Below are positions 1 through 64,000 of a DNA stretch of 64,000 nt, in pieces (the first letter of the stretch is position 1; each line of letters starts with the position of its first letter). A program made the position numbers and the translations under genes. This DNA comes from an uncultured delta proteobacterium (GTDB lineage: Bacteria; Desulfobacterota; Binatia; Binatales; Binataceae). Under the pieces are notes generated by a model that was given only the letters and a program-made list of their open reading frames with translations, ran no database searches and was not told the DNA's origin. The stretch is from contig CAVQEQ010000004.1 in NCBI GenBank assembly GCA_963711565.1, positions 416,001 through 480,000 on the forward strand, read 5' to 3'.

Positions 1-5
1 GCGGC

Positions 6-602
6 TCACTTGGACGGCCTTCGGCTAACGATTACCTCATCGATCAGTCCGTATTCAACCGCTTGTGGCGGCGCCATGAAGTAGTCGCGATCGGTATCTT
101 TTTCGATCTTACGAAGATTCTGTCCCGTATGCTTCATTATGATGTTGTTGATTTCCTCCCGCGCGTGCAAAATTTCCCTGGCGTGTATTTCGAGGTCGCT
201 CGCCTGACCCTGCATCCCGCCCAGCGGCTGATGCAGGATGATGCGCGAATGCGGCAGCGCGTAGCGCCGGCCCTTGGCGCCCGCCAGCAACAGGATCGCG
301 GCCATGCTGGCCGCCTGCCCGAGGCATAGCGTCGAGACGGGAGGGCGGATGAACTCCATCGTGTCGTAAATCGCCATCCCGGCCGTCACCGACCCGCCCG
401 GTGAATTGATGTAGAAGTTGATTTCTTTTTCGGGATCTTCGGACTCGAGGAACAGGAACTGTGCGGTTATCAGGTTGGCGACATCGTCGTTGACTTCGGT
501 GCCGAGAAAGACGATGCGGTCCTTGAGCAGGCGAGAATAGATGTCGTAGGCGCGCTCGCCGCGCCCGGTCTGTTCGACGACCATCGGTACCAGGTTGCTC
601 AT
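6..602 (-). CDS. clpP: ATP-dependent Clp protease proteolytic subunit
   Basis: Motifs [40 protein letters not shown] (catalytic Ser) and HQP (catalytic His). Start placed at MSNLVP, preceded by a GGAGG RBS. Confidence 0.97.
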
Positions 603-783
603 ACCTCCAACCCGCGCCACAGCCCGGTTCCGACAACGATTAAGAGAAGGCCGCTGACGCCTTCAAATTGTAACCACTCGGAAATGGGGGAGCAACCGTG
701 ATTGGCGCCGAACCGCGTAGCGATGATGCTACTTCGGCTCAGATGAACCCTCTTGACAGCTCGCGCGGTTCGAGATGTCCATT

Positions 784-815
784 GTCATTCTGAGCGCAGC
801 GAAGAATCCCGGATC
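784..815 (+). repeat. REP-like palindromic repeat, family A (GTCATTCTGAGCGCAGCGAAGAATCCC)
   Basis: Near-identical direct copy at 1854-1885, an inverted half copy at about 6565-6581 and a related variant at about 5239-5310. Confidence 0.8.
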
Positions 816-941
816 TTTTTCGACGCAGAGGCACTTCGACTTCGCTTAGGACTCGCGGCGCAGAGATGCTCCGGATCCGGCTGTTCCGGGGTTGATCCAA
901 TTGGTAGCGTGCCGATGGATCAGTTAGTCTCCAGCACCACA

Positions 942-1790
942 ATGAAGAAAGTATTGATCGTCCTTCTGACGACGATACTCGCGTTCGCGAGCGCAGCCTC
1001 CAGCGCTGAAATCGACGATCTGGCCTGGAACGAGGCCAACATCAAAACACTCCGGGCGTTGGGCCAAACAGCCGTTTTTCGCTTCGTCACCGGGGGAGAT
1101 CCAGAGGAAGGGGTCTCGAATCTAGCCGATCTCGATATGTTTAACTGGTATCCCACGGGCGATGGAAAATACGAGCTGGCGGTCGGTTGGTCGAGTGGTC
1201 CCGAGATCGCTTCTCTGACGATCTATTGGCAGGACACATCGCGGAAGATCAGGTCACAGGAATTTGACTTCCCCCCATATGGCGGGCCGCCGAATGAGGG
1301 CGAGCAATGGTACAAGAGTGGGGAATTTGCGGATCTCAACGGCGACGGTAAGGACGATCTGATCCTTTTTGACCCCATCGACCACACTGAACGCACCGGC
1401 CGAAAAATGGTCCCCAATGGGGCGTGGCCTCAGGTTTTTCAATTGCGCGGCGGACAGTACGTTGAAGCCAGCCGCGATTTCCCCAGCTTCTACGAAAAAG
1501 AGTTTTTGCCGCAACTCAACAGCGAGATAGTCAGAGCGCGCGAACGCCAGTCGCCCGAGCGATATTTGGCGGCATTGATTATGTCCAGAGACAAGGTCCT
1601 ACGATTCCTCGGCCGCGATCCTAACGCCGGACTCGCCCAGGCACGGCAATGGATGAAGAGTTCGGACCCGGTGATGGTGGACAATGCCCGGATAGTTTTC
1701 ATAGACGTCGGAGGGCATGAGGAAGACGTGCGCGAATCGAATCTCGCGCTGGATCACCTGTCAAAAAATTGGCTGAGCAAGTCTTGGTAA
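942..1790 (+). CDS. Secreted hypothetical protein with an FG-GAP/EF-hand-like calcium-binding motif
   Basis: Signal peptide MKKVLIVLLTTILAFASAASSA and motif DLNGDGKDDLIL. The upstream part of the called ORF runs through repeat DNA and is probably non-coding. Confidence 0.7.
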   Translation: MKKVLIVLLTTILAFASAASSAEIDDLAWNEANIKTLRALGQTAVFRFVTGGDPEEGVSNLADLDMFNWYPTGDGKYELAVGWSSGPEIASLTIYWQDTSRKIRSQEFDFPPYGGPPNEGEQWYKSGEFADLNGDGKDDLILFDPIDHTERTGRKMVPNGAWPQVFQLRGGQYVEASRDFPSFYEKEFLPQLNSEIVRARERQSPERYLAALIMSRDKVLRFLGRDPNAGLAQARQWMKSSDPVMVDNARIVFIDVGGHEEDVRESNLALDHLSKNWLSKSW

Positions 1791-1853
1791 GCCGGATTTA
1801 GAGCAGTCTCGGCTCCGCGAGCCTCCAGCGAAGTCGAGGTGCCGGCCCTCCGT

Positions 1854-1885
1854 GTCATTCAGAGCGCAGCGAAGAATCCCGGGTC
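1854..1885 (+). repeat. REP-like palindromic repeat, family A, second copy
   Basis: GTCATTCAGAGCGCAGCGAAGAATCCCGGGTC matches 784-815. Confidence 0.8.
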
Positions 1886-1899
1886 TTTCTCGACGCGCA

Positions 1900-1965
1900 C
1901 GCGCTTCGGATGGTGAATCTTCATGCTTGGCGCGGCTCAAAATAAAGTCGAACGCTTTTTCGCGA
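1900..1965 (-). pseudogene. Diverged duplicate fragment of the tig 3' end
   Basis: Translates REKAFDFILSRAKHEDSPSE versus REKALDFILSRAQREDAPAE in tig. 1925-1964 matches 2986-3025 at 33/40 nt. Confidence 0.8.
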
Positions 1966-2181
1966 GCGGCGATTCGGGCAACCACACTCAGGCTGCTGAG
2001 TAAAAATGCTCAACGTATTGAGCAAATCATCCGCACCGTTTGGGCGGCCTGAAGGAGCCGAACACGGCGCTTCTGTTGATCGCTTCAGAGATTATATCCG
2101 TGTATAAACATATGTGCATATTATAACGAATATCGCAGTGTGATTAGTCTTTTAATGAATTTCCGCAACGGAGACTAAATA

Positions 2182-2475
2182 ATGAAGGCTCGAAAATCGC
2201 GGAGGACACCGAAACCGCCGAAAGCTTTGGCCCATCGTGCTGGCCGCAAGGTCATCGTGGAACTTCCGGCTGGTTTGTATGCGAAAACCGAGAAAGCAAT
2301 GGCGCAACTTTCAATCAACCGCAGTAACCTCATTAGGTCCGCTCTTCAGGAGTACCTCGACAAGTTGCGGAAGAAGGAACTCGAAACCGAACTGGCGGAG
2401 GGCTACATCGCGAACGGTTTCCACGCTCGCGAGACCGCCGAAGCCTTCTCTCATATCGATTTGGAACTGCTGTAG
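2182..2475 (+). CDS. Ribbon-helix-helix (CopG/EndoAI-like) antitoxin
   Basis: RHH pattern (VIVELP...NRSNLIRSALQEYL), acidic tail LAEGY, and position directly upstream of a MazF toxin. Confidence 0.8.
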   Translation: MKARKSRRTPKPPKALAHRAGRKVIVELPAGLYAKTEKAMAQLSINRSNLIRSALQEYLDKLRKKELETELAEGYIANGFHARETAEAFSHIDLELL

Positions 2476-2478
2476 CCG

Positions 2479-2829
2479 ATGCCCGGCAAAAGCGTTAGAG
2501 GAGCGGTCGTCGAGGTCAACCTTGATCCCGTCGTCGGCAGCGAGGCCAACAAAACCCGTCCGTGCGTCGTCATCCAAAACGATGTCGGCAACAGATTCTC
2601 GCCGATCGTTATCGTGGCCGCGATAACCGGCGCCGAGAACGTCCCGAGGAAATATCCGGTTGACGTCCCCGTTCAAAAAGGCGAAGGCGGACTGGTCAAG
2701 GACAGCGTCGTGCAGTGCAACCAGATTCGGTCCGTCGATGAGAGGCGGCTGGTCCGGACACTGGGTCAGTTGCGGCCCGCGACTATGAGTAAGGTCGATC
2801 AGGCGCTCAAGATAAGTCTGGCGCTTTGA
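2479..2829 (+). CDS. mazF: PemK/MazF family endoribonuclease toxin
   Basis: Motifs RGAVVEVNLDPVVGSE, KTRPCVVIQND and QIRSVDERRL. Confidence 0.93.
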   Translation: MPGKSVRGAVVEVNLDPVVGSEANKTRPCVVIQNDVGNRFSPIVIVAAITGAENVPRKYPVDVPVQKGEGGLVKDSVVQCNQIRSVDERRLVRTLGQLRPATMSKVDQALKISLAL

Positions 2830-2932
2830 TCGAGCCACTCCGCTCTCATCGGCCACCGATCGTTCGCTGCTATCTGGCGAGACGAGAATCCAGGTCGAGC
2901 GCCCGCAATTGGCGCCGAGCGCGTAGCGACGG

Positions 2933-4258
2933 CTACTCCGGCTCCGACTTTGCTTCTCCACGCGGCTCAGCTGGCGCATCCTCGCGCTGGGCGCGGCTCA
3001 GAATGAAGTCGAGCGCCTTCTCCCGCCGCATCGACTGCCGCAGCGCCTCGCGGTTCTCTTCCTTGCGGTAGAACTCGGCGGCGCGGTCGCGATTGCGCCC
3101 GCTATTAGTGACGACCTGCGCGACGCGGTCGCCCAGCTCCTCGTCATTGACTTCGATTTTCTCCTGATCGGCAAGCGCGTCCACGATTAGCGCCGTGCGC
3201 GCGCGCTTTTCGGCCCGCGTCTTCAGGTCCTCGGCACTCTGCTTGACGCGCTCGCTGGCGTCCTCGTGCGTGAGACCGCCGGCTTCAAGCGTCTGATGCA
3301 GCTCGGATTCCATCGCGCTCACCTCGCGCGCTACCAGCGACTCGGGCAGCTCGACCGGATTGCGCTCGATCACAAGATCGAGCAATCCCTGGCGGACGCG
3401 CGCGTCGGCCTCCTGCTTGGCATGCGCGACCAGCTCGCTGCGAACGCGGGTGCGGAACGCCTCGAGATTCTCGTCGCCGAGATCCTTGGCGAAGTCGTCA
3501 TCGACGGTCGGCAACTCGCGCCGGTAGATCTCCTTGGGCGTCGCGCGCCATTCCACCGTCTTGCCGGCCAGCTCTTTCTGGCTGTAGTCGTTCGGGTACG
3601 TCTTCGACGAACGCATCTCTTTGTCGATCTCGGCCCCGATGAGCGCCTCGTGGACGCCGTGCGCAAGCGCGCGCTCGGAAACTTCGACCAGCCGGTCGTC
3701 GGGTTTCGTATTGGACATCGGCTTGCCGTCTTCGAACGCCTGGATCGACGCGAGCGCATAGTCGCCTTCCTCGACGATTGTGCGATCCTCGACCTTCTTG
3801 AGCGTCGCCTGGCGCATGCGAAACCGCTCGATCGCCTCTTCGACTTCCGCGTCGGTGACCTCGACCCTGGACTCGGGCACCTTGAGCCCCTCGTAATCCT
3901 TGACCTCTATAGTCGGGCGCAGGTCGAAGGTCGCGCTGAACTTGAGCGCGAGGTCTTTCTGCAGGTCGGTCTGCTCGGTGACGATTTCGGGCGCGACAAC
4001 CGGTTTCAGGTCATGCTCCTCGAGCGCCTTCTTCGTGTATTCCTCGACGAGTTTCTGCACGACCTCGCCGCGGACCTGTTCGCCGAAAAATCGTTCGAGC
4101 AGATTGCGCGGCGCATGGCCGGGGCGAAAGCCCTTGAGCACGACGCCGCGTTTGAGTTCGTTGTAGGCGCGATCCAGCTCGTGCTTGATTTCGTCGGGCT
4201 CGACTTCAATCGTAAGTTTGCGCCGGAGACTATTGGGTTCTTCGATATTTACATTCAT
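2933..4258 (-). CDS. tig: Trigger factor
   Basis: GFRPGHAP ribosome-binding signature, 441 aa length, and position upstream of clpP on the same strand. Confidence 0.96.
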   Translation of the reverse strand: MNVNIEEPNSLRRKLTIEVEPDEIKHELDRAYNELKRGVVLKGFRPGHAPRNLLERFFGEQVRGEVVQKLVEEYTKKALEEHDLKPVVAPEIVTEQTDLQKDLALKFSATFDLRPTIEVKDYEGLKVPESRVEVTDAEVEEAIERFRMRQATLKKVEDRTIVEEGDYALASIQAFEDGKPMSNTKPDDRLVEVSERALAHGVHEALIGAEIDKEMRSSKTYPNDYSQKELAGKTVEWRATPKEIYRRELPTVDDDFAKDLGDENLEAFRTRVRSELVAHAKQEADARVRQGLLDLVIERNPVELPESLVAREVSAMESELHQTLEAGGLTHEDASERVKQSAEDLKTRAEKRARTALIVDALADQEKIEVNDEELGDRVAQVVTNSGRNRDRAAEFYRKEENREALRQSMRREKALDFILSRAQREDAPAEPRGEAKSEPE

Positions 4259-4372
4259 GTGGGTTTGAACCTTCTAGATAAACATACCGCGATTGTGGGA
4301 ATCAACCGAGGAGCGGGGGAAGGGTAGATCGCTTGATTTAATTTGAAACCCACGGTGGGTTTCAAACTTCCT

Positions 4373-4399
4373 TCGGCAGGGGTGACCCCTGCACCCAGT
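4373..4399 (-). repeat. REP-like repeat, family B (GGGTGCAGGGGTCACCCCTGC)
   Basis: The same motif occurs at about 11026, 16627, 40405 and 40577. Confidence 0.8.
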
Positions 4400-4405
4400 G
4401 AATAG

Positions 4406-5203
4406 TCACGATATGCGGCGGCAGACGTGCAGGATGCTGAGATGGTGCTTGCGGATTCGGCCTCCGGGGCGCTGCGCAATCAGGCGGCGGACCTCCGCGT
4501 AGAGTTTGTCGCCCTGCCATTGCTCGAATGCGATGTGCCCCGAGTATGTGTTGAGCACGTCGATGTAGGTGTCGGCGCTGTAGTCAACCGTCCACACGTG
4601 GCGCTTGACGCCAACAACTTTGAACAGGCCGTTGCGTTTTATTTCCTCGCGCCGGTCGGGCTCCTGTTCCGGTCTTGGCGGCGGCCATTCGAGATGAGGT
4701 TCACCGATCGCCTCGTAGCATTTCTGGATCTCCGTGAAGAACGGATCGAACCCATCGGGAAACGCGTGACCGTTATCCACGATCGCGAGGACGCCTGCCC
4801 GCTTCAGCACGCGCGCAGCCTTCGCGTAGCGCACTTCGGGATCGAGCCAATGCCATGACGACGCCGCGAAGACCATGTCGAACCGCGACTCGCCCGCCTC
4901 CCACGATTCGAAAGCGGACGTGATTACCTCGACATGCGGGAACGGCTTGAGATTCCGCCGAGCGACAGCCGCGAGGTTCTCACCGAGCTCGATGCAAACG
5001 ACGCTGCACCCTCGTTGCGCGAGATGACGCGTAGCCTGTCCCGTACCGCATCCGACTTCCAACACCGCGGCGCCGCGTCCGAGACCGCCAGGGGCGAACA
5101 GGTTGTCAAAGAGCTGCTCCGGATAGTCGGGGCGAGCCTTGTCGTAAAGCTCGGCGGCCGAATCGAAGGTCCGTTTCAGCTGGTCGCGATCGGTAATGGC
5201 CAT
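4406..5203 (-). CDS. Class I SAM-dependent methyltransferase
   Basis: VLEVGCGTG motif I; FDMVFAASSWHW. Confidence 0.9.
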   Translation of the reverse strand: MAITDRDQLKRTFDSAAELYDKARPDYPEQLFDNLFAPGGLGRGAAVLEVGCGTGQATRHLAQRGCSVVCIELGENLAAVARRNLKPFPHVEVITSAFESWEAGESRFDMVFAASSWHWLDPEVRYAKAARVLKRAGVLAIVDNGHAFPDGFDPFFTEIQKCYEAIGEPHLEWPPPRPEQEPDRREEIKRNGLFKVVGVKRHVWTVDYSADTYIDVLNTYSGHIAFEQWQGDKLYAEVRRLIAQRPGGRIRKHHLSILHVCRRIS

Positions 5204-5322
5204 GAAACTATCGATACTAACGCAGATAGCGTTTTTCCGTCATCCTCACGAAGCGAGCAACGCGAGCGGCAGGAAGCGCCCGCCCTGAACGTAGTCGAAG
5301 GGATCTCGGACAGCGGTGCAAC

Positions 5323-5430
5323 AAGGCATTGATTGTGCTTCTGACGACAATCCTCGCGTTCGTCAGCGCGGTCTCCAGCGCCGAAATCGATGACTTGGCG
5401 TCGAAAAGTTTGCCGAAAAAATCTTGGTGA
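5323..5430 (+). pseudogene. Internally deleted miniature paralog of the 942-1790 gene
   Basis: Reads KALIVLLTTILAFVSAVSSAEIDDLA-SKSLPKKSW*, which is the N-terminus fused in frame to the C-terminus (SKNWLSKSW*) of the 942-1790 protein. Confidence 0.8.
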
Positions 5431-5563
5431 AGCGGAGCCCGGAGCGGCGCGGCGCCGCGCGCCCTAAGCGAAGGCCTGGGAATCAACCGAGTACAGCGCA
5501 ATTTAGGTCGCCCCCAGTTTTGAAATCCGAAAAGGTAGTGCTGCTAGAAAGGCTGCCAACACA

Positions 5564-5953
5564 CTAGGTGCGCAAAGTGTCGAGGAAAGCTGCTTTTGCT
5601 TTGTTGATTTTGTCTTGGGGCAAGTCTGAGAGTTCTCGTTTGTAATACAGTCGTAACAGCACAATTTCGTTTCTGGACCTGCGCCACCAATATGCCAATC
5701 GAAGCGCGCCGCGCTTCCCCATGTTCACTCCCGGCCGGCCGATCCGCCGCTTCCATGTTTCGTGGCGGTCTCTCGGATAAGGCAATCCTGCTCGAACGCG
5801 GTCTGGATTGCCCGGGTTCTCGGCCAGCGCGGCTTTGATTTCGCGGATAGTAATTTGGATTTCGTGGAGTGTCAGCGCGTCTAAACCCAGGTTGCGAAGA
5901 TCACGCTCGTATGTCGGCCCAAGCCGAACCGTTATCTCCGGCCTGTCGGTCAC
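5564..5953 (-). CDS. RelE/HigB-like type II toxin
   Basis: WKRRIG...MGKRGALRLAYWW...IVLLRLYYKRELSDL resembles the RelE/HigB2 pattern K-x-R...GKxGGxRxxY...LLxxYxK. Confidence 0.7.
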   Translation of the reverse strand: MTDRPEITVRLGPTYERDLRNLGLDALTLHEIQITIREIKAALAENPGNPDRVRAGLPYPRDRHETWKRRIGRPGVNMGKRGALRLAYWWRRSRNEIVLLRLYYKRELSDLPQDKINKAKAAFLDTLRT

Positions 5954-5954
5954 C

Positions 5955-6488
5955 TTAGTTATTGCTTGCTAGTTCCGCCGCACTCTTCGCTTCAGCTAGT
6001 TCCTTGGTGAACTCCTCGCTCAGACTCTCGCCAATAATTTCACGCACCTCGTCAATCTGTGACTCGATTTTCTCAACGTCCAGCCACACACGCATCGGAA
6101 AATCTTTCACGTACCGATGTAGCGCACCTTTCATAATAGGCTTCGCCGCATCGAACAGAAGTTGCATCCGCTCAGCATGAACTGTCAGTACGGCGAACGC
6201 TTGTTGTAGCTGTTCATCGGTGTCGTTTTTTGGTTCGGCTAATTCCTCAGTGTCCAAAAGCATATGACATGAGTCGAGGATCCTCTGGCAGCCAGCTTTC
6301 ACCTCAAGCAATTTTGCTCGAAGTTCACGAGATAACCGTTTCAGGGAAATCCCGTTCTTCGGAGCGATTTCTAGCAGCGCCCGGACCGCTCCAAGAGATT
6401 CCGCGAATTGAAAGTTGCCTGTGAATGCGAGACCCATTTGCTTATAGATTGCCATTAGAGCACCGACGAAATCCATCGACAAGCACAT
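5955..6488 (-). CDS. Hypothetical helical protein, putative antitoxin partner
   Basis: 177-aa ORF of lower GC ending 1 nt before the RelE-like start, with an acidic C-terminal helix. Confidence 0.55.
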   Translation of the reverse strand: MCLSMDFVGALMAIYKQMGLAFTGNFQFAESLGAVRALLEIAPKNGISLKRLSRELRAKLLEVKAGCQRILDSCHMLLDTEELAEPKNDTDEQLQQAFAVLTVHAERMQLLFDAAKPIMKGALHRYVKDFPMRVWLDVEKIESQIDEVREIIGESLSEEFTKELAEAKSAAELASNN

Positions 6489-6518
6489 GTCTTGTCGTTT
6501 GCCATAGCAATTCGCACG

Positions 6519-6687
6519 AGATACCCACAGGGGAATCGCCCGGCTACCAATCGTCGCGATTGAATTGCGCTCAGAATGACAAAGCGAGCGTTTCCGCCGA
6601 TATGGACTTCGCTTTCAGGAAAACCTAGACTGCGCCAGATACCCAGAGGGTGATCGCCCGGCTATTATCGGCGCGATTGAATTGCGC
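6519..6687 (+). repeat. Imperfect direct repeat of about 51 bp (6519-6570 and 6637-6687)
   Basis: AGATACCCA...ATCGCCCGGCTA...ATCG.CGCGATTGAATTGCGC occurs twice upstream of hppA. Confidence 0.75.
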
Positions 6688-6740
6688 AGCGGGCGCCCCT
6701 TGATCAAACCTCGAATCTTTCAGGAGTCTCGATTTAACCG

Positions 6741-9014
6741 ATGAGCGAAGCGAATATCGTTCTGCCCACTTTAACCAGCCATCAGGTCCTGATCCTGTGG
6801 CTCGTGCTGGTTTCGGCGCTGGTCGCGCTGGCCTACGGCGTCGTGCTGATCCGCGTAGTGCTGGCCGCCGACCCCGGACCCAAATCAATGACCGACGTGG
6901 CCGACGCCATCGAACTCGGCGCGATGGCCTACCTCGGACGCCAGGTCAAAACCATGATCTGGTTCGTCGCCGCGATTTTCATCGCGCTCTTCCTCATGTA
7001 CCGCCAGGTTTACCAGGGCCTCTACCTGCCGCTCGGCATCTCGATCGCATTCCTGATGGGCGTCGCCGCTTCGTATGGCGCCGGCTACGTCGGGATGTGG
7101 CTCGCGGTCAAGGGCAACGTCCGCAGCGCCAACGCTGCATTGACCAGCTTCAAGGACGCGATGGAACTGGCGTTCAAGGCGGGCGGAGTGTCGGGGATGT
7201 TCACGGTCGGGCTGGGATTGCTCGGCGCGACGATCATCTTCCTGGTGTTCCGCGAAAACGCGATGAAGGTCCTGGTAGGCTTCGGCTTCGGCGGCTCGCT
7301 GGCTGCACTATTCATGCGCGTCGGCGGCGGAATCTACACCAAGGCGGCAGATGTCGGCGGCGATCTCGTCGGCAAGATCGAGCAGGATCTCCCCGAAGAC
7401 GACCCGCGCAATCCCGCGACGATTGCCGACAACGTTGGCGACAACGTCGGCGACTGCGCCGGCATGGCGGCCGACGTGTTCGAGTCGTACGAAGTCACGC
7501 TGGTCGCCGCGATTATCCTGGCGGCCTACGCGCTGCAGGAGTCGGACTTTATCGCGGCCTACGGCCAGTACGCGGGCATGTTCGCCGTCAAGCTGATCAT
7601 GTTCGCGCTGATCCTGCGCGGAGTCGGCGTGTTCTCGTCGATCATCGGAATCATGGCGGTGCGCGTGCCGGCCGGCAAAATGCTCGACCCGATGCGCCCG
7701 ATCAACATCGGCTACATGACCTCGGCGATCGCATCGGTGATCGGATTCTTCATCGTTAACTATCTCTACCTCGACGACCCGCGCACGGGCGCGACCGACT
7801 GGCGCTTCGCATGTTGCGCATCGCTCGGAATTATTCTCGCCGTCGTGACGCTATGGCTCACGAACTACTTTACCCATCCCGACAAAGGCCCGGTCACCGA
7901 AACCGCGATGGCCGCGCGCACCGGCCCGGCAACGTTGATCCTGTCGGGCATGGCCGAGGGACTCGAGTCGTCGGTGTGGGCGCTGCTCGTGATTGCCGCC
8001 GCGATTATCGGCGCGATGGCGATATTCCACGAGTCGCTCGCGCTGCAATTTTACGGAATCGCGCTGACCGGACTCGGCCTGCTCACGACGACCGGCTTCA
8101 TCCTCGCGATGGACACCTACGGCCCGATCACCGACAACGCACACGGCATCTTCGAGATGGGCGGAATCCATCAGGAGGAGGCGTCGAAGACGCTGTCGTG
8201 GATGGACGCGATCGGCAACACCACCAAGGCGCTCACCAAGGGCCTCGCGATCGCGACCGCGGTGCTCGCGGCGGTCTCGCTGTTCCGCTCCTTTATTGAT
8301 GAGGCGCATCTCGGCGCGCTCGGCGTGCAGATCAATATGCCGACCGTGTTCGTCGGCCTGATGATCGGCGGCGCGGTGCCGTTCCTGTTCAGTTCGTTCG
8401 CAATTAAGGCGGTCAGCCGCGCGGCGTACCAGATCGTGTTCGAGGTCCGCCGCCAGCTCCGCGAGCATCCGGGGATCATGGAAGGCAAGGAGCTGCCTGA
8501 CTACAGCGCGTGCGTCGATATCGTCACGGCGGCGTCGCAGAAAGAATTGCTCGGTCCCGGCATCCTCGCGATCTTCTCGCCGCTGCTGGTCGGCTTCGGC
8601 CTCGGCGCGGGTGCGCTCGGCGGCTTCCTCGGCGGCACGATCCTGACGGGGCAGTTGATGGCGGTGTTCATGTCGAATGCGGGCGCCAACTGGGACAACG
8701 CCAAGAAAAAAGTCGAAGACGGATTCCTCGGCGGCAAGGGCACCGACGTGCACAAGGCGTCGGTCGTGGGAGACACGGTCGGCGATCCATTCAAGGACAC
8801 TGCCGGCCCGGCGCTGAACCCGATGATCAAGGTGATGAACCTGGTAGCGATTCTGGCGGCGCCGTTCACGACGATATCGCTCGCCGGCGTAACCCCGCTG
8901 CGCGTGGCAATCGTCGTGATCTCGATCATCGCGCTGGCAATCGCGGTTACGTTCTCGAAGCGCGGCTCGATCGCGGAAGAGAGCCTGGCAATCGAAACTA
9001 AGCAAGCCGCCTGA
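6741..9014 (+). CDS. hppA: Membrane-bound pyrophosphatase (proton pump), probably K+-independent
   Basis: Motifs GGGIYTKAADVGGDLVGKIE, DNVGDNVGD, GDTVGDPFKDTAGP and GNTTKA. Confidence 0.96.
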   Translation: MSEANIVLPTLTSHQVLILWLVLVSALVALAYGVVLIRVVLAADPGPKSMTDVADAIELGAMAYLGRQVKTMIWFVAAIFIALFLMYRQVYQGLYLPLGISIAFLMGVAASYGAGYVGMWLAVKGNVRSANAALTSFKDAMELAFKAGGVSGMFTVGLGLLGATIIFLVFRENAMKVLVGFGFGGSLAALFMRVGGGIYTKAADVGGDLVGKIEQDLPEDDPRNPATIADNVGDNVGDCAGMAADVFESYEVTLVAAIILAAYALQESDFIAAYGQYAGMFAVKLIMFALILRGVGVFSSIIGIMAVRVPAGKMLDPMRPINIGYMTSAIASVIGFFIVNYLYLDDPRTGATDWRFACCASLGIILAVVTLWLTNYFTHPDKGPVTETAMAARTGPATLILSGMAEGLESSVWALLVIAAAIIGAMAIFHESLALQFYGIALTGLGLLTTTGFILAMDTYGPITDNAHGIFEMGGIHQEEASKTLSWMDAIGNTTKALTKGLAIATAVLAAVSLFRSFIDEAHLGALGVQINMPTVFVGLMIGGAVPFLFSSFAIKAVSRAAYQIVFEVRRQLREHPGIMEGKELPDYSACVDIVTAASQKELLGPGILAIFSPLLVGFGLGAGALGGFLGGTILTGQLMAVFMSNAGANWDNAKKKVEDGFLGGKGTDVHKASVVGDTVGDPFKDTAGPALNPMIKVMNLVAILAAPFTTISLAGVTPLRVAIVVISIIALAIAVTFSKRGSIAEESLAIETKQAA

Positions 9015-9037
9015 TCGAATTTAGCAATCAGCAAAGC

Positions 9038-9075
9038 AAAAAGGGCCGGACGCAAACAGCGTCCGGCCCTTTTTT
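9038..9075. terminator. Bidirectional intrinsic terminator
   Basis: AAAAAGGGCCGGACGC-aaaca-GCGTCCGGCCCTTTTT between convergent genes. Confidence 0.85.
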
Positions 9076-9136
9076 CAGCTGAGCAGAAACGACATGCGAA
9101 GTTTGCAACGCGGTGAATCGGGCTGGTCGCCACCGC

Positions 9137-10288
9137 TTACGACACCAGGCGCAATCCGGTGACTATCGTCCTGCGCGTCGCGACCCACGCCGGGACGAAC
9201 GCGCTCACTACTCCAACCATCCATGCAAGCCCGACTCCTATAGGGATGATTCCGCGGCTCATCGGCAGAGGAACGTTGACGCCGGGGAGCGCAGGTGCAA
9301 AGCCGCCAAGCACCAGCCAGGTTGCCAGGCCTCCAAGCAAGCCGCCGGCGATTGCCACCAGCGAAGCCTCGGCGACCAGATAGATCAGTACGGTGCCTGC
9401 GTCGAAGCCAATCGCGCGCATGACCGCGAGTTCGCGTCCGCGCTCGCGAATCGACATGGCCGACGTGTTCGCGGCTACAAGTGTTACTACGACGACCACA
9501 ATTACACCGAGAACGGTGGCCAGAGTGAAGATCGAGGCGAGGCTGCTGAACACGTTCGCGGTGAATTGGCCCTCCGCTTCGGTTTTGCTCTGATATTCGG
9601 AATTTCTGAACGTCTCGTCGATCGAAGCGATCACCGGATCGATCGAAGTAAGCCGATCGACCTGAACCCAGATAATAGACACAAGTCCGGGATTGCCGTT
9701 CAGCGATTCATAGTAATCGCGCCGAAACGCCAGCATATTCAGCGGTCCGCTGGATGAAGAGCCCGGCTTCATTACGCCGACGATTTCGACGGGTACATCC
9801 GGCGACGGAATAGTCGCATGCAGGATGATGTGCTGGCCGACGTGCCAGCCGTGCCGGCGCATCAGGTCCGGGCCGACGAGGGCGGCGGTGCGCTGATGCT
9901 GGAAGGCGTCGGCAGCAGTTGCGGAGACGCCCCATTCAGGCCAGAGCTCGCGCACGTCGATCGGATCGACGGCGTAGCTGAGAAACTGATCAGAGGAACC
10001 CTGAAACTCCGACGGCATGAATTCCCATGCCTGCACGAGATTGACTCGCGGTAGCGCGGAAATCTTGCGCACGTACGATTCCGGCAGTTGATAGGCCATC
10101 CCCGCAGTGCTGGCGCAGACGAGCCGGCGCGAGGCCGCGTTGCCGCGCATCAACAGCGCCGGGATTTCCGCGACGCTGGCTAATCCGCAGAACATGAAAA
10201 TCGAGATTGCGATCGAGACGGCGGTCAGAATGTTCCGCCGCCGATTGCGGCGCAGACCTCTCAGGATCAGCCAGCAGAGCTTCACCAT
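9137..10288 (-). CDS. ABC transporter permease, MacB/FtsX family
   Basis: N-terminal RRNRRRNILT plus a TM helix, a periplasmic domain, SIRERGRELAVMRAIGF and C-terminal TM helices. Confidence 0.88.
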   Translation of the reverse strand: MVKLCWLILRGLRRNRRRNILTAVSIAISIFMFCGLASVAEIPALLMRGNAASRRLVCASTAGMAYQLPESYVRKISALPRVNLVQAWEFMPSEFQGSSDQFLSYAVDPIDVRELWPEWGVSATAADAFQHQRTAALVGPDLMRRHGWHVGQHIILHATIPSPDVPVEIVGVMKPGSSSSGPLNMLAFRRDYYESLNGNPGLVSIIWVQVDRLTSIDPVIASIDETFRNSEYQSKTEAEGQFTANVFSSLASIFTLATVLGVIVVVVVTLVAANTSAMSIRERGRELAVMRAIGFDAGTVLIYLVAEASLVAIAGGLLGGLATWLVLGGFAPALPGVNVPLPMSRGIIPIGVGLAWMVGVVSAFVPAWVATRRTIVTGLRLVS

Positions 10289-10370
10289 TGCCGCCAGTCT
10301 GCGGCAGTTCGCTTTGGGGAACAACCAGCGTCGGCGCTACAATCTGGTACTGTGCCGCGCCGCGCAACGC

Positions 10371-10871
10371 TCAGTCTTCGCCGTCCTGCGCCAGATACTT
10401 CTCGATGAGCTTCATCTGCGCGGTCCATCCACCCTCGTTGGCGGCGAACGCTTTGGCGCGGCGCTCGAGCGGGATCTGGTCGAAGCCCGACTCGATGACG
10501 GTTAGCATCGTGCCGCCCGCGGCGTCTTCCAACTGAAACGCGACCAGCGTCGAGGGCTCCTTCGAGTAATCGACGCCGGAATCTACGGCGAACGGATGCC
10601 ATCGAAAGGAGAACAGCCGCATCGGTTCGACCCGATCGACGGCGAACTCGAAACGGAAGCCCTTGTACGGCTCCTGGGTCTTCGCGACTTCCGCGTCCAC
10701 GGTGGTGGGCATGAGCTTTCCAACGATGCTGGCGCCCGCGACGAAAGGGCCGTCGAACTCGACGCCGAACCAACTGCCGAACTCTTTAGAATCGCTGATC
10801 GCGCGCCACACGCGCTCGCGCGATGCGCGCAGCAGGACGCTCTTCACGATGCGGTCAGTGCTTGCCGTCAT
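10371..10871 (-). CDS. SRPBCC/AHSA1 family protein
   Basis: RERVWRAISD...FGSWFG, FSFRWHP, TVIESGF and NEGGW. Confidence 0.88.
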   Translation of the reverse strand: MTASTDRIVKSVLLRASRERVWRAISDSKEFGSWFGVEFDGPFVAGASIVGKLMPTTVDAEVAKTQEPYKGFRFEFAVDRVEPMRLFSFRWHPFAVDSGVDYSKEPSTLVAFQLEDAAGGTMLTVIESGFDQIPLERRAKAFAANEGGWTAQMKLIEKYLAQDGED

Positions 10872-10936
10872 AATGCAACCTCCGAGTTGCATTTACAATA
10901 CCGTGCGCCTGCTACAAAACGCAACCCTCGGGTTGC
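10872..10936. promoter_or_regulatory. Two palindromic operator-like sites (GCAAC-N6-8-GTTGC)
   Basis: AATGCAACCTCCGAGTTGCATT (10872-10893) and GCAACCCTCGGGTTGC (10921-10936) lie immediately upstream of the SRPBCC start. Confidence 0.6.
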
Positions 10937-10979
10937 AGAACGCCTGAAGGGATTAGAACGAATCCGCATCTGACACGCC

Positions 10980-11050
10980 CCTGAGAGCAAAGTAGCGCGC
11001 CGCGCGCGCAACTTTGCGCTTCTCACTGGGTGCAGGGGTCACCCCCCGCG
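10980..11050 (+). repeat. Family B repeat with upstream CCTGAGAGC-hairpin
   Basis: CCTGAGAGC-hairpin followed by GGGTGCAGGGGTCACCCC; the same architecture occurs at 16571-16651. Confidence 0.7.
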
Positions 11051-11794
11051 ACGGTGTCGATGCCGCCCGCCGCGCAGGCGATTATTCTTTTCCTGGAGTT
11101 GGTCCGCCATCTTTTGGAACTGCGGATCTCTCTTCTTGCGCATCAACTCCGCCGCCGTGACGCCGTCCTTGTTCGCGATATCGCCGCGAGCGCCGCGCTC
11201 AATCATCATCGCGAAATATGTTTTGTCGCTCGACTTCTTCAGCATGTAGTGGAGCGCCGTCATGCCCGTCGGGTCCCGGTAGTTGACGTCGGCGCCGAGT
11301 TTCAGAAGTTCTTCGGCCGCCTTGAAATGACTCCACTTGATCGCGCTGATGAACGGCGACTCCTGGACGTCCGAGGGATCGTTGACGTTTGCTCCGTGGC
11401 GGACGAGCAGCCTGATGGCTTCGATGTTTTCGACGAACGTGGCTGCCCACAGGCAGTAGTTCGGATTCGACCCGCGCTCGAGCAGAAATTCCGCGAGCAT
11501 CAGATTTTCTCCGCGAGCAATCGCAAACCAGAGCGGCGTAGCCTTCCAGGCACCCTCGGTGAATGCTTCCATATTGAGGTCGAGGCCGCGCCGCAGCAGA
11601 ACCTCGGCGGTCTTGACGCTGTCTTCGGGCCTGAGCTTCGCGCGCTTCGGGTTCACGCCGCAGCAGAGATGGAGCCAGTTCCGTCCTCGCTCATCGCGAA
11701 CCGAAAGCAGGTCCGGCCTCTCGGCCAGCGCATCATCAACTTCGTTCGATCGAAACTCCTTGACCAGCTCGCTGAGCCTTGTCTTCGAAATCAT
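11039..11794 (-). CDS. Ankyrin repeat protein
   Basis: Repeats such as ATPLWFAIARGENLMLAEFLLERG, LLVRHGANVN and GMTALH. The ATG at 11794 overlaps the upstream stop. Confidence 0.85.
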   Translation of the reverse strand: MISKTRLSELVKEFRSNEVDDALAERPDLLSVRDERGRNWLHLCCGVNPKRAKLRPEDSVKTAEVLLRRGLDLNMEAFTEGAWKATPLWFAIARGENLMLAEFLLERGSNPNYCLWAATFVENIEAIRLLVRHGANVNDPSDVQESPFISAIKWSHFKAAEELLKLGADVNYRDPTGMTALHYMLKKSSDKTYFAMMIERGARGDIANKDGVTAAELMRKKRDPQFQKMADQLQEKNNRLRGGRHRHRRGG

Positions 11795-12204
11795 GCGAGC
11801 AAACCCTTGCCGGGCACGTGATTCACTTCGAGGCGGATGCCGTTGGGGTCTTCGAACAGCACCGAGTAGTAGCCCGGCGCCCACGGACCGTCCTCGGGCG
11901 GATGCACGATCTTCGCCCCGATCGTTTTGAGGAAGCTGTAAACCTCATCAACGTCGCCGCGCTCGCGCGCGCGCAGACACAGATGATGCAGTCCGACGCG
12001 GCGCTGTTGGAATTTCTCGTCGCGAAACAAATCGTCGCCGCGCATGATTCCGACCGCGGTCTTGCCGCCCACGCAGTAGAGCATCTCCTCGCTGCGCATG
12101 ACCGGCTTCATCCCGAGATACACGAGCAGCTTTTCATAGAACGGAAAGCACGCCTCGAAATTGCTGACCGTGAGCATCACGTGCGCGACGCCGTTGATTT
12201 CCAT
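11791..12204 (-). CDS. VOC/glyoxalase family protein
   Basis: HVMLTVS, GLHHLCLRA and YYSVLFEDPNGIRLE. Confidence 0.9.
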   Translation of the reverse strand: MEINGVAHVMLTVSNFEACFPFYEKLLVYLGMKPVMRSEEMLYCVGGKTAVGIMRGDDLFRDEKFQQRRVGLHHLCLRARERGDVDEVYSFLKTIGAKIVHPPEDGPWAPGYYSVLFEDPNGIRLEVNHVPGKGLLA

Positions 12205-12224
12205 TTTTCAGTTCTCCGTTTTCG

Positions 12225-12840
12225 TTAGAGCGCGTTGAGCCATTCGTGTCCGGGGTGAGTTTTTTCGACGGCATCGCGGAGCCATCGGCGCGCGTCCGCG
12301 CTGAGCGCCGGGAGTGCGTTGCCGAAATCGATTCGATCACGCGCCTCGAGCTGCTTGGCCTTGAACAGCAACACGATTTCGGGAGCGAGATACGGCAGCC
12401 CCCATAGCGGATGAAATCCCATTCGCGCGAGCAGCATCCGAATTTTCGGATTGCGGCGGAAGATCCATTCGCTGTCCGACGACTCCGCGAGCATCACCTG
12501 GAACGCCGGCTCCGATTCGCCCGCGCGATACGCATTGATCTGATGTACCGGCAGCTCGAGCCGCTCGCCGGGCAGCCAGTCGGCGACCGTGCCGCGATTG
12601 GCCAGGCCGTCGGGATGCGGAATGATCTTTTTCAGCGAGAATTGTTTCAGCGCTTTGTGCAGTCCAAGGTGATCCTGCCGCATGACGAGCGTGTCGATAT
12701 CGTGATGCTCGCGCGTGACGCGGCCGAGATGCAGATCGATCGCCCACCCGCCGGCGACAAAGAAGGGCGCGCGGAGGTTGCCGAACGTCTCCGCAACCTC
12801 AAGTAACGCTTTAAGGTCTGGCGTTGAGGTGTTCGCGTTC
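12225..12840 (-). CDS. Nucleotidyltransferase-domain protein; true start unclear
   Basis: The frame stays open upstream of the first ATG (12683) and encodes FVAGGWAIDLHLGRVTREHHDIDTLV. The C-terminus has YLAPEIVLLFKAK...HPGHEW. Confidence 0.7.
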
Positions 12841-12869
12841 CCTTCTCCTGAACAAAGCGACCGGTCAGG

Positions 12870-12889
12870 AACGTTTCACGTGAAACGTT
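12870..12889. other. parS-like palindrome
   Basis: Perfect 20-bp palindrome AACGTTTCACGTGAAACGTT with the parS core GTTTCACGTGAAAC. Confidence 0.75.
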
Positions 12890-12936
12890 TTGGCAGAAAA
12901 CTCGTTGCCAACCTTGAGTTATCCGCGATCGACTCG

Positions 12937-12960
12937 ACGTTTCACGTGAAACGTTTCACG
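12937..12960. other. Second parS-like palindrome plus an extra half site
   Basis: ACGTTTCACGTGAAACGT followed by TTCACG. Confidence 0.75.
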
Positions 12961-12961
12961 C

Positions 12962-13975
12962 TCAGCGCGCCGAAACCATCCGCGACGGTCGCGGCTGTTC
13001 GTGCCCGAGAATCGGGTGCGGGCGGTACGGTTTTTCGAGCGCTGCGACTTCGTCCGCCGTCAGCTTCACGTCAACCGCCGCGATCGCCTCCTTAAGATGC
13101 GCGAGCTTGGTCGCACCGATGATCGGCGCGGTAACGCCGGGCGCCTGCAGGATCCACGCGCATGCGATCTGCGACGGCGTGACGCTGCGCTCCTTGGCGA
13201 TCTGCTGGACCACTCTCAGCACTTCGAAGTCGTACTCGCGGAAGTACATGTTCTTGGCGAACTCGTCCTGCTTGGCGCGCGCCGTCGGACCGCTGCCGCC
13301 TTTTTCGCGATTGCCGGCCAGGAATCCGCGCGCGAGCGGGCTCCATGGAATCAGGCCGACACCGTTGTCGATGCAGAGCGGATTCATCTCGCGCTCCTCC
13401 TCGCGATAGACGAGGTTGTAATGGTTCTGCATCGCGATGAACCGGTGCCATCCGTTTTCTTTTTGAATCGCGAGCGCCTTGGCGAACTGCCACGCCGCCA
13501 TCGAACTCGCGCCGAGGTAGCGCACCTTGCCGGCGCGGACGAGCGAATCGAGCGCTTCGAGGGTTTCCTCGATCGGCGTCGTGTAGTCCCATCGATGGAT
13601 TTGGTAGAGGTCGATGAAATCCATCTTGAGGCGGCGCAGCGACGCGTCGCACGCTTCGAGAATATTTTTGCGGCTGAGGCCGGCGCGGTTGAGACCCGAC
13701 GCCATCGGCCCGTGGACCTTGGTCGCGACGACGATCTCGTCGCGGTTCGCCATCTCGCCGAGCCATCGCCCGGTGACCTCCTCGCTCGCGCCGGTCGAAT
13801 AGACGTTGGCGGTGTCGTAGAAGTTGATGCCCGATTCGACGGCGGCGGCGAAATGATCGCGCGCCTCGTCCATCGTGAGCACCCAGTCGCGCCATTTCTT
13901 GTCGCCGTAGCTCATGCATCCGAGGCAGATGCGCGAGACGGTGATTCCGGTCTTGCCGAGTTTCGAGTACTGCAT
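12962..13975 (-). CDS. Aldo/keto reductase
   Basis: LGCMSYG, DTANVYS, ATKV, DLYQIHRWD and PWSPLARG. Confidence 0.95.
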   Translation of the reverse strand: MQYSKLGKTGITVSRICLGCMSYGDKKWRDWVLTMDEARDHFAAAVESGINFYDTANVYSTGASEEVTGRWLGEMANRDEIVVATKVHGPMASGLNRAGLSRKNILEACDASLRRLKMDFIDLYQIHRWDYTTPIEETLEALDSLVRAGKVRYLGASSMAAWQFAKALAIQKENGWHRFIAMQNHYNLVYREEEREMNPLCIDNGVGLIPWSPLARGFLAGNREKGGSGPTARAKQDEFAKNMYFREYDFEVLRVVQQIAKERSVTPSQIACAWILQAPGVTAPIIGATKLAHLKEAIAAVDVKLTADEVAALEKPYRPHPILGHEQPRPSRMVSAR

Positions 13976-14054
13976 GGTTTCTCCGAATCGTTTTGAGTGC
14001 GAGTGTTGAGCCAAACTTCCGGCGCTCGTTCGCGCGTGTCAAGGGCGAAGGGCA

Positions 14055-14100
14055 GGAACCTGACCCCTAAACCCTTCCGTTGGTTGAAGAGGAACCGGAT
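14055..14100 (+). repeat. Degenerate family D repeat (DUF559-associated)
   Basis: GGAACCTGACCCCTAAACCCTTCC...GAAGAGGAACCGGAT resembles 26183-26232 and 51744-51786. Confidence 0.65.
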
Positions 14101-14144
14101 ATGGAGAGCGGGCGCGGCGATTTAAACGGGGGTGGCAGGCGAGG

Positions 14145-14318
14145 TCAGGGCGGGGCGGGCCTTGTGATGGCGGGATATCGAGGGGTAACGTCGTAGCCGT
14201 GGTCGTGAAGGAAGTTCACGCGCACCTGGGCTAACAGGACGGCGTCGATCAGGATCGCGACAAAAATGACGGCGATGAAGACGAAGCTTTGCGGTCGCGG
14301 CGCATTGCTCGTATGCAT
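14145..14318 (-). CDS. Putative small single-pass membrane protein
   Basis: Short ORF in otherwise empty space with one strong hydrophobic helix (FVFIAVIFVAILIDAVLLA). Confidence 0.4.
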   Translation of the reverse strand: MHTSNAPRPQSFVFIAVIFVAILIDAVLLAQVRVNFLHDHGYDVTPRYPAITRPAPP

Positions 14319-14495
14319 GAAGATCATTAATAGCACGAAAGCGTTTTCGATACTCGCGATGCTATTTCATTGACTCGGCGGGCAAGTTAGGATGCAGCCA
14401 TCCTCGACTGGCCGATTGGTCAGGCGGGGGTTTCGCGAGCTAAAATAGTGCGGAAGGCGTAGCACGCATGGAAGGTGCGCGCTGGAGGGAATCTA

Positions 14496-16013
14496 ATGCG
14501 GGTCCTATTCGTACATCCGAGTCCGCTTATGTACAGCGAGATTTATTTGCGGCTCGAACCGCTGGGAATGGAGCGGGTCGCGGCGGCAACGCGTGCGGCC
14601 GGCCACGACGTGAGGATTCTCGATCTGCAGATTTTCAAGCATCGCGACCTGTTCGCCGAGCTCGAGAGCTTCAAGCCGAATGCGGTCGGCTTCTCGCTGA
14701 ATTATCTCGCCAATGTGCCCGAGGTGATCGATCTCGCCAAGGACGTGAAGCGCCTGATGAAGGACTGCTTCGTCTTCACGGGCGGGCATAGCGGCTCGTT
14801 CGTCGCGGACGAGATTTTGGAGCATGCGAACGGCGCGATCGACGCGATTATCCGTGGCGAGGGCGAGACTGCGACTCCGATGTTGCTCGACGCGATCGGC
14901 AGCGGATCGATCGGCAAAGTTCCGGGCGTACTGACGACGCAAGGGTCGGGGCCGACGCCAGTGATGCTCGACGATCTCGACAAGTTTTTTCCCGCGCGCG
15001 ACTTGGGGCGGCGGCGCAACAAATATTTTATCGGCGTGCTCGATCCGTGCGCGTCGATCGAGTTCACGCGCGGATGCCCGTGGGACTGCTCGTTCTGCAG
15101 CGCGTGGACTTTCTACGGCCGCAGCTATCGCAAGTCCACGCCGGAAGCGGCCGCGGAAGACATGCTGTCGATCAAAGAACCCAACGTCTTCATCGTCGAT
15201 GACGTCGCGTTTATCCATCCCGAGCACGGCTTTGCGATCGGGCATGAAATCGAAAAGCGCAAAATCAAAAAGCAGTACTACCTCGAGACTCGCGCCGACG
15301 TGCTGTGCCGCAATCCGGAAGTGTTCCGGTATTGGCGCAAGCTGGGCATGGAGTACATGTTCCTGGGCCTCGAGGCCATCGACGAAGAGGGGCTGAAGCT
15401 GCATCGCAAGCGATCGTCGATGGGCGTCAACTTCAAGGCGCTCGAAATCGCACGCGAGATCGGTATCACCGTCGCTGTCAACCTGATCGCGGACCCGTCG
15501 TGGGACGTGAAGCGCTTCGAGGTGATTCGCGAATGGGCGATCAGCATCCCGGAGATCGTTCATCTGACGGTGGCGACACCATATCCCGGCACGGAGCTGT
15601 GGTTCACCGAATCGCGCAAGTTGACGACGCTCGACTACCGGCTCTACGACATCCAGCACGCGGTGCTGCCGACCAAGCTGCCGCTGCTGCAGTTCTACCA
15701 GGAGCTGGTGAAGACGCAGGACGTGCTGAACAAAAAGCATCTGGGGTTCGCGGCGCTGAAGTCGGTGGCGTCGATTGCGGGCAAGCTCGCGCTGAAGGGG
15801 CAGACCAACTTCCTCAAGATGCTGTGGAAGTTCAACAGCGTGTACAACCCGGAGCGGCAGTTCGCCGAGCATTCGAAGGAAGTGAAGTACTCGATGCGGC
15901 CGCCGTCGATGCATACCGACGGACGTCCAACGGCCGACAAGCTGTACATCCACATGCCGAAGCCGTCACGTCCGGCGGCGGCTGCAGCTACGCTGGCAGC
16001 CGGTGGCAGGTGA
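14496..16013 (+). CDS. hpnR: B12-binding radical SAM methyltransferase, probable hopanoid C-3 methylase
   Basis: N-terminus VHPSPLMYSEIYLRLEPLG is characteristic of HpnR; cobalamin-binding domain; CPWDCSFC radical SAM motif. Confidence 0.8.
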   Translation: MRVLFVHPSPLMYSEIYLRLEPLGMERVAAATRAAGHDVRILDLQIFKHRDLFAELESFKPNAVGFSLNYLANVPEVIDLAKDVKRLMKDCFVFTGGHSGSFVADEILEHANGAIDAIIRGEGETATPMLLDAIGSGSIGKVPGVLTTQGSGPTPVMLDDLDKFFPARDLGRRRNKYFIGVLDPCASIEFTRGCPWDCSFCSAWTFYGRSYRKSTPEAAAEDMLSIKEPNVFIVDDVAFIHPEHGFAIGHEIEKRKIKKQYYLETRADVLCRNPEVFRYWRKLGMEYMFLGLEAIDEEGLKLHRKRSSMGVNFKALEIAREIGITVAVNLIADPSWDVKRFEVIREWAISIPEIVHLTVATPYPGTELWFTESRKLTTLDYRLYDIQHAVLPTKLPLLQFYQELVKTQDVLNKKHLGFAALKSVASIAGKLALKGQTNFLKMLWKFNSVYNPERQFAEHSKEVKYSMRPPSMHTDGRPTADKLYIHMPKPSRPAAAAATLAAGGR

Positions 16014-16048
16014 GGTAGCAGACAATTTGTGCTACAGTCGAAGACGCG

Positions 16049-16255
16049 ATGAAGCTGAGAGTTGAGTTCGATCGGGAAACAGACGGTCGCTGGATCGCCG
16101 AGGTTCCCGAGTTGGCGGGCGTGCTGGCGTACGGCAAGACCCGCGCGCAGGCGCTCGCGGCGGTTGAGGCTCTGGCGCTACGCGTTATCGCCGATCGCAT
16201 CGAGAATGGCGAGCTTGAACCCGTCCCGTCGAGCTTGATGTTCGAAGCTGCGTGA
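16049..16255 (+). CDS. hicB: Short HicB family antitoxin
   Basis: DGRWIAEVPELAGVLAYGKTRAQAL. Confidence 0.85.
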   Translation: MKLRVEFDRETDGRWIAEVPELAGVLAYGKTRAQALAAVEALALRVIADRIENGELEPVPSSLMFEAA

Positions 16256-16464
16256 GTGACTGGCCCTCCGCCAAGGCTCGTCGAGTAGTTGCGGCTTTGC
16301 TTCGAGCAGGCTGGAGCATCAAGCGCACCCGCGGTTCTCATCGCATACTTCAGCGTTCAGGGTTTTCGGATGTCGTCTTTGCCTTTCACGACAATGACGA
16401 AATCGGCCCGCGCATGCTGGCGAAGATAGCCAAGGTCACCGGCCTGCGTCCTGAAGATCTCTGA
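16252..16464 (+). CDS. hicA: HicA family toxin
   Basis: GWSIKRTRGSH...HDNDEIGPRMLAKI; 4-nt overlap with hicB. Confidence 0.88.
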   Translation: MSDWPSAKARRVVAALLRAGWSIKRTRGSHRILQRSGFSDVVFAFHDNDEIGPRMLAKIAKVTGLRPEDL

Positions 16465-16570
16465 GACGACGAGGATTCGGTTTCATGCTACCTGTCTCTA
16501 GACAAACAAACTGACGGGCCAGATAGGAGTCGTACCTCCTCGCCGCTACCCTCAAATTCCCCCGAAGGAA

Positions 16571-16680
16571 CCTGAGAGCGAAATGGCGTCCGCGCCATTT
16601 CGCTCTGAGCCTTCTTCTTCCTGACAGTGGGTGCAGGGGTCACCCCTGCCCAAGGAGGTGCGGAACCAACGGTGGGTTCC
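16571..16680 (+). repeat. Family B repeat with flanking hairpins
   Basis: 14-bp perfect stem at 16575-16606, core GGGTGCAGGGGTCACCCCTGCC, and hairpin GGAACCAACGGTGGGTTCC similar to AAACCCACGGTGGGTTT at 4347-4363. Confidence 0.7.
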
Positions 16681-16698
16681 GAATACAATTAGGTTTCT

Positions 16699-17586
16699 TC
16701 AGTTCTCGATCGATTCCTGCGCATTCCTCAGCGCGTTGAACACCACCAGGGGCACGCGCAGGCGGGCGTCGGACTCGTAGATTGCGCGCAGGTCGGCGAA
16801 CTTGTCGTCGCCGGCGAGCGTCAGCGCCGCGACGCGGTCGAGCAGCGTGCGCTTCTCGTCAGTCAGGGAGTCGTCGCCCATCTCCATCAAGCCCCAGACG
16901 TCCCACGGCAGCATCTCCATCCGGTTGAGCGAGGCGAGGTCGCGCAGCACGTTGCCGGCGATGAACCACGAGCCGCTCTCGTGGATATGCGTGAGGCCGA
17001 AGAGGGCGGGATCGGCGAGACCGGAGCGGCACATCTGCCATGCGTCGCCGGCGATGATGAACTTGTTGCGCGGCGTGTCGAGCGGATTGAAATCTATGCG
17101 AAGGGCTTTGCGCTGGATCGCGTCGAGCTGCGCGTCCACCAATGTCCAGCGCTTCTGGGCGGCGTTCCAATACTCGCAGACCCAATGGTCCTCGAACTTG
17201 CCGCGGGTGAAGTATGCGCCGAAGCCGCATCGCGGGCGCGCGGGAACGTTCTGGGCGCGCAGGATCGAGCAGAGCATCAGCGAGAAATGACGGCATACGC
17301 TGGGCAGCCGATGACCTACATCGCGCGCGGTCGTGAGCGGCCGCGCGTCGAGTTCGCGGATGCGCGCCAACATTTGCGCGATCGGGCGAATGTGGCCGTC
17401 GTCGCGCTGCGCTTCGGACAGCGTGAGGCCGTAGAGCCAGGGCGCGATGTCGCGATGAATCAGCACGCCTTGCACGATTTCGCATAGCGACGCGAGGTCA
17501 GTGGGTAGTGCGCGGACTTCGTCCGCATGGGCTCCCAGAGCCGTCATGGGGCCGGTGCTTTTGTAGTACTCATGAGGATTTTGCAT
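16699..17586 (-). CDS. Transglutaminase-like domain protein
   Basis: Cys-His-Asp triad pattern: VCRHFS, DHWVCEYW and LVDAQ. Confidence 0.85.
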   Translation of the reverse strand: MQNPHEYYKSTGPMTALGAHADEVRALPTDLASLCEIVQGVLIHRDIAPWLYGLTLSEAQRDDGHIRPIAQMLARIRELDARPLTTARDVGHRLPSVCRHFSLMLCSILRAQNVPARPRCGFGAYFTRGKFEDHWVCEYWNAAQKRWTLVDAQLDAIQRKALRIDFNPLDTPRNKFIIAGDAWQMCRSGLADPALFGLTHIHESGSWFIAGNVLRDLASLNRMEMLPWDVWGLMEMGDDSLTDEKRTLLDRVAALTLAGDDKFADLRAIYESDARLRVPLVVFNALRNAQESIEN

Positions 17587-17619
17587 TTTTAAGACTCCTT
17601 AAGAGAGCGGGACTTGGAC

Positions 17620-17883
17620 CTCACGCTGCCCTTCTTTGGAAGAACGGAACAGGGGCCACGGGTTAGGGGATTTCGGCGCTGCGTACGCAGAACCCTAACC
17701 CCTAGCCCCTTCCCCGGAAAGAACGGGGAAGGGGAATATCGGTAATAGGAATCGTGGTGTCCTATCCCCCTGGCCCCCTTTCCAGGCTGGAAAGGGGGAA
17801 TGAAGGGCAGGAACCTTCACCCACACCGGACCCACCCCACGGAGCCAACCCTTTCCAGGCTGGAAAGGGGGAATGAAGGGCAG
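17620..17883. repeat. Cluster of family D-related hairpin repeats
   Basis: GAACCCTAACCCCTAGCCCCTTCCCC...GGGGAAGGGGAA at about 17690-17735, plus two identical 35-bp copies at 17776-17810 and 17849-17883. Confidence 0.75.
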
Positions 17884-17926
17884 CACGCGGCTTTGAAGCT
17901 GACGATTCTGCGAGGGGTTCATTCGG

Positions 17927-18175
17927 TCACACGGGCGCGTCGTTGACGGATTCGAGGTAGCGCGCGAGCTTACCGAGCGAGCATTCCCAGCCCGGTCGGA
18001 CGCTCGAATCGGAAATCTCTTCGATTGAGGAGCGGGCCTCCGCAATCGCGTCGGACTCGCTGGCGGCTGCGCCAATCATGCCGTTGCGATTGGTATTGTC
18101 AACCAGCCAGAACCAGCTCTGCTGCGCATTCCACACTTCGAAGCCGATGCCCAAATGATTTTTGCTGATTCGCAT
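17927..18175 (-). CDS. Small hypothetical protein
   Basis: 82-aa ORF with GAGGA RBS and protein-like composition, co-oriented with the upstream operon. Confidence 0.55.
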   Translation of the reverse strand: MRISKNHLGIGFEVWNAQQSWFWLVDNTNRNGMIGAAASESDAIAEARSSIEEISDSSVRPGWECSLGKLARYLESVNDAPV

Positions 18176-18256
18176 TGGTTCATCCTCGCCGGTTTTTCAT
18201 TCGAACTGCTTCATCGCCTGCTATCTAGTCGTTCGACGGACCTCGAAATCGACAGC

Positions 18257-18541
18257 TCACCCGCCTGACAGCGCCGGGTAAATCCACACTTCAGAATCGT
18301 TCGAGACCTGCGTTAAACCGCCTTGCATGAAGCGCACGTTCTCGCCGTTGACGAAAACGTTGACGTGGCGCCGGATGTTGTTTTGATCGTCGAGCACGCG
18401 CTGCCGGATTGCGGGATAGTCGCGGCCGAGCATCACGAACGCGTCGCCGACGGTCATGCGCACGTCGGCTGGGAGCCGCAGCTCGACGACTTCGTGGTCG
18501 CGGGCAAATCGACGCAGCGCAGATGGCAGGTGAATGAGCAT
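18257..18541 (-). CDS. MoaD/ThiS family ubiquitin-like protein
   Basis: RRHVNVFVNGENVR and C-terminal PALSGG di-glycine. Confidence 0.88.
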   Translation of the reverse strand: MLIHLPSALRRFARDHEVVELRLPADVRMTVGDAFVMLGRDYPAIRQRVLDDQNNIRRHVNVFVNGENVRFMQGGLTQVSNDSEVWIYPALSGG

Positions 18542-18549
18542 CACGATAC

Positions 18550-19674
18550 TCAGGCGACCTCGGCCGCTTTGACGCACAGCACGGCGGGCAGCCAGTCGGC
18601 GATCGAATTCCAGCTTTCGCCCTCGTCGCGCGAGGCGAACAGTTGGCCGCCGCGCGTGCCGAAGTAGAGCCCCGCGGGATCGAGGCTGTCGGACGTGAAC
18701 GCGTCGCGCAGCACCGAGAAGTAGCAATCGCGCCGGGGAAGTCCGTTGCCGAGCGGCTCCCATGATGCGCCGGCGTCGCGCGTGCGCCAGACCTTGACCG
18801 CGCCTTCGAGCGGCACGCGAAAGGTATCCGACTCGAGCGGTATCAGATACGCGGTGTCGCCGCGGCTCGGATGTGCGACCAGCGGAAAGCCGAACTCCGA
18901 TGGCAGCCCCTGGTGGATATCGATCCACGAATCGCCGCCGTCGTCGCTACGATAAACGCCGGGATGATTCTGGAGGTAAATGCGCGCGGGATTTTTCGCA
19001 TCGTAACGCATCTTGTGTGCGCATTGCGGACCGAAATGCGGCGCGTGCGGCGGGCCGCCTTCCATCTTCACTCCCTTGTTGCGGCGCGTCCACGATTCAC
19101 CGCCGTCGTCGCTGCGATACATCCCGGCCGACGAGATGCCGACCATGATGCGCTTGGTATCGCGCGGGTCGGGCAGGATCGTATGCAGGCAGAGGCCGCC
19201 CGCGCCGGGCATCCAGTACGGGCGCTCCGGATGATTGAGCAGGGACTCGACCGGACGAAACGTTTCGCCGCGATCGTCCGAGCGATAGAGCGCGGCGGGA
19301 TCGGCGCCCGCGAAGACCACGTCACGGCCGATGAGCGGCGCGGGCTCGAGCGCCCACACCGCGTTCAGGGCGAGACCGCTGCCGGCGGGGAACTTCACGT
19401 TGCCGTCGTCAGGCTCGTGCCAGCTCGCGCCGAAATCGTCGGACCAGCTTACGAGCGCGCCCCAATGCATACTCATGTTGCCCACGAGGATGCGTGGCGC
19501 TCGATTGTCGGGGAGGTAGGCAGTTGAAAAGACCGCCTGACCTTTGAAGTAAGGGCCGGCGATTTGGAACCGGCGGCGATCGCGATCGCTGCGAAAGATG
19601 AAGACGCCCTTCACGGTGCCGACAATCAGAAGCAGGTCGCCGCTTTGCGGGGTGATCGAATTGGCGTGATCCAT
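18550..19674 (-). CDS. BNR/Asp-box repeat beta-propeller (sialidase-like) protein
   Basis: Multiple SxDxGxSW Asp boxes; no signal peptide. Confidence 0.85.
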   Translation of the reverse strand: MDHANSITPQSGDLLLIVGTVKGVFIFRSDRDRRRFQIAGPYFKGQAVFSTAYLPDNRAPRILVGNMSMHWGALVSWSDDFGASWHEPDDGNVKFPAGSGLALNAVWALEPAPLIGRDVVFAGADPAALYRSDDRGETFRPVESLLNHPERPYWMPGAGGLCLHTILPDPRDTKRIMVGISSAGMYRSDDGGESWTRRNKGVKMEGGPPHAPHFGPQCAHKMRYDAKNPARIYLQNHPGVYRSDDGGDSWIDIHQGLPSEFGFPLVAHPSRGDTAYLIPLESDTFRVPLEGAVKVWRTRDAGASWEPLGNGLPRRDCYFSVLRDAFTSDSLDPAGLYFGTRGGQLFASRDEGESWNSIADWLPAVLCVKAAEVA

Positions 19675-19699
19675 AGTTATCTCCACGATGCGCCGGCCT

Positions 19700-20176
19700 C
19701 TAGCTGACGGTCGCCAGATATTCCGCCAAATTATCGAAGGTGCTGGTCCATCCTTCGTTGTGAAGGTCGCGCGCGGTGACCGACTCGAAGATGGCGTTGT
19801 GCAATGTGAGCCTGGTCTTGCCGCCGACATCCTCGAACAGCAGGGTCAGCGTGGTCTCGGGGCGGGTGGGATTGCCGTCAGCATCGGCCCAGCTCCCGAC
19901 CATGACGAGCCGCTCCGGCGGGATAACCTCGCGATAGACGCCCTGCGTCCAATGGTCGTCCTTGTCGGGGCCGAGCATGTGGATTCGATAGGCGCCGCCG
20001 GGGCGCAGATCGTTTTTGAGTACGGTGCTCTTGAATCCTTGCGGACCCCACCAGCGCGCCATGTGCTCGGACTCGGTCCATGCTTTGAAGACGAGGCTGC
20101 GCGGCGCGTCGAAGATGCGCGTGATTTTCAGGACGCGATCGGCGGGCTCGGTGATGAGATTGGCTGCTGTTCCCAT
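19700..20176 (-). CDS. SRPBCC/AHSA1 family protein
   Basis: ITRIFDAPRSLVFKAWT and DLRPGG. Confidence 0.9.
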   Translation of the reverse strand: MGTAANLITEPADRVLKITRIFDAPRSLVFKAWTESEHMARWWGPQGFKSTVLKNDLRPGGAYRIHMLGPDKDDHWTQGVYREVIPPERLVMVGSWADADGNPTRPETTLTLLFEDVGGKTRLTLHNAIFESVTARDLHNEGWTSTFDNLAEYLATVS

Positions 20177-20215
20177 GATTTCTTCTCCTTCAGTCGGATG
20201 TTGTAGTTAATTCCG

Positions 20216-20737
20216 TCAGGCCTTCGCCAGGTATTCGTCGAGCAGGTCGAGCGAATTGTTGAAGCCTTCTTCCATCGCGTCGGCCAGTTTGTTGAACGCC
20301 GCGCGCTGAGCCGGCGTTTCGTTTATCGGGACCGACCGCAGCTCGAGCGTCGTTCGTCCCGCGTGCTCGGTAAACCTCGACGTGGTCAGCATTTCGGGCG
20401 GCAGGCTGGGGTCGTACGGATGCGGGATCGGCTTGCCGGTGTCGTCGGTCGAGAAATGCACGACGACCAGCAGCTCGGGCGCGACGATCTCGCGATAGAC
20501 CCATTTGCCGCGCACCTCGCGGCCGTCCGGCATCCGCATGACGTAGAGAAAGGCGCCGCCCGGCCGCAGGTCTAGCTCCAGGACGCGCGTCGTGAAGCCC
20601 TTCATGCCCCACCATTGCGCCATCCGCTCGCGCTCGGTGAAGGCTTTCCACACTAGGGCGCGCGGCGCGTCGAAGACACGCGTGAAAACGATCTCCCGAG
20701 CGGCGGACTCGGCGGCGGCGCTATTTCTTGCGGCCAT
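20216..20737 (-). CDS. SRPBCC/AHSA1 family protein
   Basis: FTRVFDAPRALVWKAFT and DLRPGG; tandem paralog of 19700-20176. Confidence 0.9.
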   Translation of the reverse strand: MAARNSAAAESAAREIVFTRVFDAPRALVWKAFTERERMAQWWGMKGFTTRVLELDLRPGGAFLYVMRMPDGREVRGKWVYREIVAPELLVVVHFSTDDTGKPIPHPYDPSLPPEMLTTSRFTEHAGRTTLELRSVPINETPAQRAAFNKLADAMEEGFNNSLDLLDEYLAKA

Positions 20738-21101
20738 TTTTCTTCTCCTTCTTTTTCGATTCGCTCTTCTGCAGCTCGCGCAGATAATCCTCGAGGCGAT
20801 CGAAGCTCTCCTCCCAGAAACGGCGGTAGCGATCGAGCCAGTCAGACGCGTCCTTGAGCGGACGCGCGGCGAGGCGGCACGGACGCCATTGCGCCTCGCG
20901 TCCGCGCTCGATCAGGCCGGCGCGCTGCAGCACTTTCAGATGCTTGGAGATGGCGGGCATGCTCATTTCGAACGGCTCAGCCAGCTCGGAGACGGAAGTC
21001 TCGCCCGAGGCGAGGCGGGCGAGAATCGCGCGGCGGGTGGGATCGGCAAGGGCCGCGAAAGTCGCGTTGAGGTGCTCGGACGATGTGTGCTGCTGAACCA
21101 T
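20721..21101 (-). CDS. ArsR/SmtB family transcriptional regulator
   Basis: FAALADPTRRAIL and AISKHLKVL. Confidence 0.93.
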   Translation of the reverse strand: MVQQHTSSEHLNATFAALADPTRRAILARLASGETSVSELAEPFEMSMPAISKHLKVLQRAGLIERGREAQWRPCRLAARPLKDASDWLDRYRRFWEESFDRLEDYLRELQKSESKKKEKKNGRKK

Positions 21102-21124
21102 TCAGTTAAATAACCTAGTGGTTA
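21096..21124. promoter_or_regulatory. Tandem palindromic operator candidates for the ArsR regulator
   Basis: AACCATTCAGTT and TAACCTAGTGGTTA overlap or precede the arsR start. Confidence 0.55.
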
Positions 21125-21171
21125 AATACAACGGGAGCGCGCATGTGTCAAGCGCGGCCCCGACTATTTCT

Positions 21172-22059
21172 TCAGATCGATTTGTACCAGTCGGCGAGCG
21201 CGCGTCCGATCTCGTGCGGCGAATCTTCCTGGATGAAGTGGACGCCCTTGACGGTCACCTCGCGCTGATTAGGCCATCGGCGGCAATACTCGCGCTGTGC
21301 GCCGGTCAGGATGGCGCCGGGGTCGGCGTTGATGAACAACTTGGGCGTAGCGGTCTTTTCGAGCCACTTCGAATAGCTGTCCGCGATTGCGACGACGTCG
21401 GCGGGCTCGCCGTCGAGAGGAATCTCGCGCGGCCACGAGAGCGTCGGGCGCCGCGACTCGCCCGGCTCGATGAAGGGCTTGCGATACGCGTTCATCTCGT
21501 CGTCCGTGAGCTTGCGCATGATGCTGCCGGGCAGGATGCGCTCGACGAAAATATTATTCTTCAGAATCATCTCGTCGCCGGCAGGACTGCGGAGCGCCTT
21601 GAAGATAGGGACCGCCGGCTGCGACCATTCCGACCATTGCAGAGGCCTGACGATCGCCTCCATGTACGCGATGCCCTTGACGGCCTCGGGATGCCGCGCG
21701 GCCCAGTGAAAACCGAGCGCACTGCCCCAGTCGTGCACGACCAGCGTGACGTTGCGCTTGAGATTCAGGCCCTCGAAGAAGGCGTCGAGATGGCGGGCGT
21801 GATCTTCGAAGCGATATGCGCCGGTCGCAGACGGACCCGACGCGCCCATTCCAATCAGATCCGGCGCGACGCATCGCGCGAGCGGCGCGAGGTGCGGGAT
21901 GACGTTGCGCCACAGATACGACGAGGTCGGATTACCGTGGAGGAAGACGATTGGATCGCCGGCACCGGTGTCGGCGTACGAAATCCAAGTGTTGATAAGC
22001 TCCAATTTTTTGCGTGGATGCGGATCTTTCTCTGAAATTTGCGTGTCGGTGGTGCTCAT
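21172..22059 (-). CDS. dhaA: Haloalkane dehalogenase
   Basis: FLHGNPTSSYLWRN, VHDWGSALG (nucleophilic Asp) and HFIQEDSP. Confidence 0.9.
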   Translation of the reverse strand: MSTTDTQISEKDPHPRKKLELINTWISYADTGAGDPIVFLHGNPTSSYLWRNVIPHLAPLARCVAPDLIGMGASGPSATGAYRFEDHARHLDAFFEGLNLKRNVTLVVHDWGSALGFHWAARHPEAVKGIAYMEAIVRPLQWSEWSQPAVPIFKALRSPAGDEMILKNNIFVERILPGSIMRKLTDDEMNAYRKPFIEPGESRRPTLSWPREIPLDGEPADVVAIADSYSKWLEKTATPKLFINADPGAILTGAQREYCRRWPNQREVTVKGVHFIQEDSPHEIGRALADWYKSI

Positions 22060-22123
22060 GATTTTCCATTTAGCAGAAAACGGCCACTTGACCTAAGCTG
22101 GCCAATTGGCTAATTTACTGATC

Positions 22124-22756
22124 ATGCGGTCGGAAACTGTTTCAGCCGGTCAGGACGACCGCTCCTTCATCGAAAACGCGCGTCGCGCACAACTGGTCCA
22201 GTGCGCAATCGACGTGATCGCGGAACGCGGATACTCCAACGCCTCGATGTCCGAGATCGCCAAGCGCGCGGGCATAAGCAAGGGTGTGATCTCGTATCAC
22301 TTCGCGGGCAAGCGCGAACTGATCGAACAGGTCGTCAACACGGTGATGGAGAGGGCGAGCGCCGTGATGCTTCCCCGGATATTCGCCGAGCACACCGCCG
22401 CGGGAATGCTGCGCGCGTATATCGAGAGCAACCTTGAGTTTCTGGGTTCTCATAGCAACGACATAGCGGCGGTCACCAACATCGCAGTGGGCGCCCGCGA
22501 CGGCCATGGTAAACCCATGATCGATCTCGCCCTGATGTTCGAGCCAGCAGTGACTGCGCTGGAAAACCTGCTTCGGTCGGGACAGGAAGGCGGTGAGTTC
22601 CGTGAATTCCCGGCCCGAGTGATGGCGGTGACGATCAGGAACGCGATCGACGCGCTCGGAACGCTGTTGACCGCCGACCCCAAACTCGATCTCAAGCTCT
22701 ATGCGAACGAATTGGTAACGCTGTTCAACCTGGCGACTCGCAAATCACCCGCGTAA
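22124..22756 (+). CDS. TetR/AcrR family regulator
   Basis: IAKRAGISKGVISYHF helix-turn-helix. Confidence 0.92.
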   Translation: MRSETVSAGQDDRSFIENARRAQLVQCAIDVIAERGYSNASMSEIAKRAGISKGVISYHFAGKRELIEQVVNTVMERASAVMLPRIFAEHTAAGMLRAYIESNLEFLGSHSNDIAAVTNIAVGARDGHGKPMIDLALMFEPAVTALENLLRSGQEGGEFREFPARVMAVTIRNAIDALGTLLTADPKLDLKLYANELVTLFNLATRKSPA

Positions 22757-22770
22757 CGGAGGTAACTCCA

Positions 22771-24027
22771 ATGGCATCATCGGGAGCAACTCTAATCAGA
22801 CCAGCGGTCGCCGCGCATCGCGACGAGGTGCGGGGCGCCGGCGTCGCGCGACCGGGATACAACGTCGCGCTTGGGTATCTTCGCGGTTTCCTGGTAGTGC
22901 TCGTTCTGGCGCATCATTCGGTGCTCGCGTACATCGATTCGCCGCCGCCGCAGGCCACGTCGCTGCTGGCGCAGCCGCCATATTGGCGCGCCTTCATGGT
23001 GGTGGATAGTCATCACTGGGTGGGATTCAGCATCTTCACCGGCTTCAACGACGATTTTTTCATGTCGCTGATGTTTTTCCTTTCCGGGTTGTTCGTATGG
23101 TCGAGTCTTCAGCGCAAAGGCAACGCCAGCTTCGTCCGCGATCGAATCCGACGCCTCGGCATTCCGTTTCTGTTCGCGGCGGCGATCATCGCTCCGCTCG
23201 CGTACTATCCGTCCTACCTGTTGACGACCGGCGCGCATCCCGTGACCGGTTACATTCACGATTGGCTGTCGTTTGGCGACTGGCCGACGGGACCGGCGTG
23301 GTTCATCTGGCTGCTGCTCGCGTTCGATCTCGTGGGCGCGGCGTTGTTCGCCGTCGCGCCGAACTTTGGTGAGAGGCTCGGCCGCCTCGCGTCTAACGCG
23401 CGCGAGCATCCGGTGCGATTCTTTCTGTTGCTGCTCGCGGCTTCGGCCGCCACATTCATTCCGATGGCGGTCATCTTCGGCCCGTCGGCCTGGACCAGCA
23501 TCGGACCGTTCCAGTTCCAGACCGCGCGTCTGTTTCATTACGCGGTGTATTTTCTCGCGGGCATCGGCGTCGGCGCCTATGGGATCGAGCGCGGCCTGCT
23601 CGCGCCGGACGGGAAACTGGCGTGGCATTGGGGACGCTGGACGCTCTGGATGGTCGTCGCGTTCCTGTTGAGCGTGGTGTTCTTTCTGATCGCGATATCG
23701 AAGAACAGCCCGCTGTCGGCGAACAGCGCGAACCTGATCGGCGGCGCATTCTACGCACTCGCCTGCGCCTCGATATCGTTCGCCTTCCTCGCGCTGTTCG
23801 TGCGCTTCGCGACGCGCCGCCGGTGGATCTACGACAGCCTCAGCGAAAACGAATACGGAATGTACCTGATCCACTATGCGTTCGTGTCGTGGTTGCAGCT
23901 CGCGATTCTGAGCTCGCCGCTCCCGGCGATTGAAAAGGGAATCCTGGTGTTCGCCGGCGTGCTGCTGCTCAGCTGGGGCGCCAGCGCGGCGTTGCGCAGC
24001 ATCCCCGGCGTGTCGCGAATCGTTTAG
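22771..24027 (+). CDS. Membrane acyltransferase (acyltransferase 3 / MdoC-like)
   Basis: LRG...LVLAHH, FFMSLMFFLSG, RRLGIP and YGMYLIH; about 10 TM helices. Confidence 0.85.
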   Translation: MASSGATLIRPAVAAHRDEVRGAGVARPGYNVALGYLRGFLVVLVLAHHSVLAYIDSPPPQATSLLAQPPYWRAFMVVDSHHWVGFSIFTGFNDDFFMSLMFFLSGLFVWSSLQRKGNASFVRDRIRRLGIPFLFAAAIIAPLAYYPSYLLTTGAHPVTGYIHDWLSFGDWPTGPAWFIWLLLAFDLVGAALFAVAPNFGERLGRLASNAREHPVRFFLLLLAASAATFIPMAVIFGPSAWTSIGPFQFQTARLFHYAVYFLAGIGVGAYGIERGLLAPDGKLAWHWGRWTLWMVVAFLLSVVFFLIAISKNSPLSANSANLIGGAFYALACASISFAFLALFVRFATRRRWIYDSLSENEYGMYLIHYAFVSWLQLAILSSPLPAIEKGILVFAGVLLLSWGASAALRSIPGVSRIV

Positions 24028-24124
24028 CGAGCGGCGCGCGATCGCCAATTCGCGTTTGCCCTCGCGGGCGCGCCAAGCGCAAAATCGCCGCAGTTGCAGC
24101 TTCGCGCATCACGAGGACAATCCG

Positions 24125-25734
24125 ATGGCCGAGAATCGCAAGCGTAAGTTCTGGGGATGGGGCTACGAGGACCAGGGCCGACTCCCGAACAGCAAAAGCA
24201 CATGGCCGAGCGGATGGCCAAGCGCTTCGGGCTTGGGCCGCTCGAAATCGCGCCGCCCCCCAAGGAAAGCGAGCTGAACCTGCGCGCGCCGCGCGTGAAG
24301 ACGCCGACGGCGCTCGAAGCGATTTGCTCGACATTGCCGCACGAGCGCGCGGGGCATACGTACGGCAAGGGTTCGCGCGATATTCATCGCGCATACCGGC
24401 GCGACTATCCGAATCCGATCGACGTGGTCGCGTTTCCGCGCGATGAGAAAGAGCTGGTTCGCGTGCTGGAATGGTGTGACGGCGCGCAGATCGCGGCGGT
24501 GCCGTATGGCGGCGGCTCGAGCGTCGTCGGTGGAGTCGAGCCGCCTGAAGGCGATCGCTATCGCGGGGCGGTGTCGATCGATCTGATGCATCTCGACAAA
24601 GTCGTCGAGGTCGATAAGGTCTCGCGCGCGGCGCGAATCCAGGCCGGCGTGTATGGTCCCGCGCTCGACGCGCAGTTGAAGCCGCTCGGCTTGACGATTC
24701 GCCATTTTCCGCAGTCGTTCGAGTTCTCGACGCTCGGCGGATGGATCGCGACGCGGTCGGGCGGGCATTTCGCGACGCTCTACACGCATATCGACGATTT
24801 CGTCGAGTCGCTGCGGGTCGTGACGCCGACCGGAATCGTCGAGTCGCGGCGCCTGCCCGGTTCGGGCGCCGGTCCGAGCCCGGATCGGATGTTCATCGGC
24901 TCCGAGGGAATTCTCGGGATCATCACAGAGGCGTGGATGCGCCTGCAGGATCGGCCGACGTTTCGCGCGGGTGCGTCGGTGCCGTTTCCGAGCATGTTCA
25001 AGGCGGCGGATGCGGTGCGGCAGATTTCGCAATCGGGAATCTATCCGGCGAACTGCCGCGTGCTCGACGAAGGCGAGGCGTTCAACTCCGGTGCGGGCAA
25101 TGGCGACGAGGCGGTGCTCGTGCTCGCGTTCGAGTCGGCGGACCATCCGCTGGAACCGTGGATGAAGCGGGCGCTCGAGTGCTGTGCGGACAACGGTGGC
25201 AAAATTCCGGCGGACGCGGCGAAGACTCGCACCGACGCCGAGGCGACGCATGAAGGATCGGCGGGCGCGTGGCGCAACGCGTTTCTCAACGCGCCCTACC
25301 TGATGGACACGGTGGCAGCGATGGGAATGGTGAGCGACACGTTCGAGACGTCGATCACGTGGGAGCGATTCCCGGAATTTCATCGCAATATGATGGAATG
25401 CGCGGGCGACATCATTAAACGCGTGTGCGGCAAGGGCACCGTGACGTGCCGATTCACGCACGTTTATCCTGACGGACCAGCGCCGTACTACACGATTCTC
25501 GCGCCGGGCAAGCGCGGCTCCGAGCTAGAGCAGTGGGATGCGATAAAGGCGGCGGTGTCGGACAAGCTGATCGCGCTCGGCGGCACGATCACGCATCATC
25601 ATGCGGTCGGCAGGTACCATCGGCCGTGGTACGACCGCCAGCGTCCCGATGGATTCGCGCTGGCGCTAAAGGCGGCGAAGAAGGCGCTCGACCCGCGCTC
25701 GATTCTAAATCCGGGAGTGCTGATCGATCCGTGA
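24125..25734 (+). pseudogene. FAD-binding oxidoreductase (alkyl-DHAP synthase-like), frameshifted near 24178
   Basis: The N-terminus MAENRKRKFWGWGYEDQG is in one frame and the body (PYGGGSSVVGG, HFPQSFEFSTLGGW, ITHHHAVG) is in another. Confidence 0.8.
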
Positions 25735-25746
25735 AACTCAATTTCT

Positions 25747-26232
25747 GGTTCCCCTTCCCGCGCGGGAAGGGGTTAGGGGTTAGGTTCTTTGACCGGATCG
25801 CAGCGCTTGCCTGATGTACTCAATCACCGCCTCGCTATCGAGCATCGCGTCATTCGATATCCTGAGAACTCGAATGCCCATTCGTGAGATCGCTTGGTCG
25901 CGCGCTTCGTCGTATTTCCATTGCTCCTGATGCACGCCACCGTCCAGCTCGATAGCAAGCTTGCCGTCATCGCAATAGAAATCGACGACGTATCCTGCGA
26001 TCACTTGCTGACGCCGAAAATGGAACCCGTCAATCGCGTTGCGCCGAAGGACCTTCCAGAGAATGCGCTCGGGCGCGGTCATGTCGCGGCGCAATCGTTT
26101 GGCGAAAGCGAGCTTCTCGGCCTGAACGCTTTGGACGCGGGTTATTTTGCTGCCGTTCGTCATAAGCGGGTTGCCGATGCCGAAGAACCTAACCCCTAAC
26201 CCCTAACCCCTTCCCGCGCGGGAAGGGGAACC
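25747..26232. mobile_element. Putative 486-bp element: DUF559 gene bounded by terminal inverted repeats
   Basis: 25747-25789 and 26183-26232 are exact reverse complements apart from one extra TTAGGGG heptamer in the right copy. Confidence 0.7.
25780..26163 (-). CDS. DUF559 (Vsr-like PD-(D/E)xK) endonuclease
   Basis: AKRLRRDMTAPERILW, FRRQQVIAGYVVDFYC, IELDGGVH and DEARD...VLRISN. Confidence 0.9.
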   Translation of the reverse strand: MTNGSKITRVQSVQAEKLAFAKRLRRDMTAPERILWKVLRRNAIDGFHFRRQQVIAGYVVDFYCDDGKLAIELDGGVHQEQWKYDEARDQAISRMGIRVLRISNDAMLDSEAVIEYIRQALRSGQRT

Positions 26233-26240
26233 GAATCCCC

Positions 26241-26558
26241 CTAATCGTCAATCTTCAGCTGTTTTTTCGCCGCGGCGGTCATCATGTGCGGGGTCCAGGG
26301 CGGGTCCCACACGATCTCGACGCGTGCGTCGTCGCATCCCGGGATGCCGAGCAGCTTGTCTTGGATGTCCTGCGTGATCATCATGCCCATCTGGCAGCCG
26401 GGGGCGGTCAGCGTCATCGTGACGTTGACGACGCGGTTCTCGATCTGCACGCCGTAGATGAGTCCGAGATCCACGAGGTTGACCGGAATCTCGGGGTCGT
26501 AGCACTCGCGTAGCACTTCGTAAACGTCGGCTTCGGTCGGTGCGGGCGAATTCTCCAT
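26241..26558 (-). CDS. DUF59/SufT-like metal-sulfur cluster assembly factor
   Basis: DPEIPVNLVDLGLIY, MTLTAPGC and VWDPPW. Confidence 0.9.
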   Translation of the reverse strand: MENSPAPTEADVYEVLRECYDPEIPVNLVDLGLIYGVQIENRVVNVTMTLTAPGCQMGMMITQDIQDKLLGIPGCDDARVEIVWDPPWTPHMMTAAAKKQLKIDD

Positions 26559-26607
26559 AGTGCAGAGTCTAGTATATAAGAGGGTGGGCATGCATCCGAG
26601 GTGAGAT

Positions 26608-26946
26608 ATGGCTGACAAGGAAGAGCTGTACGACGAGGCGATTGACGCATACGCCGACGACAAGTTCGATGAGGCGATCGAGTTGTACAAGAAAGCGCTC
26701 GAAGCCGATCCGAAGTACGCGGACGCGGTTCACGGAATGATCATGTGCTACCAGGCCAAGGGAGATCTGGACACCGCGATTGAGCTGACCAGGAAATATA
26801 TCGCGCAAGAGCCGGAAGATATTCTGGCGCATACCAATCTCAGCATGTTCTATCAGAAGAAGGGAATGGTGCCGGAAGCGGAAGCCGCCGGTGCAGAGGC
26901 GCGGCGGCTCGACTGGAAGCGGCAACTCAAGGAAGGCAAGAAGTAG
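26608..26946 (+). CDS. Tetratricopeptide repeat protein
   Basis: AIELYKKALEADP and further TPR-like helices. Confidence 0.85.
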   Translation: MADKEELYDEAIDAYADDKFDEAIELYKKALEADPKYADAVHGMIMCYQAKGDLDTAIELTRKYIAQEPEDILAHTNLSMFYQKKGMVPEAEAAGAEARRLDWKRQLKEGKK

Positions 26947-26953
26947 GGCGTCG

Positions 26954-27712
26954 ATGAAACTCAAGGACAAAGTTGTGTTGATAACGGGCGGCGGCTCGGG
27001 ACTCGGGCGCGAGATGGGACTGACTTTTGCGCGCGAGGGCGCGAAAATCGGCGTCAACGACATCAGGCCCGAGTCGGCGGATAACGTCGTGACAGAAATT
27101 GGCCGTGCGGGCGGCACCGCGCGGCCGTTCGTCGCGGATGTGTCGAGCAGTGCGGCGGTAGCGAAGATGTTCGCGGAGTTTATCGCGGCCTTCGGCACGA
27201 TCGACATACTGATCAATAACGCCGGCATCGCGCGCAGCCGCGAGTCGAGCGTCGCGATGCCGACGCACGAAAAGACTGACGAGGACTGGCACAAGATGCT
27301 CGCGACGCATCTCGACTCGACCTTCTACTGCACGCGCGAGGCGCTGAAGGTGATGATCCCGAAGCAGTCGGGACGCATCATCAATCTCGGCTCGATCGCG
27401 GGCACCACGGGGCTCGCGTTCGCGTCGGACTACTGCGCGGCGAAGGGCGGAATCATCTCGTTCACCAAGTCGGTCGCGCGCGAAGTGGTGGCGATGGGGA
27501 TCCTGGTCAATTGCATCGCGCCGGGATTTATCGACACGCCGATGACCTCGATCATCGACGGTGAGATGCGCAAGCAGATCGAAGCGACGACGCCGATCGG
27601 GCGCTTCGGCGAGCCGGGCGACATCGCGGCGGCGGCGCTGTTCCTCGCCTGCGACGATTCGAAGTTCATGGTCGGCCAGGTGATCAGCCCCAACGGCGGC
27701 TACGTGATTTGA
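26954..27712 (+). CDS. Short-chain dehydrogenase/reductase (FabG-like)
   Basis: TGGGSGLG, NNAG and YCAAK. Confidence 0.92.
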   Translation: MKLKDKVVLITGGGSGLGREMGLTFAREGAKIGVNDIRPESADNVVTEIGRAGGTARPFVADVSSSAAVAKMFAEFIAAFGTIDILINNAGIARSRESSVAMPTHEKTDEDWHKMLATHLDSTFYCTREALKVMIPKQSGRIINLGSIAGTTGLAFASDYCAAKGGIISFTKSVAREVVAMGILVNCIAPGFIDTPMTSIIDGEMRKQIEATTPIGRFGEPGDIAAAALFLACDDSKFMVGQVISPNGGYVI

Positions 27713-27746
27713 ACTGCGGGCGATCCGGACCGCATAAGTTGCCACG

Positions 27747-29300
27747 ATGCTGACGCGGTCCGCGGGAATCCTGATACCACTGTTCTCGATCCGCACGCGC
27801 GACGATCTCGGCCGCGGGGAGATCCTTGGCCTCGCGCCGATGATCGATTTCGCGCTGTCGATGGGTCATCGCGTGATCCAGTTGCTGCCGCTCGACGAGA
27901 CCGGCCCCGACGATCTCAGCCCGTACAGCGCGATGAGCGTGATGGCGATCGATCCAACCTATATTTCGATGAGCGGATTGCCGGGAGTCGGGCGAGTTGT
28001 GCTGGCGCGCGCGCGCGAGGCGGTTGGCAGGGCGCGGTTTGTTCCTCGATCGATCATACGGCGGGAAAAATTCGCGTTGCTCGAGCGCGCGTACCGTGCC
28101 ACTCGAGCGCGCGGCGGACGCGACGAAGGCGCGCAGCTCGACGCGTTCATCGAGGCCAACGCGTACTGGCTCCACGACTACGCACTGTTTCGCGCGCTCA
28201 AGGAGCGCTTCAAGTGGACCAGTTGGGAAACCTGGCCGGCTGAAATTGCCACGCGCGATCCGGTCGCGATGGCGCTCGCGCGACGTGAGCTGGCCGACCC
28301 GATCGAGATGTACGGCTACTGGCAGTTCGTCGCGCATCGGCAGTGGTCGCAGATGCGCGCGTACGCATCGTCGCACGGCGCGTTTATCGGCGGGGATCTC
28401 GCGTTCTCGCCGTGCCGCGACAGTGCCGAGGTGTGGGCGAACCAGGATGAATTCGATCTGTCGCGCAGTGTGGGCGCGCCGCCGGACGGCTTCAATCCCA
28501 AGGGGCAGCGATGGGGCCTGCCGCTGCCGAATTGGAACCAGATGCGCGCGCAAGGATTCAAGGTGCTGCGCGCGCGTGCGCGTCACGCCAGCTCGCTTTA
28601 CGATTTGATTCGAATCGATCACGTCGTTGGGCTCTATCGAACTTTCAATTTCGGTTCCGATCCCGACGCGCCGGGAAATTTTACGCCGGTGAACGAAGAC
28701 GATCAGCGGCGCCAGGGCGAGGAAGTAATTGGCACGATCAAGCAGGAGGTGGGTGCGACCGAACTGATCGCGGAAGACCTCGGCACCGTGCCGCCGTGGG
28801 TGCGCGATTCGCTGATGCATGTGGGAGTGGCGGGATACAAGGTGATGCAGTGGGAGCGCGACTGGGGCCACGGCGACGAGCCGTTTCTCAGCCCCGCGAC
28901 CTATCCTGAACTTTCGCTCGCGACTACGGGGACGCATGACACGGAACCGCTGACCGTATGGTGGCATGCGCAACCGATTTCCGATCGTGAGAAATTCGTG
29001 CGCGCGCTTGGTCTCGAGGGCAAGGTGAACGCGCGCCGGATGCTGGAAGAATCGGCGCGCGACGCGATCCTGGCGCTGCTGTATGCGGCGCCGTCAAAGC
29101 TGGTGATAATTCCGATTCAGGATTTGTTCGGATGGAGTGCACGGATCAATCGGCCGGGAACGACCAACGACTTCAACTGGACCTATCGGTTGCCGCTCAC
29201 GCTGGAACGGATGCGCCGCAGCCGCGCGATACAATCGGACGTCGCCAGGCTGCGCGCGATCGCGATCAGTAGCGGGCGGTTCACCGAGACAGAAAGCTGA
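27747..29300 (+). CDS. malQ: 4-alpha-glucanotransferase (GH77)
   Basis: QLLPL...SPYS, GAPPD, RIDH, AEDLG and GTHD. Confidence 0.92.
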   Translation: MLTRSAGILIPLFSIRTRDDLGRGEILGLAPMIDFALSMGHRVIQLLPLDETGPDDLSPYSAMSVMAIDPTYISMSGLPGVGRVVLARAREAVGRARFVPRSIIRREKFALLERAYRATRARGGRDEGAQLDAFIEANAYWLHDYALFRALKERFKWTSWETWPAEIATRDPVAMALARRELADPIEMYGYWQFVAHRQWSQMRAYASSHGAFIGGDLAFSPCRDSAEVWANQDEFDLSRSVGAPPDGFNPKGQRWGLPLPNWNQMRAQGFKVLRARARHASSLYDLIRIDHVVGLYRTFNFGSDPDAPGNFTPVNEDDQRRQGEEVIGTIKQEVGATELIAEDLGTVPPWVRDSLMHVGVAGYKVMQWERDWGHGDEPFLSPATYPELSLATTGTHDTEPLTVWWHAQPISDREKFVRALGLEGKVNARRMLEESARDAILALLYAAPSKLVIIPIQDLFGWSARINRPGTTNDFNWTYRLPLTLERMRRSRAIQSDVARLRAIAISSGRFTETES

Positions 29301-29305
29301 TTGTA

Positions 29306-29435
29306 TTACCTCTCCCTTCGGGAGAGGTCATGCGGCGACACTCGTGTCGCGCACGGGTGAGGGCGCTGGCATCGAGATGAATGCGGGCGTCCTCACCCGC
29401 GCCGGGGGCGCGAGCTCTCCCGCAGGGAGAGGTAA
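29306..29435. repeat. Family C MITE/REPIN-like element of about 130 bp
   Basis: Terminal inverted repeat TTACCTCTCCCTTCGGGAGAGGTC (22/24 match) and inner inverted repeat CGGGTGAGG / CCTCACCCG. Confidence 0.75.
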
Positions 29436-29537
29436 GTTGTCGTCAAGTTGTGGCGCGCCCGCGGGTTGAACTATAAGCATCACTGGTTGCTGCTTGCGAT
29501 CGGCAATACTCGGGGAGCGCTTTTCCCGGAGGCATCG

Positions 29538-30695
29538 ATGGGACCACTTGAAGGAATTCGCGTACTCGATTTGAGCATGGTGGTGTCGGGACCGTTTTGC
29601 ACCATGATGCTCGGCGACCTTGGCGCGGACGTTATCAAAATCGAGCCGCCTGACGGCGATGTCTCGCGCATGCTGTCGGGCAAGGAGCGCGGCGGGGTTA
29701 CCGTCGCCATCCTCAACTGGAATCGCAACAAGCGCGCGATGATGCTCGACCTCAAGCAGCCCGGCGCCGCCGAGGTGTTTCTCAAGATGGCCGAGCACGC
29801 CGATATCGTCGTGCAGAACGTGCGGCCCGGCGTCGTCGATCGGCTGGGCGTCGGCTATGACGCAGTCGCGGCGCGCAATCCGAAAATTGTTTACTGCTCG
29901 ATCGCCGGCTACGGGTTCTCGGGGCCGTCGGTCAACAAGCCCGCTTACGACCCGATCATACAAGGGATGGCGGGAGTGATGACTTCGCAGCGGACGCAGG
30001 GACGGCCGCGCGCGGTCAAAAATATTCTGGGCGACAAGGTTACTGCGATGACGGCGGCGATCTCGATTCTCGCGGCGCTGACCGAGGCGCAGCGCAGCGG
30101 CAAAGGACAGCATCTGCAGATCGCGATGATCGACGCGGTCGCCTACTACCTGATGCCCGACACCGCGTCGCGCCACACGTATCTTCCCCACGACGCGGGC
30201 ATCGCGCCGTCGATGAACACCCTTGAGCCGTTTCAGACGGCCGACGGCTACATCACGATTGCGCCGCTGACCGACAAGCACTGGATCGCGATTCTCAAAG
30301 CGGTGGGACATCCGGAATGGTTCGAGGGCGACGAGCCGCGGCCCGAGCGCGTCAGGCGATCGATCAAGAGCCTCATCACGCTGTTCCCGACGCAGCCTTC
30401 GGCGCACTGGCTCGAGCGGATCGAAGCGGCCGACGTGCCATGCGGACCGGTCAACGACTACGACTCGATCTGGAGCGATCCGCAGTTCGTCGCGAATGAG
30501 ACGTTCTTCGAATACGAGCATCCCAGGGCGGGACGGGTTCGCGCCGTACGATCGCCCGCGCGATTCTCGCGCACCGAGCCCGAGCTGTGGCGTCATCCAC
30601 CCGACCTGGGGCAGCACACCGATGAAATTCTCGGCGAATTTGGATTCGGCGCCGATGAGATTGCCGAGCTGAGAGCGAATCGGATCGTCAATTGA
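29538..30695 (+). CDS. CaiB/BaiF family III CoA-transferase
   Basis: PLEGIRVLDLS, LGADVIKIEPPDGD and NRNKR. Confidence 0.93.
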   Translation: MGPLEGIRVLDLSMVVSGPFCTMMLGDLGADVIKIEPPDGDVSRMLSGKERGGVTVAILNWNRNKRAMMLDLKQPGAAEVFLKMAEHADIVVQNVRPGVVDRLGVGYDAVAARNPKIVYCSIAGYGFSGPSVNKPAYDPIIQGMAGVMTSQRTQGRPRAVKNILGDKVTAMTAAISILAALTEAQRSGKGQHLQIAMIDAVAYYLMPDTASRHTYLPHDAGIAPSMNTLEPFQTADGYITIAPLTDKHWIAILKAVGHPEWFEGDEPRPERVRRSIKSLITLFPTQPSAHWLERIEAADVPCGPVNDYDSIWSDPQFVANETFFEYEHPRAGRVRAVRSPARFSRTEPELWRHPPDLGQHTDEILGEFGFGADEIAELRANRIVN

Positions 30696-31756
30696 GCTAT
30701 CGCTCGATCCGCCGCGCGCTGGCTCTCGCATCTCTTGGCGCAATTTCCGCCGCCGCAATCGCGACCGTGCAGGGATGCGCGACGCGACAGGCCTCGACGC
30801 GCGGGGCTCCAGTCGCGCAAGCTGCTCCGAGCGCAAAGCCAACTCCCACCGGAGCCCCGCTCGGGACGCATGCGCCGTACGCAATCACGGCGGGCCTCGA
30901 TGGCAACCTGTGGTTCACCGAATACCAGGGCGACGGGATCGGACGGATGACTCCCTACGGCGCCACCAAGCGCTTTCCCATCGATCCCGACGGATTTGCC
31001 GAACGAATCACCGCAGGCCCCGACGGCGCGGTCTGGTTCACCGACACGGTCGGCAATCGCATCGGCCGCGTCGCCCCCGATGGCAAAATCGCGTACGTCA
31101 ACCTGCCGCATTCGGACAGTGGTCCGGCGGGAATCGCGTCGGGGCCTGACGGCAATATCTGGTTTACCGAGCATTCGGGCAATCGCATCGGGCGGCTCAG
31201 CACGACCGGCACGCTGACCGAAATCGAACTGCCCAAGGGCGCAGGTCCCGCCGAAATCGTCACCGGCAGCGACGGCAACCTGTGGTTTGCCGAGGACAAG
31301 GCGAATCGCATCTCGCGCGTCACCATCTCGGGCAACGTCAAGGAATTCGCAATCCTGACGCCGGACACGCGCCCCGCGATGATGGTGCTCGGGGCGGATG
31401 GCAACGTGTGGTTCACGCAGCCGCAGGCCAACAAAATTGGCCGGGTCACGCCCGGTGGTTACATCACGGAGTACGCGCTGCCTGCGGCCGGCGTACCGCT
31501 TGGAATCGCGGCGGGCGCCGACAAAAATCTCTGGATCACCGTGATTCGCGCGCAGCTGATCTATCGCATGACCCCGAAGGGCGATTTCGCGTCGTTCCCG
31601 ATGCCCGCGAAGTCGATGGCGACGTTCATCACGGCGGGCCCCGACGGCTCGCTGTGGTTCACCGAGCCCAACGGCAAGGTGGGCCGCATCACGACCTCGG
31701 GGATCGTGACGGAATTCGTCTTCTCGAATCCGTACAGCGAGCACGTTTACAGGTAA
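30692..31756 (+). CDS. Vgb-like beta-propeller lipoprotein
   Basis: About seven GPDGNLWFTE repeats; signal peptide with RR and lipobox VQGC. Confidence 0.82.
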   Translation: MSYRSIRRALALASLGAISAAAIATVQGCATRQASTRGAPVAQAAPSAKPTPTGAPLGTHAPYAITAGLDGNLWFTEYQGDGIGRMTPYGATKRFPIDPDGFAERITAGPDGAVWFTDTVGNRIGRVAPDGKIAYVNLPHSDSGPAGIASGPDGNIWFTEHSGNRIGRLSTTGTLTEIELPKGAGPAEIVTGSDGNLWFAEDKANRISRVTISGNVKEFAILTPDTRPAMMVLGADGNVWFTQPQANKIGRVTPGGYITEYALPAAGVPLGIAAGADKNLWITVIRAQLIYRMTPKGDFASFPMPAKSMATFITAGPDGSLWFTEPNGKVGRITTSGIVTEFVFSNPYSEHVYR

Positions 31757-31898
31757 ACGCGCCCCTTGAGACCTCGCGGGCGGTGATGACGCGGCTGTTC
31801 CGTTCGCCGAGTTTTGCGGTATAAGCGCTCTATCACACGAACCAAAACGCTGGGCGCGTTTGGATTCCGGCATCATGCCGCATAGGGAGAATTGAGCG

Positions 31899-32792
31899 AT
31901 GGGCAAGCTCGACGGAAAGGTAGCCGCCATCACCGGCGGCGGTCGCGGTATCGGCCGCGGCATCGCGAGGGCATTCGCCGCGCAGGGATGCGCAGTTGTA
32001 GTCAACGATCTTGGCGTCACCGTTGCGGGGCAGAAGGAAACGCAATCGCCCGCCGACGACGTGGTCAAGGAAGTCAAAGCCGCGGGCGGTAGCGCAGTTT
32101 CCAATCACATGGATATCGCGACCGTGGAAGGCGGCGAGGGCCTCGTCAACCAGGCGATCAAGGAATTCGGCAAGCTCGACATTTTGGTGAACGTCGCCGG
32201 CATCCTGCGCGACCGCATGATCTTCAACATGTCGGAACAGGAATGGGACGACGTGATCCGCGTGCACCTGAAGGGGCACTACTGCACGATCAAGCCGGCC
32301 TCGGCGCATATGCGCGAGCGCAAGTACGGCAGGATTATCAACTTCTCGTCGAACTCGGCGCTCGGCAGTCCCGGCCAGCCCAACTACGCGGCGGCCAAGG
32401 CGGGAATCCTGGGCCTGACCTACTCGAGCGCGAACTCGCTGCACAAATACGGAATCACGGTGAATGCGATCATGCCGGGCGCGTCAACGCGCATGACCGA
32501 TACGATTCCCGCGGGCAGGATGCCGGGCGCGACGGGAATCCCGCAGTCGGACAAGGTCGAAGGGACGCCGCGCGATCCCGCCAACGTCGCGCCGATCGTG
32601 GTGTTCCTGGCGAGCGATGACGCCGCGAACGTCACCGGGCAATGCTTCGGCGCGTCGGGCTTCCGCATCATGCGCTATCGGCACATCGCGCCCGACAAAG
32701 TGCTCTACAACAACGGCCCGTGGAACGTCGACGAACTGTTCGAGCGGTTGAAGAACACGCTGCTGGTGGATCTGAGCGCGCCGCGAATGTAG
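31899..32792 (+). CDS. Short-chain dehydrogenase/reductase
   Basis: TGGGRGIG, VVVNDLG, AGILRD and YAAAK. Confidence 0.92.
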   Translation: MGKLDGKVAAITGGGRGIGRGIARAFAAQGCAVVVNDLGVTVAGQKETQSPADDVVKEVKAAGGSAVSNHMDIATVEGGEGLVNQAIKEFGKLDILVNVAGILRDRMIFNMSEQEWDDVIRVHLKGHYCTIKPASAHMRERKYGRIINFSSNSALGSPGQPNYAAAKAGILGLTYSSANSLHKYGITVNAIMPGASTRMTDTIPAGRMPGATGIPQSDKVEGTPRDPANVAPIVVFLASDDAANVTGQCFGASGFRIMRYRHIAPDKVLYNNGPWNVDELFERLKNTLLVDLSAPRM

Positions 32793-32975
32793 CGGACGAG
32801 GCCGTGCTTTTGGCGTATCCAGTTATCGTGAGCCGATGCGGTGAGGGCGAGCTTATTTTGGTGTCAATGTGAGCCGGTCGCAAATAGTGCAGTCGGTGCC
32901 GGTGCAAGTCGCGGTCTCCAAGTCACGAGTCTTCACTTCTTGTCATATTGGGTAAGGAGTGGTTCAATAGAAACG

Positions 32976-33449
32976 ATGGCAGATCCAGCTACGGTGGCAG
33001 GGGCAGCTGCGGCTAAAGGCATTTGGTCCAAAATTAGTTCCGCGTTGACCGGTGCTACCAAGAAGCTAGTTGAACTCATAAACAAACGTCTCGACATTCT
33101 GGAAAAAAACCTAGACGGATTGCAGAAGGCAATTGACGAGCTCAACAAACTCGATCGTGAGATTTACGGCAAACAAAAGGCTTTCGAGGCCAACATGACT
33201 TCAATAGAAAAGACACTGGGACGGATTGAGAGTGACCTTAAGGATGGAATTAAGGGTGTCACTAGCGAAATCAGGGATGTTGAAAACAAAATAACTGCCA
33301 AGATGGAGCAGCTCGAAAAAAAGTCAGAAGAGCATCTACAGAATTCGCTGGAACCAATCCAAAGCGAGATTGCCCAAATCAGGGGAGTTTTCTATAGACC
33401 TGGAGGCGGCGGAGTCCTGGGAGGCGGCGGGGTCCTGTCCCAGACTTAG
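32976..33449 (+). CDS. Low-GC coiled-coil hypothetical protein
   Basis: Lys/Glu-rich heptad pattern, atypical codon usage and a Gly-rich C-terminus. Confidence 0.6.
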   Translation: MADPATVAGAAAAKGIWSKISSALTGATKKLVELINKRLDILEKNLDGLQKAIDELNKLDREIYGKQKAFEANMTSIEKTLGRIESDLKDGIKGVTSEIRDVENKITAKMEQLEKKSEEHLQNSLEPIQSEIAQIRGVFYRPGGGGVLGGGGVLSQT

Positions 33450-33588
33450 ATATCAGATATTCGTTGCCTTCCATCTATCTTTTGTAACAATCGTCCCCAC
33501 AATTGAGCCGCGCTTTTCCCTCTCGCCAGCAGAACCCTTACTGCGAGGTTGAAGCTAAGTCGGTTGGCTGCCAGCCAAACGCAAGCCG

Positions 33589-34598
33589 CTATTGCCCTTG
33601 CCGGTTGGCGGCGGGCGGTTCGATGTCGAAGCTCGCGTTCAGGAATTTGATCACTCGCGCGGCGTAGCCGCTCGGATCCTCGAAGATCGCGTCGCCGTGA
33701 CCGCCCGACGGCACCGTCCACATCTGCGCGTTGAATCCCGCCGCGGCGAGAATCGCCTGTCCGTCCGCGAGCGGCGTCATCTGGTCGTCGCGATTCTGAA
33801 TGATCAGCAACGAGCAACTGCCCATGCGGCCCGCGTCCGTCGCGGGCGAGATCTTATTCAGTGGCCGGCCGAACCACAGCTGCGCTTCCCACATTACGGT
33901 TTCGACGAACGCGGGATTTAACCGCGACATCGACGGACTGCGCATGAACAGCTGCTCGAGGTTCGCGTAGGAGCTGTCGGCGATTACAGCGGTGAAGATC
34001 GGCTGCTCGGCCTGCGCCATGATCGCGCCGGCTGCGCCTTCGCCGATTCCGAGCGCGGCGATTTTAGTGAAGCCGTCGGCGCTCAGTGTGCGCGCGGTCG
34101 CCAGCGCGAACTTGCGCTTGAGCATCCCCCAGTTGATTCCGTAGATCGGATTATTGGAGCTGTATGCCGCGACCACTGTATAGCCGTGCCGAGCAGAAAC
34201 TTGACGTAGGGGATTATGGCGACTTCCGTCGCTCCGGCAGCCGGCACGATCACCACCACTTCGCGCCGCTTGCCCGGGAAATACCATCCGACCACGCTGA
34301 CTTGGCGATGCCGGATACCGTCCTCCTCGACCACGCCGCAATCCAATCGCTCCGGCTCGACGCCGACCGCTTTGCCGACGTCGGTTACCGAGCCGCGCTG
34401 GAAGGCCGGCACATGCTGTCCGAAGACGTCCTGGCCGCCGCGCCGGATGAACTCCGGGTACATCAACGATCGCGCGACGAAGAAGGCCGCGCCCATCCAG
34501 AGGATAATCGGGACGCACAGCAGGATTGCGCCGATGCCAAAAATGCGCCGCGGCTTGCGCTTGGCCGCGGCCGGCCGGGATTCAGAAGGATCGCTCAT
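33589..34598 (-). pseudogene. Membrane-anchored alpha/beta hydrolase-fold protein, frameshifted near 34193
   Basis: The N-terminal frame (TM helix, GWYFPG...IIPYVKFL) continues in another frame as ARHGYTVV...AVIADSSY...RDDQMTP...GGHG. Confidence 0.72.
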
Positions 34599-34852
34599 CG
34601 GCTATGCTTGTGCACGATTGCACACGCCACCGCAAGCGTTCGCCATGCAGGCCGAGTTCCGATGAAACCCTTTGGGACTTGCGAGCCACGGATTCCTTGA
34701 TTGCGTCCGCGCGCCGGGTACAGGGGATCTACTCGCAGGTCACGCGATGTATTCGTCCGAAGTCGGAGCGATTGCGGGCGGGGCCGGCCCTCAGATGCGT
34801 CCTTGTGAGCATTTCACTCGACACTTATGCTGCGTTGCAAGGAGCGACGTTC

Positions 34853-35650
34853 GTGGCTGATTGGGATCCTGAACTGTATAACCGCTTTCGCAGATATCGG
34901 GCGGAACCTGTCGAGCACATTTTGTCGCGGCTGGAACTTGGCGGCGACGAGAAAATTATCGACCTTGGATGCGGGTCGGGAGAGAATACGATCGAGCTGG
35001 CGCGGCGGAGTGCGCGTGGAACGGCGCTTGGCGTTGACGGGTCGCCGGCGATGGTCGAGGCGGCGCGCAAGGTGCTTGACGCCGAGCCGGCGGAGCTCAA
35101 GCGCCGGGTTTCTTTCGAGCAACTTAACGTTGCCGAGTTTCGCGCCGAGCGCGCGTACTCGCTGATATTCTCGAACGCCACGTTTCAGTGGATTCCCGGC
35201 CATCGCGCGCTGTTCGCGGCGTGCTTCGACGCGCTCTGCCCGGGCGGAACGATCATCGTGCAGATGCCCGCCAACGAGACCGAGACGGCGAAGATGGAAA
35301 TCGGGCGGCTCGCGCGCGAACTGCCGTGGAATTCGATGCTCGGCGGGCGCGAGCGCGCGTTTCATGAAGAGCCGCCGGAGTTTTACGCCGCCATGCTACA
35401 GCAACTCGGTTACGATCGAATCGACTGCTACTACGTTACGTTTCACCATCCGATGGACCGGCCGGCTGACGTCGTTCAGTGGTATCGCTCGACCGGGCTG
35501 CGGCCTTTTCTCGACAAGCTGCCGAAAGAGCGTCACGACGAATTTCTCGGGCAACTTACGGCGCGGCTCATCGGGGCTTACGGCACTTCGGGGGCGATGA
35601 CGTTCGACTTCAAGCGGCTGTTTATCTGGGGCCGCCGGCCCGGACCTTAG
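34853..35650 (+). CDS. tam: Trans-aconitate 2-methyltransferase-like protein
   Basis: WDPELYNRF, IDLGCGSG, SNATFQWIPGH and TGLRPFL. Confidence 0.8.
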   Translation: MADWDPELYNRFRRYRAEPVEHILSRLELGGDEKIIDLGCGSGENTIELARRSARGTALGVDGSPAMVEAARKVLDAEPAELKRRVSFEQLNVAEFRAERAYSLIFSNATFQWIPGHRALFAACFDALCPGGTIIVQMPANETETAKMEIGRLARELPWNSMLGGRERAFHEEPPEFYAAMLQQLGYDRIDCYYVTFHHPMDRPADVVQWYRSTGLRPFLDKLPKERHDEFLGQLTARLIGAYGTSGAMTFDFKRLFIWGRRPGP

Positions 35651-36667
35651 ATGGCTCGCGCGCGCAATCGTCCCGCGATCGTCGCGCACGGCGGTGCGGG
35701 GAATGCCGGTCCTGGCAAGGAAAGGCCCGAACGGCGGCGCGCGATGATGACGGCGATACGGCTTGGCGCGAAAATTCTGCGCGCCAACGGCAGCGCGCTC
35801 GAGGCGGTAGTCGGGACAGTCGCGGCGCTTGAGGACCATCCGTTGTTCAACGCCGGCTATGGCTCGTTGCTCAATTCGGAAGGCAACGTCGAGATGGATG
35901 CGTCGGTGATGTTCGCGGAGCCGGTTGTTTCGGACTCCACGCGTCGCGGAAAACGGGGCGCTCGAACTCATTCCAGCGAAGCCGACTACACGGTCTCGGC
36001 CGGCGCGGTTGCAGCGGTCAGCCGCGTGCGGAATCCAATCATGCTCGCGCGCGCCGTGATGGAGCATTCGCCGCATATCCTGATGGCGGGACCGGGCGCG
36101 GAGAGTTTCGCGCGCAAGGTTGGTATCAGGCTGGTGCGTCCCGAGGAAATGGTGACCGAGCGCGCGCGCGAGCGGTGGCGCGCGCGAAAAGAGCAGGCCG
36201 GGATGCTCGAAGCAGAAGCGGCGGCGCGCGCCGCGATGGGGCATGGCACGGTAGGCGCGGCGGCCGTCGATGTAGATGGCGGAATCGCGGCGGCGACCTC
36301 GACCGGCGGCGTGCCCGGCAAACTTTTCGGACGCGTGGGCGACTCCGCGCTGATAGGGGCGGGCACTTTCGCGCACGCGTTCGGGGGCGCGTCGGCGACC
36401 GGGCAGGGCGAGGCGATAATCCTGACCGCGCTATGCCGCGAAGCGGTACTGGCGCTGGCGGATGCGTCGCCGCAGGCGGTCGCGCGCGAGGCGATCCTCG
36501 AAATGATCGACGCAACGGGCGCGGAGGCGGGAGTGATACTTGTCGATCGTCGCGGCAGAATCGGCTACGCGCACAACGCCGCCTCGATGCAGGTGGCTAG
36601 GTACGATCCCGCGGCGGGCGTGCAGCATCTATGGCTCGCGCCGATCGCGTCGGCGCGGCGCGGGTGA
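35651..36667 (+). CDS. iaaA: Isoaspartyl peptidase/L-asparaginase (Ntn hydrolase)
   Basis: HGGAG, FNAGYGS, HGTVGA (nucleophilic Thr), TSTGG and GRVGDS. Confidence 0.9.
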   Translation: MARARNRPAIVAHGGAGNAGPGKERPERRRAMMTAIRLGAKILRANGSALEAVVGTVAALEDHPLFNAGYGSLLNSEGNVEMDASVMFAEPVVSDSTRRGKRGARTHSSEADYTVSAGAVAAVSRVRNPIMLARAVMEHSPHILMAGPGAESFARKVGIRLVRPEEMVTERARERWRARKEQAGMLEAEAAARAAMGHGTVGAAAVDVDGGIAAATSTGGVPGKLFGRVGDSALIGAGTFAHAFGGASATGQGEAIILTALCREAVLALADASPQAVAREAILEMIDATGAEAGVILVDRRGRIGYAHNAASMQVARYDPAAGVQHLWLAPIASARRG

Positions 36668-36760
36668 CTATCAGCTTGATTCTGGCAAGGCGCAGCGTCC
36701 CAAATGACAGCCAATTGGGACTTCTCGACGGAGCATTCAGGGCCCCGACGCGTGCAAAGC

Positions 36761-37333
36761 TTAAGTGGCGTGTGCGGTGATTCGGGCGGCGTTCCTGTAC
36801 GCTTTGTAGAAGGCGTAGCCTTGGCGCTCGGTAGGGAATAGCCAATTACCGATCACGCGTCGCATCTCGTTGACTGCCCGAAACGCGCCAGCATTGTTGA
36901 CAAGAAGCCGGATTACAAGGCTGTTCTCCCTAAGAATTTGCATCATCGTAGCATAAAAGTCCGATACGACTTCGCGGACTTCGGGGCATTCCTGTTTTAG
37001 TTCGCGTTGCACTCGTTCAAGTTCCTGTTCGGCGGCTGGATCGAGCCCTCGGTCTTGAGCCTCACGAAGCGCCCTCACTACGGATTTGAACGTCACCTGG
37101 TCTGTGTGCCGGATAAAAAAGTCAATCGCGCGATAGAAATACTCAAATACAAAACCATCCTCACGCAGGTTCTGTTCAGCAACCAGGTGAATGAGCTTAT
37201 CGCGGGTTTCGAAGAGCCGGTACTTCTGGATTCGGTCATCTTCGCGCGCAAAAATTTCGCGCGCGCGAAGATTGAAATAGGCGACGCCCGCTATACCGAA
37301 GATGAGGGTGGAAATGTTGACAGCGTGAATCAT
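36761..37333 (-). CDS. Hypothetical protein with N-terminal TM helix
   Basis: 190-aa lower-GC ORF translationally coupled (ATGA overlap) to the upstream small ORF. Confidence 0.65.
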   Translation of the reverse strand: MIHAVNISTLIFGIAGVAYFNLRAREIFAREDDRIQKYRLFETRDKLIHLVAEQNLREDGFVFEYFYRAIDFFIRHTDQVTFKSVVRALREAQDRGLDPAAEQELERVQRELKQECPEVREVVSDFYATMMQILRENSLVIRLLVNNAGAFRAVNEMRRVIGNWLFPTERQGYAFYKAYRNAARITAHAT

Positions 37334-37551
37334 TCGCTTCCCGAAGTTCTGCGTTTCTTCAGTATGATTTCTTGAAGCTGATTCCGCTCTTTAACCAATC
37401 TCTCAATTTCTCCATCTTTATCCGCCAGTCTGCCCTGCGCCTGTTTTTCCACGTAACGAAGATGCCACAACACAACAATAACGAACAGAGCAGCCCAGGG
37501 CCCCGAACTCTGGAGAAGCTGGTTAATGATAGGTTTGACATCGTCCCACAT
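37330..37551 (-). CDS. Small TM plus coiled-coil hypothetical protein
   Basis: 73 aa with one TM helix (GPWAALFVIVVLW) followed by a charged coiled coil; low GC. Confidence 0.6.
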   Translation of the reverse strand: MWDDVKPIINQLLQSSGPWAALFVIVVLWHLRYVEKQAQGRLADKDGEIERLVKERNQLQEIILKKRRTSGSE

Positions 37552-37681
37552 CAGGTCTGTCTGTATGACAATTAGTTAATATAACAGGTCGCAGCAGCAT
37601 CTCAAATGCGAACAAATCGGAGATTTTCCAAACGCTCCCGAGCGCGCAAACGAAACCCGCTGCGCCGTCTTGCCGAATCCT

Positions 37682-38101
37682 TTAGGACTTGGCTTTCTTC
37701 GAAGGTTTAGACTTGCCGGAACTGTTGAGGGCGACCGCCTGGCGAACGAGCGCTTTGAAGGCGGACTCGTCAATTTCTTCTCCTTCGTGGATATCGATCG
37801 CGCGGCGTACGTTGCCGTCGAGACTCGAGTTGAAGAGGCGGGCGGGATCCTTCAGAGCCGCGCCCTTGGCGAAGGTAAGCTTCACGACCTTCTTGTAGGA
37901 TTCGCCAGTGCAGATGATGCCGTCGTGCGACCAAACCGGAGTGCCTCTCCACTTCCATTCCTCGACAACGTCCGGGTCTGCTTCCGTGATGAGCGTGCGC
38001 ATTCTGCCGAGGGTTTCGCCGCGCCAGTCCCCGAGTTCGGCGATTCTTTTCGAGATAAGCTCCGATGCCGATTGGCCTTGGCTCGCGCCCGACTTTTTCA
38101 T
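37682..38101 (-). CDS. DUF1801 (YdhG-like) domain protein
   Basis: DWRGETL, EEWKWRGTPVWSHDG and LFNSSLDGNVRRAID. Confidence 0.88.
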   Translation of the reverse strand: MKKSGASQGQSASELISKRIAELGDWRGETLGRMRTLITEADPDVVEEWKWRGTPVWSHDGIICTGESYKKVVKLTFAKGAALKDPARLFNSSLDGNVRRAIDIHEGEEIDESAFKALVRQAVALNSSGKSKPSKKAKS

Positions 38102-38128
38102 GTTCTCACCACAGTCCACTACCGAAAA

Positions 38129-38434
38129 TCAGTCCACGTCGAGATTCTCCCAACGTTCGCACCTTACAAACTCGGGGTATAGCTGCGCGAGCAAGGGCCA
38201 GAGCCTGGATGGCATCAGGATCATACGGTCCTGGAGGTGAGCACCGGTGAAGCCTTCGGGCTTTCTGCGCTCGATCGGGTTCGCAGCGATAATTGCGTCG
38301 AGCTTTTCGCGCGCGCCCCGCGTCAGGACTTCGTAGCATCGCGAACAATCGCGGACATGTTCCGCAGTCGCCGTCATCAAGCGAAGTGCCAGATCGGCAG
38401 AACGGAGCTTCGGGTCTCTGAATTGTTTGGGCAT
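38129..38434 (-). CDS. Small hypothetical protein with H-x3-CxxC motif
   Basis: 101-aa ORF filling the intergenic gap; contains EHVRDCSRC. Confidence 0.4.
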   Translation of the reverse strand: MPKQFRDPKLRSADLALRLMTATAEHVRDCSRCYEVLTRGAREKLDAIIAANPIERRKPEGFTGAHLQDRMILMPSRLWPLLAQLYPEFVRCERWENLDVD

Positions 38435-38521
38435 CGCATTGCCACCAGCTTGGAGACGGGTTGATTTTACAGGTATGCCTAAGGGCTCAAGGAGCGGCAA
38501 GCCCGAGATGCGTCTCTGCTG

Positions 38522-40165
38522 ATGAATCCCCACGCCAGGAAATCCGCGCTGCTTGCGGGCGCGGCGTTGTTTGCATTCGTCGTACTCGTGCAGGGGATCG
38601 GCGCGCCGTTTCAGAAAGACGCCGAGCCTCAATCGGCCGAATGGATTCAGAGTATCGTGCGCGACGGGCATTGGCTGATACCCCACGATGCGTACGGATA
38701 CACCGATCGGAAACCGCCGCTGTTCTATTGGCTGTCGGCAATCGTTGCGAAGTCCACGGGGGCCATCGTCAACGAACTGCGCGCGCGAGCTGTGTCCGTG
38801 ATGGCGGGAACGGCGCTTGCGGTGAGCGTCCTCGCGTGGACGGTCGCCAACGTGGGGGTATCGGAAGGATGGCTGGCGTTTCTGTTGATACTCGGCACTT
38901 ACGGATTCGCGTCACGCGCGACCGAAGCGCTGACCGACATGCTGCTGACGTTGCTGCTGTTCGCGGCGTACTCGGCGATTGTCCCGCTGCTTGAATCATC
39001 CGGATCGTTGCGCCGGAAAATTGTCGTCGGCGTGATGCTCGGTCTCGGGATTTTGACCAAGGGCCCGGTCGCGATCGTGCTGTGCGCGCTCGCCGTCGCG
39101 ATCTACCTGTTGATCGAGCGGCGCAATCCGTTAACGCTCGTGCGCGAGCGGTGGCCGTGGCAGGTCGTTGCGATTGCGATCGTAATCGGCGCGGTGTGTT
39201 ACGTGCCGGCGGCGATCGTCGGCGGTCATAAGGTCGTAAGGATCATCTTCGCGGAGAATTTTGGGCATTTCATGCCGGCCCGGCTCGGCGGAACGGGCGA
39301 GAGTTATCGGCCTTTTTATTTTATCGGCGCGCGCCTGCTGGGCGGCGCCTTCCCCATGACGCTCCTGATACTGCCGGCCGCGCTGGCTTTCTATACCGGC
39401 GAGATTGCGGCGGAGAAGCGGCGCGCCGTGATCTACCAAATCAGCATGTCGCTCGCGGTGCTGATTTTTTTCTCGATCGCGAGCGTCAAGCGGGACGATT
39501 ACATTCTGCCGGCGCTCCCGGGGATCGCGATCCTGTGCGCGTCGGTGTTTACGCTGAGCGAGCGAGGCTGGGCGTCGAAACTGCGCGATGCGATCGTCGT
39601 CGCATTTGCGCTCGGCTCGATTGCCGTTCTGGCGGGCTTGTTTCTCCTTCCGAGCTTCGGCACGCATCTCAAACTCCAGTCGAGCGACGAAGCCTATTAC
39701 GCGGTTTTCCAAAAGATGGGCGTCCCGTTGGCTCTATTCGCGCTCGGCTACCTGGCGCTCGGCGCTGCCTCGATAATCGCCGTGGTGCGGCGCCAGGCGA
39801 TCCTAATTGGTGTCGCGTTCGGCTTGGCCGCCCTTAGCCAGAGTCTGCTGTGGACGGCGGGGCTGAGACCGGCGCTGGCATATGCGCGCAGCGTGAAGAG
39901 TTTCGCTCCGCTAGTGAACGAATACGTCAAAGGCGATCAGTTATGCATTCCGAGCGGGGTCAACTACGAGCTGTCGTACTACTACGGCGCCGCGGTGCCG
40001 GATGTCGGTAATCCTCGATGCGCCTACCTCATCGCGACGCCGGTCGAGCTGGACGCGATGACTCCCGAATATCGGGCGCGGCTCAGGCTCCTGGCGCAAT
40101 CCAATTTGATCGGCGGCGGCGGACCGCCAGCGCTATTTGAAATTTCGCCCGAAGCCGCTAAATAG
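38522..40165 (+). CDS. ArnT/PMT-like (GT-C) membrane glycosyltransferase
   Basis: DAEP, KPPLFYW, LTKGPV and KRDDYILP; many TM helices. Confidence 0.88.
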   Translation: MNPHARKSALLAGAALFAFVVLVQGIGAPFQKDAEPQSAEWIQSIVRDGHWLIPHDAYGYTDRKPPLFYWLSAIVAKSTGAIVNELRARAVSVMAGTALAVSVLAWTVANVGVSEGWLAFLLILGTYGFASRATEALTDMLLTLLLFAAYSAIVPLLESSGSLRRKIVVGVMLGLGILTKGPVAIVLCALAVAIYLLIERRNPLTLVRERWPWQVVAIAIVIGAVCYVPAAIVGGHKVVRIIFAENFGHFMPARLGGTGESYRPFYFIGARLLGGAFPMTLLILPAALAFYTGEIAAEKRRAVIYQISMSLAVLIFFSIASVKRDDYILPALPGIAILCASVFTLSERGWASKLRDAIVVAFALGSIAVLAGLFLLPSFGTHLKLQSSDEAYYAVFQKMGVPLALFALGYLALGAASIIAVVRRQAILIGVAFGLAALSQSLLWTAGLRPALAYARSVKSFAPLVNEYVKGDQLCIPSGVNYELSYYYGAAVPDVGNPRCAYLIATPVELDAMTPEYRARLRLLAQSNLIGGGGPPALFEISPEAAK

Positions 40166-40171
40166 AAGGCG

Positions 40172-40402
40172 ATGGCTGACCCCGCTGAACAGGCTGAGCA
40201 TACGATCAGCGCACTGATGCGCTTCGTCGTTTCGCTCATCATCCCGATTTGGGCGCTCGCGATGCTCGCGCTCGGCGTCGAGTACCGCTCGCTCTGGTGG
40301 CTTGGATGCGGCGTCGTCGTCGGTGGAGTCGGGCTGCTGTTGCTGGTGGGTAATCCGCTGGCAGCGTCGGCGCTCGATATTCGCGAGACCTGGCGGAAAT
40401 AA
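40172..40402 (+). CDS. Small two-TM membrane protein
   Basis: 76 aa with two hydrophobic helices, directly downstream of the ArnT-like gene. Confidence 0.55.
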   Translation: MADPAEQAEHTISALMRFVVSLIIPIWALAMLALGVEYRSLWWLGCGVVVGGVGLLLLVGNPLAASALDIRETWRK

Positions 40403-40404
40403 GA

Positions 40405-40626
40405 GCGGGGCTGCTCGCCCCGCACCCTCGGCAGGGGTGACCCCTGCACTCAGTATTCGGAAAACTGGGCATGAGGACGCGAAGCGGGCTCGTGCTCAGC
40501 AGCGCAAATAACCTCGACCGTTCTCGTCGAAGAAGTTCTAACAGGCCGTAAGGCCGCATCTTCTCTTCATCTTAACACTGGGTGCAGGGGTCACCCCTGC
40601 CGCGGGTGCGGGGCGCGCAGCCCCGC
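40405..40626. repeat. Family B REPIN/MITE-like element of 222 bp
   Basis: 50-bp terminal inverted repeats at 40405-40454 and 40577-40626 (47/50 match), each made of two hairpins. Confidence 0.8.
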
Positions 40627-40701
40627 ATCTCATTTCCGGTTCGTGCCTCGGCGCCGTGCTGAATTGCGGGCGATGTCTGGGCAGGATATTCTTTAGATCC
40701 G

Positions 40702-41040
40702 ATGCCGATTTTCGAGTATGAATGCGCGCGATGCGGGCTGGTCAGCTCGCACGTGGTTATGGGTTCGGCGCGGCGCCGCGAGCGTCGCGGGTGTCCGCAA
40801 TGCGGGTCGGCGCGGATGCGGCGGGTGCTGTCGTCGTTTGCGGTGGTCGCGAGCGAAGCGTCGCGGCTGGCGAGTTTCGACGCGTCGAAGCCCCGCGACG
40901 ATTCTTTCTATCGCGACTCGCGCAATGTTGGACTGTGGGCGAAGAAGCGGGCCAAGGAGATGGGCGTCGATCTTGGCTCGAAGTTCGAGGCGACGGTCGA
41001 GAAAGCTCGCAGCGGCAAGCTGATCAAGGAGATGACCTGA
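40702..41040 (+). CDS. FmdB family zinc ribbon protein
   Basis: MPIFEYECARCG...CPQCGS. Confidence 0.85.
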   Translation: MPIFEYECARCGLVSSHVVMGSARRRERRGCPQCGSARMRRVLSSFAVVASEASRLASFDASKPRDDSFYRDSRNVGLWAKKRAKEMGVDLGSKFEATVEKARSGKLIKEMT

Positions 41041-41045
41041 CGGGT

Positions 41046-41306
41046 ATGGCGAGCGACAACAAGGATCGGCTGGGCGAAAAATTGGACGATGTCGGTGCGG
41101 CGCGGGAAGATCAGTGGGCGCGAAAGCAGGATACCGACCTGATCGAGAAGATGCGCGAGCGCCTGAGCCATACCGCGTGCCCGAATTGCAAACAGTTCCT
41201 GGTTCCAAAAACGCAGAGTGGAGTAGCGATTTACGCGTGCCCGCAAGGGCATGGCGCGTGGCTGGACGCATCGGCTCTTAAAGCGGTGCTGAAGCAGCAC
41301 AAGTAG
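41046..41306 (+). CDS. zf-TFIIB-like zinc ribbon protein
   Basis: CPNC...CPQGHGAWLD. Confidence 0.75.
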   Translation: MASDNKDRLGEKLDDVGAAREDQWARKQDTDLIEKMRERLSHTACPNCKQFLVPKTQSGVAIYACPQGHGAWLDASALKAVLKQHK

Positions 41307-41420
41307 GTTAGCGGCGCGTCGATTTGAATTAAGCCGGGCTTAAGCGAAAACGTTCGCAGGTGAAGCGATTCTTCTTGACAGCTTAGTCCAGTCCAACTAA
41401 TGAGGACTCGGTAACATCGC

Positions 41421-41813
41421 ATGTATCTTAATTTTGGCGTGCCGCTGGCCCTGACGATCATCGGGATCGGCTTCGTGGCGCTGATGTTCGGCTTGCAGAA
41501 ACTGCTGGCGCCGCAAAATCCGTACGATCGAAAGCTGATTCCGTACGAATGCGGCGAACCGCCGACCGGCCGAGCGTGGATTAATTTTAATGTGCGCTTT
41601 TACCTGATCGCGCTGATTTTCGTTGTGTTCGAGGTCGAGGTCGCGTTCGTCTATCCGATTGCCGCGGTTTACCTGGACTGGGTGCGTTCGGGACGCCGAT
41701 GGTACGCGCTCAGCGAGATTTTGGTTTTTCTGCTGATCCTGTTCGTCGGCCTAGTTTACGTTTGGGTCAAGCACGATCTGGAATGGATTAAGAAGGTACC
41801 GGTCGAAGACTGA
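41421..41813 (+). CDS. nuoA: Complex I subunit A
   Basis: PYECGE and [14 protein letters not shown]. Confidence 0.95.
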
Positions 41814-41823
41814 GGTTTTAGTC

Positions 41824-42336
41824 ATGCCGCTGTTGAACACGTTGCCGGATTACGTTTTGACCACCAAGACGGACGAGCTGCTGAACTGGATGCGCAAATC
41901 GAGCATCTGGTACATGCTGTTCGGCCTCGCTTGCTGCGCGATCGAGCTGATGCACACGGGCGGCCCGCGCGCGGATATCGATCGTTTTGGCGCGACGCCG
42001 CGCGCGTCGGCGCGCCAGTCGGATTTGATGATCGTTGCGGGCACGCTGACGCTCAAAATGGCGCTGCGCACGCGGCTGCTCTACGATCAGATGCCCGATC
42101 CGAAGTACGTCATTTCGATGGGATCGTGCGCGAGCTGCGGCGGACTGTTCCAGCTCGCCTACTCGGTATGCGACGGCGTCGATAAAATCCTGCCGGTCGA
42201 TGTGTACGTCCCCGGCTGCCCGCCGCGGCCCGAGGCGCTGACTGAAGGCCTGCTCAAGCTGCAGGAAAAGATAATGACCGAGCGCTGGCTGGTGCGCTCG
42301 CCCAACGGCAACGGCAAGCAGGTCGCGGCTGCCTGA
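41824..42336 (+). CDS. nuoB: Complex I subunit B
   Basis: [14 protein letters not shown] and VPGCPP. Confidence 0.96.
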
Positions 42337-42340
42337 GTAG

Positions 42341-42850
42341 ATGGAGTCGCTTCAAATACTCGAGCGGGTGAAGACGAAGTTCGGGGACCGCGTGCTGGAA
42401 ATTTCCGAAAAGAAGCCGGATCCGTTCGCGGTGATCGACCCGAAATCGATCGTCGAGGTCGGGCGGTTTATGAACGAGGATCCGGAGCTGGCGATGGACT
42501 GCCTGTCCAACGAGACCGGCGTCGATTACAAGGACCGCATCGAGGTGGTCTATCACCTGTTCTCGTACTCGAAGCGCCACACTGCCGTGTTGAAGGTGAA
42601 GCTGCCGCGCGAGAATCCAAGCGTCGAGACGCTTGAGGGCGTGTGGAAATCGGCGAACTGGATGGAGCGCGAAATTTTCGATCTGATCGGCGTGAACTTC
42701 GATGGGCATAGCGACATGCGGCGAATCCTGATGCCGGAGGACTGGATCGGACATCCGCAGCGCAAGGATTTCGTCGAGCCGGCCGAATATCACGGGATCT
42801 CAACTGTCAGAGAGAGCCCGATAATCAGGCTCGACACGAAAAAGAAATGA
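42341..42850 (+). CDS. nuoC: Complex I subunit C
   Basis: [11 protein letters not shown] and GHPQRKDF. Confidence 0.95.
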
Positions 42851-43965
42851 GCACGCTGCACACCGAAGAAATGACGCTCAACATGGGCCCGCAGCATCCG
42901 TCAACCCACGGGGTGCTGCGTTTCGTGGTGCGCGCCGACGGCGAGGTGATGCGCGAGGCGATTCCGGACGTTGGCTACCTGCATCGCTCGATCGAGAAGA
43001 TTGCGGAGAAGGTCGGCTACCACGGCTTCATGCCGTACACCGATCGCGTCGATTACGTGTGCGCGATGTTCACCAACCAGGGTTGGGGCATGGCGTGCGA
43101 GAAGCTCGCGGGGATCGAGGTGCCACATCGCGGCGAATACTGCCGCGTGATCGCGGCGGAGTTCAATCGAATCGCTTCGCATCTGTTGTCGGTCGGCGCG
43201 ATGGCGATGGATATCGGCGCGGTGACGCCGTTCACGCATGCGATTCGCGAGCGCGAGATGATCAACGACTTGATCGAGGAGCTGTGCGGTGCGCGGCTCA
43301 CCTTCAACTACATGCGAATTGGCGGCGTGGCGTGGGATCTGCCGCCCGGATGGCGCGAGAAGGCGCTCGCGTACCTCGATCATTTCGATCCGATCCTCGA
43401 GGAATACAACGCGCTCATCTCGTGGAACAAAATTTATATCGAGCGGCTCGCGAAAGTCGGAGTGATCACGCCGGCGGAAGCCGTCAACTACAATTTGGTC
43501 GGGCCGAATCTGCGCGCGTGCGGAATCAAGTGGGACATCCGCAAGGACATGCCGTATTCGGTGTACCCCGAGTTCGAGTTCGACGTGCCGATCGGCGACG
43601 GCCATTGGGGCAAGCTCGGCGACTCGATGGATCGCTACGTGGTGCGGATTCGCGAGATGGCGGAGTCGTCGAAGATACTGCGCCAGGCGCTGCGGAAGAT
43701 TCCGCCGGGGCCGGTGCTCGCGAAGGTCGCGCGCAATTTCAAGCCGCCGGCCGGCGAATGCCAGATTCGACTCGAGAGCGGACGCGGCGACATGGGATGG
43801 TACGTCGTGAGCGACGGCACTGGCTATCCGTGGCGGGTTCACGTCCGCACCGGCTCGTTCGCGGCGATGGGGATCATCCAGAAGCTGAGCGCCGGACTGA
43901 TGATCGCGGACCTCGTCACGCTGATCGCGAGCCTCGACGTGATTGCGCCGGAGATCGATCGCTAA
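42847..43965 (+). CDS. nuoD: Complex I subunit D
   Basis: [19 protein letters not shown] and C-terminal EIDR. Confidence 0.96.
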
Positions 43966-43971
43966 TCCTCG

Positions 43972-45162
43972 ATGGAGACGCTGGTACAAAATCTGATCGC
44001 GTCGGGCGCGTTCGGCAAGAACGCGTCACCGCACCTGGTCGCCGCGATCGTCGTGTTCGTGATGAGCGCCGTGGTCTTTCTGGGCGTTGCGTTTCCGTTT
44101 GCAGGAATCGTGAGCTGGGCCGAGCGGCGCGTGTGGGCGCGAATCCAGTCGCGCGTCGGTCCAAACCGCGTCGGGCCGCAGGGCTTCCTGCAGTGGCTCG
44201 CGGACGGCGTGAAACACGTCTGTAAGGAAGACATCATTCCCGACGAATCCGATCCGCCGCTGTTCAAGATGGCGCCGTACCTCGTGATGCTGGCGTTCAC
44301 GCTGCCGTGGGCCGTGATGCCGTTCTCGTCGTCGCTGATACTGGCGGACCTGAACGTGGGCATCCTCTATATGACGTCGGTGACGGCGCTCACGGTGGTC
44401 GGCGTGCTGATGGCCGGATGGGCGTCGAATGACAAGTGGTCGCTGATTGGCGGAATCCGCTCGGCGGCGCAAATCGTCAGTTACGAAATACCGGCGGGGC
44501 TGTCGATTTTCCCTGTGGTGCTGATGACGGGCACGCTGTCGATGCAGGGGATCATCCGCGCGCAGGGCTGGGCGCCGCAGCATTGGTTCCTGTTCGCGAA
44601 TCCGTTCACGTTCGTCGCGGCCAACATCCTCTATATATCGGCGCTGGCGGAGGGTAATCGCACCCCGTTCGATCTGCCCGAAGCCGAGTCGGAACTCGTG
44701 GCGGGATTCGCGACTGAGTATAGCGGGATGCGCTACCTGTTCTTCTTCATGGCGGAATGGGGAAACCTGTTCATCATCGGCGCGATTATCGCGACGCTGT
44801 TCCTCGGCGGCTGGCAGTTCCCGCATGTGACGAAGAATGTAATCGCGATGAATATACTTCAGGCGATCACCTTCAACGTCAAAGTACTATTCCTCGTGTT
44901 CGTGTCGATGTGGATACGCGCGACGCTGCCGCGAGTGCGTATCGATCAGCTAATGACGCTTTGCTGGAAATACTTCGTACCTATTTCGTTTGTGAATATG
45001 ATCGGAACCGCGGTGTGGGTAGCTATTTGGCCCGACGGTAACTCACTAATGGGCTATATCATGTTAGCGGCTGCGATTGCTCTGGCGGCGGTGTTTACTC
45101 AGCGAGTTATATACTATCTCCGGCGTTCGCGGATGGAAGTTTACTTCAATCCGACCATATAG
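43972..45162 (+). CDS. nuoH: Complex I subunit H
   Basis: RVGPNRVGP and NRTPFDLPEAESELV. Confidence 0.96.
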   Translation: METLVQNLIASGAFGKNASPHLVAAIVVFVMSAVVFLGVAFPFAGIVSWAERRVWARIQSRVGPNRVGPQGFLQWLADGVKHVCKEDIIPDESDPPLFKMAPYLVMLAFTLPWAVMPFSSSLILADLNVGILYMTSVTALTVVGVLMAGWASNDKWSLIGGIRSAAQIVSYEIPAGLSIFPVVLMTGTLSMQGIIRAQGWAPQHWFLFANPFTFVAANILYISALAEGNRTPFDLPEAESELVAGFATEYSGMRYLFFFMAEWGNLFIIGAIIATLFLGGWQFPHVTKNVIAMNILQAITFNVKVLFLVFVSMWIRATLPRVRIDQLMTLCWKYFVPISFVNMIGTAVWVAIWPDGNSLMGYIMLAAAIALAAVFTQRVIYYLRRSRMEVYFNPTI

Positions 45163-45171
45163 AGGCTATTG

Positions 45172-45741
45172 ATGAGCGCGGTTTCGGAATACGTAGGAAA
45201 TATCAAGGACGCTGTCACGAGCATCTTCGAGGGCATGGCGGTGACGGCGTCGCATTTCATGCGCAAGCCGTACACGGTGCAATATCCGGACAGGATGCCG
45301 GTGCGGGTGCAGGACACGCTGCCGTTCCGCTATCGCGGAATCCTGGAGGTCGATCTCGAAATCTGCACGGGATGCCTGGCGTGTGAGCGTGCGTGTCCGA
45401 TCGATTGCATCGTGATCGTGGTCGACAAGGACCCGCAGACGCGGCAAATGTTGCTCTCGCAGTTCGATATCGACATCGCAAAGTGCATGTACTGCGGGCT
45501 TTGCAGCGAACCATGCCCGACCGGTTCGATCCATCATACGACGGAATTCGAGGGCGCCGACTATTCGCTCGAGAGCCTGATTCGCCGCTTCGTCAAGGAT
45601 CCGGTGATGGCGTACAAGCCCAAGAAGGGGCCGGAAACCGACACGAGGATCGCGCCGATTCTGAATCGCGGCATGACCTACCTCGATCAATGGGCGCAAC
45701 CGGGCGGCGAGAAGCCGGCCGAAGAAGAAGAGCCCGCCTAG
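45172..45741 (+). CDS. nuoI: Complex I subunit I
   Basis: Two CxxCxxCxxxCP motifs. Confidence 0.95.
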   Translation: MSAVSEYVGNIKDAVTSIFEGMAVTASHFMRKPYTVQYPDRMPVRVQDTLPFRYRGILEVDLEICTGCLACERACPIDCIVIVVDKDPQTRQMLLSQFDIDIAKCMYCGLCSEPCPTGSIHHTTEFEGADYSLESLIRRFVKDPVMAYKPKKGPETDTRIAPILNRGMTYLDQWAQPGGEKPAEEEEPA

Positions 45742-45778
45742 CGGCGCGGCCATCTGCAACGCGGGGAAAGGCGATCAG

Positions 45779-46276
45779 ATGCTCGCACAGGTAATATTCT
45801 ATGCGCTGGCCTTGTTGACGGTGGGGTCGGCGATGTTAGTAGCGTTCTCGCGCAACATAGTTTATTCCACATTCGCGCTGCTCGGCGCGTTCATGGGCGT
45901 AGTAGGTATTTATATTTTGCTCGCCGCGGACTTTGTCGCGATGGTGCAGCTACTCGTTTACGTCGGCGGAATATTGGTACTGACTATCTTCGCGGTGATG
46001 CTGACGGCGGGAATCGCGGACGTGACGGTATCGAATCGAGCGGTGGGAATGGGATCGGCATTCTTCACAGTGGCTATTGCGGCGATGGTGATGTTGTACG
46101 CCATAGCGCGGACGCAGTGGCATCAGGCGGCAGCGGTCACGCCCATGCCAACCACCTACGCGATCGGAAATGCGTTCCTGGGCGATTACGTCTTGCCGTT
46201 CGAGGTCGCGTCGCTGGTATTGTTGGCGGCGCTAATCGGCGCGATAGTCATTTCGCGCCACGAAGCGCGGGAGTAG
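45779..46276 (+). CDS. nuoJ: Complex I subunit J
   Basis: QLLVYVGGI and PFEVASLVLL. Confidence 0.95.
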   Translation: MLAQVIFYALALLTVGSAMLVAFSRNIVYSTFALLGAFMGVVGIYILLAADFVAMVQLLVYVGGILVLTIFAVMLTAGIADVTVSNRAVGMGSAFFTVAIAAMVMLYAIARTQWHQAAAVTPMPTTYAIGNAFLGDYVLPFEVASLVLLAALIGAIVISRHEARE

Positions 46277-46294
46277 GGGAGCGGGAGAATCGGG

Positions 46295-46609
46295 ATGGGT
46301 GGGGGAATAACGCTTAACCATTTCCTGGTACTTAGCCTGATCGTATTTTCGCTCGGGCTGTTCACGGTTCTGACGCGGCGTAACGCGATTGGAATCCTGA
46401 TGGGCGTCGAGTTGATCCTCAACTCGGCCAATATCAACTACCTTGCGTTCGCGTTTTACGGCGGCGGGAAATACGACGGTCAGATTTTCGCGATTTTCGT
46501 AATCATGCTGGCGGCCGCGGAAGCGGTGATAGGGCTGGCAGTGGTGCTGGCGATTTATCAAAACTTCAAGACGATCGACGTCGATGCGACCGAGACGCTG
46601 CGTGGATAG
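46295..46609 (+). CDS. nuoK: Complex I subunit K
   Basis: LMGVELILN and AAAEAVIGLA. Confidence 0.95.
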   Translation: MGGGITLNHFLVLSLIVFSLGLFTVLTRRNAIGILMGVELILNSANINYLAFAFYGGGKYDGQIFAIFVIMLAAAEAVIGLAVVLAIYQNFKTIDVDATETLRG

Positions 46610-46616
46610 CTGAGCG

Positions 46617-48692
46617 ATGGATCATCCGACACCGGTTACGTTCATCCGCTTGATCGTGGTGCTGCCGTTGGTCGGTGCCGCGATCAATTTTCTTGCCGGC
46701 GCGTGGCTGCAGAAAACGTTCGGCAAACGCGCGATCAGCTTCATTGGATGCGGCGTCGTGATCGTGGCGTTCGGCGTGGCGGTCAGCGCGTTCTTCGCGA
46801 TGCTTAAGCTGCCGCCGGAAAACCGCTTCATGCTCGACGACCTGTGGAAGTGGTTCGACGTCGGCGGACTGAATCTCGACATCGCGTTCTGGCTCGATCC
46901 GCTGTCGATGATCATGACGCTGATAATCACCGGCGTCGGCGGACTGATCCACATCTACTCGACCGGCTACATGCACGACGACGACGGCTTCTGGCGATTT
47001 TTCGGATGGCTCAACCTGTTCACCTTCGCGATGCTGGTGCTGGTGTTGGGCGACAATCTGTGGCTGCTGTTCGTCGGCTGGGAAGGTGTGGGCCTGTGCT
47101 CGTTCGCGCTGATCGGGTTCTGGTACAAGGTGACCGCGAACACGACGGCCGGCAACAAGGCGTTCATCGTGAACCGCGTCGGCGACTTGGCGTTCGTGAT
47201 CGCGCTGTACAGTTTGTTCGCCGGACTGCAGGCGGTCGGGCATCCGACGCTGGTGACGCGCGAGGTCGCGAAGTATGCGCCGCTGCTCGCGGGAGTGCCG
47301 ATAAGTTTCGCGGGATTTTTGTCGGGGCATCAACTGGTGGGATTCGTCACGCTGCTGATGTTCATCGGCGCGACGGGCAAGTCGGCGCAAATTCCGCTCT
47401 ACGTGTGGCTGCCGGATGCGATGGCGGGGCCGACGCCGGTCAGCGCGCTGATCCATGCGGCGACGATGGTGACGGCGGGCGTGTACATGGTAGCGCGGCT
47501 GAATTTCTTATTTTCGATGTCGCCGTTCACGATGGGCGTGATTGCGCTCGTGGGTGGAGCGACGGCGCTGTTCGCGGCGACGATCGGTATCGCGCAAAAC
47601 GACATCAAGAAGGTGCTGGCGTACTCGACGGTCAGCCAGCTCGGATACATGTTCGCCGCGATGGGCGTTGGCGCATACGCGGCCGGCGTGTTTCATCTGA
47701 TGACGCATGCATTCTTCAAGGCGTGCCTGTTTCTCGGCAGCGGATCGGTGATTCACGCGATGGGCGGCGAGCAAGACATGCGCAAGATGGGCGGCCTGCG
47801 GCACAAGATGCCGATTACTTTCTGGACCTTCGTGGCTGCGACCTTCGCACTCTGCGGCATTTTCCCGTTCGCCGGGTTCTTTTCCAAGGACGAGATCATC
47901 TGGCAGGCATTCTCACACGGACATTTCGTCGTGTGGGCGTTCCTTCTGGTTGGGGCAGGATGCACAGTCTTCTACATGTCGCGCCAGGTGTACATGACAT
48001 TCTTCGGCGAGTTCCGCGGCACGCACGAGCAGGAACATCACCTGCACGAATCGCCGCCGTCGATGGCGTACGTGCTGGTCGTACTTGGCCTGCTTTCGGT
48101 CGTCGGCGGATGGTTGAAATTTCCGGAATTCATGATCGCATTCAAGCCGTTCGAGGAATTCCTCGATCCGATTTTCAGTTCAGACACTACTCGTCGCGTT
48201 ACCGAAGCGGGGTTACACAGCCATTCGGTCGAAGGATTCTTCGCGGTTATCACATTGGTCGTCGTAATCGCCGGATGGTACCTTGCCGATCTGATGTACC
48301 GGCAGGACAGGCTCGACCCCGCGCGCTTTAGCCAGATGCTCGGCGGAGTGCCGTACGAATGGGTATATAACAAATACTACGTCGATGAATTTTACGATAA
48401 AGCAGTAGTACAACCGTACCTAATGGCGACGCGAGCGCTGGCGTGGTTCGATAGTAATATTATCGATGGAGTAGTTAATCTCGCGGCGCGCATAATAGTA
48501 TTCCTGTCGTGGCTGTCCGGACTATTCGACCATTACGTAGTCGATTGGCTGGTGAACTTCGCGTCGAACGTGACTTACAACGTCGGGGGCAGGCTGCGGC
48601 GGTTGCAGACCGGTTCGATCAATGGATACCTGTACGGAATTCTGGCCGCGGTGATGCTGATACTGCTGGCCCGCGCGGTCGCGAGAGCATGA
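46617..48692 (+). CDS. nuoL: Complex I subunit L
   Basis: GKSAQIPLYVWLPDAMAGPTPVSALIHAATMV. Confidence 0.96.
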   Translation: MDHPTPVTFIRLIVVLPLVGAAINFLAGAWLQKTFGKRAISFIGCGVVIVAFGVAVSAFFAMLKLPPENRFMLDDLWKWFDVGGLNLDIAFWLDPLSMIMTLIITGVGGLIHIYSTGYMHDDDGFWRFFGWLNLFTFAMLVLVLGDNLWLLFVGWEGVGLCSFALIGFWYKVTANTTAGNKAFIVNRVGDLAFVIALYSLFAGLQAVGHPTLVTREVAKYAPLLAGVPISFAGFLSGHQLVGFVTLLMFIGATGKSAQIPLYVWLPDAMAGPTPVSALIHAATMVTAGVYMVARLNFLFSMSPFTMGVIALVGGATALFAATIGIAQNDIKKVLAYSTVSQLGYMFAAMGVGAYAAGVFHLMTHAFFKACLFLGSGSVIHAMGGEQDMRKMGGLRHKMPITFWTFVAATFALCGIFPFAGFFSKDEIIWQAFSHGHFVVWAFLLVGAGCTVFYMSRQVYMTFFGEFRGTHEQEHHLHESPPSMAYVLVVLGLLSVVGGWLKFPEFMIAFKPFEEFLDPIFSSDTTRRVTEAGLHSHSVEGFFAVITLVVVIAGWYLADLMYRQDRLDPARFSQMLGGVPYEWVYNKYYVDEFYDKAVVQPYLMATRALAWFDSNIIDGVVNLAARIIVFLSWLSGLFDHYVVDWLVNFASNVTYNVGGRLRRLQTGSINGYLYGILAAVMLILLARAVARA

Positions 48693-48729
48693 CGCGCTAT
48701 CAAGGCAAACGGGAAGAGCGAAAACTGAG

Positions 48730-50229
48730 ATGAGTCATGTGCTTACGCTGATAACTTTTATTCCGATCGCCGGGATGATTCTGGTCCTCGCGCTGCCCGA
48801 CTCGATGAAGCCCGCGTCGAAGTGGATCGCGGTGGTGGCCACAGCGCTGCAACTACTGATCGCGATCTATCTCTACAACAACTTCGACACGACGACGAGC
48901 GCGGTGCAGTTTGCCGAGAAGGCGTCGTGGATGCCCGCGTACCACATCAGCTACTTCATCGGCGTGGACGGCATCAGCATCTCGATGATCCTGCTGACGG
49001 CGTTGATCATGTTCATCTCGGTGTTCGCGAGCTTCGGCATCAATCGCGCGGAGAAGGGCTACTACGCGATGCTGCTGATGCTCGACACGGGCATGATGGG
49101 CGTCTTCGTGTCGCTGGATTTCTTCCTGTTCTATATTTTCTGGGAAGTGATGCTGCTGCCGATGTACTTTCTTATTGGCATCTGGGGCGGTCCGCGGCGC
49201 GAGTACGCGGCGATTAAATTCTTTCTCTACACACTACTCGGTTCAGTACTCATTCTGCTGGCGATGCTTGGACTGTACTACTACAGCGCGACGCCAACGT
49301 TCGACTTGACCGAGCTTGCGGCGAATTCGAGTCATTACTCAATTCATTTTCAGGAAATAGCATGGATCGCACTGTTTATCGGTTTCGCGATCAAAATTCC
49401 GGCGTTCCCGTTCCATACCTGGTTGCCCGACGCGCACGTCGAGGCGCCGACGGCGATATCGGTAATTCTTGCCGGCGTGCTGCTGAAAATGGGCACCTAC
49501 GGTATTTTGCGCGTGAATTTTGCGGTGCTGCCGGCGGCCAGCTACCAGCTTGCGTGGCTGTTCCTCGGCGTGATCGGCACTATCAACATAGTATATGGCG
49601 CGATGTGTGCGATGGCGCAGACTGACTATAAGAAGTTGATTGCCTATTCGTCGATTAGCCACATGGGATACGTGATGCTGGGGCTGGCGGCGTTTACGGC
49701 GGCGGGAATCAACGGCGCCGTGCTGCAGATGTTCAATCACGGGACGATCACGGCGATGCTCTTTATCCTGGTCGGCGTGATTTACGATCGCGCGCACCAT
49801 CGCGAGATAAACGGCTTCGGCGGACTCGCGCAGCAGATGCCGATATACACGGCGGTAACAGGATTTGCGTTTTTTGCGGGGATGGGACTGCCGGGGATGT
49901 CCGCGTTTATCTCGGAAGTGCTGGTGCTGCTCGGCGCGTGGCAGACGCATCCGCTGATGGTCGCATTCGGCGCGGCGACGGCGATCCTGACGGCGGGCTA
50001 CCTGCTGTGGACGTTCCAGCGCATCTACCTTGGTCCGTTGAACGAGAAGTACAAGGACTTGCCCGATTTGTCGTTCCGCGAGGCCTTCACGCTGGTGCCG
50101 CTCGGGATCATCGTGTTGATACTCGGCGTTTATCCGCACGCGATTCTGGGCCTGCTCAACACCTCGCTGGTGCATCTCAACCAGGTTGTGCTCTCGACTT
50201 CGGGCGCGGCCGTCGCGATGCTTCACTGA
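48730..50229 (+). CDS. nuoM: Complex I subunit M
   Basis: HTWLPDAHVEAPT and LLKMGTYG. Confidence 0.96.
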   Translation: MSHVLTLITFIPIAGMILVLALPDSMKPASKWIAVVATALQLLIAIYLYNNFDTTTSAVQFAEKASWMPAYHISYFIGVDGISISMILLTALIMFISVFASFGINRAEKGYYAMLLMLDTGMMGVFVSLDFFLFYIFWEVMLLPMYFLIGIWGGPRREYAAIKFFLYTLLGSVLILLAMLGLYYYSATPTFDLTELAANSSHYSIHFQEIAWIALFIGFAIKIPAFPFHTWLPDAHVEAPTAISVILAGVLLKMGTYGILRVNFAVLPAASYQLAWLFLGVIGTINIVYGAMCAMAQTDYKKLIAYSSISHMGYVMLGLAAFTAAGINGAVLQMFNHGTITAMLFILVGVIYDRAHHREINGFGGLAQQMPIYTAVTGFAFFAGMGLPGMSAFISEVLVLLGAWQTHPLMVAFGAATAILTAGYLLWTFQRIYLGPLNEKYKDLPDLSFREAFTLVPLGIIVLILGVYPHAILGLLNTSLVHLNQVVLSTSGAAVAMLH

Positions 50230-50246
50230 GACGCGCCAGGAATTAG

Positions 50247-51734
50247 ATGGACCTCGGAAACTTCGCGAGCCTTAGGCACTTCATCCCGGAGATGATCCTG
50301 GTGGCCGGAATTCTGGCCATCGTGATCATCGACCTGGCGGTGCGTGACAAATCGCGACTCGGCGCGTTGGCTCTGATAGCGGCTGCGGCAGCTCTGGTGG
50401 CGATTGGGCTGGAGCCGGCGTCGTCGGGCGCGTGGCTGTTCCATCGGATGCTGGTGTTCGATTCGTTCGCGATTTATTTCCGCGCGCTGATCGCGCTGGC
50501 CGCAGTCGTGGCGATCTGGATGTCGATGGGTTCGGAGGAAGTGCGGGGCTGCGACCAGGGCGAGTACTACGCGATTCTGCTCGCGAGCACGTTCGCGATG
50601 TTCCTGATGGCGGAGTCGGCGAACCTGCTGATGGCGTACCTCGCGCTGGAGTTCGTCAGCCTGACGTCGTACATCCTGACCGGATTTTTGCGGCATAACC
50701 GGCGCTCGCTCGAAGCCGCGCTCAAGTATTTGATCTACGGCGGCGTCGCGTCGGGCACGATGATTTACGGGATGAGCTGGATTTTTGGAATCACCGGCTC
50801 GCTCGACTTCAGCGTAATCAACAAGGCGCTCTCGACGCCCGAGCATCTGCCGGTGCTGGCGGTGTTCATCGCGCTGGTGCTGATCCTGACGGGGATGGGC
50901 TACAAGGTGTCGTCGGTACCGTTTCACATGTGGGCGCCGGACGTTTATACGGGCGCGCCGATTCCGATTACGACGTTCCTGGCGATCGGATCGAAGGCGG
51001 CGGGCTTTGCGCTGCTGACGCGTTTTTTCTTCCCCGCGATTTCGCATCTGGCGACGGGCGGGAGTTGGACGGCACTGGCGGGCGTCGATTGGCCGCAACT
51101 GCTGCTCTTCGTTTGCATAATCACGATGACGCTGGGGAATCTGGCGGCGCTGCAGCAGACCAACATGAAGCGCCTGCTGGCGTACTCGAGTATCGCTCAG
51201 GCGGGATACGCGCTAATGGGATTCGTCGTGCTGTCGAACGACGGGATTCGCGCGATGCTGTTCTATCTGTTCGCCTACTACGTAATGGATGCGGGCGCGT
51301 TTCTGGTGGTGATGATCGTGGCGAACTCGACCGGGCGCGAGGATGTCGAGGCGTATCGCGGACTGGCATGGCGCGGCGGAATCGTTCCGGCGGTTGCACT
51401 GACTATTTTTCTCTTTTCACTAACGGGTATCCCATTGACGGTGGGGTTTATCGGGAAGTTCTATTTGTTTGCGGCTGTGATTAAAGGTCAGTTCTACATA
51501 CTGGCTATTGTGGGAATACTCAATTCAGTAGTATCGCTGTATTACTACTTAAAGCCGATTCGGATAATGTTCTTCGAGCAGCCGCGCGGCGACGAGGGCA
51601 CGGTGCGCTTCGAGGTGTGGAATTACGGGCTGATGGGAGTGCTGGCCTGCGCGACGATAGTGTTCGGGTTGTACTGGTCGCCGATTATTTCGTTCGCGAA
51701 TCGGTCGATCAGTTTCTTTACCGGGGCGACCTGA
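50247..51734 (+). CDS. nuoN: Complex I subunit N
   Basis: EAALKY, PFHMWAPDVY and KRLLAYSSI. Confidence 0.96.
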   Translation: MDLGNFASLRHFIPEMILVAGILAIVIIDLAVRDKSRLGALALIAAAAALVAIGLEPASSGAWLFHRMLVFDSFAIYFRALIALAAVVAIWMSMGSEEVRGCDQGEYYAILLASTFAMFLMAESANLLMAYLALEFVSLTSYILTGFLRHNRRSLEAALKYLIYGGVASGTMIYGMSWIFGITGSLDFSVINKALSTPEHLPVLAVFIALVLILTGMGYKVSSVPFHMWAPDVYTGAPIPITTFLAIGSKAAGFALLTRFFFPAISHLATGGSWTALAGVDWPQLLLFVCIITMTLGNLAALQQTNMKRLLAYSSIAQAGYALMGFVVLSNDGIRAMLFYLFAYYVMDAGAFLVVMIVANSTGREDVEAYRGLAWRGGIVPAVALTIFLFSLTGIPLTVGFIGKFYLFAAVIKGQFYILAIVGILNSVVSLYYYLKPIRIMFFEQPRGDEGTVRFEVWNYGLMGVLACATIVFGLYWSPIISFANRSISFFTGAT

Positions 51735-51743
51735 CCGGATTAG

Positions 51744-51786
51744 GAACCTAACCCCTAACCCCTTCCCTCGAGGGAAGGGGAACCGG
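51744..51786 (+). repeat. Solo family D repeat between convergent nuoN and purU
   Basis: GAACCTAACCCCTAACCCCTTCCC-tcga-GGGAAGGGGAACC is identical to the DUF559 terminal repeat except for the 4-nt loop. Confidence 0.85.
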
Positions 51787-51795
51787 ATTGTAAAA

Positions 51796-52659
51796 TTACT
51801 CGAAAACGATCGTGCGGTTGTGGTGGAGCAGTACCTGCTTCTTCAGATGTGCGCGGACGGCTTTTGCCAGCACCATCACCTCTAGATCTTTGCCCTTGCG
51901 CGCGAGGTCGGCGACGGTGTCGCGATGCGTCATTGGCGTCGTCGCTTGCGCGATTATCGGACCGGCGTCGAGCTCCTCTGTTACGTAGTGCGCCGTTGCG
52001 CCGATTAGTTTGACGCCGCGGTCGTGCGCCTGCTTGTGCGGCCGTTGGCCGGCGAACGCGGGCAGGAAGCTGTGGTGGATGTTGATGATCGGCTTGCTCC
52101 ATGCGCGCAGGAGTTCACCGGATAGCACCTGCATGTAGCGCGCGAGGACGACAGTGTCCGCGCGCGTCTCGGTAAGGAACTTCAGCAGTGCGGCTTCAGA
52201 CTCGGCCTTGCGATCCTTCAGCACCGGTATCACCGTGAATGCGACATCGAATGGCCGCACGAGCGATTCGAGATCGGGGTGATTGCTGACGACACCGACA
52301 ACGTCGCCGTCGAGTTCACCGACGTGATGGCGGCTCAGCAGATCGATCATGCAGTGCGGCAGCCGCGAGACCATGATGACTAGTCGATCGCGCCTGGCGG
52401 TGTCGAATAGCGCCCACTTCAAGCGCTCCCACGGCAGAATCAACGTCATCGAGGCGTCGAGTTCGTTCGACAGCTCGCTGACCGGCAATCGCAGACTCTC
52501 GAAGTGGATGCGCCAGAAGAAGTGCCCGTCCTCGTCGTCGGAGTACTGGTCGGAGGTGATAATATTGCAGCCGAGCGTGAACAGGTGGCCGGCGACGCGG
52601 GCTATGATGCCGGGGCGGTCGATGCATGAGATGAGTAGGGTAGCTTTGCCTGCGGCCAC
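51796..52659 (-). CDS. purU: Formyltetrahydrofolate deformylase
   Basis: N-terminal ACT domain, LARYMQVL, INIHHSFLPAF and GVKLIGATAHYVT. Confidence 0.95.
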   Translation of the reverse strand: MAAGKATLLISCIDRPGIIARVAGHLFTLGCNIITSDQYSDDEDGHFFWRIHFESLRLPVSELSNELDASMTLILPWERLKWALFDTARRDRLVIMVSRLPHCMIDLLSRHHVGELDGDVVGVVSNHPDLESLVRPFDVAFTVIPVLKDRKAESEAALLKFLTETRADTVVLARYMQVLSGELLRAWSKPIINIHHSFLPAFAGQRPHKQAHDRGVKLIGATAHYVTEELDAGPIIAQATTPMTHRDTVADLARKGKDLEVMVLAKAVRAHLKKQVLLHHNRTIVFE

Positions 52660-52696
52660 GCATTAACTCCGGGGCGAATAGTCACTTTGAATTGTA

Positions 52697-53581
52697 ATGG
52701 CGACTCGCGCAAATAGACAAACCGGGGGCGGCGGGATTTTGTACGTAGTCGCGACGCCGATCGGCAATCCCAACGACCTCTCGGCGCGCGCGATTCGAAC
52801 GCTCGCGGAAGTCAGCCTGATTGCATGCGAGGACACCCGGCGCACCGGGCGGCTACTCGCGCGTCATCAGATTGGCACGCCGACGATCAGCCACTTCGAG
52901 CATAACGAGGAACGGCGGGTGCCGGAGTTGGTCGAGCGGTTGAAGGCGGGCGAGAAAATCGCGCTCGTAACCGACGCTGGAACGCCAGCCATTTCGGATC
53001 CCGGCTTTAGGCTGGTGCGCGCGGCGTTGGAGGCGAATGTGCGCGTCGTCGCGGTGCCGGGGGCTTCGGCGGTAGTCGCGGCGCTGTCGATTGCGGGAAT
53101 CCCGACTGACAGGTTTACCTTCGAGGGATTTATTCCGGCGCGCGACGCAGCGCGGAGTAAGGCACTCGACGAACTGCGTCGCGAGTCGCGCACGATGGTC
53201 TTCTACGAGGCGGCACGCCGGGTCGCTGATACGCTGGCTGCGATGGCGACCGCGTTCGGGGAATCGCGGGACGCGGCAGTTGTTTGTGAAATTACCAAGA
53301 CGTACGAGCGGACTATCCGGGGGACGCTGGCTGAGCTGGAACGGCATTTTCGCGCGACGCCGGCGCTCGGCGAGATCGTGATCGTCGTCGCCGGCGCACC
53401 GCATCAGTCGGACGCGGCTGGCGTCGCGATCGACGTGCATCAGGCGCTCGAGGTTCTGCGCGAGGCGGGACTTGGGCTGAAGCAGGCGAGCGCGGTGATC
53501 GCGCGGCTTACGGGGGTAGGGCGTCGCGAAGTGTACCAGGATGCGCTCAAATCGCGCGACGATGACTCAAGTGATGACTGA
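52697..53581 (+). CDS. rsmI: 16S rRNA (cytidine1402-2'-O)-methyltransferase
   Basis: LYVVATPIGN, CEDTR and DAGTPAISDPG. Confidence 0.95.
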   Translation: MATRANRQTGGGGILYVVATPIGNPNDLSARAIRTLAEVSLIACEDTRRTGRLLARHQIGTPTISHFEHNEERRVPELVERLKAGEKIALVTDAGTPAISDPGFRLVRAALEANVRVVAVPGASAVVAALSIAGIPTDRFTFEGFIPARDAARSKALDELRRESRTMVFYEAARRVADTLAAMATAFGESRDAAVVCEITKTYERTIRGTLAELERHFRATPALGEIVIVVAGAPHQSDAAGVAIDVHQALEVLREAGLGLKQASAVIARLTGVGRREVYQDALKSRDDDSSDD

Positions 53582-53636
53582 CTAGGTGGACAGTCTTCGA
53601 TGCCCGTGCTTGCAGTCGCATGGTGGGTGCGGTTCA

Positions 53637-54173
53637 ATGAAAAGTGGTGCGGGGATGGTGACGAGGGCTAAAGCCGGGCAAATCGCTGATCGCGCCGCGA
53701 CGGGCGGTGCCGGCGGCCCGATTAGAGTGCTGGTGGTCCATGGACCCAACCTTAACCTGCTTGGCGAACGCGAGCTCGAGGTTTACGGCCGGACCCGCCT
53801 GGCCGATATCGACAAGGAACTCAAACAACTGGGACGCGAACTTGAAATGAAGGTCGAGACGTTTCAGTCGAACAGCGAAGGCGGGATCGTCGATCGGATT
53901 CAGCAGGCGCGCGGCAAGTGCGACGTGCTGCTGATCAATCCGGGCGCATATACGCACACCAGCGTCGCGATTCGCGACGCGATCGCGGCTGTGAATATCC
54001 CGGTGATCGAAGTGCATCTGTCGAACGTGTATCGGCGCGAACCGTTTCGGCATCATTCGACGATTGCGGATATCGCGCACGGTCGAATCATGGGCTTTGG
54101 CGCCCAGAGCTACAGCCTGGCGCTCAGAGCGGCGCGCACTATCGCCGAGGAGTCGCGCCGACGGAGTGGGTGA
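53637..54173 (+). CDS. aroQ: Type II 3-dehydroquinate dehydratase
   Basis: [19 protein letters not shown] and EVHLSN; start position uncertain. Confidence 0.95.
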
Positions 54174-54238
54174 CGCCAATGGCGGCCAACGATCCAGCGC
54201 ACAAGCGATCCGCGATTGCCGCACGACACGGAGACGGG

Positions 54239-54736
54239 ATGGAAGTACGCGAACTGAAAACCCTGCTGGTCCTGATGCGCGATTACGGGCTGGTCGAACT
54301 CGAAATCGAGGACAAGAAGGGCAAGGTGCGCCTGGTGCGCGGCGGCGGCCGCGCGTCGGTGGACGTGACCGAGTCCGGCTCGGATGCGCATATCGCCGCG
54401 CGCGCGGCGTCGCCGATCAAAATGGCGACGAGGCACATCGAGGCGACGGCCGAGGAAGGCGCGAAGGTCGCCGGCAAGATCGAGCTGGCGCCGAATCAGA
54501 AATTGATCGAAAGCCCGATGGTGGGCACGTTTTATCGCGCGGCCTCGCCCGACGCGGCGCCGTTCGTCGAGGAAGGATCCTCGGTGCGCAAAGGCCAGCC
54601 GCTGTGCATCATCGAGGCGATGAAGATGATGAACGAGATCGAATCGCCGGCCGCGGGGCGCGTGATAAGAATCCTCGCGGACAACGGGAATCCTATAGAA
54701 TACGGTCAACCCTTGATGATCATCGAAGTGATTTAA
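54239..54736 (+). CDS. accB: Acetyl-CoA carboxylase biotin carboxyl carrier protein
   Basis: SPMVGTFY and EAMKMMNEI; an alternative start lies at 54179. Confidence 0.95.
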
Positions 54737-54755
54737 CGGGGTGGAGCGTTCGCCG

Positions 54756-56141
54756 ATGTTCAAAAAACTGCTGGTAGCAAATCGCGGGACGATCGCAATC
54801 CGGATAATCCGCGCATGCCGCGAGCTCGGGATTTCGACCGTTGCGGTTTATTCGACGGCGGACAAGAACGCGCTGCACGTGCGGATGGCGGACGAGTCGG
54901 TCTGTATCGGGCCGCCGGCTGCTGAAGACAGCTACCTCAATATCCCGGCGATTCTCAGCGCGGCGACGACCTTCGGCGCCGATGCGGTGCATCCGGGCTA
55001 CGGCTTCCTGTCCGAGAACGGCGACTTCGCGGAAGCTTGCCAGCGCTCGGGGCTGAACTTCGTCGGTCCGCGCGCGCGCCATATCCGCTTGATGGGCGAC
55101 AAGCCGCGTGCGCGCCGGATCATGAAGCGCGCGGGCGTCCCCTGTCTGCCGGGCAGCGAAGGCACGGGCGTTACCGAGTTGCGCGAGGCGCAAGCCGACG
55201 CCAAGCGGCTCGGCTACCCGGTGCTGATCAAGGCGGCCGCTGGCGGCGGCGGCAAGGGCATGCGAGTCGCGCGCGATCTTACCGAGCTGACGCGATTGTT
55301 CCCACTGGCGCAGGGTGAATCAGAGGCGTCGTTCAGCTCGAAGAAGATGTACCTCGAGAAATATCTCGAGCGCGCGCGTCACGTCGAGTTTCAGATTCTG
55401 GCCGATCTGCACCGCACCGCGATCCACCTCGGTGAGCGCGATTGCTCGATTCAGCGCCGTCATCAGAAGGTCGTCGAGGAGTCGCCGTGCCCGATTCTGA
55501 CGCCGCGGCTGCGTGAGAAGATGGGCAAAGCGGCGGTGCGCGCGGCCGAAGTCGTCGGTTACTCGAACGTCGGTACGGTGGAATTTCTGCTTGCGGGGAG
55601 CGGCGACTTTTATTTTATCGAGATGAATACCCGCATCCAGGTCGAGCACGGCGTCACCGAGATGGTCACCGGCGTTGACCTGGTGAAGGAAAGCATCCGG
55701 ATGGCGATGGGCGAGAAGCTCGCGCTGAAGCAGCGGCAGGTGACGTTCGAGGGCGCGTCGATGGAATTCCGCATCTACGCCGAGGATCCGGAGCGGGGTA
55801 TTCCGTCGCCGGGCGTCGTGACCAATCATCATACTCCCGGCGGGCTGGGCGTGCGCGTCGAGACCGCGCTGTACGACGGCTATCGAGTGCCGGTGCAATA
55901 CGATCCGCTCATCGCGAAGCTGATAGTGCACGCCGAGACGCGGCCTGAAGTGATCGCGCGGGCCAAGGCGGCGTTGCGCGAATATGTAATCGACGGCATC
56001 AAGACCAACATCCCGCTGCATCTCAAGATTCTGCACGATCCGGATTTCAACCGCGGCGAATTCGCGACTGACTTTCTAACCCGCTACGAACCGGCCCATC
56101 GCGAAACCGCGCATCACGCACCGGTCAGCAAGGCCTCTTGA
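54756..56141 (+). CDS. accC: Biotin carboxylase
   Basis: ANRG, HPGYGFLSEN, GGGGKG and EMNTRIQVEH. Confidence 0.96.
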   Translation: MFKKLLVANRGTIAIRIIRACRELGISTVAVYSTADKNALHVRMADESVCIGPPAAEDSYLNIPAILSAATTFGADAVHPGYGFLSENGDFAEACQRSGLNFVGPRARHIRLMGDKPRARRIMKRAGVPCLPGSEGTGVTELREAQADAKRLGYPVLIKAAAGGGGKGMRVARDLTELTRLFPLAQGESEASFSSKKMYLEKYLERARHVEFQILADLHRTAIHLGERDCSIQRRHQKVVEESPCPILTPRLREKMGKAAVRAAEVVGYSNVGTVEFLLAGSGDFYFIEMNTRIQVEHGVTEMVTGVDLVKESIRMAMGEKLALKQRQVTFEGASMEFRIYAEDPERGIPSPGVVTNHHTPGGLGVRVETALYDGYRVPVQYDPLIAKLIVHAETRPEVIARAKAALREYVIDGIKTNIPLHLKILHDPDFNRGEFATDFLTRYEPAHRETAHHAPVSKAS

Positions 56142-56227
56142 CCGCAACGCCCCGCGCCATGATTGATAGAGTGGCGGTTCGAGGCACGATAGCCTCGTCC
56201 GCGAGTCACATGACTAACTTGAAAAAT

Positions 56228-57268
56228 ATGAAACAAGCATTTCTTGCGTTGATAATTGTCTCGCTGGCGAGCGTGTCGGCATTTGCGCAGGACAGCAGCA
56301 TGAATCCGCTGATTCCTGGCGGCAACAGCGCGCCTCCGGGGCATGCGCCCAAGGCCGTGGCTTCGGATGCGCTGTACGATTTCGGTAGCGCGCTCGAAGG
56401 CACGATGGTCAAGCATACGTTCACCATCAAGAACGTCGGCCAGGGCTATCTTGATATTCAGGGCGTGAAAACCTCATGCGGATGCACGACGGGTGATCCC
56501 TCGAAGATGCACGTCGCGCCGGGCGACACCACCGACATCGCGGTCGCGTTCGACACGCATTTTCAGAAGGGGCACCAGGTCCGCACGATTACGGTGGCGA
56601 CCAACGATCCCAACAATCCGCAGGTCGCGATGACGATGCAGGGGATCGTCAAGCGCCAGGTCGAAGCCGTGCCGGGCGAGGTCGCGTTTGGCGACCTGAA
56701 ACGCGGGACCGAAGAAACGAAGGAACTGCTGGTCAACGATCTGAATCCGGCGCGCGGGACGTTCTCGGTCGGCCCGGTGAGCAACTCGAACTCGTCGATC
56801 AAGGTCGAGCAGTTGAAGCGTCCCGACGGCAAGCCTGGCGCGCTGATCAGGGTCTCGCTGCTCAAGACGATGCCGGTGGGGCCGTTCGACGATTCGATTA
56901 AAATCACGACCAATCGCGTGCCGCTGCAGGTTGACGTGTTCGGAACGGTGACGGGCGATTTGAATATAGACCCGGCGCAGGTTTCGTTCGGGATCGTGCC
57001 GCACGGCCAGGACATCGTGAGAATTTTCAAGGTGAGCAACCAGGGGCCGCATCCGATTAAGGTGCTCGACGTTGCGAGCAGCACTCCCGCCGTCGGCGCG
57101 GTCGCGGAGCCGGTCACGCCGGGCAAGGAATACAAGGTAACGGTCACGCTGCGGCATAGCACGCCGGAGGGGCAACTGCGCGGGAATCTGACGATAAAGA
57201 CCGACGATCCGGATCAGGCGACGCTAAACGTGCCGTTCTATGCGATCGTGGGGCACTTCAAGACGTAG
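56228..57268 (+). CDS. Secreted DUF1573 / tandem Ig-like domain protein
   Basis: Signal peptide, VKTSCGCT motif and about three beta-sandwich repeats. Confidence 0.8.
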   Translation: MKQAFLALIIVSLASVSAFAQDSSMNPLIPGGNSAPPGHAPKAVASDALYDFGSALEGTMVKHTFTIKNVGQGYLDIQGVKTSCGCTTGDPSKMHVAPGDTTDIAVAFDTHFQKGHQVRTITVATNDPNNPQVAMTMQGIVKRQVEAVPGEVAFGDLKRGTEETKELLVNDLNPARGTFSVGPVSNSNSSIKVEQLKRPDGKPGALIRVSLLKTMPVGPFDDSIKITTNRVPLQVDVFGTVTGDLNIDPAQVSFGIVPHGQDIVRIFKVSNQGPHPIKVLDVASSTPAVGAVAEPVTPGKEYKVTVTLRHSTPEGQLRGNLTIKTDDPDQATLNVPFYAIVGHFKT

Positions 57269-57303
57269 CCGAGGTGCGGATTTCGCGAGAGTGAAAAACT
57301 GAA

Positions 57304-58206
57304 ATGGCGCGGCGCAAGAAATCGGGAATCATTTCCTGGTTGCTGGACCGGATGAGCGATTGGGCTGTCGGCATGCTCACCAAGCCGCTCAAGCGCTACG
57401 CGCTCCATATCCCCAACGACATCGCCGCGCTCAAGCGCCACGTCCGCAAGGGCGACGTGATTCTGGTCGAAGGCAACGAGCGCATCAGTGAATGTATCAA
57501 GTACCTGACGCAGAGCTCGTGGTCGCATTCGATGCTATACGTCGGCGACGAGCCGATTCGGCGCAATCCCGAGATGAAGGCGCCGCTGGTCGCGCAATTC
57601 GGCGAAGAGGCGAACTTCCTGGTGGTCGAGGCGATCGTCGAGGCGGGCGTGGTGCTGTCGCCGCTCAGCAAGTATCGCGATTTCAACATCCGCGTATGCC
57701 GCCCGTTCAACCTGTCGGCGGCCGATTTGGCCGACGTGATGGACGAGGCGATTCGCAGCGTCGGCGACACCTACGATTTGCGCAACGTGATCGATCTCGC
57801 GCGCTACTTCCTGCCGGTGAGCCTGGTGCCGGCGCGCTTTCGCCGCCAGGCGCTGCAATTCGGCAGCGGCGAGCCGACCCGCGTCATCTGTTCTAGCGTG
57901 ATCGCGTCGTCGTTTCATCGCGTGAAGTTCCCGATCGTGCCGAACTATGAGCAGTTGCCGCCCGCCACGCTGCCGCCCGAGCCACCCAGGCGCAAGCTAT
58001 GGCCGATCGGCACACGGACGACCGGCGCGCTGCAATACGGGGCGCTCAGGCTGGTCTCGCCGACGCTGGTCACGCCGCGCGATTTCGACTTGTCGCCCTA
58101 TTTCGAGATAATCAAATTCAATATTATCGAGAACATGCGTTTCGACTATCACAAGATTTTGTGGGCCGACGACGCACCGTCCGCGCCTGTCAAGAAGGGC
58201 GCCTGA
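57304..58206 (+). CDS. Permuted papain-like NlpC/P60 (YiiX/YebB-like) protein
   Basis: GDVILVEG...SWSH...ICS, with His before Cys (permuted order). Confidence 0.78.
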   Translation: MARRKKSGIISWLLDRMSDWAVGMLTKPLKRYALHIPNDIAALKRHVRKGDVILVEGNERISECIKYLTQSSWSHSMLYVGDEPIRRNPEMKAPLVAQFGEEANFLVVEAIVEAGVVLSPLSKYRDFNIRVCRPFNLSAADLADVMDEAIRSVGDTYDLRNVIDLARYFLPVSLVPARFRRQALQFGSGEPTRVICSSVIASSFHRVKFPIVPNYEQLPPATLPPEPPRRKLWPIGTRTTGALQYGALRLVSPTLVTPRDFDLSPYFEIIKFNIIENMRFDYHKILWADDAPSAPVKKGA

Positions 58207-58238
58207 GCGCGGCAACATCGGGATTAGGGGAGCTTCCA

Positions 58239-58526
58239 TTGAACAACGAAAACGAAAAAGAGCACGCAGGCGGGCGGCGCGAGCTTCTCGAAAAGACCAT
58301 CGCGAAAATCCTGCATCGCCATTGCAACTTCGGATGGGCCAACTACTATATCCCGAGCGAAAAGTTCCCGAGCCTGATCGAAGAGCTGGTCGAAGTGATG
58401 AGCCCCGGTGGCCAGGCCGGCCACGACGAATTGGTGCAGTTCTTCCTGGGCGTGCAGCGCCTCCCGTCGATTCAGGAGCGAGTCGCAAAACTCGAGCAGG
58501 AATTTTCGGTATACAAGCGCGGCTGA
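58239..58526 (+). CDS. Small hypothetical protein
   Basis: TTG start after a GGGGAG RBS; typical codon usage. Confidence 0.55.
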   Translation: MNNENEKEHAGGRRELLEKTIAKILHRHCNFGWANYYIPSEKFPSLIEELVEVMSPGGQAGHDELVQFFLGVQRLPSIQERVAKLEQEFSVYKRG

Positions 58527-58563
58527 GAGAGACCGTTCTTCAATTGTGCCGTCTTAAGATTTA

Positions 58564-58818
58564 ACCTCTCCTTGTCCGAGGAGAGGTCGGCGAAAGCCGC
58601 GCAAAGCGCGGTGTCGCCGGGTGAGGTGCAACGCCTGACACCTCACCTACCTCAACTCGTTTAATTGAGATTGCCGGACACCGAGTCCGCGGCCAGGCAT
58701 CAGCACCACTTTCTAACACTCTGCAAAAGGCAACCGGGTGTCGCGGCGACGGCGAGCGTTGCACCTCACCCGTCGCTCACCTTTGGCTCGCGCGACCTCT
58801 CCTCGGACAAGGAGAGGT
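58564..58818. repeat. Family C MITE/REPIN-like element of 255 bp
   Basis: Perfect 26-bp terminal inverted repeat (ACCTCTCCTTGTCCGAGGAGAGGTCG) and perfect 17-bp inner inverted repeat (58618-58634 / 58756-58772). Confidence 0.82.
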
Positions 58819-58846
58819 GGGATCCGCAGACATCATTTCGAAGCGA

Positions 58847-61618
58847 TCAGTGCAGCTCTGCTTTCAGCGCCGTGAGCTCCGCAGCCTCCGCAGCGGCCTC
58901 CTCAACCAGATTCCCCGGGAAGCGATTGTTTAGCGGGCTCATACTTGAGCCTAACTGCACGACGCGATGCGCCATTCTTGCGACCGCGCCGAATGGGGCC
59001 GGCACCAGCTCGGCGGCGTCGCGGAATTCGGCCAGGCTCGCGTCGTCCCATCCCAACAGACCGCTAATGAACATGTAGATAGGCAGCGATCCGATCAGGC
59101 TTAGCAGCACCACCAGCCATCCGCTGCCCGCATGGCCCGGTCCACCCCATACCGCGAGCGCGAAGCTGCGCAGGATCACGTAGTTGCCCACCGCCGCGAG
59201 CGCGGGATTGACCAGTGTCTGCCAGATGCTCAGCGACGGCCACGCGACGAGATAACCCATCAGCGGCCACGCGACGATCGAGCGCAAGATCGACGAGATG
59301 ATAAAGGCGTAGAAGACGCCCTCGAAGCCGTACCGTTGCAGAAAGTACCAGGTGAGGATGACGCGGCTGACGTGCTCGAGCAGCGCGGTCCAGGTGAACG
59401 TCCCGGTGCGGCCGACGCCCTGGAAAACCTGGTCGGGCAGGCGCGTGGTGAAATCGGCCAGCCGCCATAGATGCATCAGCCACATGACGGTCGCGGCACG
59501 CACAAACTGCGGCGGCAGCAGGCCCTTGATGAAAACGTCGGAGAACGCGATGAACGTTCCGCCCAGCATCGACGACACCATGATTCCCCAGCGCAGGCCC
59601 TGGTCGAGGTAGCGCCGCGTCAGCGCCATCTTGGCCTGCGAGTAGCTCTCCGATATCGACGGCATCAGCGTGGTGAAAATGTACGCGCCGGTTTCGAGAT
59701 AACCGAATGAGAACGCGAAGGTGAGCAGGAAAATTTCGTTGAGCTCGAGAAAGTCGGGCAGCAGAACCGCCATCAACACCGGCACCAATCCCCAACTGAT
59801 CGCGATGGCAAGTTGTCCGCCGGTGAGCTTCGCGCCGTAGATGATCGATTTCTTGACGGTCGCGCGATCGAAATGAGCTAGGAAAATTGTGACCAGATTG
59901 AAGCCCATCTTCTCGTAGAAGATCGAACAGAACAGGCCCATCAGCAGGTTGGCGATCACGCCGCCGATCGCGAATCCGAATACGACGCCCATCCCCTCGC
60001 CGAACACCGGATGCATCAGGCCCCAGTGGCGCATGTACACGCCACAGATCATCTGCACGACGGGATTCAGCACGTAGGTCAGGACGATCAGCAGTTGCGC
60101 GTAATCGAAGCGCTGCAGCGCGCGGAACAGCGAGAAAAAAATCGAGATGAAGCCGGGGAACTGGATCATCGTGTGCAACACGACGAACCACGCCAGGTAC
60201 GCGACCGGCGTATGCGGCAGCCATGCGGCGGCGGCCAATCCCAGCGCCGTGATTTGAAACATCCCGGCGATCGCGTGGAACCAGATGAAGAACTGCGCGA
60301 AGGTGATCGCGCGAGCCGGGTCGGTCAGGCGATACTCGGCAAAATATTTCACCATCGCCTGGCTGGTGCCGAGGTCGAGCAGCGTGAAAAAAATCAGCAT
60401 GAACTGCGTGACGGCGGCCCACGCGCCGCGCGCTTCGAGAAACGGATTGACGAAGTTGCGCTCGATGTAAAACGTCACGGCGAAGTTCAGCGGGATCATG
60501 ATGATCAGCGACAGCAGGTAGTTGTAGAAGAAGCCGCTGAGCGGGCGATGGAAGCCGACGATTTCCCATCGCGGATCGCCGCGCGCGGTGTCGCTTCCGC
60601 TCGTTGCGGGCGCCGCTGGAGCGGCGGCGGCCGCGCCCAGCGAAGCGGGCTGCGGTTTCGCCGCCATGGTCGAGCGGTAAAAGTGTTCGAGCAACTCGGG
60701 ATGCCGCAAGCTGTAGCGGCGGACGATCACGTAGGCGACGACGAACATCGCGAACATCGCGAGAAAGATCGCGGCGAGGATCCTGATCTGCGTGCGATCG
60801 GGAACCGGCGACGCGATCCAGTCGCCATACGCGACGACCGGGACGCCCGCTGCCGTGCGCGACATCGCGTACAGCAGCCAATTGAAATACGGCCAGCGCT
60901 GAAAATCGTAATTCTCCGCGCCCTCGATGCCCTCGAGCATCGTCAGCATGCTCGCGATGCGTGCGCGCTGGTCGCCGTTGCGCAACCATTCGTTGAGCAC
61001 GTAAATGGTGCCCTTGCCGGAATGCATGCGGATCAGGATGGGAGTCGCCGGCGCGACCGGGTCGCGTGCATTAGTCTTGACCAGCACCTCGGCGCCGTTC
61101 ACGTCGAGAAGCGAGCGCTCATGCACGCGCACCGCCGACAGCCAGCTGATGTTGCGCGCGAGCGGGTCGGCTTTCGGCCCGACCCAGTTGACGACTGCCG
61201 CGATATGCTCGAGACCCTGGCCGTGAGCAGCGCCGCGCGCAACATCGACGATGCCGGTCTGCTTGATCGCGCCGTTGGTGAACGACGCGAGCGCGGCGGG
61301 GTCGGTATGGCGTCCGAGAATCAGCACGACGCCCATTCCCGACGCGACCCGCGACTTGAGCGTTTCGAGCTCAGGGCCGGGCGGAGGCAGATTGTCCTGG
61401 TAGATCGCAGTCGCGGCGTCGTCGAGAGTCGTGACGCGATGCGTACTCGGATCGAGCAGCAAGCGCGTGAGGACAAGGTCCTCGCTGCCGGAATAGTAGA
61501 TGTTGAATTGCGACTCGGCAGCGTGCGCGACGGCCGGAAGCAGAAGCGCGATCAAAAGCGCGGCAACAGTACGCGCGAGACGTTTGACGGATACTGATTC
61601 CGCGAACCGATACCGCAA
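58847..61618 (-). CDS. Large membrane protein: extracytoplasmic N-terminal domain fused to a MOP/flippase-like domain
   Basis: Signal peptide, soluble domain of about 250 aa, one TM helix, an Ala/Pro linker, then 12 or more TM helices with DLGTSQAMVKYFAEY (flippase-like). Confidence 0.65.
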   Translation of the reverse strand: MRYRFAESVSVKRLARTVAALLIALLLPAVAHAAESQFNIYYSGSEDLVLTRLLLDPSTHRVTTLDDAATAIYQDNLPPPGPELETLKSRVASGMGVVLILGRHTDPAALASFTNGAIKQTGIVDVARGAAHGQGLEHIAAVVNWVGPKADPLARNISWLSAVRVHERSLLDVNGAEVLVKTNARDPVAPATPILIRMHSGKGTIYVLNEWLRNGDQRARIASMLTMLEGIEGAENYDFQRWPYFNWLLYAMSRTAAGVPVVAYGDWIASPVPDRTQIRILAAIFLAMFAMFVVAYVIVRRYSLRHPELLEHFYRSTMAAKPQPASLGAAAAAPAAPATSGSDTARGDPRWEIVGFHRPLSGFFYNYLLSLIIMIPLNFAVTFYIERNFVNPFLEARGAWAAVTQFMLIFFTLLDLGTSQAMVKYFAEYRLTDPARAITFAQFFIWFHAIAGMFQITALGLAAAAWLPHTPVAYLAWFVVLHTMIQFPGFISIFFSLFRALQRFDYAQLLIVLTYVLNPVVQMICGVYMRHWGLMHPVFGEGMGVVFGFAIGGVIANLLMGLFCSIFYEKMGFNLVTIFLAHFDRATVKKSIIYGAKLTGGQLAIAISWGLVPVLMAVLLPDFLELNEIFLLTFAFSFGYLETGAYIFTTLMPSISESYSQAKMALTRRYLDQGLRWGIMVSSMLGGTFIAFSDVFIKGLLPPQFVRAATVMWLMHLWRLADFTTRLPDQVFQGVGRTGTFTWTALLEHVSRVILTWYFLQRYGFEGVFYAFIISSILRSIVAWPLMGYLVAWPSLSIWQTLVNPALAAVGNYVILRSFALAVWGGPGHAGSGWLVVLLSLIGSLPIYMFISGLLGWDDASLAEFRDAAELVPAPFGAVARMAHRVVQLGSSMSPLNNRFPGNLVEEAAAEAAELTALKAELH

Positions 61619-61713
61619 ATGGCTTCCCCGAATCGAACTGGATTCAACGGCCGGTTGATACTACAAGTTTTTGTGGCTGCTTGACACACGAAATTTCAGA
61701 CGGAGGTTCTCCC

Positions 61714-62226
61714 ATGGACGCTCTTGAAGCGATTCTCTCACGCAAGGTGCAGCGGGTGTTCGCGGACCAACCGGTCGAGCGCGAAAAACTCGCGAAGATC
61801 GTCGATGCCGGACGCCATGCGATGAGCGCGCGCAACCTGCAGCCGTGGCAATTCGTCGTGATTCAAAATCGCGAGCGGCTCAAGGAGATTGGCGCGCTGT
61901 GCTCGACCGGCAAGTTCGTAACGGACGCGCCGTCGGCGATCGTTGTGCTCAAGGACGCCGCCAACGCGCGATGGGCCGACGTGGATTGCGGGCAGGCGGT
62001 GCAGAACATGGCGAACGCGGGCTGGGCGCTCGGGCTCGGCACCTGCTGGGTCGGCAATTTTGACAACGCGAAAATCGGCGCGATGCTCGGCGTCAAGGAT
62101 GGATGGGCAATCTTCACGATTCTGCCGTTCGGCTACGCCGACCCGAAAAATCCGCCGCAGTCCAAGCCGCTAAAGCCGCGCGGCGAGATGGTGCATTATG
62201 AGCGCGTGGGAAATCCCAAGCCGTAG
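61714..62226 (+). CDS. Nitroreductase family protein
   Basis: SARNLQPWQFVVI and LGLGTCWVG. Confidence 0.9.
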   Translation: MDALEAILSRKVQRVFADQPVEREKLAKIVDAGRHAMSARNLQPWQFVVIQNRERLKEIGALCSTGKFVTDAPSAIVVLKDAANARWADVDCGQAVQNMANAGWALGLGTCWVGNFDNAKIGAMLGVKDGWAIFTILPFGYADPKNPPQSKPLKPRGEMVHYERVGNPKP

Positions 62227-62270
62227 AGATCTGATAGAGTCTGGACACTGACAAAAAGGAAGTTTTTGCG

Positions 62271-62711
62271 ATGGCGATAAAACAGCAGGTTCCACCCGAA
62301 GCGTACGAAACGCTGAAGAATAATCCGGACGCGCTCTACCTCGACGTTCGCACCGAAGGCGAGTTTGCGGCGGGCCATCCAGCCAACGCAATCAATATCC
62401 CCGTGATGGTTGCGAAGGGTGCGGGCCAGATGCAGTTGAATCTCGATTTTGTCGAAGTCGCCGAGAAGGTAATTCCCAAAGGCAGGAAGCTCGTCGTCGG
62501 ATGCATGGCGGGCGGACGGTCGCAGCGCGCGTGCGAGATGCTCGAAGAGGCGGGGTTCACCGACCTGACGAATGTGGTCGGCGGTTTTGGCGGCCAGCGC
62601 GATCAGTCAGGCAAGATCGTCGTCGCGGGATGGAAGGAAGGGGGACTGCCGGTGACCACCGACCTCGGCGACGCGGCATACGCGGCGCAGCGCGCGAAGG
62701 CGGGCGTTTGA
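62271..62711 (+). CDS. Rhodanese-like sulfurtransferase
   Basis: LDVRTEGEFAAGHP and CMAGGRS active loop. Confidence 0.9.
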   Translation: MAIKQQVPPEAYETLKNNPDALYLDVRTEGEFAAGHPANAINIPVMVAKGAGQMQLNLDFVEVAEKVIPKGRKLVVGCMAGGRSQRACEMLEEAGFTDLTNVVGGFGGQRDQSGKIVVAGWKEGGLPVTTDLGDAAYAAQRAKAGV

Positions 62712-63367
62712 TGGCGATACGTCTGAGCAGGATTTACACGCGCACCGGCGACAAGGGACAGACCGCGCTGGTCGGCGGCAAGCGCGTTCCCAAGGAGAGC
62801 GCGCGGCTGGAGGCTTACGGGACGACCGACGAGCTGAATTCGATCATCGGGATCGTGCGCACCTACCTGCCGCAATATCGCGACGGCTTCGGCAGTGACT
62901 TCGACGCCTATTCGGAGAGCCTGCGGCGCATACAGAACGAATTGTTTGACGTTGGTAGCGAACTCGCGACGCCGCCCGACGGCGAGTATCCGCAGATGCA
63001 TAAGATGGGCGCCGGCGAGATCAAGAAGCTCGAAGAAGAAATGGACGCGATGGAAAAGGAGCTCGAGCCGCTGAAATCCTTCACGCTGCCGGGCGGCGGC
63101 GTGCTCAACGCGTTCCTGCATCAGGCGCGCACGGTCTGCCGTCGGGCGGAGCGCGTGTGCTGGCGCCTCAAGCGCGAAGAGGACATCAACGACAATCTCA
63201 TCATCTATGTGAACCGCCTCAGCGACCATCTGTTCGTGCAGTCGCGATGGGTCGCGAAGCGGCTTAACGAGCCCGAATTTCTGTGGGACCGCGCGCTGCG
63301 GATCGAAGAAGATAAGAAGGCCGCGCGCGTGGTGAATAGCAAGTCGAGTCGCGGATCGAAATCCTGA
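62711..63367 (+). CDS. PduO-type cob(I)alamin adenosyltransferase
   Basis: IYTRTGDKGQT, RTVCRRAER and NRLSD. Confidence 0.92.
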   Translation: MAIRLSRIYTRTGDKGQTALVGGKRVPKESARLEAYGTTDELNSIIGIVRTYLPQYRDGFGSDFDAYSESLRRIQNELFDVGSELATPPDGEYPQMHKMGAGEIKKLEEEMDAMEKELEPLKSFTLPGGGVLNAFLHQARTVCRRAERVCWRLKREEDINDNLIIYVNRLSDHLFVQSRWVAKRLNEPEFLWDRALRIEEDKKAARVVNSKSSRGSKS

Positions 63368-63382
63368 GCGGAGAACCTGGCG

Positions 63383-64000
63383 ATGGCTGATACCTCTAAA
63401 ATTTATCTTCGACAGGCGCAGCTCGGGCCGATGGCGAATTTCGTGTACCTGGTCGGCGATCCGGCGACCCGCAAGCTCGCGGTCGTCGATCCGGCGTGGG
63501 ACGTCGAGGCGATTCGCAAATTCGCGGAGGCTGAGGGCTACCAGATCGACAAGATTCTGATCACGCACTATCACCCCGATCATCTCGGCGGGCGCATGAT
63601 GGGCCAGAATATCGAGGGCGCCGCCAAGATGCTCGAAAACGTCAAGGCCAAGGTCTATGTGAACAAGCATGAGGCCGAGGGCGTCAAGCAGGTCGCGGGC
63701 TTGTCGGATTCCGACATGGTCAAGGTCGATGCGGGCGACACGGTCAAGGTCGGCGATCTCGAGGTGAAATTCCTGCACACTCCGGGGCATACGCCGGGCT
63801 CGCAATGCTTCCTGGTCGAGGGCAATTTGATTTCCGGCGACACGCTGTTCGTGAATTCGTGCGGGCGCGTTGACCTGCCCGGCTCGGATCCCGAGGCGAT
63901 GTATCACAGCCTGAACGACACGCTGCGCAGTCTCGACGACGCGACGGTGGTGTACCCGGGGCATGCGTACTCGTCGGAATCGAGCACGACGATCGGCGAC
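63383..64000 (+). CDS. Metallo-beta-lactamase-fold hydrolase (glyoxalase II / persulfide dioxygenase-like), runs off the window
   Basis: Translated by hand from the ATG at 63383: THYHPDH, HTPGHTPGS, SGDTLF and CGRVDL. Confidence 0.88.
   Translation, partial: MADTSKIYLRQAQLGPMANFVYLVGDPATRKLAVVDPAWDVEAIRKFAEAEGYQIDKILITHYHPDHLGGRMMGQNIEGAAKMLENVKAKVYVNKHEAEGVKQVAGLSDSDMVKVDAGDTVKVGDLEVKFLHTPGHTPGSQCFLVEGNLISGDTLFVNSCGRVDLPGSDPEAMYHSLNDTLRSLDDATVVYPGHAYSSESSTTIGD

Follow-up and report, generated by a model that had tools for sequence, protein, structure and literature searches.

A 486 bp unit at positions 25747–26232 of the window (the whole 64,000 nt stretch of DNA analysed here) consists of a 127-aa DUF559 gene framed by inverted repeats. 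The data suggest that this unit is an insertion-polymorphic cassette of a DUF559 gene and BoxC/TM-type repeats, in which the protein would recognise and nick the folded repeat and host repair would copy it. We consider this reading, taken as a whole, to be reasonably probable. The repeat class has already been published, so the new part is its pairing with a nuclease.

The 486 bp unit, its repeat and its protein

The unit lies between two convergent genes, for an FAD oxidase and a PF01883 protein, whose stops are at 25734 and 26241, respectively. The inverted arms (25747–25784 and 26195–26232) are 38 nt each and 100% complementary. When the inner tail is counted, the ends measure 43 nt on the left and 50 nt on the right, and the sole difference between them is one extra heptamer in the right end. 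The initial annotation had described both this bracketing and the position of the DUF559 stop codon inside the left repeat, and both are borne out. Inverted flanks of equal score were found in 1 of 300 random 315 nt spans. The features are as follows.

25747..25789, + strand: left end; 9 bp pyrimidine/purine hairpin, TTA loop and mirror third strand; contains the DUF559 stop codon
Left end, + strand: predicted purine-motif intrastrand triplex; 8 of 9 triads, third strand towards the gene
25780..26163, - strand: DUF559 (PF04480) gene; 127 aa, predicted EDxHD/Vsr-type nuclease fold
26183..26232, - strand: right end; inverted copy of the left end plus one heptamer; predicted triplex on the - strand
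51742..51788, - strand: solo copy of the same subtype; loop differs
14054..14100, - strand: decayed solo copy of the same subtype
17689..17798, - strand: double-unit solo repeat of another subtype; matches the flanks of paralogs L006–L008
58551..58831, no strand assigned: gene-less inverted pair of hairpin-loop triplex repeats; resembles the ends of the L004/L062 paralog type

Three gene-less copies had been proposed within the window. The one given as 51744–51786 does differ only in its loop and the one at 14054–14100 is a decayed copy, but the third (17689–17798) belongs to a different, double-unit subtype. The pair at 58551–58831 had been overlooked; judged by its sequence, it resembles a non-autonomous unit. 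A promoter and terminator scan of 25600–26700 found nothing. In the next intergenic spacer, at 26587, there is a 29 nt GC-rich indel polymorphism (contig sets X1 and X3).

On the G-rich strand of the repeat, a pyrimidine arm, a loop, a purine arm and TTA are followed by the purine arm in mirror image, in which A is faced by T or A. Under the triplex rule (G opposite G, A or T opposite A, at most one mismatch), 8 of 9 triads are matched at both ends and in the copy at 51780. The repeat is thus predicted to be a BoxC/PIT/TM variant; for that class, a class II purine-motif intrastrand triplex has been described (PMC4666352). The ends had been taken for plain hairpins with telomere-like tails. We rejected the reading of the tail as a telomere-like tandem repeat because in other subtypes the tail is non-telomeric and varies in step with the stem; it is better read as the putative mirror strand of the triplex. 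The exact TM_ECO consensus is not matched by the window repeat, whose stem sequence is different. This exact pattern was found at 3 of 79 loci of the genus set and at 16 of 80 GTDB loci (the best 80 of at least 595 matches), as well as at E. coli ycjD.

Folding prediction for the window repeat returns the 9 bp hairpin only. The mirror rule was examined in 165 hairpins chosen by Watson–Crick pairing alone, a choice that is non-circular for this rule. In these, the partner of G is G at 888 of 1152 positions, and that of A is A or T at 257 of 333. Among 66 distinct stem and third-strand pairs, the score with the strand's own partner was 5.09 compared with 4.54 when permuted, and none of 5000 permutations was as high. 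In some subtypes the second loop holds a small hairpin. The right end has four G tracts and one triad is mismatched, and this variant could form a quadruplex instead. The E. coli TM forms a stable triplex in vitro by CD and NMR, and DMS footprinting showed none in vivo (Holder 2015, PMC4666352).

The ORF at 25780–26163 matches PF04480 (E 2e-33) and no other Pfam family. A structure model of the protein (pLDDT 88) gave as fold matches NGO0050/3HRL (Z 14.7, rmsd 1.1, 93 aligned), I-Bth0305I (Z 11.7) and Vsr (Z 9.4). According to this model the fold is of EDxHD/Vsr type, neither HUH nor DDE, in agreement with the Vsr-like assignment made earlier, and the closer structural match would be the EDxHD homing-endonuclease domain rather than Vsr. 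Residues E32, D61, E72, D74, H78 and D85 are invariant in 21 aligned homologues. The basic residues R25, R40, R50, R51, R88 and R101 are likewise invariant, and this alignment contains no invariant Tyr or Ser. E32, D61, H78 and D85 align with the EDxHD positions, and the motif ExDGxxH is present in 171 of 173 collected proteins. The protein carries neither an HUH (Y1) domain with its catalytic tyrosine nor a DDE transposase or GIY-YIG domain. It is a single domain, free-standing between two stop codons, with no N-terminal DNA-binding domain and no intron or intein home.

The gene is under purifying selection, with a median dN/dS of 0.10 in 116 pairs from the window's clade at dS near saturation; in-frame stops occur in 6 of 173 collected DUF559 genes. 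Elsewhere, a DUF559 domain forms an in-frame part of larger coding sequences (L159, L160, L167, L199), namely a class I tRNA synthetase, PriA, a Type I specificity subunit and a long cyanobacterial ORF, and there the inverted flanks are translated through as protein.

Pairing of DUF559 genes with repeats

Counting copies of the repeat in the genome and its relatives had been suggested as a check. In the source genome, the 22 nt tail and stem (at most one mismatch) gave 64 matches and the reversed control gave none. The full hairpin is present in 67 copies; about 65 are solo, and with related subtypes the number is about 100. The statement that copies are always between genes holds broadly: by a crude measure, 13 of the 67 lie wholly within any-frame ORFs of at least 200 codons, although such ORFs take up 82% of the genome. 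Across 47 genomes of the genus the number of copies ranges from 0 to 199. All 18 genomes with the cognate DUF559 clade (at least 66% identity) have 22–199 copies of the window repeat. The 29 genomes without an intact cognate divide into 19 with 0–8 copies and 10 with 17–116; several of these 10 are incomplete and one, G003, has a broken gene copy.

The source genome has eight small DUF559 genes, two of them broken. All eight are bracketed by inverted repeats and each protein subtype has its own repeat sequence. DUF559 genes are present in 42 of the 47 genomes at 1–19 copies (0–19 over all 47). Inverted flanks were found at 65 of 78 collected loci (77 from the genus and one from E. coli), compared with the 1 in 300 random spans given above; the genus loci are a non-random sample of 29 top-scoring and 40 hand-picked from 198 matches.

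A second non-random sample, the best 80 of at least 595 GTDB matches, spans Pseudomonadota, Binatia, Desulfobacterota, Nitrospira, Myxococcota, Chloroflexota and others. Among the 74 of these best 80 homologues with full flanks, an inward triplex marks at least one end in 55 and both ends in 37; when hairpin loops are allowed these numbers become 62 and 42. The controls were low (shuffles, 0; distal windows, 4/66; control ORFs, 2/250). Outward-facing triplexes were seen in 26 of the 74. Loci with flanks shorter than 200 nt were left out of the counts. The signal is weaker in plasmid and phage homologues, where an inward triplex was found in 4 of 14 (strict) or 6 of 14 (relaxed), and none was found in the N. 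gonorrhoeae or Picosynechococcus homologues. A DUF559 search of a phage collection gave two matches. DUF559 genes of Deinococcus plasmids (L194, L201) and Gastranaerophilales (L125, L160) have strong inverted flanks in which the finder called no inward triplex, possibly because these loci have other end structures.

Co-variation of DUF559 clades with repeat families, which the initial annotation had proposed as a test, is seen in the eight paralogs. Both ends share a stem class in 83 of 92 elements (permuted mean 32). In the window's clade the exact loop is identical at both ends in 19 of 22 (permuted mean 4.7), non-palindromic loops included, and loops change jointly at both ends in protein subclades. 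This suggests that the two ends evolve in concert. On the protein tree, from which L008, L011, L187 and unlabelled loci were left out, stem class changes 25 times compared with 57 when shuffled, mostly owing to kin within the genus. In distant taxa the tree predicts stem class weakly, nearest neighbours agreeing in 42 of 72 cases compared with 42% expected.

The association extends to the Enterobacteriaceae. Among 150 genomes, with the seed genome G063 left out, at least four TM_ECO copies were found in 11 of 13 with DUF559 compared with 4 of 137 without it; for genomes of at least 3 Mb the figures are 11 of 12 and 4 of 73. All nine genomes with at least 14 TM copies have DUF559, and four without it have 6–11 copies. 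TM counts in E. coli are 23 in K-12 and 29 in 55989, in which ycjD is present, and 1 in IHE3034 and 11 in Sakai, both without the gene; the counts for K-12, 55989 and IHE3034 agree with published values. P values overstate the association because kin genomes are not independent. Taken together, the data make a specific partnership between gene and repeat very likely.

In this family the gene is single-copy, with a triplex at the 3′ end in 12 of 13 cases and at the 5′ end in none, as in E. coli ycjD. At the start of K-12 ycjD (L109 2262–2306) there is a long AT-rich hairpin and no 5′ triplex. The spacer between fabI and sapF is occupied by either ycjD or the eef operon (PMC12817139). These genes look sedentary from their sequence context, being one-ended and in several cases sharing flanks. 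The description of the unit as a minimal selfish element therefore fits the genus better than the DUF559 family at large.

The neighbours of the GTDB loci (118 ORFs from 62 of the 80) are unrelated housekeeping genes, 34 of these ORFs being without a match, and no C5 methyltransferase, transposase or integrase family was found among them. Three or four loci sit in Type I/III restriction loci.

Site polymorphism and routes of spread

Among the 47 genomes, the full unit is present at the window site only in the source genome (G000) and in G003, where it is frameshifted. Empty orthologous sites had been named as something to look for, and the element is missing in 45 of 46 relatives. Of the outcomes named in advance as counting against the initial reading, neither a lack of flank enrichment in DUF559 homologues nor a conserved locus without empty sites was observed. 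Of 24 relatives inspected at this site, 8 have spacers of at most 19 nt, 4 have a solo repeat of another subtype and others have unrelated genes. The spacer between the convergent genes is an insertion hot spot. Its orthologues (window 25735–26240) may hold a two-ORF cassette, resembling a small toxin–antitoxin pair, or other lone genes (L012, L013, L014, L019, L030).

The repeat-to-repeat unit aligns with matching boundaries at about 30 further places in the genus, and 69 elements of relatives occupy 36 flank contexts. The syntenic site is present in G000 for 47 elements, with no called triplex there in 34. Relatives differ at the solo site 51744: the spacer is either empty or carries a repeat of one of at least three subtypes, oriented alike in most cases. 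At both of two E. coli sites tested (L279, L281 vs L293–L296), strain 55989 has a TM in the place of the REP/BIME array of K-12 and IHE3034, which suggests that repeat systems may overwrite each other. Five E. coli footprints comprise one clean 92 bp indel, two TM-for-REP/BIME exchanges, one decayed copy and one complex deletion; the indel is edged by a short direct repeat and fits duplication or deletion. On these alignments, the pattern appears to be one of replacement more than insertion.

There was no signal of a target-site duplication in 67 copies (80 of 300 permutations were as high), and genus spacers are too diverged for this comparison. No excision joint or circle was found across the element in four DNA contig sets, in which contigs break at the repeats, so that absence is unproven. 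In contig set X3 the element interior is identical (0 of 444 positions differ) and the flanks differ (34 of 997 and 8 of 354). This is a weak hint only, as tracts of identity continue beyond the element and none of the contigs spans the repeats.

We suggest that the G-rich strand would fold as an antiparallel triplex when single-stranded, following the CD/NMR precedent of the E. coli TM (PMC4666352). DUF559 would then bind the folded G-rich strand of its own repeat and nick beside it, in the manner of SsnA and its hairpin repeat, and host repair would place a copy of the repeat, or of the entire cassette, at the cut or in new intergenic sites. Spread would occur by nick-and-copy repair, homing or gene-conversion-like, and not by cut-and-paste; we favour the former over the latter because there is no invariant Tyr or Ser and no target duplication, and repeats tend to replace spacer content. 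Such a mechanism would explain the matching of subtypes, the homogenisation of ends, the replacement footprints and the lack of duplications. It is likely that the enzyme acts on its cognate repeat. That it also drives the spread of the repeat is only slightly favoured, and nick-and-copy as the specific route is rather doubtful. A broader possibility, somewhat less likely than not, is that DUF559 proteins are structure-specific nucleases that read an intrastrand triplex and drive transposase-free mobile cassettes of less than 500 bp, which overwrite spacers (BIMEs included) and homogenise their ends, YcjD being a domesticated form.

The pairing could be read differently. The nuclease may be a domesticated partner with a RAYT- or Ssn-like host function that, by cutting its repeats, restricts or remodels incoming or single-stranded DNA; repeats would accumulate as targets and the gene would move mostly by horizontal transfer of its locus. 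The single, one-ended enterobacterial copies with shared flanks are consistent with this, as are the finding that 3378 of 5426 E. coli genomes have ycjD, in one copy each, the purifying selection on DUF559 and the modulation of transformation by SsnA (PMC11893778). However, the spread within a single genus, with 0–19 copies per genome and 36 contexts, argues against it, together with the broken copies (two of eight in the source genome, and that of G003) and the in-frame insertions inside core genes (L159, L160, L167). We consider it unlikely.

It is less probable still, and in our view improbable, that DUF559 is captured cargo and that repeats are spread by an HUH/RAYT enzyme or by replication slippage or recombination at triplexes. 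Repeats do persist without the gene, in genus genomes and in E. coli Sakai, TM loci are unstable (PMC4666352) and the source genome has two Y1 (RAYT/TIRYT-like) transposase genes, L297 (G000:C1:341305) and L298 (C3:1344719). Both Y1 genes, however, have their own inverted, non-triplex flanks, the 118 neighbouring ORFs include no transposase or integrase family and control genes are not so flanked (2/250); cargo would not match its repeat subtype for subtype across many lineages. Words similar to the Y1 flanks occur in relatives' spacers at the element's site. Finally, a Vsr-type repair role, in which DUF559 would nick the T:G mismatches left by deamination of 5mC and would have only a chance connection with the repeats, is suggested by the Vsr fold and by the Caulobacter DUF559 protein VsrA, for which T:G nicking has been proposed and which causes an SOS response in a methyltransferase mutant while unlinked to its methyltransferase (PMC12907096), but is very improbable given that no C5-methyltransferase family is found among the 118 neighbours, that eight paralogs with private repeats and patchy sites are ill-suited to housekeeping repair and that the EDxHD homing-endonuclease domain is the closer match in the model.

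Relation to known systems

BoxC/PIT/TM repeats have been known since the 1990s from more than 260 genomes and are linked to local instability (PMC4666352). They share with the element repeat the order arm, loop, arm, 3 nt loop (TTA commonest) and mirror third strand with one mismatch allowed; they too are intergenic, single or in inverted pairs, and vary in copy number between relatives (PMC4666352). The window repeat differs in its stem from TM_ECO and in framing a nuclease gene. Transposase and integrase remnants are reported as absent near TMs and no mobility gene as found (Holder 2015, PMC4666352); neither 'ycjD' nor 'nuclease' is mentioned in that paper. The literature searched, which comprised neither subscription journals nor the original BoxC/PIT papers, patents or supplements (Holder Table S2, on flanking genes, may list ycjD), yielded no link between DUF559 and BoxC/TM.

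Neither the repeat class nor the fold is new; the system works like RAYT/REP and Ssn/SRM and belongs to neither. Ssn/SRM (SsnA-NTS, GIY-YIG ssDNA nucleases; Chenal 2025, PMC11893778) likewise combines a single-domain nuclease of about 100 aa with an oriented, enzyme-specific hairpin repeat on both sides of the gene and many dispersed copies. In contrast, the present fold is predicted to be EDxHD/Vsr and not GIY-YIG, the repeat is of triplex type and not a CGTC-tagged hairpin, and cleavage has been shown for Ssn whereas that by DUF559 is predicted. DUF559 is not mentioned in PMC11893778. RAYT/REP systems (REPtrons, REPINs; PMC3733652) also have one gene amid its own repeats, gene-less copies, inverted pairs and a gene whose presence tracks repeat abundance. 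DUF559 differs in having no HUH motif, catalytic tyrosine or GTAG tag, and in forming multi-copy two-ended cassettes in the genus.

EDxHD homing endonucleases (I-Bth0305I, PMC3239194) and Vsr have the same catalytic domain and residue pattern. DUF559 lacks the N-terminal NUMOD/HTH DNA-binding region, intron and intein of the former and, unlike Vsr, no C5 cytosine methyltransferase adjoins the window's gene, although unlinked cases are published (PMC12907096). It differs from classical insertion sequences in that the 127-aa PF04480 protein is not a DDE transposase.

Other repeats are present in the window. At 783–838 and 1853–1908 there are hairpin repeats of Ssn-related (SRM-like) type. The GIY-YIG genes of the source genome lie elsewhere than the window element, and a similar inverted repeat flanks one small GIY-YIG gene, L300 (G000:C1:78255–78470), which makes it likely that an Ssn-like system is present alongside that of DUF559. 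Another dispersed palindromic family (4336–4400, 11012–11056, 16613–16689 and 40405–40626) includes one inverted pair around 116 nt, and no partner gene for it was identified. The gene at 30884–31677 has internal repeats of about 42 codons, which we take to be beta-propeller-like.

In summary, a candidate enzyme can now be named for BoxC/PIT/TM, repeats for which no mobility gene had been found so far (PMC4666352). A homologue crystal structure (3HRL) and the copy in E. coli K-12 (ycjD) make the question directly testable. If the proposal is true, DUF559 would join HUH and GIY-YIG as the third enzyme fold that pairs with dispersed repeats. It would possibly be a natural protein that reads triplex DNA, and the family would be a source of many small nucleases with matched, differing recognition sequences.
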